From positions 1 to 64,000 of the forward strand of contig JAMDHS010000028.1 in NCBI GenBank assembly GCA_029717555.1: a stretch of 64,000 nt of DNA, read 5' to 3'. The stretch is from Peribolospora baueri. Lineage: Eukaryota. The notes under the pieces are model-generated. The model did no database searches. It was not told the DNA's origin and saw only the letters and a program-made list of their open reading frames with translations. The position numbers were made by a program, and so were the translations under genes. This document shows positions 1-64,000 of the stretch, piece after piece. Position 1 is the stretch's first letter, and each line of letters starts with the position of its first letter.

Positions 1-530
1 TCGCTACTGGTCTCGTCGGCGGCGTCACCAGCGGTGGCCTCCGTCGTCAGGCGGACTCTTCTGCCCCCGCTGGTGGCGACGGCTCCGCCGCCCCGGCCAG
101 CGGTGACAACTCCGCCGCTCCCGCCAATGCTCCTCCTTCCGGTGGCAGCCCGCTCAGCGGTCTCCTCGGTGGTCTTGGCGGTGGCCTCGCCGGCCGTCAG
201 CTTCCCAACCTCGGCGGTGTGACCGACGCTCTCCCCCTCGGCGGACGTCAGCTCGACCCGAGCGGCGTGGTTAACATCGCTACTGGTCTCGTCGGCGGCG
301 TCACCAGCGGTGGCCTCCGTCGTCAGGCGGACTCTTCTGCCCCCGCTGGTGGCGACGGCTCCGCCGCCCCGGCCAGCGGTGACAACTCCGCCGCTCCCGC
401 CAACGCTCCTCCTTCCGGTGGCAGCCCGCTCAGCGGTCTCCTCGGTGGTCTTGGCGGTGGCCTCGCCGGCCGTCAGCTTCCTAACCTCGGCGGTGTGACC
501 GACGCCCTTCCCCTCGGCGGCCGCCAGCTT
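1..530 (+). repeat. 276-bp coding tandem repeat (at least 2 copies, probably continuing upstream of the window)
   Basis: tcgctactggtctcgtcggcggcgtcacc occurs at 1 and 277. The copies are near-identical until about 253 and 529. Confidence 0.97.
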
Positions 531-1022
531 GGTGGTGGTAGCCCCTTGAGCACTGTCACTGGTCTCGTCGGCGGCGTCACTGGCGGTAGCATTGGCTCTC
601 GTCAACTCAGCGGTACTCTCGGCACTGTCAAGGGCCTTACCGACTCGGCCTCCAGGCCCCTCACCGGCGTCCTTTCCCCTCAGGCTAACAAGGGCCAGAA
701 GGTTCACCCCTACAAGCCCAACAACAGCACTGTGCCGGCCAAGCCGATCTCGTACAAGGGCCAGAATTACCAGGGCCAATGCTCTGTCGGTCCCGTCCAG
801 TGCTGCAACCATATCGTCAATGACTCTTCCACCAAGGCTTCCTTCTCCCTCGTCGGCGACATCTCCAACGCTGTCGGCTCCATCGGTCTCGAGTGTGTCC
901 CCATTGCCGCCGGTATCGCTGCCGCCATTTCTGACAACTGTAAGGAGGCTCCCGTGTGCTGCCAAGGTGTCAGCCAGAACGGCCTGATCAACGTTGGCTG
1001 CTCTTCGCTACCGCTCATCTGA
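1..1022 (+). CDS. Repeat-containing class I hydrophobin (5'-partial; Hum3/Rep1-like architecture)
   Basis: The frame is open from base 3 to TGA at 1020-1022. The C-terminal domain has the 8-Cys pattern C-X6-CC-X29-C-X14-C-X5-CC-X12-C (QCSVGPVQCC...LECVPI...NCKEAPVCC...VGCSSLPLI). It is preceded by Gly/Leu/Ser-rich 92-aa repeats punctuated by RR|Q, GR|Q and SR|Q. Confidence 0.9.
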   Translation, partial: ATGLVGGVTSGGLRRQADSSAPAGGDGSAAPASGDNSAAPANAPPSGGSPLSGLLGGLGGGLAGRQLPNLGGVTDALPLGGRQLDPSGVVNIATGLVGGVTSGGLRRQADSSAPAGGDGSAAPASGDNSAAPANAPPSGGSPLSGLLGGLGGGLAGRQLPNLGGVTDALPLGGRQLGGGSPLSTVTGLVGGVTGGSIGSRQLSGTLGTVKGLTDSASRPLTGVLSPQANKGQKVHPYKPNNSTVPAKPISYKGQNYQGQCSVGPVQCCNHIVNDSSTKASFSLVGDISNAVGSIGLECVPIAAGIAAAISDNCKEAPVCCQGVSQNGLINVGCSSLPLI

Positions 1023-1883
1023 TGGGATGTCTTGGGTGTGTATTTTACACTTGGTCGCGTCGTCGCGATGGTCCGCTGTCGCGCTCGGCGAGCGCGTGCC
1101 GTAAGGCCGCGTCGTCGTATCTCTGGCGCCCCACTTGCACCTGAGACCACCCAGAGGGCGAACTTGCATTTCGATTCTTTCTGGCCGTGACGTACCGGTG
1201 AAGCTTTTTATTTCGATTATCTTTTTACTGGAAACGACTATTCCTAGCTATGACTCGTGATATTGTGCTGCGAACGAAGGGGGCGTGGGTGAAAAAGGAA
1301 AGATGCGCGGCTCACAGTATACATAGACACCATGTGGTTGGGGAAGATGCAAATGAGGCTGACTTTACGACGCGACCCTTGACGCGCTCCCCGCCGTCCA
1401 AAGGTGTGTTTGTCTGTCTGTCGGAGCGGGGGAGAGTGTCAGTCGAAGCGGGAAATGGTACATCGGTATAACATTTCAACGGATCAGTCTATGCCGGTGG
1501 CAGAATGCAGAATGAGACTCGGGATAATGAATGTGACGGCGAACGTCGCGGGCGGACGGATGACCGAGATTATAGACAAAATGCCCGATTGTACATTGTA
1601 ATAAGCTGCTCCATAGAACGATCGAAAGCCGGAGGGCGACACGGCGAGTTTTTGGCTGCGGCACGACCGACCGGGTCGATGGGAGCCTCCTCTTGTCACC
1701 GACGACGATCGATCGACCGACCAAATCGGCCGCGCAAACCTTCGACGAGTCCGACGTTCGTTCCTTGCTCGCCACCGTGCCAACCTGGGTGGTTGCCATC
1801 GCCTGCGTCTCTTCCTTCTTCTCTTCTCCCCGCTCCGGCGCCGTACCTTGAATTTCGGTTTCTTCTCGTAGCATCTCTTCACC

Positions 1884-3381
1884 ATGTCTGAACGCAAGGT
1901 CTTGAACAGTAAGCCTATTGCTGCTTCTCCTGTCATTGTCATTCAAGTCCTCGCAAGTGCTGCATAACTAAACACACAATTCATCTCATCCGTCCGTCTC
2001 CCCACCTTCCTTCCTCCCGCTTGAACAGAGTACTTCCCTCCGGACTTTGACCCAAAGCTCATCCCTAGGCGTCGACAGCCCAAGAACGCTCAGCAGGTCG
2101 TCCGCCTCATGGCACCCTTTTCGATGCGTTGTAACACCTGTGGAGAGTTTGTGTACAAGGGGAAAAAGTTTAATGCGCGAAAGGAGACTGTGGAAGGAGA
2201 GACGTACTATTGTGAGCGAGCGTTTTCGCCCGCCTTTTCTTTCTTCGCCGTGCCTCTCGTGCCTTGCTTGCCTCGATTTTCCGGCAGACAGGACTGACAC
2301 CCCGGCCGCTCGCTCTGTTTATTCGCCCTTGCCCTTGCCCGCACCCTTCCCCCCATCACAGCCATCAAGATCTTTCGATTCTACATTCGATGTCCGCAAT
2401 GCTCGGCCGAGATCACGTTCAAGACGGACCCGAAGAGTGTGTAGCCATGTCATCCCGGATTGGCGAAGCTAAGCGCTTTTGGCAGACGGACTGGCGGACT
2501 GACCCCGGCTTCGCTCCTCCTTCTTCTACCTCTCAGACACCGACTACGTGGCCGAACATGGTGCCTCGCGCAACTTTGAGCCCTGGCGAGAGGAGGAGGA
2601 GGAGGTGGAGGAGGACCGTCTGGCGCGATTGGAAGAGGAAGAGAACGATCCGATGAAGGCATTGGAAAACCGCGTGGTGGACAGCAAACGAGAGATGGAC
2701 ATCATGGACGCCCTGCAGGAGATTCGGACCCGTAACGCCCGTTTGGAGCGCGTCGGCGTTGACTCGGCCCTCGATCGCGTCCTGGACGGAAAGGGCAAGG
2801 CTGCGATGACGCCGGAGGATCTGGAGCGATTGCAAGCGGAAGAGGAGGATGAGGCCTTGATACGCCAGTACTTCCCGCGATCCGGCGGTACTGGCGGCGG
2901 GCTGCCGCCGAACTTGAATGGCGATGGCGATGCGGACGACGACGACGACGACGACGACGACGGTGCTCGAGCGACCGGCAGCGGCAGCGGCGGTGACTCC
3001 CGTTCCGGATCGGCTTCCGACTCGCTTCCCATCCTCGCAGATGCCGATGCCGCCTCTATGCCTCCGCCACCGTCGTTGCAGTCCGGCAAAGCGACATCAA
3101 CGGCGACAGCACCTTCGCCTTTGCCAACTTCTGCCTCGGAAATCCGGTCGGCAAAGAAACGACCGGCGACAGAGGTCGAGCCAGACGTGGCTAGCTTGTT
3201 GAGCGAGCGAGCAAAGAGCATGGTCGCAAGTTCGTCCAGTATGGTTGCTGCAGCCGGCATGGGCAAGGCGACGGGGACGGGAACCGGGGCGAGGGCGGGG
3301 ACGGGGGCGGGACCGGTGGCGAAGAAGAAGAAGAAGCAGGACTTTGGAGCGGCGTTGGGGATCAAGATCAAGAAGAAATGA
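1884..3381 (+). CDS. YJU2: Splicing factor YJU2/CWC16 (CCDC94), 4 exons
   Basis: The spliced translation reads MSERKVLNK|YFPPDFDP...VRLMAPFSMRCNTCGEF...IFRFYIRCPQCSAEITFKTDPK|NTDYVAEHGASRNFEPW...DPMKALENR. It has two CxxC zinc ligand pairs and GT-AG introns. Confidence 0.95.
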
Positions 3382-3927
3382 GGCATTCGACGTCGTCAGC
3401 GTCGTGTGAGATGGGGATGGGGTGGGGAGGGTGGGGGTGTTTGGTTCATGAGCCGAGGGGGGTGAGGAAGGCGGCTCGACGCTGCATTCCCGTTGTGCCG
3501 GTGGACGCCTGCGAAGAGCGGGCTCTACATTCTGTACCATTACACTGCACATCCCGCTGCGGCCTGTACTTATCGTGAATGGCCGTACCGAGATCGTCGG
3601 CGACCGTTTCGAGGCGGTGCGATGGCCCATGTGCCTGTCCTGCTCCCCACGTCGGCTCCGGACCTTGACGGCAGGCACGGCTCTCTGTGACGACGGACGA
3701 ACGGAGAGGGAAAAGGCTTTGTCCGCTCTGGGAAATTCGCCAGGCCCGTTCAAAGACGATCTTTGCGGCTTAAGAAAAGTCTCGAGTGACAAATGTTCTC
3801 TATTCCTTTGGTATCCCGTCCGGCACTCGCCTCTACATATCATCATCATGACCCACGTTTTCGTGGTCCATCGCAGTCCATGTATCGATCCTCCCTTTCC
3901 TTGCTGACGAAGGCCCGGCCCCCTGGT

Positions 3928-6293
3928 TCACTGCAGGCCCAGCCATCTATCCAGCCCCTCCACCTTGTCAGCCGCCTCAAGGCTGATGCCCTTCCTCCCA
4001 TGTCCGACGCTCGACGCTCCCACGCCCGCCTCCGCCCGCGAAGTCAGCGCGCAGACGGACATCTCTTGCCATTGAGACCAGAGCTGCTCTACCGCTCGTT
4101 GGGCCCTGGGGATCGAGCGGGGCGCGTCGTTCGAATCCGCATCCGCCGAAGGGGAAGGAGGCGAGAGGACGAGAAGATACAGCGCGTCGTAGCCGCCGGC
4201 TGAACAGACAGAGCGAACATCAAATGTGAACGGGCGAGTCGTCAGTCAGTCAAGCCGGAATTGTCAAGCAAGACGGCGTCCGGGTCGCGGACGATTCGCA
4301 TATCGCCGAAAAAGACAGCAGAAGCTTACCGCCCGGGACGCCACCACCGGCTACGCCTTCGACTTCTACGCTTGCGTCAAGCAACCTGGTTTGTTCGTCC
4401 GGCTCAATGGGCGCCCCGCAAGAGGTGCCGAGGCATTTCATATCCGCTCGAATGGCCTGCAGTGTGACAAGAGGGGAAGAACGGATGGGCAACCACAAGG
4501 GTTTCGATCAGCATGGCTTTGAACATCTCTCCAATGGAAAAAGAGACAAACCAGTCCTAGTGAAATGACAGGAAAGCGAGGTGACATCGTAACGCACCTT
4601 CAAAGCATCTTTCAAGGCGATCAAGCCCCGCCAAACTTCCTTCGCGCCCTTATTTTCCTCCTGCTCTATCGCAGCAGCGAAAACATCCCACTCCGCGTTC
4701 TTGCAGGCTTCGGCTCGCGAAATGACAGATTTATAAGCGTCCGGGCTCTGCACGTACGCGACGTTCAACTTCCCGAGCGCGCTCACGAGCATCCCGTTCG
4801 ACTCGTCCAGCGACGCGTATACCCTCCCCGCCTCTTCGGGCTTCTCCTTACGCCAGGCGAGAACGGAAGACACGAGCTTTGGCGTGTTGGAGCCGGTGTC
4901 TACGTCCGCGAGGAGAAGGGAGAGGAACGGGGGAAGGGAAAGAGGAGATGGGCGCGAGAGTGACCCGGGTTCCGAATCGGACGGACGCGTTGAATCGGCT
5001 GGGGCCCAGCATGGATGGACGGGGTTGAGAGATGGCAGAAGTGACGGCTGTGGCCGATACGATGATACGATAAATACGGACTTCAAACTTGATAACGCAC
5101 ATCGGCGTGGAGGGGCACTCACTGCAGGAGCCGACTCGTCACCGTCATCGTGCGCCATAAGCTGGCCCAACACCTCTCCCCAGCCGCCTCTCTGGAAGAT
5201 ATGGCTCCCCCATACGGCTGAGCTTACGTCGAATCCAGAGCCGATCTTTCCCTGCGCCGAGCAATGCACAAATTGTGCGAGATTGTGGATAAGAGCGAGA
5301 CCCGCCTCGGTGGGCTGGCCTAGCTTGTTCGGGCGTGGAATACTGGGCGTGTCTATGGAGCCAAAGGCTGTATTGTATTCGGGTTGAGATGGTGTCGAGG
5401 AGGCGTAGTAAGCTGGGACGTATTGGAGCGGCACGACGCCGAGGTGGATAAGCAGCGCGCCGACGAGCGAAGTCGTCATCGCTGCACTGGAGCCTAGACC
5501 GGTCTTATGCACTTGAGAGATAGGCAAACCTAAGGGGTCAAAGGAAGAAAGGGAGAGTAGAGAGTCGGAGGAGAGGGGTAACGACCGCTCCGCGAGCTAA
5601 TGAGGCCGTGAATATGCATGTTTAGAGACACACGGATCCATCCTAGTGCGAGAGATGAGCAGAGACCCAAGCTGACTGGCCCACCTTTGCTCGTTGAGAA
5701 TAAAAGTCGTTATCGCCAAGGACTGTAACACCGAGCCCATATCCACCCAGCAACCGGGCCACCTTGGCATGCGAGGACAGTTCAGATGCCAAGCGGAGGC
5801 TGTGAAGGATGGCAAGCTGGACGAAAGGGTTGGAGCCTGGCAAATCGGAGCTGTTAGATTAGATGCAAAAATGCACAAATGACCTTTCTATCAACAACCT
5901 CACAGACAAGCACGCTAGGGGACACGCCGTGATTGAAAGCACTCCTCACCTTTGGTCCTGAACGATCTTCCAGTCCGTGACCTTCCCCTCGCGTCGAACT
6001 TGGCTCACAATATACGTCCACACTGCCCCCTCAAACTGAGGCGAGGTCACGCGCACGCACCACCTAAGCCCAACCTGACCACTCTCAGAGCTCGGTATAT
6101 CAACGTCGGTGTTGGTCTGACCAAGAGAAGGACCTAGGCCATCGTGAGAAGACAAGGTTCGGACGGAGGAGAAGAAGCGCGAGGTCGTCGCAACCACGAC
6201 GCCAGAGTATTGCGGATCGAGGACGAGGTACCCGCCGGCGACAAGGACCTTTCCCGGCGCCGAGACGGTGGTGATCTGACGAGGAGCCCGCAT
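3928..6293 (-). CDS. ERG8: Phosphomevalonate kinase (GHMP family), multi-exon
   Basis: Motifs [67 protein letters not shown] and GGGVPG|AGGYDA. The last exon ends ...RWLGLQ* at 3928. Confidence 0.93.
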
Positions 6294-6485
6294 CGAGGTC
6301 AGTAGACGAGGCAGAGGAAGGAGATATGCCTCATCATGCGCCCAACTTCCGGGCCTTGTACAGTGCTCGTGTCACGTGCACCACCGCGAGCCACCTCGTG
6401 CCGGACGGCCGATGCGCTGGCCAAGAAGGGGTGGCTTCGTCTGCTCGTCTCCTTCTGCTCGCCGTCTCCACCTCCACGACCGACG

Positions 6486-7625
6486 ATGCATCTCACCAAG
6501 CTCACTTCATTTCTTGCCCTGCTCGTTGCAGTGGCTCTCTTTGCCTTCTCGTCCCCGGCCGTACAAGCCTCTGAGGAGCCGGTCGTAACGCACAAGGTTC
6601 GTTGTTTTGTCGCGAGCACCACCTCGAACGGCCGGACCTCCGTATTCATGCTGATGGATGATGTTCCTCTTGCACGGCATTCACGCTGCAGGTCTACTTT
6701 GACATTTCCCATGGAGACGAAAAGATGGGCCGCATTGTGCTCGGCCTGTGAGTACGCCTTCTCCCAATGCCTTTCAAACGTTCGTTGTCCTCACCTTGCC
6801 CGTGCCCGGTCGGATCATTCGCAGCTACGGCAAAGTCGTCCCTAGGACGGCCGAGAATTTCCGTGCCCTGGCCACCGGCGAGAATGGCTTTGGATACAAG
6901 GGTAGGCACCCGTGCAGCACATGAGCCTGTTCGATGGTTGGCCGTCTTTCATGCCTGACTTCCTACCCTATTCTCATCGCCGGCGGTAGGCTCCATCTTC
7001 CACCGCGTCATCCCTCAGGTACGTGACTCGCATGAGATTTTCATTCGCGTACATGGGTCAAAGAACGTATCCAATTGAGCGTCTTCATTCGTCATCGCCG
7101 TCCAAAACCACCACCGCTTCTCACAGTTCATGATCCAAGGCGGTGATTTCACTAACTTCGACGGCACCGGCGGCAAGTCCATCTACGGCAACAAATTTGA
7201 GGACGAGAACTTCCAGCTCAAGCACACCGGTCCCGGCACCCTCTCAATGGCCAACGCTGGCAGGGACACCAACGGCTCTCAGTTCGTGAGTGGCTTTTGC
7301 CCAGCCCGCCAGTCACATTCTTCTAGATCGATTTATTTTTTTTCTTTCGAGACTGATGATGGATTGGTGTGATATCCTTCCTTATCCTACCTCTTCCTCT
7401 GTTTAGTTCATCTGCACGGTTAAGACTTCCTGGCTCGACGGCAGGCACGTCGTTTTCGGTCGCATTCTCGAAGGCATGGACATCGTTTACAAGATCGAGA
7501 AGGTTCCGAAGGGGCCCCGCGACAGGCCTCGCAAGGACGTTAAGATCATCGACTCGGGAGAGTTGCCCCTGGAAGCCAAGGAACCTGAGGTAGTCGTCAT
7601 GAAGAAGGTTCACGAGGAGCTCTGA
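6486..7625 (+). CDS. ER cyclophilin B (peptidyl-prolyl cis-trans isomerase) with signal peptide and C-terminal HEEL
   Basis: Signal peptide [28 protein letters not shown]. Exons give [71 protein letters not shown], ending KKVHEEL*. Confidence 0.95.
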
Positions 7626-7778
7626 TCTGGGTTTCCTCCGCTCTCCCCTTCCTTCGTCCGCTCGTGTGACCATTTGAGTGAGTTGGACGTGCCCTTGGGG
7701 AGGGCGCGGAGAATGATAGGGTTGATGCGAGGGTCTGTCTCTTCCTCCAACGTCCATCCATCGTGTCCGTGCATGCAG

Positions 7779-8123
7779 GCGGCTGCTCCGACAACTGCAA
7801 ATTCCCAAACCGGCTTGACGTCTACTCAAACGCAGTCTTCTCTCTCCGCTTCCGCTTCCATCCTACCTGACTCTAAATCCTCCTCCTTTGGCTTCGGCTC
7901 CTTCCTCCTTCTTGTCGCCCTCGTCCTCATCGCCATCTTCGCCGGGTGGGCGTTGAGGCAGAGCGCTAAGGAGGACGATGACGTCCGACATCCAAGGCGG
8001 AGGACCTCGCAGACGACGTCGGGCGCGGGTGGCGGTTTGATGCGCATGGTGAGGAGCGGAGATTCGAGAGGGCGTTATGCCGGTATGGGGAATGGGCAGC
8101 AGGAGAGGGACTTGGAGGCTTAG
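7779..8123 (+). CDS. Probable alternative terminal exon of the cyclophilin (Ser/Thr stalk, TM helix, cytosolic tail)
   Basis: The CAG acceptor at 7776-7778 is in phase 0 with GT donors at 7590 or 7608. The exon encodes AAAPTTANSQT...FGFGSFLLLVALVLIAIFAGWALRQ...DLEA*. Confidence 0.55.
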   Translation, partial: AAAPTTANSQTGLTSTQTQSSLSASASILPDSKSSSFGFGSFLLLVALVLIAIFAGWALRQSAKEDDDVRHPRRRTSQTTSGAGGGLMRMVRSGDSRGRYAGMGNGQQERDLEA

Positions 8124-8820
8124 TCGATCGTCGCGGACCGGTTCTTGGGTCGGTACGTTTGGAGAAATGGATCGGGTGGGGACGGAATGGACAGTATGTC
8201 GGGAAACGGATAGAATGCTGCTCGAAAATAACTTGATTTCTGACTTGTTCGCCTCGCCGACAAGCGTCCGGGGTCGACACGGTAGTGTTAGGCCCTGTGT
8301 TATCAGCCGAGGAGGAAGATTTGTGCATAATGTAGAACTCTCGTGTTGGTGACTTTCGGTCCTCCTTCCGTTTTGCCGGAGGACCATGGTGGTACGAAAA
8401 CCATAACGGGCGGAGGACTGACTATCGCCCACTGGCTGGGGCGGGCGGCTCGCAGAGAGAGGGTTGAGCGAGCAGCACGGCATCGCGTTGCGTCTTATCG
8501 TTGTTGTGGATTTTTGGATTAAGCATCAAGAAAAACCCATCCTCCTTCCCCGCCATCATCCATCGCGATCTCTCCAACAGAGACGAGACGAGACAAGACG
8601 AGACCCGTTCCCACCGACGACGACGTCCCTTTCGGTCGAACGTGACAAGGACCCCGAAAGGAGAAGCAGTCAGTCGTGTCCGTATGAGGTGAATAAGGTT
8701 ATAGGAAGACGAAAGGACACGACGGAGGGGCCGGCACAAAAGTCGAAAGAACAAAGAAAGAGAGAGAAAGACGGGTTCCCAGGAGGCCAATTCTCCTCGG
8801 CACCCGGGGTCGTATGGCCC

Positions 8821-11388
8821 TCATGCCAGCAAGCCGGCGATGGCGGCAGTCTGGCACGTGGTGATGAAGCCGATGACGAGGGCAGACGGGGCGAGTCGAG
8901 CGATGACGCCGGAGCGAGAAGGAGCGAGTCCGGAGAGGACACCGATGTTGATGCCAAGGGAGCCAATGTTGGCGAAACCGCAGAGACAGTAAGAGACAAT
9001 GATGAAATTGCGCCCGACGATGGGGTCGGCCGAGGCCTGGATGGCGTGCAAGTTGGTGTAAGCGACAAACTCGTTGGCGATGGCTTTTGTGGCGAGGAGC
9101 TTGGAGATGCGAAGGATGTCGTGGCTGCCTTCGACGCCGAGGAGCCAGACGAAAGGGTAGAAGACGTAGCCGAGGACGAGCTCGATGGTGAGTTCGTGGA
9201 TGCCCCAGAACTGGCCGATCCTGTTGAACGGAGAGCAGAGAGGCCAAGAGGAAACCGGGGGTTAATCCGAGAGATCCACGACGGGTGAGTCGGGAGAGAA
9301 GGGAGAGTAGCACACCAGGTGAGAAGACCATCAACGGCGGCGAGGAGAGAAAGGATGACGAGCACGTTGGCGAGGATGGTGCCGGCGACGCGGAGACCGA
9401 ACCAAGCGCCGTTGGAGAAGGCATGAAGGAAATTGACCTCGTCGCTGGTCTTCTCGCCACGGTCGACCGTGACCTTGCCGAGGGTGAGCGGGACCTCCGT
9501 CTCGGGGTAGCGTAGCTTTGAACTACCGATAGACGCTGGAATGGACATGACAGAAGCGGTGACGATGTAGACGGCGGGAACGCCAAGGTTGATGTAGGCG
9601 AGCATGACTGCGCCGGAGATGGTGGCGAAGCCAGAGGTGAGTACCTGGTGAATCTCGGAAGGCGTCCTTCACGGCGGCGTAAAATAGTGTTGCGATAGGA
9701 AAGAAAGAGAGAGGGAAAAAAAAAAAAAAGAAAAAGAAAAAGAGAAAGGGGGAGTTCAGCCTGATGAGGCGGCTGGACCCAGCGCTGACCAAGACGTCAG
9801 ACCGATGATTCGAGTAAAAAAAGCAAGATGGCAACCGACATGTAATCGACAAAAGGCTTGACCATGCACGCGTTCTCGCCTTGACCGATGAAAGGGGAGG
9901 CGGAGGCGACGACGGCCTCGGCACCAGAGATGCCCATCGTCTTGCTGCAGGTGTAGGGGTGGGGGAACTATGTAAGCGACGGGTTTGCGCTCCGTACAGC
10001 GCGAACGACCATGCCCGTGAGACGAGAGGTAGGTCGGCGTTGGGGCGGGAGAACGGCAACGGGACTCACAAGAAGAACCAGGCGAACTTGGAGATGATCC
10101 ACTGCATGACGCCCAGGTAATAGCACATCTGAACAAAGGCGATGAAGAAGATGATAGCGGGCAGAGTCGTGAGGAAGAAGAAAGGTTGGGAGACAAAGGC
10201 CTCGGAGAAGAAGAAGGCAGCGCCGGCCTTGGAGGACTCTAGAAAGTCGGAAGCTAGAATGGCGATCCAGTCAAAGAAGGCGAACCCGGCGCTGGTCTTA
10301 AAGACGAGCAGGGCCAAGATCATCTGCATGCCCAGACCGACGATGACTTGGCGTGGTTGGACGGCCTTGTGGTTGTTCGAGGAGAGGTAGAAGCAGCACT
10401 GGAAGACGAAGATGCCGAAGAGCGAGATGGTGCGCTCTGAGAAGGGGGCCGTTTCGTTCGCAGGCGGCGGAAGAGATATCTTTCATTGGTACGCCCTTGG
10501 GAAAGAACTCGTCTCGAGGCTCAGAAGGGCAACTCACGCTTGTAGCTGCTCCCATTGAGGGGATTGCCGTACGCGGAGCCGAAGAAGAGAGCGAGCAGGG
10601 CGATCCAACCAATGGCGAGTTTGCCATAATGGGGGATCATGCTCCACGGCCTGCCCAGGACGGTGTTCCAGACAGTCGTGATGACGCGTACGAAGGGCCT
10701 TTGCGAGACATAATTGTTGTGGAAGAGGATGAAGAGCTGCGAAGGGGGGCCGCCCGCAAACAGGGACAAGAGGGGATTCGGCGTCACCTCTCATTGACGG
10801 GGAGAAGGAAGGCACTAGACGTTTGCGAAGACCGCTCCGACGGACGTCTCGCTCACGATGAAGAACCAGGTCCAAATGGTCGTCACGACCCACTTGTTGT
10901 GCGGCTGTCGTCTGATGATCAATCCGGGAATCCTTCGCGACGGGAAAACGGGAGGCGGAAAAGCGAGGATGAGCGTCCGAGTTTGGAAGGGACGGCATGC
11001 GCGAAAGCCGGCGGTCTGGGAGAAGTTTTCGAGAGACTCACCACCAGCCGAGAAGAAGGGCGATGAGGCCGAAGTGAATGAACCTCTTCCTCCAGCGGCT
11101 CTGCCAGAGCCTGCCGGCCCACTCGCTGGTCTGGTCGTTGGGCGCATCGTCTGTGCCGAGGAGTTCGTTGACCGGCTGCGCGCCAACGACCGCCTCGACG
11201 TCGCGGTCGTTGACTGCGATCTCCTTCCCCTTCTCCACCGAGGACAGCACATCAGGAGTGGACAGGGCGACGGCGGCGGCGACGGCGGCGACGTGCTTCT
11301 CGTCCGTGGTCGAGTGGGACGAGGCGGAGGGCGCCACGGGCTCCTCTGCTGGCTTGGGCTCGGGCTGGACGGGGTGGGGGTTGGACAT
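8821..11388 (-). CDS. Concentrative nucleoside transporter (CNT/SLC28/NupC family), multi-exon
   Basis: Motifs [84 protein letters not shown] and [18 protein letters not shown]. Confidence 0.93.
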
Positions 11389-12473
11389 GGCGGAGTTGTG
11401 GGAGAGGGGGGGGGGGGTCGGCAAAGGAGGGAGGGCGGAAGCGGGGAGGGGAAGCGGGAAGGGAGGGTGACAAGAGAGGGCGGTGATGATGGCAAGGGTG
11501 AGAGGGAGAGGGCGACGAAAATGGTGTTGGTTTTGTGCCCGTCCGAAACGTCGTCGGCCAACAAGACGCCGCCCGAATTGTGTTCCTGTGTTTCTTTCTG
11601 TGTTTCTGTGTTTTCTGTCTGTATCTGTCTGTCTATGTCTGTCTGCTTATCAGCTCTGGACCGTCGCACACAAGTTTTTGGACCGGCCGTCCGACTTTAC
11701 TTGGCTGCGCCGATTTGCATTTAGCATCCCTCCTCCAACGCCTCCATGCCCTGCCCACCCCACCTGTGCCTACCTTATCTCTCCCCTCGCTCCTCGCGCC
11801 ACCAACCCAGTTACGATTACGTCGATGGGGGAGTGGGGAGGGGGGATGCGTCCAAAGCGATAACGAAACGACCATGTGCCAAGAAGAGAGGTCGAGCGCC
11901 GTCCCAACCACGCACACCCACCCACCCACCCTGGCCTGCTTGGCCTTGGCGCGCCCCGCCCGGCCCACATCAACCTGTTCACGCGACCTTCTCTTTTTTT
12001 TTTTTCTTTCCCTTCCTTCTGCTTCCGAGCCTCGACCTGCATTTGCCGCCGGCCCGGGCCGTCCGTCTTGCTCTGGCCACGCGACCCGACCGACCGACCG
12101 CTCGCTTCTCCGTGCCTGTCCATCCCCTCCGTCCGATCAGCTGCTTGCTGGTTGCGTGGCGATGTATGTCCACACGGTGACCTAATCTACGTAAGCTCGC
12201 AATGAACCAAACGAAACGCCGCCCGTCACGTGAGCGCTGCCACCGACGCGACAGGACAACCCCCAAGCTTGCCTGCCGTGCACTGACTGACGCAAGGCTC
12301 AACACCGCGACAGGGTTGGTGCCAGTCGACGGACTTCCCGAGTCGCACTCTCGAGTTACGATTACGACGTCCTTCGTACCGAAGGACCGGCCGGTGATGA
12401 TCATCTGGAGTACATACGGGACGCTCTCCCACCCTCCCCCATCGGGAACGACCGACGTCGGCGCACCTCGCCC

Positions 12474-14815
12474 TCAAATGCCCTCCTGCACCTGCATCTC
12501 ATCGGCCTGGTCAAGCCTCGCATCCTCGCTCCTCACCGAGCCTGGCCTTGCGCTCTCCAGCATGCTCCCGATCGCGCGTCTGGCATCCACGTCGCCCGCC
12601 TCAGCAGCCGCCTCCAGCCTGTCGAGCCAGAAAGACCCGAACGACGATTCCAGGCTCGCTCGGGCATCCGTGTCCAGTGGCACCGCCAAGCGCTCGCCGT
12701 CGGCTTCCGAGAGCGAGGCAAGGCCGAGCTGCGTAGTGTACGGCAAGCGATGGCGGAGAGTAGCGTCAAGGGATGACCAGGCATAAACGCCAGCAGGCCA
12801 CGCTGCACACTCACCTTGACCTCCTCGACCATTTCTCCCAGGATGGCCTCTCTCGTCCTCCCCTCCACCGTCTCCGCCCACTCTTCCAACTTTCGCAGCG
12901 CGTCTCCAGAGAGCAGCATCCTCGCGCCACCCTCCCTGCCCAACTTCCTCAGTCCAATGACCGCACCAAGCCTCGTCCCCGCCGTCGCCGTCCCGGCCGG
13001 CTTTCCTTGCACCTCAGTCGCAGGTCCGCCGTCGCGGAGGGCTTTGAGCAACGTCCGCGTGACACGCGGTCGCAGGCTCGGGTACGCAGAAGAAAAGGCC
13101 GAGAGGACGTGGGAGACGAGAGAGGCGGCATGGATGCGTAGCGAGGTAGGCGTGGGTGCTGAGGGCGGATAAGAGGTCGGAGGGACGGAAGGGCCAAGGG
13201 TGGACGTGAGGAGGACGGTGAGCAAGGCGGGCATGAGTTGATGCAACTGCAAGTGATCATCGGGGGTAGGGAGAGAGAAAACCAAGAGTACATGAGCACC
13301 GCTGAAGCTCCGGTGGCCCAATGGCCAAGGTGTAAGAACGACACGCACATAGGGCTCGACAAACAGATGGGGATTGTCCAGGAGAGCGTGAATGGCAGAC
13401 AAGGCCGCCTCCAATGTGTTCAGGTCGTGCAAAGAACCTCTGACCTGGTTCAACAAAGGAACGAAGGGGTCTGTCAACAGACCGTCCAATGCCGCAAACA
13501 CGATGCCCAACCCAGACAAGGACACACCGAGCACTCACTTTTTCTCCGCACCACTGCACGAGGTACGGCACGAGCTGATGCAAGCCGGGATCGCCGCGCA
13601 AGCTCGCCAACGCCGCCTCGCGCACCCTATCCCGGCCGGGCTCCCGGCTCACGTCCGCTCCGTCGACCTCCATCTCGTTCTCCCCTTCCGCCCTCTCCTC
13701 TTCCACAACGGCTGACGGTGGCGCCAAGATGCTGAACGTGAGCCTTTCAAAGTAGAGCTGCAGTTCTCGCGAGAGAACATGCTTGACCAGCGGTCGTACG
13801 GATACGCCCCCCCCTGACGCTGCAGAAGATGCTGTGCCCTCTGTGGACGGCCGTGTCGGGCCAGAAAACTGTCTTCGAGAGGAGGCGGGAGCGGGTGAAG
13901 GGTTCTGGGGTATGGCGGGTTGGATGCCCTCGAGAGCGAGCCAGTGTGCTGGTTGGGGGTGGTGGACGGTGGAAGGAAAGTCAGTCCAATGGAAACCTCA
14001 ACTAGGAAGCCGATTAGCTCACCACTCCAGCTAACGCCAGCTTTGGGTCCCTCAACGGACGTCTTTGGGCCGGCATCCAATACTTTGTCGAAATCGATTT
14101 CTTCGTCCTCCACGTAGTGAATCGGCGCGGCGCCGGCCGTGGAAGAGGGAGCTTTTCGGAAAGTGGGGTTCACGGATGACTTGGAGGAGTGAGGGTGGAA
14201 GCCATAGAGCGGCTTGTGAAAGAAAAGAGGACGTGTCAGCTGTGTCGAGTCGAGTTAAAAATGACCGCGTGGGGCGGGCCGGACCATGCAAGCTCACCTC
14301 CACGTTGCGTACGCGGAGAGCGAGGTCAATGTCCTCGGTTGTCAGCTTGGTCCTTCGGGCGTGCCGCATGAACTTGATCGCTTCCTACAAGATTGGAGAA
14401 AGGAAGCGAGGGAACGACAGGGAAAAAGGAAAAGAACGGTAATCCGTGTCAGGATGAACAGATATCGCCCGCGTTGTATTTCCGGCCCTCGATCTTCTGG
14501 CATTGGTCCACCCATCACATTCCTCCACCCCTCCAGTCCTCCATCCATGATACCATCCGCCCGAGCCCAACAGAGCAGAACCGAAACAACGAATACGCAA
14601 CTCACCTCTGCAATCTCATGCAATCGATACTCGACATCCGTCGCCAGAGCTGCCGCCACGTCCTCCCCAAGGTTGGTGATGCCTACCTGGTCGGCGACGT
14701 CCTTGATAGAGTCACGCGGGTAGACGGACGAGGGGAAAGCAGCCGCGGCGGCGAGCGAGGCGGCCGACGGGCCTGCGCCAGCGCTCACGCTCGTCGATGA
14801 CTTGGAGGGCGCCAT
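12474..14815 (-). CDS. TAF6: TFIID/SAGA subunit 6
   Basis: Histone fold (SIKDVADQVGI...DVEYRLHEIA...RHARRTKLTTEDIDLALRVRNVE|PLYG), HWLALEGIQPAIPQNP, LVKHVLSRELQLYF and DPGLHQLVPYL, followed by a HEAT-like C-terminal region. Confidence 0.94.
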
Positions 14816-15078
14816 GAGCGGATGCGGGCGGAGAGGCTGGCGGACGGACGGTCGCGACCTAGCTGGTCGTTGGAAGAATGGAAGTTAGGGGAGGTTGTTG
14901 GCCCGAGCTCGTCGTGGAAGCAGACTAGGGTTGGCTGGATTTGATTTCACTGGCATTTCAAACCTGCGTTAACCGACACTACAAACCCGCGTTGCGATCG
15001 ATCGACTCGGAAGATGTCAGCTTATCCGTCTTCTCATTGTCGACGTCGACGAGGCACGGACGGACGTTGGCCTGTACG

Positions 15079-16347
15079 ATGTCCTCCTCACCCTCCTCCT
15101 CCTCGCCCAGCTCTAGACAAGCGGGCGGGGATGCACCCCCACAGACCTCCTCCCGTCAAGCGCTGCTCGTGCGTACCTTGGCCTAGCGCACCGAGCCGAC
15201 TCGCTGGCTCGTGCGACGCCGATTAAAGACGCTGCCGCCGCTCACTCTCATCACCTTCTCGCACCCCAGTCAGGCGCGGTGGCCGGCGTGATAGTGGACT
15301 TCACCCTCTACCCGTTCGACACCATCAAGACCCGCTTGCAGTCCAAACAGGGCTTCTGGGCCGCTGGAGGGTTCAAGGGCATCTACCGAGGCGTCGGCAG
15401 CGTTGGCGTCGGAAGCGCCCCCGGCGGTGAGCGCTCTCGCTCTCGGCTCCAGGACCGCGTTCAGCGGCGCTACGGACGACCCGGCCGGCGATTCACTTCA
15501 CCCACTCTTGCCTTTCCCCACCCCTTCACCCCACAGCCGCCTTCTTTTTCGTTTCGTATGAATTCCTCAAATCCCGTCTCCCACAGATCTGCCGGCCCCT
15601 TACCGACCCCTCCAAAACGCCGATCCTCCACATGGTCTCCGCATCCGGCGCCGAGGTGGTGTCGTGCCTCATTCGTGTGCCCACAGAGGTGGTCAAGAGC
15701 CGGCAGCAGACGTCGAGCTATGGCGCCGATACGACGACCGCCAGGGCTTTCGTCACCGTGCTGAAGGAGGAAGGTCCGAGGGGGCTGTACAAGGGCTTCG
15801 GAAGCACCATCGCGAGGGAGGTGAGTGGAGAGTTCGTGAAAGTTTTGCTACGGACGTCAAGGAAAACGCGAGTGCGGTCAAGGCGAGCCTTCTGTTTTTA
15901 TTTTTCTTCCGCACATCTCTTCGCCTCGCCCAGATCCCGTTTACCTGTCTTCAGTTCCCCTTGTACGAGAACCTCAAGCTCCGTCTGGCGCGACGACGCG
16001 GCCTGCGCTCCACGGGCGAGCTCGCGCCGTGGGAATCGGGCCTGTGCGGCTCGGTCGCGGGAGGGGTGGCGGCGGCGACGACGACGCCGCTGGACGTCGT
16101 CAAGACGCGCATCATGCTTGAGAAGCATGTCCCCGACCACAACGGTACGTCGGGTCCGGCCGAAGCGATGACGAAGCCCCGTGCTTCGCGCATGGTCACC
16201 ATGCTCATCCAAATCTACCGCGAGGAGGGAGCTAAGGCGCTCTTCAGGGGCGTCGTTCCGAGGGTATCCGCCATCAGCTTGGGAGGCGCGGTTTTCTTGG
16301 GAGCGTACGAGGCGGCGAAAAAGGCGTTACAGGGCATGGGCATATAA
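15079..16347 (+). CDS. PET8: Mitochondrial carrier, S-adenosylmethionine carrier (PET8/SLC25A26-like)
   Basis: Three carrier signatures ([30 protein letters not shown]) plus SAM-carrier-like segments GSAPG and [15 protein letters not shown]. Confidence 0.88.
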
Positions 16348-16922
16348 TCTCTTGTCCATCTCATAGACCTTGGCGTCGCTCGCAGGATAGACATCGCACA
16401 TTGGCACTGGCGGAGAATCGAGATGGTTCTCATAGGAAACTTGAGCACAGGACAGAGCATAACATGAAAGTATCTTCAAACGAATCACTCCATGGCGAAC
16501 GGGGGAAGGTACAGACAAGTCAAAACCGTATATACCCGACTCGGAGTGAAGCTTCCCTTCGATCGAGCGACACGGGACAAAGATAACAGTGGCAAAAGAC
16601 GAGAATGAGAAGAGAGAGGGGCTGGGGACAGAAGGGAAAAGGAGGGCTATCTAATTGTACACTCGAGGGCGACGAAGTCCGTTGCGTCGCATCAGTGATG
16701 GAAGCGGAAGGGAGAGAAGGACAACAACGAGGCGAAAGCAAAAAGGCGAAGGAGCACGTGACATGTCACGCACCAACGAGAGACCGGTCAGGCGGAAAAA
16801 AAGACGCAGGAAGGCGAAGCACAGATGGAAGGATGCACGCGAGCGAGCACAAAGATCGACTGGGTATGCAACCAAAGATATCCTTAAAAAAATGCCACAC
16901 GCGGCATCAGAAAGCGTCGGTG

Positions 16923-19900
16923 TCAAAAGTCCAGGCCAAAGGGGTTTTTGGAGAACCGGGGTAGGAAAGCGGCAAAATCATCGAGGGAGAGCACGGAAGA
17001 GGAGAAGGTTAGAACGGAGAGGGCGATGACGAGCATCGGGATCCTATTTCGAACAGGGTGGGACGGAAGCAAGAAAGATGGTCAGTGAGGTCGTCGTCAT
17101 ATGGATCCCTTTGCAATGAATCAGCTCAGGAAGCGCCAAACTAAACCCACCAGAAGAAGCACAGCATGCGATCGTTCTGCATCCTCCTCGCCCTGTCTTG
17201 ATGCACGGGATGGTACGCGCAGTTCACCATCGCCTCGTCCAACTGCCCCGGGGACGGCTCGTAGCCGAGCCGTCGCGCCAGCTTTGCCCGCACGACAGCC
17301 CTGCTCGGCATCTGACTCGGGTGGGAAAGCTGTGTGGAGGGACCGGCGGCGGACGAGCCGGACAAAGAAGAGCCCTCATATACAGAACCCGTCCGCTCTC
17401 CGTCCGTTTCATCCTCGTCGAAGGAGAACATGGGCACGCTCTGCCTCTCACCCTGCCTGTCTCTCTCCGAGCTCTCTTCCGGTTCCTCTTCTTCCTTCGC
17501 CTTCTGCTTCGCTGCCGCCCGCTCCGATTTGCGTGCCATCGGGCTCCACCAGCCACCGGTAGTGGCGCCGGAGTACAAGTTCATCCAAGCAGCCAACTTG
17601 CTCCACTCGCCGTCGGACCAGCCTGACTCTTCTTCTGCTTTGACGTCGGCCGGAGCTTTCTTTCGCTTTTTCGCGTCGCCCGGCGCTTGAGGACCGAATG
17701 GTCCACGAGGCATAAAGAAGCTGGGCGTCCCGACCTGGAAGACGACGGGAAGGTCTGCGAGTGCGGGCATGGTGGGGCGAGGGAAATTGATGCTCGTCTG
17801 TCGGACCTTGTCCCAGCTGAGGGCCCCAATGCCGGACATCTTCTCGTAGGGGAAGCCAACGCCGCTCGACATTGATTTAAGATCTCTGGCCTTGGCGCTC
17901 ATCCTTGGCGAGCCGATAGACGAGAGCGTCTTGGACACCCAGGACATATGCGCAGGAGGCTCCTCGACCACGGCCAGACCGTCCGCAGAGTCGTCTGTCA
18001 CCGCCACAGCATCCAAAACCGTCTCGTCGTCGCTTCGCACGCCACTGGAAGGCTCGGCGTCGACCTCTTCCACCGAGTCGGAGAACACCTCTCCGGCTTC
18101 CTCCTCTTCACTCTCGTCCGCTCCCATCTCTCCGGCCACTGCTTCGACCTCTTCCTCCTTCTCGTCAGACGACGAGAAGGCGACGCTAGCGCCCTCGCTC
18201 TCCTCGGAGCTCGGATTCTCGCCATCGATGCCGTCGTCGAGATCACCGCTCTCCTCGCTGGACAGACTGAGGCCACTGATCCCGGAGTCAGCCTGTATGC
18301 CCGCCCGCACCGTCGCCCTGCCGAAGGGAGTATTGGCCAGCAACATGGCCACGTCCACCTGATCCCTTGCCCTTGCGATCTCCAGTGGCGTCGCACCAGC
18401 CGTAGTGCGGGCGGCGTCGTTCGCACCCACTTGAAGGAGCAGGCGGGTGATGGTGACGCGGCCGAGGAGGGCGGCAAAGTGGAGAGCGGTGAAACCGGAT
18501 CGGTCGCGCACGTCGGGAGACGCGCCGCGGGCGAGCAAAGAGGCGACAAGGAGGTGGAAGCCGAGCATGGTAGCGAGGTGAAGGAGCGTATGGCCCTGCT
18601 TGTTGGTCAGACGAAGAATGTCGCGCTGGCTGGGCCTTGAACGACCAACGGCAGAAGGCAGGTCGACGTCCAGGAGCGAGAGGAAACGGATGACGATGGT
18701 CTGGAAGCTGGACGTGCTGCCAGACCCGAGTCCGGCAGCGAGCAAGCCCGCGACAGAGTCTCTCGCTCCAGAAGCCGACGACGACGCGGCCTCGTCAGAA
18801 CCGTCAGCGCGCCGCTGACTTCCAGCAACGGATGCGCCAAACGTGGCCCCTCCTCCTCCTTCTCCTCCACCGCCGGCATTGCTACCGCTGCCAGCCCTAT
18901 CGCTCCCGACGATGCGCATCGCGACGTTTTTCGCGTCTTGAATACGTCCGGTCATCTGCATGCCGACCACCTGCAGCGCGAGCTCCATGAGCGCGCGATC
19001 GGCGTTGTCGAGGTACGTGAACAGCTGCACCGTGCTACCGTCCCTGCGAGTATTGGGCGCGGCGTTGGCGGCGTCAACAGCGGTACCTCGGAGGCTAACG
19101 ACGACGGGACCGGGACTCGGGCTGGGCGGCAAGACGCAGACGAGGGTGTTGGAACCCCAAAGCTGCGTCGGCACAGCAAGCGCATCGCCGAAGACGACGG
19201 TGAGGCCATCGACGAAATGCTCGCCTAGCACGGTCACCTCGATACCTCCGCCCGTGGGGCCTTCGCCAGGGATAAGCCTGTTGATCTTGGGCATCGGAGG
19301 TATCTCGGACGCACCGGCGCCGGTGGACGTGGAAGCGGACATCATAGAGTCAGCAGACGATGGAGGCGGGACAATCTCGAGATTCGAAGCGTCGCCCGCG
19401 CCCATCAGCGAAGACCAATCGAAGCCTCCGAATGCGCTGGGGGTGGTGGAATCGGCAGTGGCTGATCCGAAAGCGTGTGTCGGAGGAGGCAGGCCGACAG
19501 ACGGAGGGGGAGAGACGCCACGGAGGAAATTGGCCAACGCGTCCGCGTCTGCCGAGCCGAAGGAGAGCGGAGCCTGCGTGAGCCGACCGGGGCTGACGGA
19601 GGTGGTGGACGAGACAGGGGGAAGTATTGATGGCGAAGACATGGAGCCAGGCGGAGCGAGTCCGCCCATGTCAACGTCATCCATTGACGGAATGAAGAGG
19701 GCGGATGGCGAATCGGCAGCGGAAGAGACAGAGGCGCCTCCGATGCCAAGCATCTGACCCAGTCCAGAGACGGATAAGAAGCCCAGGCTGGGCGCGGGAC
19801 CGCCCCTACTGACGGGGACACCCAGAGCGGAGGTCGGAGCAGACGCCGAGGAGGAGGACGTATTGACGGTGGACGAAGACGGCGAGCTCTGAGCCTGTGA

Positions 19901-22588
19901 GGAAGGCTGGGTTTGAAAGGGGGTCATGAGGAGAAGTCCGGAAGACCCCTTCTTCTTCTTATACTCCCTGTCCGCCGCCGAATAAGGCTTGCCCCGCTCT
20001 TTCTTCCATCCTGTGCCCGGCGCAGACGAACCCATCGTGGCGGTCTTCGCCTGCTCCTCCCCCGAGACGGCCCTGTCGATGGACGTGCTCCGCGACCGTC
20101 TGCCATCCACCCGTCGAACGGAATGACTCTGCGCAACAGGGGACTTGGCCGTCGAGGAGCCACCCGATTGAGCAGCAGCCGCAGCAGCAGCGACGGAGGC
20201 CTGGGTGGACTTGTGGTCGTCCGTTATCATGATAGGCGGAGTCGAGCCAGTGGCGACCAGTTGGCCTTGCCAGTCTCGCATAGTGAAGATGATGCTGCGG
20301 AGGGAGTGCCAAGACGGGGAAATGGAGATAATGCGGAATCGCACGTTGCACACGTTCATGCGCGGATGTCAGTTATCGTCAAAAGACCCAGCAGAAAGAA
20401 CCAGTCTTTTCACATGATTCTGCCGATCCGATCGATCACACTCCCTTCCACGCGCTACAAGCACGCGCATCCTCACTAGCCGGATCCTCGGGGTCCCGGA
20501 CTAACCGTTGGACTGGTCGGCCACTCTGGGTCTACCCCGTCCTTCCCATCGCACCGAAAAAGACAGGGAAAGAAAAGACATCAAAGCTCACCAAAAGCCC
20601 AACTTCTCCTTATGGTGCCGACAATAGCAAGTGATCCTAGTGGGCAATATGGCCTCTCCCTGATCGAAATCGACATAGTCGCCGCAGTTGAAGAGAACGA
20701 TGCGGTTGCGCTCGGCGTCCTCGATGGCCTCTTCCGTCGCTCCTTCAAGTCCCAGCCCGAAAAGCTCATTGCCGGTTGAGGCCGCTCCATGTCCCTCCTC
20801 GGACTTGGTCGGTCGGGCGCGAACGTCCTTCTTCCGCTGAGCACGCTTACGCTCGCGCTGTCGACAACCCGCGCAGGTGAAGACACGCGAGTGAGGCTCG
20901 GTGGCACAGACCACCGTCGCGTCCACGTAGAGCGTCTTTTCGGGCGGGACGTCTGTGAGTCATAGAGATGTCGATCGGAGGGAAGGGTGAGAATGGAGGT
21001 GACGACGTTGTCAGAAACTCGAGAACAAAGGGAGCCTCCCGACACGTCACCGAAGAGCGGCGGGCGGGAAGGGTGATAAACTGATAAGACGATGGCCCAA
21101 AGACTCACCGGTGCGAATATACTTCTTACTCTTCCTCTTCGTAGCCGTCATAGGCGGCAGCTTGAGGTGTGTCCAGCTGCCAATCCGTTCCCACAGCACT
21201 GCGGACGCGGCCTCGCTCTGATTCTGCTTCTGCTGCGCGGCGCCGAACCCATTCGCGCCGTGTCCACCTCTGCTCCCCCAAATCCGCCCGTTACCCAGGC
21301 CGCTCCCTTCTCCATCGCTCCCACTCTCGCTCTGTTTGATCCTAACTCCGTCCTCGAACATCGCAGAGTCACCATCGACAGCGGCGGAGGTCGTAGCGCC
21401 GTCATTCCTCCAACCACCTGTCGCTGAGCCCGCAGCGTCATTCGCAGTCGGTGCCGCCCCTGGAGAGGCGAAAGGCCTGACGAGTTCGATGCGCATCTTG
21501 ATCTGCGTCTCCACTCTGCTCTTTGCGCCGGTGACAGGCACGCCATGCACATGGATCTGCAGAGGCGGAACGGGAACGCCGCCATCCGGCGCGATCGTGC
21601 CTGCGACCAGCCCTGGACCTAGGCCGAGGCTTGACGGGGAGGGACGGACTATCCGGAAGGACGAGAGGCCTAATTCCGGCCCAGACGACGCCGCCGTCGC
21701 TGGTGCGGTCGCCGAGAAACCGGAAGCGTCGGAATGAACGAGCACGGAGGGGTGCCCGTTCGCCAGCTCGCCCCGCGAAACGGTGCCGCTGCCGCTGCCG
21801 CTGCCGCCACCGCCACCACCAATCTCGTGACCAGAGGCGCGTGGGCTGGACTGTAGGCTGGTATTTTCCGGCGTCATGTAAGGGCTCTTCGTGCTCGAAC
21901 GCGTGGCATCGTGCTTCATCGGCGAGGACGTGGATGAGGAGAAATTGGAGGTGTCGGGGCGCTGGTGCTGATCGTCCGGACCGGCAGAGGCGTCATCGAG
22001 AGAAGCAACGGAGATGTTGGAGAAGACTGAAGGTGGGAGGGAAGAAAGAGGCGGAGAGGTGGTGGCAGAGGGAGGACCGCAAGATCCTTCCTGTATGACG
22101 TCTTCAAAGAGCACGTCGCCGTCGATGTCTCCCCGTCGGGCGTCTCCACCTCGCAGCTTGGCCACGTCGGCCAAACCGTTTCGTTCCAATCCGCTCCAGA
22201 CGCCCTTTCCAAACCCATCACCATTCCAACCTTGGTTGGAGTCCGCAGACTGGCCTAGTCCATGTGCAGAGGCGGACAACGGATGCTCACCGCTGGCGCC
22301 GTTCATCATGTTTATGGACGAACCGAGCAAGGAGTCGCCGTCCTCGCTCGTCCTCCGCTTGATATGCACATTCGCAGTTCCCTGGGGACCTCCTCTAGCG
22401 CCGCCGCCGCCGTCGCCGCCACCACCACCGTGGAAAGAGAAGCCATCGTCGGCGAGGAGGCTGGTGGAAGGGCTCGAATGGTCGCTGCCGCTCGGACTAA
22501 GCGAAGAGTCGTCTGGTGAGCCGGCGTGAGTGGAATGGGGCAGTGGCATGGACATTGAGGGGCCGAGAGGGGAAATAGCGTCGATCAT
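16923..22588 (-). CDS. SPT23/MGA2-type membrane-tethered transcription factor (IPT/TIG domain, ankyrin repeats, C-terminal TM)
   Basis: Motifs GAKSRVETQIKM, CAGCRQRERKRAQRKK, RITCYCRHHKEKLGF, PPIMITDDHK, IPT domain (INRLIPGEGPTGGGIEVTVLG), ankyrin repeats (GHTLLHLA, GFTALHFAA) and terminal QNDRMLCFFW|IPMLVIALSVLTF. The start codon is uncertain. Confidence 0.92.
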
Positions 22589-25304
22589 GGAGGCTAAGGG
22601 TTAAGGAGGAGGAAGAGAGGGAAGAGGGCGAGCAAAGAGTCGAGTTGGCGGATGGGAAACTGTTCGTGGGGATGACGAGAAGGATGGAGTCTTCTCGTCG
22701 TCACTGCGAGTGAGAAATGAATGGGAAGATCGATAGGGTGGCCGACAAAACGCTTCGCGCTTCTCTTCTGGCGACTGGGGTTGAAAGAGGGCGAGTCGGC
22801 GAAAGGGGGTCCGGAATGGAGCAATTCGGCCGACGACGACGAAGACGACGACGAATGACAACGGCCGGCCTCGTCGATAAGCTCTGCGGCGCTCGGCCAG
22901 TCGAACTAGGCGTCGGGCGGAGCGTCGGAGACAAGTCGAGGGTGCGAGGTCCGTGCCTGCGATGAGGCAAAGACGTCGTCGTCTACAGCAGGCGTGCACG
23001 GGGCAGGCGGGCGGGTTTGGAGGGGGGGAGGGAGGAGAGATAAAATCGATGGCTGAGATATGACCTCACCGGGCGTGCGCGTGGAGAGTCCCACGCGGCC
23101 TGGGTGCAAGTGCAAGGTGTCGGCGCACCAGGGCTCGTCCGAAGGAAGGTCGCCGGCAGACACGTCGATTGGAGGTGGCTCGTCCGAGCACAGGAATGAG
23201 GAGGCGGTCCCCACGAAGATGAAAGAAGTAAAAGTAGAAAGGATGGCGGGGCAGCTGGAGGTGTCGGTCGATGCGAGAGGAGGAAAAGAAGGGTACCGTC
23301 TGTGGTGGAAGTGGACCGAAAGGATGTCTCGCCATCGCCTCGGCCGCCACGTGCAGGGACCGAGACGGGGCAACCAGGAGTAGGGTTATCTCCAAACGCC
23401 GAGAGTAGGGTTATTGGCTGGGGTCGCACCCGTCGTGTCATCATGACCAACCCCAGTTTTCGAGCCGTCGTCACGTGGAGTTACTTCGGAGCCAAACACA
23501 CGTCGTCGATGGACGGTCTCAGCGAACTTTCTGTCATATGCTACGATCAGAGTGGTGGCATTTTATTCGATATCCGGGGGCTACAGGCCGGTCACGAAGG
23601 GCCGATATTGGTTACACGGGATACGAATCGGATCGTGCCGAGAGGCGGTCGAGTCGACCGTGTGGGCGTGTGCTTCCCAGCTGCTAGGCCGCCCACCCGT
23701 CCTGCGTCAATGCTCATGTCGACGGGGAAAAGCAAGAGGGTAAGAACCGCACACCACCGCTGGTGAGGGAGCTCCTTCTCCTCGTCGCCACGTACGCAGT
23801 TGAGCTTGCCCACGTTGATCACCAGGCCCTCCCTCGTCCGAGGAGGAGGCCAAAAAAAAAAAAACGGAGCAAGAGTGTCCGCCGCCCTTGACCGCCAGGT
23901 CGAGCTTTTGGCTCGTCGCGAATTGAATATGTGGACGGTCAGCCGAGTAGGGGGACCGGCATGCGAGAGGTGAAGGGCGAGGTGGCCACGGTCAGCCAAT
24001 CCGCCTTTCCGTACCGAACCGATCCACGCCCCGCCTGCGACGCCGTACATCGCTCCAGTAGTCACCGCACTGGCCTCCTGAGCGATCTAGGGGAAAACGA
24101 CATATTTAGCCCTCTTGACAGCCCCATCCGACCACCCCTGGATGCCCTCTTCATATGCTTTGCCGCTCTCCGTAGCGGTGAGACTGAATGGGAAGTAGGG
24201 AAGCCAACGACGACCGGGACCGATAGCTCGTCGTCAGCCTTTATACCTTCTCCTAGATGGTCAGCGCTGCAACGTGGTGCGCTTAGAAGCGCCAGCTGGG
24301 ACCGAGGGCTGTACTCCGTGAATTCCTCTGCCAGTCAACCTTCCGGGCATGTCGATTCTGGTTGGAAACGAGACAAGCTTGGCAAAATGTGTCTTCGGCG
24401 TGTAGTCAGCGAGCGTCGGGAAGCGCAAGAGTGCTTCCTTCCCAAGCCTGCCTGTATCCCAACAGCTATCGTCTCGCCAGCGTGCGTGGGTTACATGGAA
24501 CCGCAACAGCCGGTAAGCGAATAAGTAGCATGCGTGCCATTTTGCTCGTGGTCGATCGTACTCGCTAGCACGTCGTACGAGTCGACCCGTCGGATTTCAG
24601 GATGTGTGCCGACCACGCGCTCTGGTTGCGCTCGAGACGATTCAGCGGTCACTTTGACAGCTGGTCGCGCTCCACTCGCTTGTCCTCGGCGCGCTAGAGA
24701 GAGGGCTTGTTTATATACACTTGGGGCAACCCTACTAACGAGCAGTGGCTATATACCTATATCGGGGCAAACCTACCAACGGCGTCTGCCTCGCACGTCC
24801 TGTGACCCGCATGTCTTGTGACACCAAGGCGGCTCGCGACCGCGGCGCCCCACCTCACGCGTACCGTGACAGAGAAAACGATGATGATGGGTCGACTTCC
24901 GTCTTCGCTCTTGGGGCGCACCGCCTTTTATAGACGAACGCGGCCGGCGAGGTGGGAAAAAAAACGGAAGAGAAGAAGGGGTGGGAATACGAAGATAAAA
25001 AGAAGGCACGGCACAATTCGGGACGGCGACGACCAGGGTGGGCGATTGCGGTTGCCCTCAGAATGATCCCACGCGCTCCTCCGTCGACGGGACGACGACA
25101 CGGCGCCCGCCACTGCTGTGACTCTTAACCCCGAGTCGAGCACAGTAGAGCACGCATGGTACTCCTTCGGCGGTACCCTTCGCAAAATATCCATTACCCT
25201 AAAATATTAACCCGGTAGAGACGAATGCGCAGAAGCGGACACGCTGAAAGCAAGGGGCGCTACGTAGGACGGGCGGGGGCCCTTCACAAGAGGTAGATGT
25301 GGAT

Positions 25305-26000
25305 CTACAACAGGAGAGCGGCGCCAGCGGCGGCAGCGAAACTGAGGAGCATGGTCTGTCCACCACCGACGGAAAGCGTCGCAGCGCCGTTCTTGTGAAC
25401 CGCCCCCTTGGCCGAAAGCGACACGACCGAGGCGGTGGGGCTCGGGCCTGTGCTGATGGAGACAAAGTCACCGTCGACGTGCCAGGAGGTGGAGTCCAAG
25501 TTGTTGTTGTCGGCCATGTTAGCATCGCTGGTGCTGATCGTCACGTCCTTGCCCGAGTTGATGATGGCGATGCCGCCCTGGACGACGGAGCCGTTGCCAT
25601 TGGTGTAGCACTTGCCGTTGATGATGTCGCCACCCACGCAGCACTGGCCGTTCACGCCGTACGTGTTGTTGGGACAGTACTGGCCCGCAGACTGGCCTCC
25701 GATGTTGACCGAGCCGGCCGAGGCGGTGGCCGTGGAGAACGCCGAGGTGGTCCGCGTGGCCGTGCCGGAGACGAGGCTGGCCGTGGCGCTCGAAATACTG
25801 GAGGCCTGCGAGGAGAGGCTGCTATGCATGCTGCTCATCTGAGTCGCCATGGACGCGCGGAAGGCGGACATGCTGCTCTCGAACGACGCAGCGTCCCATG
25901 CTCGCACTTCGGGCAAAGGAGTCGGGCGCGGAATAGCAGCGCCAAGGGCGACGCTGGCGCCGGAGACGAGGAGAAGGGCGGTGCTGGAGGCGAAACGCAT
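25305..26000 (-). CDS. Secreted Ser/Thr-rich, probably GPI-anchored cell-surface protein of unknown function
   Basis: Single exon with signal peptide MRFASSTALLLVSGASVALGA, an S/T-rich body, a small Cys cluster (YCPNNTYGVNGQCCVGGDIINGKCY) and a hydrophobic C-terminus (MLLSFAAAAGAALLL*). Confidence 0.8.
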   Translation of the reverse strand: MRFASSTALLLVSGASVALGAAIPRPTPLPEVRAWDAASFESSMSAFRASMATQMSSMHSSLSSQASSISSATASLVSGTATRTTSAFSTATASAGSVNIGGQSAGQYCPNNTYGVNGQCCVGGDIINGKCYTNGNGSVVQGGIAIINSGKDVTISTSDANMADNNNLDSTSWHVDGDFVSISTGPSPTASVVSLSAKGAVHKNGAATLSVGGGQTMLLSFAAAAGAALLL

Positions 26001-26938
26001 GGCTATTGGACCGGGAAAAAAAGAGGAGGGTAATATAGGGTAGGTGTGCTGACCGGCAGGCTGAAGAAAGCGAAGGGTAAAATTACGTAGACCAGCTACG
26101 GGAGGCAACGAAAGAGAGAAAAGTGCACAAAAAGACGTGCGTGGGGTGTCGAGAGGACAAGTGCTGGGGGGAGAAGGGGAAGATGAAGGGGAAAAGTGAA
26201 TGAGAAGGGCGAAGAGGGCGACGATCTCTTATACGCCCAGTCGATCCACTGCTCCACACACAGGTCGAAGGGCGGGCGAACGCTAGATGCCAGGACTTGG
26301 GGCGCCGACGGCGGAACTAGCAGAGTACGTTGGTGCCCATCCGCCACTCCGACCGGGACTGTGATGCGGTGGCGTAATGGAGACATGTTAATTACCACCC
26401 GCGCGCGCGGTTTGGCCACTAAGGAGGTCGTAGACCTTCCGTGCGAAAAAAGTCAGCGTCGACTTGGAATACCGTGGAAATCCATCATCACATACAGACC
26501 GCCGCCAGTCGGCCGCCTCTTGGGGAGGGAACCCGACGGCGTCCGTGGACTGTATGTGACCGTGTGGCTGAAGTGAGGCGTATGTCCCGCTCGCAAAATC
26601 TGCCGTGACCGGGCGCCAAGGACCCCGGGGCTAACGTACCGGTTGCGGGTGGAGTTGGATGGATGGCCCACCGCGAGCCCGTCCACGATCCGTGTCGAGG
26701 CGGGGTGGCGCCGACTCGGGCGGCCGGCGCCTGCCGGACTCTATTTGCCCCAGCGGAACCTCGCGTGCCACCACTCAGCGCGACACGTGCAGTGTCCCCC
26801 TCGGTGGGACGCCTGCGTGAAATGGACAGCAAGTGGTGACAGAGTGATAGCAAGCGCCCTTTGCCGGGGTTGACTATCTATAAACAGCGACGCAGTGACG
26901 GACGATCGGGACGCCGAAAAAGAACAAAAAACGAATGC

Positions 26939-28002
26939 TCATTCAGCGTCATCGCCAGTCGCGAACGGCTGCCCACCGCCGATGAAGCCATCGCCGCCGA
27001 GGCCCCAGCCCTTTTTCCACCCGGCCTTGGTCTTGCGCTTGTCGCTGATCTCCCAGAACAACGATCCGTTGTACAACTTGCGCAGGTCCTCCTTTTCGAT
27101 GCGCCCATCCTTTTGGAGCAGCAGCCACGCCGTGCCCCATTCGAAGAAGGCCGCCGTCCATCCAAAGGGGTCCATGGCACACCTGTTTCCCGCTATGACC
27201 GCAAAAAGCTCGCCAAGGCTGAGCGTGTTTCGCGAGGCCGACTTGGAGAATTTGTAGAAGACGTCTTCGAAGCTGGACGGAAGGAAGCGGCCCTCGGGAT
27301 CGAAGACGCCGGAGTCGGACCCGTGCTTGTCCTTGTGGATGGTGCTAACGTAGATGCGGAAAAATGGGTCGGGCAAGAAGGTATGGCCGAGCCTGCAAGG
27401 CAGGACAGGACGGGGCGTCTTTTCGTCATGACCACCGTCCGTCGTCGGTCGAAGAAGATACGCGTCCATCCCCTTCTTTTTACGCTCACCTCGTAGGAAG
27501 GGAGAAGCCGCCGTTGATAACGAAGACGGCGAGCAGGCTGAACAGAACGTTGAAGCCGAGCTCTCTGAACCCGGCAAAGGTGTCGAACGGCCAAATCACT
27601 CCGTCGCCGTCTCTATCCCAAAACAGGGTGTGCTGCTGCATCACGCTCTGCGAGACGACCAACAAGGGGGGCGGGGGGGGGTTGGGTGACGACATGACCC
27701 GCGGTCAGAGGGCCGTCGCCAAGACTTTTGGTTGCGCCAGACGCATTTTTTTTTTTCGCGGGGTACGTACTCACGTATTCTCGCAGCTTGTCGGAACGAG
27801 GCGTCTCCGTCTCGCCTTGAGGGTGTGACACGCTCGGAACGTCCCTCGCTCTAGCGACGAACGGCTTGGGGATGTACACATCCGTGTCCTGGCGTAACGG
27901 GCGGTCCTGCGTGAGCGGGCAACGAGGAGCCGTCGTCAAGATGGGGCCCTGGTGGGCAGTTACAGCGTTGCTGGACGGCGGGCTGGAGACGATCTCAGGC
28001 AT
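26939..28002 (-). CDS. Caleosin / peroxygenase, 3 exons
   Basis: SVMQQHTLFWDRDGDGVIWPFDT (heme His and EF-hand), a hydrophobic stretch with a proline-knot-like LPT...LPDPFFRIY, IHKDKHGSDSG, and DPFGWTAAFFEW. Confidence 0.93.
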
Positions 28003-28609
28003 GTCTAGAGGATGGACTATGAGGAAACGAGGTCTGGCTGGCGTGGAGAAGGGAGTACGTACGTACAGCAGTAGTATCAGGTCAGAGAAGTGACCAGGGA
28101 CGACGCCCTTTATGGCTTTTTATTCGCTCGTCTCCCATGAGCACGTCGAGGGTACCCGCCTTTCGGGGGGAAGCGTACGGAAACGTCCGCCGTCCGTACA
28201 GTACACCGTACAGTAAGCAGAGACGAAGATTGGTGCACGTCCATGTACGTGCATACCGGAGCGATCACGAACCCTCACGCAGGCGAGGTCACGGCACGGA
28301 TCGCTCGCGAGCACCCGACACGTCCTCCTCACGAAAAGCACATTCATTTGGAAATCGGGAGGAGGGAGGGGCCCATACAAATATAAAAAAAATGTGTTAG
28401 ACTGAGGCCGAAGGAAGGAACGAAGCGGGAATCGATCGAATTGAATCTGAAGAGCGCCATGGTTCGTGTTCCACGGCGCAATGCGCCGCATCTTTTTCCT
28501 TTCCGATCGTCTGAGACGGTCGAGCTTCTATCTAACCATTCCTGCCCTCCATTGACAAAAAAAAGGTAGACGAGGCCTCCAACGGGGCCCTGCCCAGAGG
28601 CACGTCCGC

Positions 28610-31600
28610 TCAACAGTCCGGTACGGCGACCGGGATCTTGACAGAAGTGGCCAGGCCGGAGAGACTGGTTTCCTTGTAGCGAACATGCATATCGCGAGCC
28701 GTGACACGCATCGCAGAGATCGCCTCGTCCAGGCTCACCGCATGCTGACCGTCGCCGGAGGCCAGAGCGAGTTGGGCGGCGGTGACGGCCTAGGGAGCCG
28801 CAAGACGTGGACGTGGGGAGGGGTCAACATCTCAGGGAAAGGGCACAGCGAGCGCTAGGAACGGCACGTAAACCTGGAATGACATTCACCTTGACCGCGC
28901 CGAGCGCGTTTCGCTCGATACAAGGTGCTTGAACCATGCCATCGACGGGATCGCAAGTGAGTCCTGCAGAACGCGAAGGAAGCGGACGAGCGATAAGGCG
29001 CATTCCTAAGCCGATCCACTCAACGTTCCCTGATCTACGAGAGACTCACCCAAGTTGTGCTCTATACCAATCTCAGCAGCTAAGAAGGCCATCGACGTGT
29101 CGAACGGAACGGAACAGGACGTCTCAAGACATCAGCGAATCGAAATTCAAAGGCGATGAAAAAAAAACAGCACACGACCGAGCCTGCGTCCCCGATACGC
29201 GCACGCCCTGCCGTCGCAGGTAGCTCGCGCCCTCACCTTGCTCGATGACCTCGGGCGACGCGCCCATGCAGGCAGCAAAGCCGCCGGCCGCCATGGCGCA
29301 GGCGACACCCACCTCGGCCATGCAGCCCCCTTCCGCTGCCGATATGGTGGCACCTCGTTTGAAGAGCATGCCGATGGCTGCGGAGGTGGCAGAGTGCGCG
29401 AGCGATGGAGGCGGGAGGGGGAGAACGCAAGACAGAGGATGAAGCGGACGGGAAGAACAAGAGACAAGAGGATGAAAAGGTAAGGTATCTCGCGTGCCCA
29501 GGAGAAACGAATCCTAAGCGAAAATCATCAGTACGGGGAAGGACTTACCAGCGGCAGTCAGGAGGAAGGTCTGCACGTCCCGCTCAACGTCGTCCGAGAT
29601 GAACTGCGAGCGACAAGGCGACACAAAACGGGCATATATAGAGAGAGCGCCGTTGTTCGGTCACAGACAGACAACTCTTTCCGCCTTCCAGACCCAGCGT
29701 GTCAAACGAGACTCGGGCGCACCTCGGTCACATATTTGAGCACAGCCGGGATGACGCCCGCCGCGCCGTTGGTCGGCGAAGTGACCACTCGTCCTCCAGA
29801 AGCATTGACCTCGCTGGGGACGGGCAAACGGTCAAACCCGACCACGTTCCGAGGTGAGCAGAGGGAAGAGCAGTGAAAAATGCAATCTCCCTCCCCACCC
29901 AGGAAATGACCACAGGAGGATGAAACTCACTTGACCGCTATGGCATACGTGCTCAAGAAGTTTACGAGCGGGAAGACGGTCTTGCGAGGCGGGATGGGCA
30001 GCAGAGCGTGATCGAATCTGAATTGCAGGGCGACGAGAACAAAAGAGGGGGGCGGGCTTACCGATCGGCCGGTCTTCAAGCCGACGACGCGCGCACCGTT
30101 ATCTATCTCTTCACTCACTGTCCCCTCACTCTCGGCGGTCCCATCGCCTTTCCTCCCGCCGCCGCTGAGGGCGCTCTTCCAGGAGCGAGCATAGAAGCAG
30201 AGGCGGCCGCCTTGCCGTCCACTCCGAGCGCCCTGGCCACCTGTCCCTCGGAGGTGGTCACGCTGGGCCCGATGAAGGAAGGGTAGAATCCACGGAGCAG
30301 GTTCGCGTAGAGCGAGGGGGCACGGCGCTTGAGGCGGAGGCGGCCGGGGAGGTGGGTCTCGGTCGTTTGGACGCCTGTGCGAATGCAATTGTCCATCACC
30401 TGAATGAGGACGGGGGAAGGAGGAGGGGAGATGTCCAGTCGGCAAACATATCGTTCTCGGAGAGGGTAACAAGGAGAGACTAGACTCACGCTCCAGATGC
30501 GGAAGATCTGCTCCTTGATCTCCTCGTCCGTTCGCCAGCGGCGTCTGCGTAGGGCGGGTTGGGGGAAGGAGACAAAGCAGCGGGTTGAACAATCCATACG
30601 GGACAAAGAGGGAGAGACCAGATGGTGACAAAGAGGGAGAGACGAGAACATGGTGGGATGGGACTAGTGACAGGCCAAACTCACTCGTTGTTGTAGACGA
30701 TCTGAGCGATGGTCATCTATTCGTTCGTACATGTACGCAGCGGCGCACAACGAGGGCGCATTGTCAGTCGACGCGATTTGCCGTCCAGGAGCCAAGCTTG
30801 GCCGGACGGAGGAGGCTCGACTCACATTATGTCTCCTGGTCAACGCAAGCAAGCTGGCACCGTCATGAAAGGGAAAAGGGACTCCGGGGTCGGAAGTAGA
30901 AGGAGAAGGAGAAGAAGAGGTTTGGGACGTCGACGATCCGTTCTCCTTTCCCTGCTGCGAACGCTGCAAGGAAGAAGAAGGGGAGAGCGACGTATCGTCT
31001 CGTGCCGATTGGGATTCGGATTCGGATTCGGACTCGGGTTTGGATTTGACGAGCCCCGAGCCGCCATCGCCAACGCTGGCCTGACCACCTTGTATGCGCA
31101 CGACACCGATGTCCTCGGCCCCCCCGGAGAGGAGGTGCTCATCGGCCGATCCGGAGAAGAGGGGCTCATGATGAGCCTCCCTGCGGGCAGGGTCCGCCTC
31201 GTCCTTGTTGATCTGCTTGTAGAAGAGGTTCTCCTGTCCCACCTCGGTCTCTGAATTGACGACGAACCCTCCGCCGACGGAAAACTTTTCGAACGGGATG
31301 GGACGGGCGGAAGAAGGGATGTATCAGGAAGAAGATCGCGGCGGTCCGCATCGGGGACGCCACTCACGTCTGTGTTCCGAGCGAACGAAGGATTGAGAAG
31401 ACAAGAAGAGACAAAAGCGGGGAAGATAGCTGAAATCAGCTTTATCATAGCGATCGTGCCACACTAGCTTCGGATTGGCCTGCGCGACGGGAAAATGGAA
31501 AAAAAAGAGAAACGGACAGTCGTTGGTAGCGAGCAAGTCGCCGTTGTCGTCGAAAACGCTGAAGCGCATGCCGTTGCTGTGCACAGGGAGCACTTGTCCC

Positions 31601-32557
31601 CACATCCAGAGCAGGTCCTTGTCCAAGTCGAAGCTGTAGAGGAATGCGACGTTGTAAGGCGGCGAGAGGGCACACAAGCAGATGCATGGACGACAGAATG
31701 AGCCTAGAGACGGTGCGGTGCCGGCCGGCCGACTCACTCTATCCGATGATCTCCTCCAAGCTGGAGCCACTTTTCCCTCTCCAGCTCGTCATACCTCTTT
31801 GGAATCGAATCCGTGTCCGCCGTCTCGGCGTCGCCCCCCTCTAGACCCATCACCAGGGCCTGAGGGGTCAAGTGGCCCTTGCCTGTTGCGCAGAGGCTGC
31901 CATAAAGAGCGATTTTGAGTGTCTTGACGCGGTGGAGGAGGTGGAGGGAGCGCAGGGAGGCGACAAAGATGGAGGCTGCGCGGCTGGGGCCCAGGGTGTG
32001 GGAGGAGGAGGGCCCGACTCCTTCGGCGTGGGCGGTAATGGATGGAGACGATTTGCAAGGGGAGAGGGAAAAAAGGAAGGATGATTGAGATGGGCATGGT
32101 TGGCGGGAAGGCGAAGAGGCGAAGAGCGGTGAACGCATATGGCCGCGGTTGCCTCACCGATGGAGAAGAGATCGAAGGTGCTGATCACGGCGTGTACGTC
32201 CCCCACGTCCTCGGCCGCGCTCTCCGTTTCGCTCGCCCGTCCGTTTTGTTCCCTCGCCGCTGCGGAAGGATCGTCGGCCTCTGCTGACCTCGCCCCGGCG
32301 GTGGCCCAAGCCCTCGAGTCGAGCTGCCGGTCTTGCGACTCTCCGGCGCTGCTATCGTCGACGCTGCCGTGGGACGAGGCGGAGAAGGAAGAGGAGTAGC
32401 GGGAAGGCATGAGGGTGTAGGGCGTGGCGAGGAAGGGCAGCCTGGGAGGGAGGGAGAGCAGAGCGGCCTTTGTTGCCCTTGCTCGTTGGAGACGGCGAGT
32501 CGACACGGCGTCGGCCAGTCGGACTCGCCCTGTGTGGAGGAGCGCCCTGGAAAGCAT
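28610..32557 (-). CDS. Iron-sulfur-dependent L-serine ammonia-lyase (SdaA-like, single chain), many exons
   Basis: Motifs [90 protein letters not shown] and [23 protein letters not shown], then [10 protein letters not shown]. The N-terminus ([15 protein letters not shown]...) is Arg/Ser/Leu-rich. Confidence 0.92.
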
Positions 32558-33713
32558 GAGCGACGCCGGCGCCCAAGGACGGGAGCTGAAGGTATGAAGG
32601 GGTGAAGAGATGGAAAGACTGGGTGGTGGAGAGAGGATGGGAGACGGTCCGGGTGAGAAAGGGAAGCGAGCAGCGCTGAGTCGAGAGGAACGATCGAGTG
32701 AAACATGCAAGAAGAACAAGAGCCGCTATCTCGAGCTCAGTCAAGCCTTGTTCGATACGCCTTCGACAGCCTCTCCCGACGACGCCGAATGTGTCGAGGC
32801 GATAAGGAAGGAATGCAGACAACGAGGATGGCGACGCAGGGTAGGTCGCGGAGGGGCACGTGATCGACGTCGACCTCGATCAAGGGGGTGAACGAGACGG
32901 GGTCAGGCAGAGATGGGATGGATCGGGCGGAGGAAGGAGGAGAGGCGCCACATCCGTTTATCCATCCATCCTCCATCCTTTCCTCCCTCCGTCCCTCCTT
33001 TTTCTGTCGACGACGTGCTCACGTGAAAGGGTCCGGAAGAAGAGGGGCGGCGAGCTGCGATGAGGGAGGCAGGAGGGACCAGCTGACCGCATCATCTGAT
33101 TTCGGCTAGAGAAAGAGAGGTGCGTGCGTGAATGCGAATGTGGGAGTCGCTCGACAGCATTCACGAGCGGATCAGGTCGCCCGTCGACGTCGTTCGCTCA
33201 TCGCTCATCGCTCCGTCCTTCGTTTGTGCCGGCGGCCGGCTCAGCCATCGACGAGAAGATCCCGCTCCACCCGCCGATCACCCACTCTGCTTCCTGCTAT
33301 CGCTCCTCACCTTCGTCCCAGTCCCCGTCCCCGTCCCCGTCGCACGATTCCACTCCACTTGCACCACCGGCGGAGGAGACGCTAAAAAGGGGCGGCTCAA
33401 AGGGCCGAGTGCACGCTAACGAATGAACTCGTCTGCATGCTGACTTGCTGACTTGCGGCCTTGCTTGCTGCCTGTGCCCGCCTCAGCCTCGCACGTTCCT
33501 GTCCGTCATCGAGATGATCGTCCCGTGGCAGTCGCATGTGGATACAGGATCCAGTATGCGGCCAGCGTCGCCTCCTATTAAACACCGTCCCCCTCCGCCT
33601 GGCATCCCGCATCGCATCCCTTTCTCGTCCCCCTACCCCTTCTCTCCTCGCCCAGCTTGCCCCGCTCACGCTCCTTCTCCTCCTCCTTGCTCACGAACCC
33701 GACGCACCCCGCC

Positions 33714-35161
33714 ATGGCTTCCCTCCTTCGCGCCGCCTTCTTCCTGGCCACCGCCTCCTCCCTCGCCGCTTTCCCCCTCCGCAACGCCCCGCGCCAGTCG
33801 ACCTGCAACGGCCACGCCGAGCTCTGCTCGCGCTCGTTCGCCAACGTCACCTTTGCCGGCACGCACGACAGCTATGCCTACGGCGATTTGCCCTCCGACA
33901 ACCAGCACAACTCTGTCACCCAGCAGTTGAACGACGGCATCAGGATGCTCCAGGGACAGGTCCACAAGAGCGGCTCCTCCCCCTCCGGTCTCAGCCTCTG
34001 TCACACCAACTGCTTCCTCGAGGACGGCGGCTCGCTCGAGAGTTATCTCTCCAACGTCAAGTCCTGGCTCGACGCCAACCCCAACGAGGTCATCTCCATC
34101 TTGCTCGTCAACAGCGACAACGCCTCCCCGGCCACGTTCAAGACTGTGAGCGAAACGCGGTCGATCCGAATCGCCGAGGCCGAAGGGGTACTCATCCTTC
34201 CCTCCCCTTTCCCGCGCAGGCCTACGACAACGCCTCGCTCACTTCCCTCTCCTACACCCCGCCCTCCTCCTCTCTCAGCCGGTCCGCCTGGCCGACGCTC
34301 GGACAACTCATCTCCGCCAAGACGCCGGTGGTCAACTTTCTTGCCCAGGGTGCCGATTTCAACTCTGTCCCCTTCCTCATTGACGAGTTTAGCAACGTGA
34401 GTCGGCGTAAACGGTAGACGGCGGGCGAGGGAAACAGAGTAGTCACCATGACTGTTTTTTCATCTCCCTTTTTGTACGCCCCTCGCAAACTACCTCGATA
34501 GGTTTGGGAGAACCCGTGAGCTCTCTTTGGTTTCACGCTCGTCCTTGGTCCGGTTCCGGTCTTCGGCATCCAGGCTCACTCTTTCACCCTTCGAATCGAA
34601 TTCGGACAGGTACGACCAGACGAGCGTGCCCTTCAGCTGCTCCGTCGACCGCGGCGCTCCCGCGAACGATAAGCTCTATCTTATGAACCACTTCCGAGGT
34701 GAGTCTTCGTCTTCGTCTTCGTCTCCGGAACCCTACGCGTGCAGCTTGCGTACCTTCCCATCACCCCCTCGGGACGGACCTGACGAACGTCGAACCCGCC
34801 TTGCCAGACTCCTCGATCTTCGGCATCGACGTCCCCGACACCGCCGACATCGACACCACCAACGCCGCCACCGGTTCCAGTTCGAGCGTCACCGCCGACG
34901 CGTACAACTGTGCCGCCGGCGCTGGCGCGGGGAACAACCCCACCTTTGTCCTCGTCGAGTTGAGTGTCGCCGATCCGCTCTTGGGTCTTAGTACCCTCTT
35001 CCTTTCGCTGACAACTTCTCCCACGTCGTCGCTCTTCCTTTCCCTTCCCTTCTCTCCATCTCATTTCGTCTCGTCTCCCCACACAATCCAACAGCTTCTA
35101 CGACCAGCCCTCGTCCAACGGACCCGTGGCAGCGGCGAACATCCTCAACGGCCTCGCCTGA
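33714..35161 (+). CDS. Secreted PLC-like phosphodiesterase (PI-PLC X-like TIM barrel), multi-exon
   Basis: Signal peptide followed by TCNGHAELCSRSFANVTFAGTHDSYA, QLNDGIRMLQGQVH, LCHTNC, WLDANPNEVISIL, WPTLGQLI, VWENP and PTFVLVD|FYD...ILNGLA*. Confidence 0.88.
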
Positions 35162-35825
35162 CGACTCCAACCGGACGCTCGTTCCATCCATCGGGCCCCG
35201 CTCCACTCTATATCCCTTCGCTCGCCTCCCTGTAGATGACATCACGACCCCATATGAAACGTCGTCCTCGAGCCACCCATCGTTCGTCCGCGAAGGGTTA
35301 GGCTGCTGGGTGGGAAAAAAACGCATGTCCCACCGGTCTTTCCATCCCATATCCCATCCCGTGACCACCAGCTCCTCGTAACCAACCCAAAACCCAAATC
35401 CCCAAATCCCAAAGCCCAGAGCAACAAAGCAACAAAGAAAGTCGGAATATTGCATTGCATGAACGACGCGTCGGTCGCCTCGCCCGATCTCAGATCCTTT
35501 TATTTGAATTTTTTTCTTATTTCTTCTTTCTCCCCTTTTCGTAACCCTTGGAAACGCTGGCTCCGAACTGATCGAAGCTGGCTGCGATAGGGATAGGTCG
35601 CGTGACCGCCCGCCCGCCCACCTGACATCCTGTTCTTCTCCGGTTTCTTTTAATAGAGCAAGAACGACTCTCAAAGAGATGTGCGTTTTTTTTTTTTACT
35701 TTTCTTTCACTCGGGAAATGGACGACAAGAACAAGCTCCTTCGATGCCCACGTCACCGTACGCGACTGACTCCGAGGGGCTTCGGTCGCTCGCTCGATCG
35801 CGAGCGCCTCCGGCCGGGAGCGCGG

Positions 35826-37309
35826 TCAAGCGAACAAAGCCAATGCCACCTGCTCCGCCTCGGTCTGCGCCGCCTTGGTGAGGTTGCCCGACGTGACGTC
35901 CCTCTCGAACACGACCACCGACCCGCTGTCCTGGTTACCCACCGCCAGCAGGCTCGCCTGCGGATCGGTACTCAGCGAAAAGTGCCTCGGCGTGCGACCG
36001 CCGGACTTGACGAGGCCGCGCACGCTCAACGTGGCGTTCTGGCCGTCGCGGGAGAGGACGACGATGTGGTCCTCGACGGCGTCGCCGCGCAGGCCGGCGT
36101 ACACAAACTTGCCGTCCGGCGAGACGGCCACCTCGGAGCCCGTGTAGCCCGTCGTGTTGGTGCCGTCCGTGGGGAGAATGTTGAGGCTCTGCTTGCGGTC
36201 CAGGGAGCCGTCGGCGGCGTTGAAGAGGAAGGTGTCCACCGTGGTGCCCATCTCCGTCGCCACGTAGAGATACGTCGCGTCCGAAGCCCTGTCGACGTAA
36301 AACTTCCCGTGCCGGGGGCCGCTGCCAGGGGCGAAAGTGGTGTCACCGATGGCGTGCAGGGTCTCGTTGGCCGGATCGAGCTTGAAGCCGTGGAGACGGT
36401 CCGCTCCGAGCTGAGCGGAAGGGTGAAAAGGCATAGACGAGGCCAAACGTCAGTTGGACGCGGCGCTGTTCACCCGAGGAAGCGCGACGCGCCGGGCAAG
36501 AAACAAAGAAAAAAACTCACGTCAGGGACATAGACGAATTTCCCGCTAGGGTCATCGAAGATCTCGTGAGCGTAGGATTGGTTCTACGGTTTGGAAAGGT
36601 GGGGAAATGCGGTTCGACGGAAGATCTCGTGAGCCGACCATGCGTGAAAGGGGGAGGAGGGGGGGTCGATCCCAAGTCGCCCTTGTCCGGTGACCCTTTC
36701 GCTCACCTGCCTCGCCGGGTTCGGTCCGCTTCCGTGGAACTGGAACAGCTGATACGGCTCGTCCTGCTCGACGATCTTTCCCTCGTCATCGAGCTTGAGC
36801 ACGCTCGCGCTCCCAGAGTTGTAGTTGGCCGCATAGAGCAGCTTCGCACCAGGGTAGCGGCTGACGGAGCAGTGCACGGTGCCGTTCCCGCCGGAGGGGG
36901 ACCTGTTGAGTGTCTTGATCTGTCCGGAAGGAGTGAGGGAGTGGGCGTAGACGGCGCCGGGGACGGTCTCGTCCACAGAGTAGAGGCGTGTGCCGTCTTG
37001 GCTGAGGCACGCCCACGACGGCGAGGTGCCGCTGTCGGTGACGGTCGAGGCGTTGTGGAAAGCCTTGCTCGAGGGGTCGTAAAAGATGGCGGAGAGGGCG
37101 GAGGCGTAGCCGCCAATGATGAGTCGGTGCTGGTGCGTCAAAGGCGATTGCGAAGGGAACAGAGGAAAGGCATCAGCTCTGGCGGACGGAGAGAAAGGCG
37201 GGGGAGGCCGACTCACTGCCTCTCCGCTTCCTGTAGGTTGAGCCATGGCGTCACAGGCGCAAGTCAAGCCGAGGGCGGCGAGGGTAAGGAAGGATGCCAG
37301 GCGAGGCAT
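35826..37309 (-). CDS. Secreted 7-bladed beta-propeller lactonase (6-phosphogluconolactonase/cycloisomerase-2 family)
   Basis: Signal peptide MPRLASFLTLAALGLTCA, then PSW, LYSVDE, AANYNSGS, GSGPNPARQ, HEIFDDPSGKFVYVPD|LGADR, GSGPRH, VSPDGKFVYAGLRG, GGRTPRHF and VGNQDSG. Confidence 0.9.
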
Positions 37310-37886
37310 CGTCGTTGTCGAGGAAAGGGAAGGCGAAGGGGACAGGGCGGAAAAGGAGGCGTAGGCAGGGAGGGGCGCAATCGGGTAGTCACATTTATGG
37401 GCAGCGATTAGGCGCGAGGAAAGCGGAGGAAGATGGAGACACGCGCTCGTCATTGTACCGCTTCCGCTTGCCTTGCGCTCCATCAACCCGGGCGGGCCGT
37501 GGGCCGCTGGACAAATGAGAAAGCGCACCTACTACCTACCTTGAGCCATGCTGCTGATTTGAAAGCCACAGTCTTTCGAGGCGACGGTGCGTCTTGCGCG
37601 ATGGATGGAACGGCTCGACTCGCCGGCGGCTCGACGCGTCGGAGGCGCCAGCGGGGCACCGCCCGGCCCACCGGACCGACCGGCGATCATCACGCTGGCG
37701 GGCCAAGTTATCGAAGGAAGACGGCCAGGTCGAGGACGGGCACGACACAGCGGTCTTCATTTCGTCCCCTCCGAATGCTGGCCCCCAAGCGATTGCGTCG
37801 GTCCATTCGAGAGGGATCGGGCAGCCAGCGTTCGCGCCATGGGTCACCTCGTACATACTGTACATACAAGTCTGCTGTTTGGCACC

Positions 37887-39590
37887 CTAAGCCCAAACGC
37901 CCTCCAGCGGCTTCACCTCGATCTCATCCCTCCTAGCTCCAAGCTCTTTCAACACCGCTTCCACGCCTTCCTCCCTCTCCACCTTCACAGGCTCCTCCAC
38001 CTCCTCCGCCACCTCCTTCCCCAACAGCCCGACGTCCCGCTTGCCGGAGGAGATGAGCAGGAGCTCAGCGCCTGGGTAGTTCAGCAACGTCGCAGGGTTG
38101 GCGGGGATGAGCTTCGTGCGGAAGAGACGTTTGAGTTCAGGCGGGTACTGCAAAGGTCCGCCCGAGGGACAGAGGGAGGGAGGAACACGCGCACACGCGC
38201 GCGGAGAGAAGGTAAATAGTCGAACCGGTTGAGACAAGAGATCAACCACTCGGGACACTCGCTCATGGGCGAGGAGAGGGAGGAAAAGAGGCGAGCGACT
38301 AACCTGAGGCCGCTTGTAAGGCGCCAACTGGACTTGGCGTGCTCCCGTGACCGGCTGATCTGGGTCTTTAACCTGTAATGACAGCATATGTCACTCGATC
38401 CGGTCACGGCCTTTCTCTCCTCTCTTTCACCCTTGCTCCACTATAGCGGAGCCAGTCGACCAATCTAGCCTGGTCCATCCACTCCATCACGCGCTCACCT
38501 GAATGATGTAGGCTCCCTCGCTCTCGATCCTCAACTCCTCCTGCACCTCGCCCATCACCTTGGGTGCGCTGAGAGCGTAGGCGAGGTATGTCTTGTACCG
38601 CTCCGACATATTCATCGTCCACATCCTGCGCCTCTCTCGCGGGTCGGTCGTCTCGGACGGGTCCGTGGGTGGGGGCGGAGAGTAGAGCGCGTAATGACCT
38701 CGGCCGGCCACGCGGGTGGGAGGGACGTGGCGGGTACCTGGGAGCGAGTAGAACGGCTCGTCGCGGGCGGGTCGGGTCGATAGACCGAGGGAAGGGAAAG
38801 CAGAGAATGGCCGTCGTCGTCGGAACCTTAACTCACCTCTCGTCTTCGTCTCATAAACTTTTTCTCCCAGCGCGCTCGCCGTCTCCTCCAATGACTCCTT
38901 GACGGCGTCAACGAAGCCCCAAATGACCTCGTGTCGGCTCTCCAGATCCGGCAGATGTTTCCTGCCGAGGATGATCAGGCGGCTAAACTTTTCCGTTTTC
39001 TTCTCCTTCTTCGAGGGGTGGAGGTGGTCTTCCTCGTCGTCGGCGTTGGGAATGAGGAGGATGTGAAAGCTGTCCCGTTTCGCAGAGACGGGGAGCGCCG
39101 CAGGTGCCGGTGCCTCAGCCAGCCAATCCAGACATCGTCATGGGATGCGACTAGGCCGAACTTACCGCTGGACGTCGTCGAGCGAGTGCGGCTCATAATG
39201 CTCGACCTTGGGACGGTAGAAGAAGTAGATGTGCCCGCGCTCCAGAGTGCCTGGGAGGCGAGGGTGAGGGAACGCGAACGAGTGTGGCACCGTGACCGAC
39301 CGACGAGCACGACGACCGAATGGCATAGCCATTGGCGCACAAACTTACTCACCGTGCCTCGGCTGAAATTCGTCGGCGACGATGGCCTCGGGGACCTCTT
39401 CTTTCTTGACGCCCGCCGCCGGCGTTACAAAAGTGAACTCGTCCCCTTCTTCCTTCTTCACCTTACTGCTCGTCGCTTCATCGGACGCCTTCGAGCTCAG
39501 CTGCTCTTCCATGCTCTCCGCCAGACCTTCTACCTTTTCCTTTTTCACTCCCACGTGCTGCTTTCTCCTAGCCGCCGATGTCGTCTCCAT
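37887..39590 (-). CDS. Conserved hypothetical protein (multi-exon)
   Basis: A coherent spliced model: acidic N-terminus, then LERGHIYFFYRPKV...SLDDVQR|...RLIILGRKHLPD...WGFVDAV...YETKTRG|TRHVPPTRVAGRGHYAL...YLAYALSAPKVMGEVQEEL...IIQ|VKDP...LLNYPGAELLLIS. GT-AG introns join the segments. Confidence 0.8.
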
Positions 39591-40820
39591 GGATGTAACG
39601 TCGATGAGGAGAAGTAACGACGCCGAGTAGCGGGAGCCAAGGCAGGTGCTCTGCTTAGGCGTTGCGAATGGCAGCTCGGTCAGATGACATCAGCGAGGCC
39701 AGCATGCATCTCGGGGAAATGAGATGAGATGAGCTTCGACTCAAGCACCGCCGCCGCCGCCGTTCAGCGTTGCTCGTATCACCCGCTCGCTCTCTCCGAC
39801 ACTCACTCATCCTCCGCGCGCACGAGATTGGGTAGAAGTCGATGCTCGCCGCGACGAGTGTCCATTAGTCACTAGCCAGGTCACCGGCCCCTGTGCGCGC
39901 CCGCATCCCCGTAGCAGAGGAGGCCCTTCGCTCCTCCATTTAGAGCAATGTCGGATCAGCTCAGCAGGACAAGCAAGGCCATCCACTACTGAGTTAACAG
40001 CCGATGCGCATGCGCATGCACGTCCACTCGCACATGCGCTCCGCCCATGTGTAATGAGAAGAGAAAAAGGGCAAAGCGATGCGATGCGACGTTGGCAGGA
40101 CGACTGGCTAGCGCTAAGCGCAAGCTGTGCCGCCGTGATCAGCTTGAGCACCAGCGCACAAGCCGACGGACAAGGACGCCACGTGGAGGAGGATCGAAAC
40201 TTGTTTGCTCATGCATGTGCCTCCGCTCGACGATGGAGACGAGGTCATATGAGCTCGAGTTTGCATATCCGTTCGACGCTCGCTCGGACTCGGCCCCGGG
40301 ACTTGCTGCGCGAGGGCGGCGACTGGCTTGCTCTTGCGATGGTTGTTGAATCATGTAAACGAAATTGATTACTTTACAAGCTGAGCCGATGCGCGTGCCA
40401 AGATCGGCAATAGTGCCGCGTCTCGGAAAGGATGACCACAACGAGAGCTCGAGGAGCGTCACTCGGCACTCCCGTACTCTCATTTCTCCCGTCCTTGAAT
40501 CTAACCCCGACCCCTCGCTCCCCACTTCCTCTAATCTCGGCCCTTTCGGTGTCGCCGTCGCTGCGCATCGTCGTCACTCTACTCCGCTGTGTACCTTTTC
40601 TTCCTCGCCGGCCATCCCAGCGCCGGCCTCCACAGACATTCGATACCCAGTCACGTCGGCGTCCGGTCTACTTCCATCCGCACCCACCACCCACCACCCA
40701 CCTCCACTTCCCAGCGTGGCTCTACTTACAAGAGACACCGTGAAGCTTTCCCTCCTCTCGTCCCCGCCACCCCTCCTCGTAGACGGCGCCTCGACATACG
40801 GCGACGCGCTTCTCTTCGGC

Positions 40821-43136
40821 ATGCCCACCGCCTCCTACAAGGTCGGAAACGCGCGCGGAACCGGCCCAGTTCACGTCAGCGGGGACAGACGCAAGGGCAA
40901 GCAGAGGAGCACAGACGGCGTGGCCTCCCACCATCCAGCCATCCCGCCCGAATGGAGAGACGGCCCACCGTCCTTCTCGTCAACCCACCCCGAATTCGCC
41001 GCCCGCGCTCCCGCGCTCCGTCTCAGGTCTTCGGAGGGCGCGCTCGAGGAGGAGATCAGGAAGGAGAACGACAGGCAAGCCCGCCTGCTCGACGCTCACC
41101 TTTTCTTCTCCGACCATTTTTACTCATTTCATTTCTTTCCCGCTTCCCCCTTCGGACCCTATCACCTCCACATCTCCGCCCCACCAGGTTGGACGCACAA
41201 AACCGGATCTTCAAAGACCTCCATGGCTCCAACTGCGCAGCGCCGCTCGACCATCTCGATGACGTGTGGAAGAGAGAAGGGAGGAGGCCGAGGGTGCTCG
41301 ACATCGGCACTGGGACAGGTGAGCGTTTGTCGGCGCCGGTATGGTCGGCCGGCTCTTGCTCTCCCCGTTTGTCCGCGAGCGAACAAGCGGTGGATCGATT
41401 TGGCTCTCCTGCTCACTTTGTCTTTTCCCCGCATGTTTATTCTCCTTTCCATGTCTTCAGGCATCTGGGCCATCGAGATGGCCACCGATCACCCAGAGTG
41501 GGACGTTCTCGGCGTCGACCTGAACCTCGACCCGTCTTTGATTGCCCACACCGCTTCCTCTCGGCCATGTACAACTGGCGGTGACGGTAGCGGCGATCCC
41601 TTCATGGGCGGCAGCAGTCGAGCGTCTCATAGTCCCTCTCTGGAGACATCTCAGCCTCGCCACTTCCGCTCCTGCCCTTCAATAAGGCCCGGCTCCACAT
41701 CCCCACTCTTGTCTTCCCCTTCCTACCTGTCCGGCTTCACCGCCTCTCCTCCATCCACACCAGACACATTCAACCCGCCCCCGTCCCTACCTGCAACGTC
41801 GGCGGACTCTCCATCCTTCTCCTGCTCCACCTTCTCCTCTCCGGCGCCGTCCCCGCTGCTCCCGTGGACCCCCTTAGCCTCCTCCTTCCCGTCCAGCTCT
41901 CACCCGTCTCCCACACCACCCCCCAACGTGTCTTTCAAGGTCATGGACGCAACCATCCCGTGGACGGTGCCGGAGAGGGAGTTTGACTTTATTCACATAC
42001 GCTTCATGATCTCCGCTGTGAGTAGGCCACTCTCGTCGACATTCCCTTCTCATCTCTTTTCCTCATGTCGTCAATCGGTTTCTACACCCGGTCCTTCTAC
42101 CAGATCCGCTTCTGGCCCGCTCTCCTCCGCTCCGCGTCTAGAAGCCTACGTCCGGGAGGCCTACTCGTCTCGACGGAGATGGTCCTCCGCTTCTTGCCCG
42201 ACCTTCCTCCATCCTCCGAGTCCGAGTCCAAGTCCTCGCCCTCTTCCTCCGCCTTGGCATCTCCTTCTTGCACATCCCTAACCCGGTCTACACAACCACC
42301 ATCACCATCGCCATCGCCACCGCCATCGCTGCACCAACCCATCCCGCCCCTCCTCGTCCACCTCTCCGAACAAGCGCACAAGAAGATGTTGGCTAGGGGC
42401 GCGGACAGGTTGGTGGCGGAGAGGATGGACGGCTTGTTTGGACAGACGGAAGGGCTGAGAGGGGTCGGGCAGAGGAGGTGTAGGTTACCCTTTGGCGGGT
42501 GGCACCCTGGTGCGTGTAGCCTCGGCCGTCTCGTTGGCTCTCCTCTCCATGTCCTAATCCTACCCTATCCCATCCCATCTCCTCTTTCGTCCTTCCCCAG
42601 ATCCCCACCTACGGACCCTAGGCCGCTCCTACGCCCGCATCTGGCTCATCTCCTACCGCTCCACCAAGCTTGGCGCGCTTGCGTCGGGCACGACGGAGGC
42701 AGAGTTCGAGGAGACGGCGAGCGAGTTGGAAAGGTTATTGCTGGTTCGGGAGGAGGAGGAGGAAGACGACGACGACAACGACAACGACAACGATGACGTG
42801 CTAGGGGGCGGAGGCGAGAGAGGGGAGGGACGAGGAGGGAAGGAAGGAGGATCGGAGGCGGCGAGGGTTTGGCTCGAGTGTAGGACCACGTGGGCCTTTC
42901 GGGCGGCGTCGATGGGCGATGAGGAAGAGGACGGAGTAGGAGGAGGAGAGGGAGAGCGCGAGGGGAGGGAATCTTCGCTAGAAAATAGACGGACGGACGA
43001 TGGATGGATCGACCGTTGGTCGCCAGCTTTACGTTGTTTTTGGTTGCCGGTCGCCTCTTTGTCCGACCGACTTCGGCATACTCTTTTTAGGTACATGATC
43101 GACCGCTCGGCCCCCTTCGCCTTCATTAATAAATAG
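40821..43136 (+). CDS. Class I SAM-dependent methyltransferase (LaeA/TAM-like)
   Basis: Motifs ENDR|LDAQNRIF, motif I RVLDIGTGT|GIWAIEMA...DVLGVDL, FDFIHIRFM, SLRPGGLLVSTE and LPFGGWH. The 3' end is uncertain. Confidence 0.82.
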
Positions 43137-43747
43137 TAATCTCTCTCTCTCTCTCTTTCTTTTTGTCGACATAGGCACTTGCAACGCATTTGAATGACCA
43201 GTCGTTCGTATCACTCGCTCTTTCCGTTCGTTCGTTCGTCCGTTCATTCTGTTCGCTCGTTTGCGCCGTTCGTGATAAGATTTGGGGGTAGAATAAACGG
43301 ACAGGCTGCTCTGACGATCCGAATCCCGACGACGCCACCAACGCCCGACGCCGGCGTCCGAGGGAGCGGTCGCGGGGACGTGCATGGCCGTCACGAGGAG
43401 GCGAGAACGTTGGCGAAGAAAGAAAAGAAAAAGGGAAAAGAGGCAAGAGGAGGAACAAAAAAAAAAAAGAAGGGTGCTCTTGCTGGACCCTTCTGTTCGT
43501 CCCTTGTTTACCGAACGCAGTTCGTCGTTGCCGGGACGTGAATAATGAATCCGGGGAGAGCGTCTTGATGGCGCTCGACGTCGCGCGCCCCTCTTGAAAG
43601 GGGCGACGTGCTCAGCTGTGAGGATCTCTTACGAGAGCTGCATCGTCGAAGGGAAGGGACAGAAGCGAGTGAGTGTAGTGCTCGACTCACTCCACATCTT
43701 AGCATGATGAACGGCATCGGGACCGTCAGCCTCGAGCAAAGTTATTG

Positions 43748-45983
43748 TCAGTCACTCACGCATTGCCCGGGGAACGTGCACGTCCCAGGGCTGTTGCAGG
43801 CGCTGTACGACGTCGAACCGGAGCCGGGGCATAGCGTCATCTATCGACGGCCGATCGGGCCAAGGGGGCAGGGGTAAGCGGACGACCAAGGTGAGCCATC
43901 TGAACTCTACTCTAGTCCTCCCACGCGCTTTCGCACGTCGCTCGAGACCGCGAAAAAAGAGCGGGTCGTGTCCATCGCGCTCACCGTGAAGTCCTGGTTG
44001 CCAGAGCAGCCCACGTCCTGCGAGTGAGCGAGAATGTGAAGACGGGCAGGCGTTAATATTTCCCCGGCCCTTCGCCGCAACTTGTCTCAGCATGAGGAAG
44101 GAAAGGGGGAAAAGAAAACAAAAAGGCTTACAGGAGTGTGACCGTAATTGGCGCAGTCATCCTGATGATCGGTGAAGAATGAAAAACAAGCGCCTCGGAA
44201 AGAGGTTTAGTGAACGCTGCCTAATCTCGGCTTCTACTCGACGTGATCTCCAGTCAAAGCGCATTCTCGAGGCTCACGTCAGGGCTGCGAAACAAGATGG
44301 TGAGCAGAGGAGAAGCACGTCAACAAGCCAGCTCTATTCAAAAGCTCGAAGATCTGCGCACGGTCTGTGAAGGTAGTATGCTCACAAAGAGTAGGCATTG
44401 TTGCAAACATTGTGGTAGAAGTCTGAGTGAGAGGCGGGAGGCGAACGCCGCGGGAGAGACGAATGGGTGAGTGACGACCATGACCACCTTCCCTTCTTCA
44501 TATTTGGAGATGACATCGTGCCTGTTGGACTCACCCGAGTGGCAGCCAGGGTCACCGTGGAGGACATTCGGGTAGGCAGGGCAGCTCGCGTTCGGGCAGT
44601 TGTCTGTGATGGTCCCAAACGTGTTGACATAACAGTTCGACGATGAGCCCATCTGAGCGAAAACCGAATGCATCTGGAAAACGTGGGCTACCATTTTACT
44701 CACTAGTACCTTGACATCCCTGAGCACTGCACGATTCGCAAAAGGAAACTGTTTAGCCAGCCACGCTCGGGAACGTTTTGAAGGAAAATGGAGAGCGGAG
44801 GGTGAGGGCAAAAGCAAACTACATACCTGGCGCAGCAAGGCCCGTAGCAGCTGTTGTAACCATTCACGCTGGGGCCAGGGACGGGGCAGCCGGCGCTGGC
44901 GTCGAACTCGCTGTGAGGAATGGCAGCACGAAAGAGAATTGGCATGAGCGTGCGCGGATACCGGGCTCGCGCCGCGCCTGCCAGCATAGATGGACTTACC
45001 ATGAAATCGTCGGGCAGTTGCCACCGCCCGAGAGCTGGACGCCACGGTTGTAGCCCTGTGTGTATATAATGGGAGGAGGCGTGATGAGCAAGATGGAGAA
45101 GAGGTGGCTGTCCTTCGACTCGTCGGCAAGGAGCGCTCACATAAAGAGGCGAGATGTCGTAGTTAAGACCGCCGTCGGTCGTCTGCATCCCACAGCGCAC
45201 GACGGGAGAGACGGTCAGCGCTACGGTCCGTCCAAAAAGCCGGTTATCCAGGCGTACAACGACGAGAGTTGAGGCATGTATGACTCACAAAAGTAACTTC
45301 GCCGATGATGAATGGCGTGCTGCCGGTCGCAGCCGACTGGCCGCCTTGCGAGGGAAGGGAACAAAGAAGAAAAAAGACGAGCGGTGTCGGTTCAATTGCT
45401 AACGAGGCACCCGGGATAGCAGCTGATCTTGCAGAACAGAAAGGCTAGGCTAGCGCCGACCGAGGCAGATGGAAAGGGGGGCGGGCTCACCGGTCGTGCA
45501 GGTGACACCCGTCGAGTCGGTGCAGCCGGTGAACACCTTGAGCGCCACGCCGTCATTGTTGGCGGGCACTTGGAGCGGCTGAGTCTGGCCTGCGTTGATC
45601 TGATACATGATTGGAGAAGGAGGGGGGGCGCCGCCGAAGACTTCCCAAACCCAGACCTGGGGTGGCCGAAGAAGGAGGATAAGAAGGCATGAGGTGGAGT
45701 GGAACGAGGCAAGGATGAGCCCAAGGTGAGCCGACGATGACCGTTGCTCGGCCGTTCTCTCTCTAGCGTAACCGCCCGTCAGCACTCACGTTGTCGCTGG
45801 AGAAGGCCGGACATACGGAGAAGAGGACGAGCAGCAAGATAAGTCAATCTGCAGTGCTTCCTCGACGACCGTGCCCCCCGCGGATGCTCACCTGCACTTG
45901 TTTACGACGGTCAGCGACGCTGCCATGGCCTGGCGCGCCGCGGCGGCGGCGAGCAGGGAAAGCACAAAGGGGACGGAGATCAT
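43748..45983 (-). CDS. Secreted thaumatin-like protein, about 12-13 short exons
   Basis: Assembled by eye: MISVPFVLSLLAAAAARQAMAASLTVVNKC|SDN|VWVW...FTGCTDSTGVTCTTG|...GEVTF|...YDISPLY|GYNRGVQL...CPTISC|...SCYGPCC...|DFYHNVCNNAYSF...|DVGCSGNQDFT|MTLCP. TVVNKC, YDIS, GYN, C-x2-AYS and TxCP are thaumatin landmarks. Some internal junctions are unresolved. Confidence 0.75.
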
Positions 45984-48900
45984 ATTCGTCGGGGTTCGAG
46001 GAGAGGGAGAGTAGAGACAAGCACAGGGTCAGGAGGATGGTAGGTGAGGACGTACGACGGGCCGGAGGAGGGAAAGAAGATCAGCTATTTATGGACGACG
46101 AGGACGAGGACGAGGACGCACACTCGTTGACGGTCGCCCTTCGTCCCATCCGTCTGCCGTCGTCGTGGGACGACCGCTGGGCACTGCCTTTCCTTTCCTT
46201 CTCTTTCCTCCCTTCGCCGCTTCGACTGTCCGAGCGATACCTCCGCATTGCAAGAGGTGCGAGCGTGGGAGAGCGTGGAGCGGCGGCCGAGGCGCAGCGC
46301 AGCGATGCGCTGCGATGCCGGCGGGGGTTCCGGCGGCTAGCTTGCAGCTCTCACGGACTCGGTACGGCTTACGACCAAATAAGAGACGTCGGGCCGCATA
46401 TGTTCACTTAGTTATCGTATGTAGTAGGAAGGCGGCGGGGCGGGGAGAAGGGGATGAAATGCCGAATAGGACGGGGCCGACGCATGGCATCGATCAGGGA
46501 GCGAGCGGCACCGGCACGATCCCCGCCAGGAACGCATCGGACCACCCCCCTCGGGTCACACTACCCCGCCTTGCGGAGAGCGCACGTTGGGAACAGCTCG
46601 GCGAGAGAGAGAGAAAGACGCTCAGAAGCTGCGGAGGCTGCGAGATAAACCGTTTCAGATCTCGAGAATAGCAGCCGTGCGAGCCGTGTGGACCTAGCTA
46701 GGAGCTGCACCGACTACGTGTACGCACCTGCAAGTGGAGAGGCGCAGATTGCAATAAGTGCCGCCGGATAGGAGCCACCTGGGGAGCACATGACCAAGGA
46801 GAGCGAGCGAGGAGTGTATCGCCCGACTGTAGCGCCCTCGCTTCGCTCACGCAAGGCATCAGTACATCGTCTTCCGAGGTTGTGTCGTATGACACGTACG
46901 GGGACTGCTGGAGGGCCTGGCTTCGTCCAACCGACGCGCCAAGGGCCTGAAGTACACGGCGGGAGGAGGCGCAGTCGCACTACATGCCCATCCCACCTGT
47001 GGTGCGCACGTGTATTCCACAGAGCTCGTGTAGGCTCGTAGGCGCTTCCACCGACTGTCATCCAGCTTGACCTAGTGGCCCGTGTGCTCGCTCGGACATC
47101 GTCGTTGTCATCGGCTTGCTGTGCGGGAGCGGAGACGCTCGAGCTATCGCACTGCCGCAGCAGGGCCCGGGTCAACTTAGTGCCGAAGCAAGGAGCGGGG
47201 GAAAGACGAGCCGTAGCAGGAGGAATGCGGGCACGTGACGAGAGACGAGATGGGCCCGGCCCCAGGGCTCGACGAGGTCATCCCATGCTTGCGGCGCTCT
47301 CTACCTTCGGCCAGCGCGAGTGCCATTTGGAGTGCCCACTGGCGATTTTGGGAGTAGTACAGCGCTGTCCATTATGACTCGGTAGGCGGATATCGCAGTC
47401 GACTCGCTCCAAGTATTCACTCAGGCCCCTCCTACATTAGCACTCGATCGCGTCGAGCGCGGACTTGAGGACGCGTCCAGTGGAAAACCTCGACCGGCAC
47501 CGCTGGCCTGCCGCTGATCATCTGGACGTTTTAACAACCTTCCTGAAGCCACGGCGGCGACTCGAGGTCTACATGCACCAGATCGACAAGTTCTCTGGCG
47601 ACAGACCAAAGCACGTTTTTATCTTGTAGTGTTGTACGTGTCAGGGCCGGTGGTGAAGTGGTAGGGACGACTGTCCGCCAAGTCCAACGCAAACGGCCGC
47701 CGAGCTTGCCGTTACGCTGCTAGGACTAGTGACAGCAAGGGAACAGGTGCGAAAGGGATGCGTTCGTCATTGCTGGTGCTGGGTGTGCCCTTTTCTTGTG
47801 CAAGCTCTTGAGGGAAGGCATGAGCGGCTCGTCTGATGACGACCTGAAAGAACCTCTCTCACAAGGTAATTAATTCATCGCAGCACAGATATCGGATCAA
47901 AGGGTTGATCAAGACCCTTGCGATCACCACGCTGCTAACGCTCGGTAGGGTAAGTGCTCGTTACAGGAGCTCTGGATAGCGCCGGCGGCACAAAGTCAAG
48001 AGAAGAGACAGCAGCAACGTCCTGGTGCACAGGTGGAGCAGAGCGCACCTACGTGTGGGTGCTGACGCTGAGGCTGAGTGAGGCTAGGCTGGGTTGCTGA
48101 GGGCCGGGGCCGACACAATTCTTCCCTCTGCTGATGGCCTGTGCCGCCCTTACCCCACTAAACCACAGCAACAAATCCAAGTGCAAAGAGAACGAGCGGG
48201 CTGAGGCCGTGCTACGGAGCGTAAGACTGAGTGGAAAAGGGGGGAAACAAGGACACGGGACAAGGAGACAAAGAGGACAGGGCAAGAAGAGAGCAGACCT
48301 GCCAGTCGACTTTTTTCGACCCTCAGCGAGTCACGTGCAGCGAGGACGAGGAGACCGGGTAACGACCGAAGGAGACTCCAGTCCTTACGGCTGAGTGGTG
48401 GGCGGCGGAGACAATGACGACAGTGAAGGGAAGGCTTCCTTCCACGCGACCGTCCTTGTGACCTAAAAGCACGGCTGGCCAGGGGCTGACCGGAGTTCTA
48501 GCGGGGCCCCAGTGGGCACGGGTTGGGTTGAGGCGCAGAGGGATGGACGGAAACATTCCGCCGCGCCCATGCGGGTGTCCAAACATGGGAAACGCGCCGC
48601 CTTCTGGAGCGCAACGCGACCTTGGTTCGCGCCACGCCCAGGGCACACATAGACGCCACGAGACGACACCGCGGGAGGCTCGGCCTGTGTCCGCTGGCTC
48701 GCTCGCTCCGACGACGACGACGCTGGGTTGAATGGACGTTCGGAGAAGGAAAAGGAGATGACGAGCGGCGACTGGTCTCGTTCTCGTTAACCGAATTATA
48801 TGAACGGCCATGCGGGGACGTTTCCGGGAGCCGGTCTTTCCATGCCACCCCTCCCTCTCCCTCTCCGTGGCTCGGAACGTCGGGGCTCGTTCGAACGAAC

Positions 48901-51580
48901 GAACGAGGTCAGATGGCGTCGTGAGTGAGTGGGGTCCGGATAGACACAGACGTCTGGGTGACAACGAGACGTGACCTCCACTACCTGTTCACATACATAC
49001 GGTCGGACGCCGGACGCCATCCTCCGTTCCGGGCCGTTCCGTTGGCATCCATCCACATCCATCCGGCTTCCCGCCGTGGGTTGGCGGTGGCTGTCCCCTC
49101 CCTCGTCCCCCGCCCCGCGCCGGCCGCCGGCCGCCGACTGCCGGCTGGGACGGCCTTGCCTGGTTGCGCCCACCGTGGCATGGCGATTCGATTCGATTCG
49201 GTTCTTCGCCTGTCTGACCTTCGGCGCGCGTCGGCGGAGTTGCTTGCCGCTTCTCAGCTGGCTCAGCTCGCGGTGGCATGTCGTGCGTGCGTCTGTCGGG
49301 AGGGTGTGTATGTATACACGGGCTGCCCATTGCCCGTCACCTTTTTCTTCCTCCCCCCCAACGCCTCTGACGGGCGCAAGTAGGGAACCGGACCGGAGCG
49401 CATGGTCGACGGGGCAAATATAGCTCGCGTTTTTCAATGTGGAGAGCAAAAAAAAGTGGAATGAGGTCATTTTACGAGACGAGGGAAGGGCGGACGCGGG
49501 GGCGGGGGGCGCCGGGTTGCCCGGATGCGCGTGCCTGCGTCATCGACGACGCACGCGGTGCGGTGTGTTTACGTGGGGGGAGGGAAGGCTGGTCTACACA
49601 CACTGACGTCCCCCTTCGGACGGCCTGCCTCGAATCGTTAGACGTCAGAGGGCACGTCTCCTCCCGCTTCCTATCGGCTCACGCGGGCACGACGCCACCA
49701 AAGACGGCATGTGTGGAGCTTGTTTGTGTGAAGAGATTCGAGACTCGAAGGCCACCCCACCCGTGACCACGACATCGGGGTGGCCAAATCCTATTTCTCT
49801 ATCTATCTATGTATCTACCTATCGATCTATTTATCTATCCAGCTAGCTGCCATCATGCTCAATATGTTCTCTGGGGCCCCTGTAGGCTCGCCCGCGCTTC
49901 CCATGCTGCTCAGCGGGGACCGGGGATGGCGGCCATCCATCCATTTATCACGCCGCCGAGGGGATATGAGCTGCGCGTGTGGCGGGCGGGCGGGCTGGGC
50001 TGGGCGATCGATCGAGCGAGCAGACAAAAGAAGACAAAGCGAGGCAGAAACGAGGAGCGCGGCGTGCTCGGCCGGGGGTCGTTCGAAGCACGCGAGCGAG
50101 CGTGACGAAGGGGGAGAATGGAAACGGGGCGGACGGCGTGGATTGCGTCACTGGCGAGGCAAGTGTCTGTTTGGTTCCCCTTCCGTCGGCTCAGGAGCGA
50201 GCGGGCGACGATTTTTTAAGTCTGGCTGGGGGCTGGCTTGACTGGCTGGCTGGGCGCGTCGGTGGCTGAAGTCCAATTCGAACGTCCGCCCATTGTTGTC
50301 CCTTCTATTCGTTCTTTTATTTCCTCCTTACCCGCCTTTTTCCACACGTCCAATCCAATCAATCGCCTTCCGCCTCGACGTGGGTCGGCTGCGCTCCTGT
50401 TTTTCCTTTTCCTTCCCTTTTTCATTCAGCCGAGCGGGCCAGAACAAGGAAGGCAGACAGACAGACAGAGAACAACAGCCAGCGCCGGCTCGCGTCGACC
50501 CGAGTCCGACTCGCCCGCTCGCCTCGCCTCGGACGACGAACCCCCGCCAAGCCGGTCGGTCTCCGCCTCCCGCTGAGCGGCCGCCTCGTCATCATCATCA
50601 TCATCATCGCCGTCGTCGTCCGCGTCGTCGCCCGACTGCCTCCCATTCACCACTCACCATAACCCACCCCACTCCCATCGCCATCCCTCCCTCCGTCCAC
50701 ATCATCCCATCGCCCTCACGAAGCGCATTCCCCTCGACGCTCGACGCTCGACGCTCGACGTTCTACACTCCACTCCCTCGCTTCGCTGTCGTTGATCGCG
50801 ACCTGCATCCCTCTCGCCTCGCGCTCGACACCGACCCGACCCAACCGCCGTTCGAGCCTCCGCCTAACTGACCTCCACCTCGACCGCCAGACCCAGCCCA
50901 GGCCAGCTCGCCACGGCCCGGCGCTCTCTCCACCGCGTCGCCCCATCGGTCGCCTTTGTCTCGTCTTCGCCTTCGCCGCGCCTGCGCCCGCGCCCTACCC
51001 CTCTTCGACGGCACGGCGAAAAGCGAGCTCGGGCGGAAGGGACGGTCGTCGACGTCTCCTCTCGCCGCCACCGCGACTTGGACACCTACACACGCCCCCT
51101 TCCTTCCCCTGGCGACGGTTCATCTGCGACCATGGGTCGCTCCCTCTAAAGTCGTCTCCTTCGCCGTCGTTTCCCACCACCTTGCCGACCAGCGAGCGAC
51201 CCCGACCCGCCGTTTTTTTGCGCCTTTCGCGCGCGTCTGCCACCTCCCTCGGCTGTGCCCGGCCCATTCCAGCTGTCCTACACGACGATCCTCCCTTGAC
51301 GACGCCGTTCGACCACTAGGATCCGGCTTGACTTGGTCCACACCGCTCATATCCATCCCCCTTCCCCCATCCGCACCTTGTTCATCCCCGCCGCTCGAGG
51401 TGCGTTTGCCCTCGCGTCTTCGGTGCTTTTCCGATGATCGACGCGTTGACCTTGACCCCCCGTTCCGCCCGTTCCGCCCACTACTCAGCCCCAGCCGGTT
51501 GAGAAAGGAGAGTGACGCTCCGGCGAGTGCTGTGGACGACGGATCGTTCAACAGCAAGACAGGCAGCAGGTCGAGTGGAG

Positions 51581-52676
51581 ATGACGCTGCAGGCGCCACC
51601 AACAACACAGCCCCTTGTCAACGCTCACGACAAGACCGCCTCTGGCGCCCCCGCCCCCGCCCCCGCCGCCATCATCGTCAACCACCCGCTGGAGCAACCG
51701 CTCGGAGCGCTACCCGCTTCGGCCGCCCCCCTCGAACACCCCTATCTCTCCCGACTCGTCGTCGCCGTCGACCAGGACCGTGCGTGCGACGCTCGCTCCT
51801 CTTCCTCCTCCCTCTCCCTCGGCCGTTCCGACGGCTCCGGCGACCCTCGCCCCGTCGTCGGCCAAGGCGCCTACTATCTCGACGACTTCACCTCCTCGCC
51901 CTCCGACTGCTCCAGCCGCGGCAGTTTCTCCACCTTCTCATCCACCTCCGCGCCGTCTGCCTCTCCGGGCGTCGGCGCTCCTTCCCTTCCCCTCCCGCAC
52001 CCGCCCTCGTTCGAAGCCGAGCAGATGCCTACCGGCTCCAAGGACTGGAGAGGCAATCCCGAAATGTGGCCTACGTCCACCCGGTACACGGCCTCATCGT
52101 GGGCCAAGGATCGCGCGGGAGGGGCGGCGAGAGCGGGCGTCAGATGGAGCAGTAGTACGGTGAGTACGATGAGCTCGGCCAGTCTGAGGAGCTCGACGAT
52201 GAGCATGGCTAGCGTGAGCACCACGAGTTCCGCCGCTTCCACCACGGCCGCCTCCAATCCGAGTAGTCAGGATACGGCGCCCGTCGAAGGCTCCCCCGTC
52301 CTCTCCTCCGGCCCCTTTCCTGGAGACCCAGGTGGCGGCGGCCGCTCCCAACGTGACTCGTCGTCCAGGTCGTACTTTTCCAACCTTTGGCTCGACCGCG
52401 GTGCCGCTGGTTACGACGGCCAACAACCCGACTGCTCCGTCTCCACGCCCATCTCGCCGCCGGCACTGCCTTTTCTCGATCACCGTCCCGCACCTCCAGA
52501 GACAGATATGACGCTCGAGACGACCGAGACGATGTACACCCTTGTCACCCGTTTACCGGGCTTCCAGCTCGAGTGTATCACGCTGGCGACGAAGCATCAC
52601 CGTACGTTGCACGTCGTCGCCGACAAGTGGGAGAAGGACGGCGGAGGTGAGTGTCCATACAGACGGGTCCAGCGCT

Positions 52677-52724
<48 letters not shown>

Positions 52725-52975
52725 CTTTTTGATCCGTTGACTGAACGGCCGCGCTCTCTTCTCTATCAGGCCACTTCGAACGTCGCATCACCTTCGGGAC
52801 CGACGCCGAAATGTCGGCGATCAAGGCCGAGTTCGACGGCGGTGTACTCAAGGTTTTCGTTCCTCGCCGTGTCGCTAGCGCTTCGACCGCAGAGCCCGGC
52901 GGCCAGCGTAATGGCGGCCGTGACGGCGCGACGTCGCCTTCGGCCGCATGGTCCTCAGCAGGGCCAGGACGCTGA
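51581..52975 (+). CDS. HSP20-like (alpha-crystallin domain) protein with long low-complexity N-terminus, 2 exons
   Basis: C-terminal segment YTLVTRLPGFQLECITLATKHHRTLHVVADKWEKDGG|GHFERRITFGTDAEMSAIKAEFDGGVLKVFVPR, matching the A-x-F-x-x-G-V-L ACD motif. Confidence 0.75.
52680..52718 (+). repeat. (CT)n microsatellite in the intron of the HSP20-like gene
   Basis: Uninterrupted CT dinucleotide run of about 39 bp. Confidence 0.95.
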
Positions 52976-53882
52976 GTGCGTTCCGAGATGCGCGTCCAAG
53001 GTCCGATGGCGACGTGCCGCTGGTCCTCCTACATCGGTGTCCCCCGCCGTTTACCTTGCACCACTCTATTCTAGCAGTTCTCCATTCCGCATTTCTTCCC
53101 CATCACCGGATCCGGCCCACAACTGTAGCTCATAGGCCCCCTCTCATACCACTGACCCTTGCATGATCCCTCTCTTACTTCTCTCGCCTCTCGACCCGGA
53201 TTCGCGTTCGCGTTCGACCGGTCGATTTTCGCCGCGCACGTCGTCGTCGTCGTCGGGAAGGGAACGGATCGCACCGAGTTTTCGTCAGCGTCGTCGAACC
53301 CCTCCGCCATCTCTCGCCCTCGCCCGTTCGTCCCTTCCTCGCCTCTGTGGCGATTCGTTCGCGTTCCTCCGCGTTTTCCCGGCTCTCCCTTCCTCCCGCA
53401 CGCGCTTTTCATCTCCCTTTTTTCGCTCGTACAGTACAGTTGAATCCCCGTCCGCGCTGTTTCCCTCATCCCTCTCCCCGCTCATGTCTGTTCACCGTCC
53501 GCTCGTAGTCCCCCGTCCTCGTAACGTCCGCGCTGTCGCCCCCGTTTGTTCGGTCGTTCGTATCGTTGAGTGCTGCGTACGAGTCTTTTTGTCATCCCAT
53601 TTCAAAACTCGATGCGAATGCATTCGTCCTCCACCGACATGAGCGGCCTCCTGGCCTCCCGTTTTGCCTTGAATTGACGTGGCTGGAGCTCGCCGCAGTA
53701 TCGTGTCACGACGCGACGCGTTGAGTGAAGGTGGAGGTGATCGGCCGTCGGCTTCTCATGCTGAGCTTGGGCGAACCCCGGGACGCACACTTCGCTCTTC
53801 GCTCTTCCACATCTTGGTGGGTCCTTTCTTGTATCTAATCCCCCCCCCCCAACCCCCCCCTCCCCCCCCGTCCTTCCCGAAA

Positions 53883-56800
53883 ATGGACGCTCGGTTTCGC
53901 AAGTACACCCGCTGCGTCGTCACCGCCGTGGAGGAGGGCATGGGCGACAAGTGCGGACGGAGGGGTTGGGAAAAGGTGAGAATGTCGATCTTTGCCCGGA
54001 TCATCACCTCACTTGACATCGCCTCCACGATGCTGATTGTCGACGCGCCTCCGCAGCACCTATCTTTGACCGTCGAGCGCACGGGTGAAACAAGGGCGGC
54101 GGTGCTTTGTGACGAATGGACGCAGACGGACGCTGGTGTTGGTGGGTCGCCCTTCGCGGCCTCCTCTAGAGCACTTGGGAGGCGTCCCTTCACTGACGCT
54201 TCGCATATGGGTGGGTTTTTGCACAGGCGACGTCGTCCATATCATTGGCGATTTCACCCCGTCGCCGCCCGGTGACACGCCCGCTCGTCCACCCACCGTC
54301 GTCCTCTCCTCAAGCCCTCACTTGCCTCCAGCGTTGCTCATTCTCCACCCCGACGTCCTCGTCAGCGCCACAAAGGTCTCCGACATTGCCATGTGCATGC
54401 GCAAGCCGCTGATACAGGAAAAGTTGCGCACCGGACCCGGTTCCGAAGTTAGCGAGGCCGTCGTGTGGGGCATCATGCTTCACGAGGTACTCCAGGCGTG
54501 CCTCCGCGGCGGTGACGTCCCTTCATCGGACGTGAAAACGGATGCGCTGGACTCTACCCTCTCCGACTCGCCCTTCAACTTTTCCCCCGCCTTTGTCGAA
54601 TATCAGATCGGCTTGCAGATCGCCGCGCACTTGGATAGCTTGTTTTCCATCGGCGTCGACGTTGAAGAAGCTAGAGTCAAGATGAGGGAGAAGGCCGCAC
54701 CGTTTGCGCGCTTCGCCGAAGTGTACGTCCCGGGCGGGGATGAGGAGCCCAAGGTCAGACTCAATTGTTCGCTGGTTCCTAGTCATTCGCAGCTGTCCTG
54801 TGTACCCTTTTTTGACTCCATCTTCCGCCCCTCCTTTCTCGTTTCAGCACGACGCCGTTCTAGTGGATGCGAGGACGACGGATCGCTCCCGCGCGCGGCT
54901 CAGCATCTCCGGTTTGCACGACATTGAAGAGGACATCTGGAGTCCCATGTACGGTCTCAAGGGCAAGATCGACGCTAGCGTGCGGTGCGTCGTCGTCGAA
55001 GCCGTCGATCCGCAGACCGCCGCCGCCGCCGACAAACCCCGAGGCCGGACTGGGGATGTCGTACGAAAAAAGGTCGTGAGCATGCCTCTGGAGATCAAGA
55101 CAGGAAGAAGCATTAACGTCATGGAACACCGCGCTCAGACGATGCTCTACACGCTCATGATGTCCGACCGCTACGGTGAGTCGGCCAGCGGCGCCCACCA
55201 CGCCTTTCACCCATTGACGCATTATTCGCTTTTTCGCATCTTGTCGGCTCGGCTCGGCTGACGACGGCGCTGACAGGCACGGATGTCGACGCGGGTCTCC
55301 TATACTATTCGCAATCCGGAGAGCTCCACAGGGTCCCGCGCTCGCGGAACGAGGTACGTGGGCTCATCATCGGTCGCAACGAAATGGCGGCGTATTTGTT
55401 GCCCAGCAAACGGGCTGACAGGTCAACGCCGACGAGCGCGAGCGCGAACGTGAGCGCGAACGTGGACGGGGATGTGGACGTGGATTTGGACTTGGACATG
55501 GACATGGAATTTTACGGAGAAATTACAAGCTCTGGCAATTTCGTGGAGACACAGACACAGGCCAGGTCTGTCCTACCCCCGACGATCGACAGACCGCATG
55601 CGTGCCGGAAATGCTACGCCGTCGACGGGTGCATGTTGTACAAGCGCGTGCGTCTCTCGTCCTATGCCCTTTTTCTCCCTTAGCTCAGCCGCAACGCTGA
55701 CGTTTCCCGCATCATCGACCCCCTACGCAGGCGGTCGAGGACGCCGAGGACGACAGATCTCCCATCTCTGAGATATATCAGCAAAAGACGGGCCACCTTA
55801 CCGTCCGGCATCGTGCCTTCTTCAAAAAGTGGGAGGAGCTCATCAGTTTGGAGCAGGAAGACGCCGTTCGATTTCGGAAGGAGCTTTGGACGTTGACGGC
55901 CGAGGAGCGCCAGCGGACTGGAAGGTGAGTCATCTCCTCCAGGATGGGATGCGTGGTTGTGTTCTGCTTGTTGATCGTCATACGGTGGGTGGGTGGCGGG
56001 TGCGGGATGACAGGTGTTTCGCGAACATGGTCATCGACTATGGTTTCCGCCAGGCGAGCGCGGCGGACGCGCAAATCCATCGCTACACGTACAAGTTCGT
56101 TCCAAGACTCCCGCCGTCTTCGACGCTTACCCCCGCGTCGGCGCAGTCCTTGCTGAACGGACACATTGTCCAAGGTGACCCGGTCACCGTCTCGGTTGAG
56201 CCGCACCTTCTCGCCATTGCTCGCGGCTTTGTCCTTGAGCTGACGCCGCATCACGTCGTGATTGGCGTTGACCATCCGCTCTCTAGTATGAGCTCGAAAG
56301 CGGTCGACAAAGACTTGGAATCCCTCCCGGTCCTCCAAGCTTCTCGGCCTTTTGACCCGCGGACCGTGTTCCGAGTAGACCGAGATGAGCTCTCCGCGGG
56401 CATGGGCCGCATTCGAGAGAATCTGGCACACCTCTTCTACGCCGACGATCTCGGCGATCACGTTCGACGCCGGCTGATCGTCGACCTCGAAGCGCCGAGG
56501 TTCGACGACGGTGCGGACGGGCGCTGCGATGGGACGCTCGAGGAGGATATGCCGGCCCATCTGAACGACGACCAGAGGGAAGCGATGCGCAAGGTCCTGC
56601 GCGCTAAGGACTACGCTCTTATCCTCGGCATGCCCGGCACTGGAAAGACGACGACGATCGCAGAGATCATCCGAATGCTCCGGCGCAAGGGCAGGAGCGT
56701 GTTGCTCACCAGCTACACGCACTCTGCCGTGGACAACATTCTGCTCAAGTTGAAAGACGTGCCCGACCTTGGCATCCTGCGGCTCGGAAACGTGGACAAG

Positions 56801-58664
56801 GTGAGCAAGTCAAAGAGCAACTGGCCTTTGATTTTCGACGCGCAGGTCAAGGTAGTCTAATGTCGGCCTCGCCCTTTCAGATCCATCCCGATATTGTTCA
56901 GTACACTCTTGGATACGACCAGCCAGCGAAGAACCTTACCCAGCTGGAACACCAACTTATGTCTCCGCCCGTCGTGGCCACCACTTGCTTGACCATCAAC
57001 CAGTGAGTTGGGACCTTGAGATCGGGCTCATCTCACATTCTCCTCACCGACTCTTTGCTTCCCCGCCGTCTTCGACCAGCGCTCTGTTCACCCGCCGCCG
57101 CTTCGATTACTGCATCGTAGACGAAGCGTCACAAATCACCCTCCCCACCTGTCTCGGTCCGTTGCGATTCGCTGACGTCTTCGTCCTCGTTGGCGACCAC
57201 TTTCAGCTCCCCCCTCTTGTGCGAAACCCGTCCGCTCGAGCGGGTGGCCTCGAGGTCAGCTTGTTTAAGCTTCTGTCCGACGCAGCGGAAACTCCAGAGC
57301 GCACGGATACGGAGAACCCGGTGGTCCACCTCAGCGCCCAATACCGCATGTGCGACGACATCATGGGTCTCAGCAACCGCTTGATCTACGGAGATCGGCT
57401 GAGGTGCGGAAGTGAAGACGTCCGGAAAAGGTCGATGCGTCTAGAGAGGCTGCCTCAGTTGGTCGGCGAATTGGTCGGCGACTTGCACCTCGAGAGTGAT
57501 AAGAGAGTCACTATGTGCTCAAATAGTTGCTGGGTCAAAAGGGTGCTTTCGGAAGAGTGAGTGCTGCAGCGGCAGGGCGATATCTCCGTCACGAACACTT
57601 TTTGTTGACTCGATGTCGTCTGATCGTGTCCGACAGCACCAAGGTGGTCTTCCTCGACACTGACCTTCTCCCCGCGCACGACTCGCGCGTGGGTGATCTC
57701 GTCCAGAACGAGCTGGAGGCAGAGCTGGTCTTTCAGGTGGGCATTCGCGTTCGCCTCTTCTCGTCGGCGGCGACCTTGTTGAACCGTCCCCCCTCCTTCT
57801 TCTTTCCTTGTATTCCTCCAGGCGACGCAAGCGTTGCTCCTAGCGGGCGCCCGAGAATCCGACATCGGGATCATCACCCCGTATCGCCAGCAGATCAAGT
57901 ATTTAGCTCATCTTTTTGGCCGCGCACACAAGGTGCCAGGGATGGCCTCACCGACGTCCAATTCTCAGCGTTACGGTGAGAACCTGCCGAGAGCAGAGCA
58001 GATCCCAGAGGAGGAAGTGAAAGAGAGCACGTCAGCAAAGTCGGGTGTGGAGATTTTCACCGCCGATCGAAGTCAAGGTCGGGACAAGGAGTGTATTATC
58101 ATATCCCTCGTCAGGTCCAACTCGCAAGGACAAGTGAGTTGCCCGGTTTCGTACTGGGTCATTCTGCGCTTTGCTCACTCTGCGCTCACCGCCCCGTCGC
58201 CGCCCGGTCGCGTTTAGGTCGGCGAACTCTTGCGAGACTGGCGCCGCTTGAACGTCAGCTTCACCCGTGCACGGTCTAAACTCATCATCATCGGCTCCAA
58301 GTCTACTTTGTCTTCCGCCGACGCGTCGGCCAAACCATCGGACCGCCCTGCCGTGCTCCGAGACTTTCTCGACCTGTTGGAACAGAAGGGCTGGGTCTAC
58401 GCTCTGCCGAAAGGGGCCATCGAAGCGCATGCCGAGCTGCTCGGAGGCCAACTGCGCCTTGCGAAAGCGGAGCCTCCCGAACTGTGGGGCATCAGCTGCC
58501 CCACTTCCTCACCGCCGTCGGCGGGGAAAGAGAACGTCAACCTGTGCAAGCGGCCATCAAACGAGAAACGCACGCTGGACGCTGCGAAGAAAGCCAAGAT
58601 CGGTGAAGGAGCGCTGCTGAACGGCCGACCGCTTCTCAGGGACGTTGTCAACGAGTTGAAGTGA
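53883..58664 (+). CDS. DNA2: DNA replication helicase/nuclease Dna2, multi-exon
   Basis: LILHPDVLVSATKVSDIAMCMRK, nuclease motifs IEEDIWSPMYGLKGKIDAS and PLEIKTG, EHRAQTMLY, Fe-S cysteines CRKCYAVDGC, Walker A GMPGTGKTT, DEASQ, LVGDHFQLPP, TADRSQGRDK and DWRRLNVSFTRAR. The start is uncertain. Confidence 0.95.
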
Positions 58665-59574
58665 AGAAAGCTCTGACTTGATTTACCACATGTACTGTAT
58701 CTAGACGTCGCCCAGCTTGTCTGTCTGTCGCCTTTCGCTTGTGTATCATCTCCCTCGAGGTCCAGGTGACGCGTTAATAAAGATGTGTACAATAGTCGGA
58801 CCGGGAAGCACGGCACCAACGATCGTGAGACTTTCCCGTACCGCAGTTCTCAGGTGGCCCGAGCGCAGCTGTCCTCGAGCAACGACGGCGCTCAGGCTCC
58901 CATCGTTTGACCGCCATAACCTCCAAGCCAGCCTCTCTCCCATGAATAGCCTGTCCAGTCTACGCCCGTCCAGTCCACGCACAACGATGACGGGGTTTGC
59001 TGAATCAGGCATCCTTTCCCACGACGGGGCGACCTTGTGATTTGAGGCACGGGCCGACCGCATGCGAAGGCTGCGTGGAGGTTGTTCATCTCACGGCGAG
59101 GCGTCTTCGTAAGAGCCCGCGTCGCCTCGTAGCAGTTGGGGCTTTCGGCAGCTTCATGCGGACCGACGGACCTTCTTTTTGTAGGGCCCTCGATGCCATT
59201 CTTTAATCCTTGCTTGCTGGGTAGAGGTGCTCTTTGATCGGAGATTTATTACAATCGGCCTTCGCGTTCGGCTGTGGGGTTCCGTCTCAGCAGTGCACCA
59301 ACTAGCATCTCCATCTCCAGATGCTCCCTTCAGCCACCCACTTTACTCACAACTCGAGAGTTGCATGCTAACGGCCGTGTCCCAGTTCTCTTTGACAAGA
59401 TCAGGGATGCCCCACAAAAACCGTTTCCCCGCAACTTTTTCTCATTGAAGGCATTCCAGGGATCCGTTAGGAGGTCCGACAACGATAGGGCCACCTCAGT
59501 CTCATCGATCGCGCTGTATCCAAGCGCACGACGAAAGGTTGTTGGAGGAGAGGCTGCTTCAAGGTGGGGAAGGC

Positions 59575-59859
59575 GGGGCTGGCGGAAGATGGGTGTGCCA
59601 GTCGGCCATCGGCGAAGAGCAACCATGTCATCCCTTCTCCACAGGTCGGCATATCTCGTCGACGACATGTCGAGCGACCGGTGCGCAGAAATTTGAGAAT
59701 GTGGAGGTCGGTCGCCGGGGCTGGCGGAAGATGGGTGTGCCAGTCAGCCATCAGCGGAGAGCAACCATGTCATCCCTTCTCCACAGGTCGGCGTATCTCG
59801 TCGACGACGATGTCGCGCGACTGTCGCGCAGAAATGTGAGAATGTGGAGGTCAGTCGCC
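59575..59859 (+). repeat. Direct tandem duplication, 2 x about 142 bp, non-coding
   Basis: ggggctggcggaagatgggtgtgccagtc occurs at 59575 and 59717. ctccacaggtcggc occurs at 59637 and 59779. The copies differ by scattered substitutions and a 1-nt indel. Confidence 0.95.
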
Positions 59860-59915
59860 GGCATGACTTGGGGTCGCAATCCATTTTTGTGGAGAAGAAG
59901 ACTCGCCGCCCTCCC

Positions 59916-59922
59916 TATATAA
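59916..59922 (+). promoter_or_regulatory. TATA box of the alcohol oxidase gene
   Basis: TATATAA about 220 bp upstream of the ATG at 60141. A probable 5'UTR intron (GTGAGC near 60045 to CAG at 60123) lies between them. Confidence 0.6.
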
Positions 59923-60140
59923 TGTCGGACTCAGCGCGGCTTGCTGACGCTTCCCTTTTCCATCTGTCCTCAGAAATCTGTGTGACTCCCTCACTTTCCC
60001 TGCTCCAGATCTACCCAGTTGACGCATCACTTCATCTCCTGACTGTGAGCTGAACATTGAATGCGATAGCGTTGAAGGTCTCTGGGTGTTGACCGTTGTC
60101 TCTTTGTCTTTTCCTCCCTGCAGTTCTTCCTACTGTCATC

Positions 60141-62402
60141 ATGGTTCTTCCCAAGGAGGTCGACATCATCGTTTGCGGCGGAGGCTCCGCCGGCTGCGTC
60201 GTGGCTGGACGCCTAGCCAACCTCGACCACAATCTCCAAGTCTTGCTCATCGAGGCCGGCGAGAACAACCTCAACAACCCTTGGGTTTATCGCCCGGGCA
60301 TCTACCCCCGCAACATGAAGCTCGATTCAAAGACGGCTACCTTCTACAGGACCAGGCCGTCCAATTTCCTCGCCGGTCGAGAGATGATCGTTCCGCAGGC
60401 CCACATCCTGGGCGGAGGTGAATGAATTGCACTGTGCTCGAGCATACCTTTGACCTTGCGCGTAACCCGATGCTCATGCTCCGGCTGTCTCTGAAACGTG
60501 TCCCCAAAAGGCTCCAGCATCAATTTCATGATGTACACCAGGGCTTCAGCGTCGGACTACGACGACTGGCAAACTAAAGGTTGGAGCACCAAGGAGTTGC
60601 TCCCTCTCATGAGGAAGCACGAGACCTACCAGCGGCCTTGCAACAACCGCGATGTGAGTGAAGACGTTGGTGTGTGAGGACGGTGTGATGCAAGGACTCA
60701 CCTGTTGAACACCCTTACGCGTAGATCCACGGCTTTGACGGCCCGATCAAGGTCTCCTTCGGCAACTACACGTTCCCGATCAAAGACGATTTCCTGAGAG
60801 CGGTGGAGTCGCAGGGGATTCCGTTCGTCGACGACCTCCAGGACCTGACCACGGCCCACGGCGCCGAGCATTGGCTCAAGTGGATCAACAAAGACCTGGG
60901 CAAGCGCAGCGATTCGGCGCACGCCTATATCCACTCGACAATGAGGCACCACCAGAACCTGCACCTTCTTTGCAACACCAAGGTCTCTCGCGTCATCTTC
61001 GACGGCGACACGGCCGTCGGCGTCGAGACTGTGCCGACAAAGCCGCTCGTGCCAGAGCAGTTGAAGCCGACCGTCTACAGTGCGCGTCGACAGATCATCC
61101 TCAGCAGCGGTACCGTCTCGACGCCGCTGATTCTCGAGCGGTCCGGCGTCGGCGACCCGGCGATTCTCAGAAAGGCGGGTGTGCAGGTCAAGGTGGAGCT
61201 ACCCGGAGTGGGGAAGAACTTCCAGGACCACTACCTCACCTTTACGCCGTACCGGGCCAAGCCTGAGGTGGACACGACGGACGACTTTTGTCGCGGTGAC
61301 CCAGCGGTGCAGGCGAAAGTGTACGAGCAGTGGGAGCGCACGCGCGGCGGACCGCTGTCGACGAACGCCATCGAGGCCGGCGTCAAGATCCGGCCGACGG
61401 CGGAGGAGATCAAGTCGATGGGACCCGAGTTTGAGAAGGGTTACAACGAGTATTTTGCTAACAAGCCCGACAAGCCGGTCATGCACTACTCGATCATCGC
61501 TGGCTGGTTCGGCGACCACACGCTGATGCCGCCGGGCAAGTTCTTCACCATGTTCCACTTCTTGGGTGGGTCCCGTTGAATTTCTCCTCTCTGCGAGTCG
61601 ATGAAGAAGTAAATGGGTGGTGACCTGGTTTCATGTGGTCAATCGGATCATTCCAGAATACCCCTTCTCGAGGGGCGAGGTGCACATCCGGTCCGCGAAT
61701 CCGTACGCGGCGCCGGACTTTGACAACGGCTTCCTCAACCACAAGGCTGATGTGGGCCCGATGATGTGGGCTTACAAAAAGTCGAGGGAGACGGCGCGTC
61801 GGATGGAGTCGTTTGCGGGCGAGGTGACGTCGATGCACCCTCAGTTCCGGATGTGGTCGGACGCGGCGTGCAAGGACGTGGACCTGAAGACGGCCAACCG
61901 GATCCTGCCGGAGGGCAATCTGACGGCCGGACTGCAGCACGGATCGTGGAAGCGCGACCTGGAGCCGGAGAGCGCGCCGGACGTGAGCGTGGTGACGTCG
62001 AGCCGGGCGGCGATCCGGGAGGGGATCAAGTACGACTCGGAGGACGACAAGGCGATCGAGCAGTGGGTGGAGCAGCACATCGAGACGACGTGGCACTGCC
62101 TGGGGACGTGCTCGATGGCGCCCAAGGAGGGGAGCAAGGTGACCAAGTACGGCGGCGTGCTCGACCCGCGTCTCAACGTGCACGGGACACGGCGGCTCAA
62201 GGTGGCCGACCTATCGGTGTGCCCGGACAACGTAGGTTGCAACACGTACTCGACCGCTCTGCTCATCGGCGAGAAGGCGGCGGTGCTGATCGCCGAGGAC
62301 CTGGGCTACTCGGGCGAGGCGCTGAGGATGGACGTGCCGCCGCTCGAGACGCACGAGTGGCCCAACTTGAACGCGGGCCCGGCGCCTTACACGAGGGGGT
62401 GA
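60141..62402 (+). CDS. Alcohol (methanol) oxidase, GMC oxidoreductase AA3_3, 4 coding exons
   Basis: FAD-binding DIIVCGGGSAGCVVAGRLA, then ILGGG|SSINFMMYTR, LPGVGKNFQDH, FLE|YPFSRG, ETTWHCLGTCSMAP (catalytic His) and VADLSVCPDNVGCNT (catalytic Asn). Confidence 0.95.
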
Positions 62403-62674
62403 AGTGGGCGACGACGGCACGGCACGGCGGAGCAGCGGGGGACATCCTGACTGACTTGACTGACAGACGGACGACTCGGCTCGATCAGCTGGGATGCGAC
62501 TCGACTCGACTCGATTCTTCCAAGCTTGGTGCGCTTCTCTTTTCTTCCGCGTATGTCGTGGGCCAAAAAGGTACCACGAGCCTCTGCTCTCCTTTCTCGC
62601 TGGGGTTTCGAAAAAACACAAAAAAGCGCAAAAACAGCGACGACGGAGGGCGCCGGAGACGGCACCCGGAGTCT

Positions 62675-62754
62675 CCTTCCTTCCTTCCTTCCTTCCTTCC
62701 TTCGGCTTATCGACGACGGGCCTGTGTGTGTGAATGAATGAATGAATGAATGAA
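62675..62754 (+). repeat. (CCTT)n and (TGAA)n microsatellites downstream of the alcohol oxidase
   Basis: ccttccttccttcc... at about 62675-62702 and tgaatgaatgaa... at about 62731-62754. Confidence 0.85.
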
Positions 62755-63468
62755 TTTGTCATCTCGTCGATCACCAGTGCCGGCTGGCGGCCCGACGCTG
62801 TCTCATTTTTCTTTCTTTTTTTCTCTTCTCTCGTCACGTCTTGGCTCCCGGCGATCAGGTGCACGACGAAGGAAGCTGATTGCTTGGGCAGGCGCAAAAT
62901 GAGACCTGAATGCGAAGTACGGAAGAAATGTCCGTCGAGCGGAGGGGCGTCTAAAGGCAGCTGGTGGGGGGCTAGCCGGTGCTAAGCGGCGGTGAGTCGG
63001 GTAGCCCGGCGGATGGGGTGGCTGCTAATAAGTGCTAGTGGCGCCCGGTCGGTCGGCCGAGCGCTCGGGCCTCGGGTCGCGCCTCCGCTTGGCTTGTCAG
63101 GCTTTCGCTTGGCTGGCTTGGCTGGCCCGCGTCGGCCTTGCTTGCCCTTGGCCGTGCCTTCCTCGTAAAGTCGGCTCACCGGCGCCCCTTCTTGACGCCA
63201 ACCATCGTCCTCCGTGCCTCCATCTCGTTCGCCATTCACCTTCTTCCTCACCACATCCCTCATCCTTCCCTCCCATCTTCTCTCGCTTCCCACCTGCACT
63301 CTCCCACCTGCACTCACTACCTCCCACGCTCCTTTCCCCCCAGACCGCTCCGACCGGAGTCTCTCGCCCTCGCCCCTAGGCCTTCTTCGTCCCACTCCCC
63401 ATCCGACTCACTGTCGACAGCTCCTCAAGCACACTCCCTTCACTCACCAGCGCCCCCACACGCCCGCC

Positions 63469-64000
63469 ATGCGCATCACCTCCGCCGGACTCCTCGCCCT
63501 CCTCGGCGTCTCCGCCGCCTCCGCCTCCCTCTTCTCCCACCACGCCGACAACGACGTGGCCAAGAGGAGCCGTCACAACGAGCTCGCCAAGAGGGCCGAC
63601 AACCAGATCGCCAAGAGGGGCGCCTTTAACGGACAGGGTGAGTATGCCCGGGGCGAGGAATATTGCGGTTGGACGGGCAAGCGCGGGTGGACGGACGGAC
63701 GGGTCGGTGGACCAGCGGTGGAGAGTTAGCGAAGACGAGGCAGTGCATGGCCTGAGTTGGAAGCCGGCCGACGCTCGTTCCCTGATCGTGCATATCGTGT
63801 TGGCGTGGATACCAAAAAAAGAGAAGAAGGCTGACCTCCCCATTCCCCGGGTGCCCGCTTCTCGTCCTCGGCTCTGCCTCGACTCCCACAGCCACCTGTG
63901 AGTGTGACCCTCCGCGACGCTGTCTCGCACGCTCTTGTGCCTCTTCGTCCGTACAGATGTCGGCTCATCCTCTCCCCTCCGTTCTCCCTTCTCCTCTCCA
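63469..64000 (+). CDS. 5' part of a secreted pre-pro-protein, probably RlpA-DPBB/expansin-like (3'-partial)
   Basis: Signal peptide MRITSAGLLALLGVSAASA and a pro-region with three KR sites, then GAFNGQ|AT via a 6-nt micro-exon at 63892-63897. This resembles the F-x-G-x-A-T start of fungal expansin-like domains, but the diagnostic GACG motif is not in the window. Confidence 0.5.

What the first reader, a model, noticed from the sequence alone, without database searches (positions are those of the whole stretch)
1..1022. Hydrophobin polyprotein: a cassette of Gln-initiated Gly/Leu peptides delimited by R|Q sites
Seen: each 92-aa repeat divides exactly into three units that end in Arg and start with Gln. 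They are QADSSAP...LSGLLGGLGGGLAGR (50 aa), QLPNLGGVTDALPLGGR (17 aa) and QLDPSGVVNIATGLVGGVTSGGLRR (25 aa). A variant QLGGGSPLSTVTGLVGGVTGGSIGSR and a final QLSG... segment carrying an 8-Cys class I hydrophobin follow. Known: Ustilago Rep1 is cut by Kex2 into surface-active repellent peptides, and Hum3 fuses repeats to a hydrophobin. Inference: one precursor releases several distinct amphipathic, possibly pyroglutamate-capped peptides together with the hydrophobin, acting as a multi-component surface coating system. Most junctions are monobasic (GR|Q, SR|Q) rather than KR/RR, implying relaxed or different processing.
Basis: partly seen in the sequence, partly recalled or inferred. Interest (0 to 1): 0.78.

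Follow-up and report, generated by a model that had tools for sequence, protein, structure and literature searches.

The report
Hum3-like repeat-hydrophobin precursor, 5'-truncated
The window starts inside a fungal gene for a secreted surface-coating protein (a hydrophobin) preceded by tandem Gly/Leu-rich peptide units that each end in Arg and start with Gln, an arrangement already known from the smut-fungus protein Hum3 but built here from unrelated repeats.

Summary
Window 3-1022 (+) is a 339-aa ORF open at its 5' end. It holds 1.9 copies of a 92-aa repeat that splits at R|Q into 50-, 17- and 25-aa units. A 26-aa variant unit follows, then a 139-aa tail ending in an 8-Cys class I hydrophobin (Pfam PF01185, E 5.5e-14).

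In residues 1-200 every Arg sits at a junction, every Gln follows an Arg, and there is no Lys. No shuffle of 100,000 reached the observed seven RQ pairs.

The hydrophobin domain groups with Ustilaginomycotina "hydrophobin 3" (Hum3) proteins, which also carry N-terminal repeats ending in Arg. The window's repeats are not detectably related to theirs.

The five monobasic junctions all have Leu or Ile at P4, which fits the published expanded Kex2 motif LxxR. Hum3 relatives also use monobasic junctions, so no different protease is needed. Pyroglutamate-capped, Gln-initiated Kex2 peptides are documented in Coprinopsis.

Cleavage, secretion and expression remain untested here, because the N-terminus lies outside the window. 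The peptides are not amphipathic by moment analysis.

Verdict: a real feature and a new variant of a known kind. Interest is moderate.

The parts
1..529 (+). Tandem DNA repeat, period 276 nt, 1.9 copies. The array continues upstream of the window.
   Evidence: TRF. The two copies are identical at 255 of 276 positions. Short-read contigs collapse the array and show 2.2-3.6 times the depth of the unique flank.
3..47 (+). Last 15 aa of a C unit (ATGLVGGVTSGGLRR), ending in the dibasic junction RR|Q
48..197 (+). Unit A, copy 1 (50 aa, QADSS...GGGLAGR): acidic Ala/Pro/Ser-rich head, Gly/Leu tail, ends L-A-G-R|Q
198..248 (+). Unit B, copy 1 (17 aa, QLPNLGGVTDALPLGGR), ends L-G-G-R|Q
249..323 (+). 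Unit C (25 aa, QLDPSGVVNIATGLVGGVTSGGLRR), ends RR|Q
324..473 (+). Unit A, copy 2 (50 aa). Its amino-acid sequence is identical to copy 1; the DNA differs only at third codon positions.
474..524 (+). Unit B, copy 2 (17 aa), amino-acid sequence identical to copy 1
525..602 (+). Variant unit C' (26 aa, QLGGGSPLSTVTGLVGGVTGGSIGSR), ends I-G-S-R|Q
   Evidence: It shares 13 of 26 residues with unit C.
603..779 (+). Basic N-terminal extension of the hydrophobin (59 aa, QLSGTLGTVKGL...). It contains K-G-Q-K-x-x-P, which aligns with the GRGQRP / GKGxKP linker motif of relatives. Its only Arg is followed by Pro.
   Evidence: Alignment. Net charge is +6 for the first 58 of the 59 aa (residues 201-258).
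780..1007 (+). Class I hydrophobin domain with 8 Cys
   Evidence: Pfam PF01185, E 5.5e-14. Solved hydrophobins match at E 2.1e-11 to 1.6e-5. AlphaFold2 block-mean pLDDT is 66-87 over residues 261-339.
1020..1022 (+). Stop codon TGA

Best explanation
The window begins inside the gene for a secreted pre-pro-protein of the Hum3 type (repeats fused to a class I hydrophobin). The best matches point to a fungus of the Ustilaginomycotina.

Proposed mechanism (inferred, not shown):
1. The precursor enters the secretory pathway.
2. A kexin (Kex2) cuts after Arg at RR|Q and at the [L/I]-x-x-R|Q sites.
3. A Kex1-type carboxypeptidase trims the C-terminal Arg.
4. The new N-terminal Gln cyclises to pyroglutamate.

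Each 92-aa repeat would then yield three different, mildly hydrophobic, neutral-to-acidic Gly/Leu-rich peptides: A of about 49 aa, B of about 16 aa and C of about 23 aa. The last cut, at SR|Q, would release a 139-aa hydrophobin with a basic 59-aa extension. Peptides and hydrophobin would be delivered together to the hyphal wall as surface-coat components, as proposed for Rep1 and Hum3.

Shown here: the ORF, the repeat anatomy, the junction grammar, the hydrophobin domain and its kinship with Hum3-group proteins.
Inferred: secretion, every cleavage, pyroglutamate formation and the coat function.
For: Identity:
- Pfam Hydrophobin, E 5.5e-14.
- An exhaustive HMMER search found 178 proteins at E <= 1e-3. 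All 10 of the 15 best that carry a source name come from Ustilaginomycotina or Wallemia. They include 'putative hydrophobin 3' of Ustilago hordei (P0014). The best-15 row P0006 is itself unnamed, but its cluster holds P0155, 'hydrophobin 3' of Moesziomyces aphidis.
- In a maximum-likelihood tree of 35 hydrophobin domains, the window sits in a 15-row clade (support 81/71) with every protein named hydrophobin 3. The short second hydrophobins of Acaromyces and Pseudozyma fall outside it.

Shared architecture:
- Relatives P0008, P0009, P0014 and P0155 have a hydrophobic N-terminus that looks like a signal peptide (judged by eye), then repeats ending in Arg, then a GRGQRPRPR linker, then the hydrophobin.

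Junction grammar:
- Basic residues in the repeat region occur only at unit ends, and no shuffle of 100,000 reached the observed RQ count.
- The modules have diverged (8-13 identities over 25-27 aa), yet each keeps the QL start and the Arg end.
- All 5 monobasic sites have L or I at P4, matching the expanded Kex2 motif LxxR and the stated aliphatic P4 preference (PMC8528282, passages read).
- The one Arg not followed by Gln (SASR|P) has Ser at P4.
- P0008 has 5 of 5 repeat ends of the form I-[AS]-A-R, which are monobasic with Ile at P4.
- Cleavage after single Arg residues and pyro-Gln peptides were detected by peptidomics for C. cinerea Kex2-processed repeat proteins (PMC9769878, passages read).

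Selection:
- The 7 nucleotide differences between the two copies of units A and B are all at third codon positions, and the peptides are identical.
- In a related organism (runs X3 and X4), the 4 listed differences in residues 201-339 are all synonymous. None of the 18 listed differences touches an R or Q junction codon. A shorter repeat form there keeps ...GGLRR|Q....
- The nearest relative of the repeat region, P0003, has two 21-aa units that start with QL after HR and KK and end in KK and RR. One shares the motif LGGVTD.

Structure:
- AlphaFold2 gives no secondary structure across the repeats, with block-mean pLDDT of 43-55 over residues 1-200. This is as expected for a disordered pro-region.
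Against: - The N-terminus is outside the window, so no signal peptide has been seen.
- No protein, peptide or cleavage data exist for this gene.
- Kex2 prefers Lys or Arg at P2; the monobasic sites have Gly or Ser there.
- Junction conservation in the related organism is weak evidence. With 13 changed codons among 135, missing all 11 junction codons is expected by chance with p = 0.31. In addition, 12 differences were not listed by the tool.
- In the single-module relative P0007, MAFFT places D|QL opposite the window's R|QL. P0012 has no equivalent junction.
- The BLASTP alignment to the Calocera repeat protein P0035 does not put cleavage sites opposite each other.
- Hydrophobic moments of the units are not above those of shuffles (p >= 0.19).
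- Processing of Hum3 itself is described only as 'putative' in the review table read (PMC4617103).
Confidence: 0.55

Rival explanations
1. Only the dibasic RR|Q sites are cut. The precursor then releases whole 92-aa units, and the last unit stays attached to the hydrophobin. The GR|Q and SR|Q motifs are uncut relics of module duplication.
For: KR and RR are the canonical Kex2 sites (PMC8528282, passages read). The catalogue pipeline for Kex2-processed repeat proteins cuts in silico only at KR, RR or KK (PMC6339444, section 24 read). The related organism keeps RR|Q in a repeat form that lacks unit C and its GR|Q junction.
Against: All five monobasic sites carry L or I at P4, and Arg occurs nowhere else in 200 aa. 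The QL start and Arg end survive in modules that share only 8-13 of 25-27 residues. Cleavage after single Arg was observed for basidiomycete Kex2-processed repeat proteins (PMC9769878). P0008 repeats end only in monobasic IAAR or ISAR.
Confidence: 0.2
2. There is no internal processing. The Gly-rich repeats form a disordered spacer or wall-embedded N-terminal extension that holds the hydrophobin domain away from the wall. Long low-complexity N-terminal extensions occur in other hydrophobins.
For: The repeats are predicted to be disordered. Other hits carry long Pro/Thr/Ser- or Gly-rich N-terminal regions without regular basic sites (P0064, P0065, P0067). The peptides are not amphipathic.
Against: A spacer would not need Arg restricted to regular R|Q boundaries (no shuffle of 100,000 reached the observed count). 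It would also not need strictly synonymous differences between repeat copies. The hydrophobin lineage is the one fused to repeats that end in Arg, at sites described as putative Kex2 motifs (PMC4617103).
Confidence: 0.15
3. The monobasic sites are cut by a different enzyme from Kex2, for example a yapsin-type aspartic protease specific for monobasic sites. Kex2 would handle only RR|Q. The yapsin specificity is recalled from general knowledge and comes from no call.
For: Gly or Ser at P2 is poor for Kex2. The invariant Gln at P1' (7 of 7 junctions) could reflect the preference of another enzyme.
Against: The [L/I]xxR pattern fits the published Kex2 extension (PMC8528282). No data point to another enzyme, and no genome is held in which to look for candidates.
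Confidence: 0.08
4. The ORF is a pseudogene, an assembly artefact or a chance ORF in GC-rich repeat DNA.
For: A 321-aa ORF also runs on the opposite strand. The repeat array collapses in short-read contigs.
Against: The + frame ends in a complete Pfam hydrophobin domain. A related organism keeps the frame, with an in-frame 6-nt deletion and only synonymous listed changes in the hydrophobin part.
Confidence: 0.02

Closest known systems
Ustilago maydis Hum3 (hydrophobin 3) and its orthologues, e.g. U. hordei CCF51025.1 'putative hydrophobin 3' (P0014) and Moesziomyces aphidis ETS62364.1 'hydrophobin 3' (P0155)
   Same: A C-terminal class I hydrophobin preceded by tandem repeats whose units end in Arg. 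The hydrophobin domains are 42-47% identical to the window's and share a clade. A basic G-x-G-Q-[KR]-x-P-like linker lies before the first Cys. Monobasic repeat ends also occur in the family.
   Different: - The repeats are not detectably homologous. BLASTP of the part before the hydrophobin against P0014 finds nothing in its repeats, and Pfam finds nothing.
- The unit is a 92-aa composite of three different peptides, not a single repeat of 31-36 aa.
- P1' is always Gln.
- The linker has Lys where relatives have Arg (GRGQRPRPR), so no Arg site lies next to the domain.
Ustilago maydis Rep1 repellent precursor
   Same: A secreted repeat precursor cut at Kex2 sites into wall-bound surface-active peptides of 34-53 aa (PMC3133707 and PMC4617103, passages read). 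Unit A has a similar length.
   Different: Rep1 has no hydrophobin domain. No Rep1-like protein was recognised among the 150 rows listed, of which only 20 were looked up by name. Amphipathicity of the window's units is not supported.
Kex2-processed repeat proteins (KEPs) of Agaricomycetes, e.g. Coprinopsis cinerea KEP 497993
   Same: Repeated core peptides that begin with Gln directly after the Kex2 site and are found pyroglutamated. Some products arise from cleavage after a single Arg (PMC9769878, passages read).
   Different: Those precursors are short, their sites are dibasic, and they carry no hydrophobin. Only 2 of 1193 catalogued KEPs hold three motif types (PMC6339444, section 24).
Calocera viscosa hypothetical protein KZO98319.1 (P0035)
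   Same: A Gly/Leu/Asp/Thr-rich repeat of about 52 aa bounded by RR or KR, sharing motifs such as VTDALP and LGTV.G..DSA. BLASTP E 5e-6, 30% identity over 174 aa; HMMER E 1.9e-7.
   Different: It has no hydrophobin domain. The junctions do not align, and the similarity may come from composition.
Solved basidiomycete class I hydrophobins (PDB 6e9m, 7s7s, 2nbh, 5w0y, 6e98)
   Same: The same domain by sequence, E 2.1e-11 to 1.6e-5.
   Different: The solved chains are 84-107 aa. None has a repeat pro-region.

Membership tests
Class I hydrophobin (Pfam PF01185) | Match to the family profile above the curated cut-off | tested here: met
   53 bits against a cut-off of 23, E 5.5e-14, profile positions 1-78 of 79
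Class I hydrophobin (Pfam PF01185) | Eight Cys in the pattern C-CC-C-C-CC-C with class I spacing (the class I spacing ranges are recalled from general knowledge) | tested here: met
   Spacing 6-0-29-14-5-0-12. All 8 Cys columns are invariant or at least 90% conserved in the 35-sequence alignment.
Class I hydrophobin (Pfam PF01185) | Secreted through an N-terminal signal peptide | not testable with these tools
   The N-terminus lies upstream of the window, no genome is held, and no contig with the start could be read.
Hum3-type repeat-hydrophobin | Tandem repeats directly N-terminal to one hydrophobin domain in a single ORF | tested here: met
Hum3-type repeat-hydrophobin | Hydrophobin domain groups with named hydrophobin 3 proteins rather than with other hydrophobins | tested here: met
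   15-row clade with support 81/71, which is modest. The window's branch is long, at 0.91.
Hum3-type repeat-hydrophobin | Repeats separated by Kex2 motifs | tested here: inconclusive
   2 of 7 junctions in the window are canonical RR. The other 5 of 7 fit only the expanded LxxR motif (PMC8528282). No cleavage was tested.
Hum3-type repeat-hydrophobin | Repeat sequence homologous to the Hum3 repeats | tested here: not met
   BLASTP against P0014 finds no significant match in its repeat region. The HMMER hits to Hum3-group proteins cover only residues from about 246 to 338.
Kex2-processed repeat protein (KEP) as defined in PMC6339444 | Signal peptide; at least four fragments after in-silico cuts at KR/RR (or KK); at least three similar fragments; repeats covering at least 15% of the length | tested here: inconclusive
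   The window has only 2 RR sites. Contig depth suggests 3-4 repeat copies in total, which makes the fragment count borderline. The signal peptide is unseen. Repeat coverage is well above 15%.

The most novel reading that the evidence does not exclude
A hydrophobin of the Hum3 lineage has acquired, independently of the Ustilago Hum3 repeats, a composite cassette. Cleavage at [L/I]xxR|Q and RR|Q would release three different pyroglutamate-capped Gly/Leu peptides in fixed 1:1:1 proportion, together with one hydrophobin. Catalogue pipelines that cut only at KR, RR or KK cannot see this monobasic, three-peptide form. The peptides would co-assemble with the hydrophobin into a mixed surface layer. 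This would show that the fusion of repeat peptides to a hydrophobin is a recurrent, modular design rather than a single ancestral event.
Probability: 0.3. Interest if true: 0.6.

Novelty: new variant of a known kind. Interest (0 to 1): 0.38.

Why it matters
If the junctions are cut, four things follow.

- The repellent-plus-hydrophobin precursor design would extend from Ustilago Hum3 to another Ustilaginomycotina lineage that uses unrelated peptides.
- The gene would be a natural substrate series for testing monobasic LxxR cleavage by fungal kexins.
- It would show a blind spot of catalogue pipelines that cut only at KR, RR or KK (PMC6339444, section 24).
- It would offer new short Gly/Leu peptides to test for surface activity.

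It does not open a long-standing question. Hum3 and Rep1 biology is already described, and Hum3 alone is reported as dispensable for virulence (PMC4617103).

Tried and rejected
Recovering the 5' end of the gene:
- No whole genome is held for this window.
- A metagenome scan matched 248 pattern stretches, and none encodes a relative.
- The laid contigs do not reach the start of the gene.

Word-index protein searches:
- P0001 searched at near and longer lengths gave no hit, probably because low-complexity words swamped the candidates.
- P0003 as query gave 4 proteins, none adding repeat-region relatives.

Other searches with nothing to show:
- ESM Atlas: no usable hit.
- Earlier findings of this scan: nothing by place, sequence or words.
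- No RNA holder was listed among the 4 runs found, so expression could not be examined.
- tblastn of P0001, P0035 and P0014 against the window found no second hydrophobin or repeat gene in the 64 kb.

Tests that gave no support:
- BLASTP of the part before the hydrophobin against P0003 was not significant (E 0.07).
- Amphipathicity by helical (100 degrees) and beta (170 degrees) moments was not above shuffles for any released unit.

Ideas considered and dropped (recalled reasoning, no test):
- C-terminal amidation of the Gly-Arg ends, as in animal neuropeptides. Gly makes up 27% of the region, and I know of no fungal amidating enzyme.
- Ste13 trimming. Only unit A starts with an X-Ala dipeptide (QA).

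Literature:
- Papers not held: PMC452153 (Rep1, 1996) and PMC2757621 (Hum3/Rsp1, 2008). Details of Rep1 and Hum3 therefore rest on later papers.
- A search for hydrophobin + Kex2 + polyprotein found 2 unrelated papers. A search for hydrophobin + Kex2 + Ustilaginomycotina + repeats found 0.
Full report
**1. What is in the sequence**

Window 3..1022 on the + strand is a 339-aa reading frame. It is open at the window's 5' edge and ends at TGA 1020-1022. Tandem Repeats Finder reports a 276-nt period, 1.9 copies and 97% matches over 1-529.

- a truncated 15-aa piece;
- unit A (50 aa), unit B (17 aa) and unit C (25 aa);
- A and B again;
- a variant unit C' (26 aa);
- a 139-aa tail.

Pfam finds nothing in residues 1-200. 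It finds a complete Hydrophobin domain (PF01185, E 5.5e-14, 53 bits against a cut-off of 23) at residues 260-335. The eight Cys have spacing 6-0-29-14-5-0-12. Five solved hydrophobins match at E 2.1e-11 to 1.6e-5. An AlphaFold2 model built on a 35-sequence alignment has block-mean pLDDT of 66-87 over residues 261-339. Across the repeats it shows no secondary structure, with block-mean pLDDT of 43-55 over residues 1-200.

A 321-aa ORF on the opposite strand is best read as a shadow of the GC-rich repeat. The ORF is 67% G+C and the window 60%.

**2. Is the R|Q pattern more than chance?**

In residues 1-200 there are 9 Arg, 7 Gln and no Lys. Every Arg sits in a GR|Q, SR|Q or RR|Q junction, and every Gln follows an Arg.

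- Seven RQ dipeptides were reached by 0 of 100,000 shuffles of residues 1-201.
- In a non-redundant 119-aa set, four RQ were reached by 1 of 100,000 shuffles.
- The junctions use different codons (CGT-CAG, CGC-CAG, CGT-CAA).
- The modules B, C, C', the start of the tail and the end of A share only 7-13 identities in pairwise alignments. Even so, B, C, C' and the tail all start with QL, and A, B, C and C' all end in Arg.
- The two copies of A and B differ at 7 nucleotides. All 7 are at third codon positions, and the peptides are identical. This argues for selection on the peptide sequence itself.

The only Arg not followed by Gln is in the tail (SASR|P).

**3. What it is related to**

Word-index searches found nothing. 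An exhaustive HMMER search of 1.84 billion representatives found 178 proteins at E <= 1e-3, 14 at E <= 1e-10 and none at E <= 1e-30. Almost all hits come through the hydrophobin domain, and the best scores 75.5 bits.

All 10 of the 15 best that carry a source name come from Ustilaginomycotina or Wallemia. The genera are Tilletiopsis, Acaromyces, Violaceomyces, Parajaminaea, Thecaphora, Ceraceosorus, Wallemia and Ustilago (three entries, including the U. hordei 'putative hydrophobin 3'). The unnamed best-15 row P0006 shares its cluster with P0155, 'hydrophobin 3' of Moesziomyces aphidis.

P0008, P0009, P0014 and P0155 show the Hum3 layout: a hydrophobic N-terminus that looks like a signal peptide (judged by eye), repeats of roughly 30-36 aa ending in Arg, a GRGQRPRPR linker, then the hydrophobin.

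In a maximum-likelihood tree of the 35 domains of alignment A1 (no rows dropped), the window falls in a 15-row clade with support 81/71. That clade contains every protein named hydrophobin 3. It excludes the short second hydrophobins of Acaromyces and Pseudozyma flocculosa, Wallemia and the Agaricomycetes. The window's branch is long, at 0.91.

A review table lists Hum3 as 828 aa with 17 repeats of 31-36 aa, 14 of them separated by putative Kex2 motifs, followed by a hydrophobin domain. The same table gives Rep1 as cut by Kex2 into wall peptides (PMC4617103, passages read; PMC3133707, passage read). A 2026 review calls Hum3 a 'chimeric hydrophobin-Rep1 fusion' (PMC13514795, passages read).

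**4. Where it differs**

- The window's repeats are not detectably homologous to Hum3 repeats. BLASTP of residues 1-259 against P0014 gives no significant match in its repeat region.
- The closest repeat-region relatives are weak.
  - P0003 is an unnamed 205-aa fragment. It has two 21-aa units that start with QL after HR and KK and end in KK and RR, and one shares LGGVTD. BLASTP restricted to the part before the hydrophobin is not significant (E 0.07).
  - A Calocera viscosa repeat protein bounded by RR or KR matches at BLASTP E 5e-6 with 30% identity over 174 aa, but its junctions do not align with the window's.
  - P0007 and P0012 carry a single Gly/Leu module. MAFFT places D|QL of P0007 opposite the window's SR|QL.
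- The linker before the domain aligns with GRGQRP or GKGxKP of relatives but is Lys-based. The last Arg site before the domain that fits the junction motif is therefore SR|Q at residues 200/201.

**5. The monobasic junctions**

All five monobasic junctions have an aliphatic P4: L-A-G-R twice, L-G-G-R twice and I-G-S-R once.

[quoted passage not shown] Peptidomics of Coprinopsis cinerea Kex2-processed repeat proteins reported products from cleavage after single Arg residues. It also reported many peptides that begin with pyroglutamate formed from Gln directly after the Kex2 site (PMC9769878, passages read).

Within the Hum3 group, P0008 has 5 of 5 repeat ends as IAAR or ISAR. P0009 has IETR and VETR beside KR sites. 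P0014 and P0155 mix KR and RR with ER, AR and SR.

So the monobasic grammar is neither unprecedented nor evidence for a different protease.

The published catalogue pipeline for these precursors cuts only at KR, RR or KK, and found three motif types in only 2 of 1193 proteins (PMC6339444, section 24 read). A composite monobasic cassette like this one would be missed or misdescribed by it.

**6. Evidence from sequencing runs**

Four DNA runs of one study hold the stretch. Two belong to organism A (share of sampled words 0.93) and two to organism B (0.30-0.31). These may include the source of the window, so they are not independent support for the sequence.

Their short-read contigs collapse the array. 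Repeat records have 2.2-2.5 times (279-nt record) and 3.5-3.6 times (57-nt record) the depth of the unique flank. I infer about 3-4 repeat copies in the genome, hence at least one more upstream of the window.

In organism B, of the listed differences:
- the 4 in residues 201-339 are all synonymous;
- in the repeats, 8 codons change the residue and 5 are synonymous;
- none touches a junction codon.

Missing all 11 junction codons is expected by chance with p = 0.31, and 12 further differences were not listed. A 6-nt in-frame deletion lies in unit C'.

One record from organism B joins unit B to ...PGGLRR|QEDSS..., a repeat without unit C that keeps RR|Q. A 7.7-kb record ends at the array with upstream letters that read in frame as ...GQALDLVTST before VGGVTSGGLRR|Q. 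This is probably the 5' edge of the array in that organism (the translation is my own reading).

**7. Mechanism and rivals**

The best reading is given under Best explanation, with confidence 0.55: a Hum3-type precursor cut by kexin at RR|Q and [L/I]xxR|Q, then Arg trimming and Gln cyclisation, releasing three peptide species per repeat plus a 139-aa hydrophobin.

The rivals are:
- cleavage only at RR|Q (0.2);
- no cleavage, with the repeats acting as a disordered spacer (0.15);
- a different monobasic protease (0.08);
- an artefact or pseudogene (0.02).

Unit A instead has a polar, acidic head and a Gly/Leu tail. After Arg trimming the units are neutral to acidic, and the first 58 residues of the hydrophobin's extension carry net +6.

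**8. Verdict**

This is a new variant of a known kind, the repeat-plus-hydrophobin precursor of the Hum3 type. It has unrelated composite repeats and a uniform [L/I]xxR|Q / RR|Q grammar.

Literature searches for the same arrangement found nothing beyond Hum3. These searches cover only the held open-access library. Two key primary papers were not held.

Noticed in passing
window 779-945 (matched by records from another contig): Contigs of about 10.5 kb in all four runs match only 779-818 and 883-945, with 7-9 mismatches and 166 letters between the two pieces instead of 64. This is probably a second, paralogous class I hydrophobin gene elsewhere in the genome, with a longer loop or an intron.
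   Followed up: no
window 2109-3381 (+): Two ORF pieces match Pfam Saf4/Yju2 at profile positions 28-66 and 92-271. This looks like a splicing-factor gene split by at least one intron, just downstream of the hydrophobin gene.
   Followed up: partly
window 17141-22588 (-): ORFs of 1072 aa and 513 aa carry IPT/TIG and ankyrin repeats plus fragments of the SPT23/MGA2 DNA-binding domain. They are likely one SPT23/MGA2-type membrane-tethered transcription factor gene with an intron.
   Followed up: no
window 8670-9605 (-) and 36584-37483 (-): ORFs matching the C-terminus of a Na+-dependent nucleoside transporter and a 7-bladed lactonase. Both are ordinary neighbours with no evident link to the hydrophobin.
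   Followed up: no
window 3-965 (-): A 321-aa ORF runs antisense to the repeat and hydrophobin gene. It was not scanned against any family library, and it is typical of shadow ORFs in GC-rich repeats.
   Followed up: partly
window 1-529: The 276-nt array is collapsed in short-read contigs (records of 279 and 57 nt at 2.2-3.6 times the flank depth). The window edge falls inside it. Repeat number in any short-read assembly of this gene should not be trusted.
   Followed up: partly
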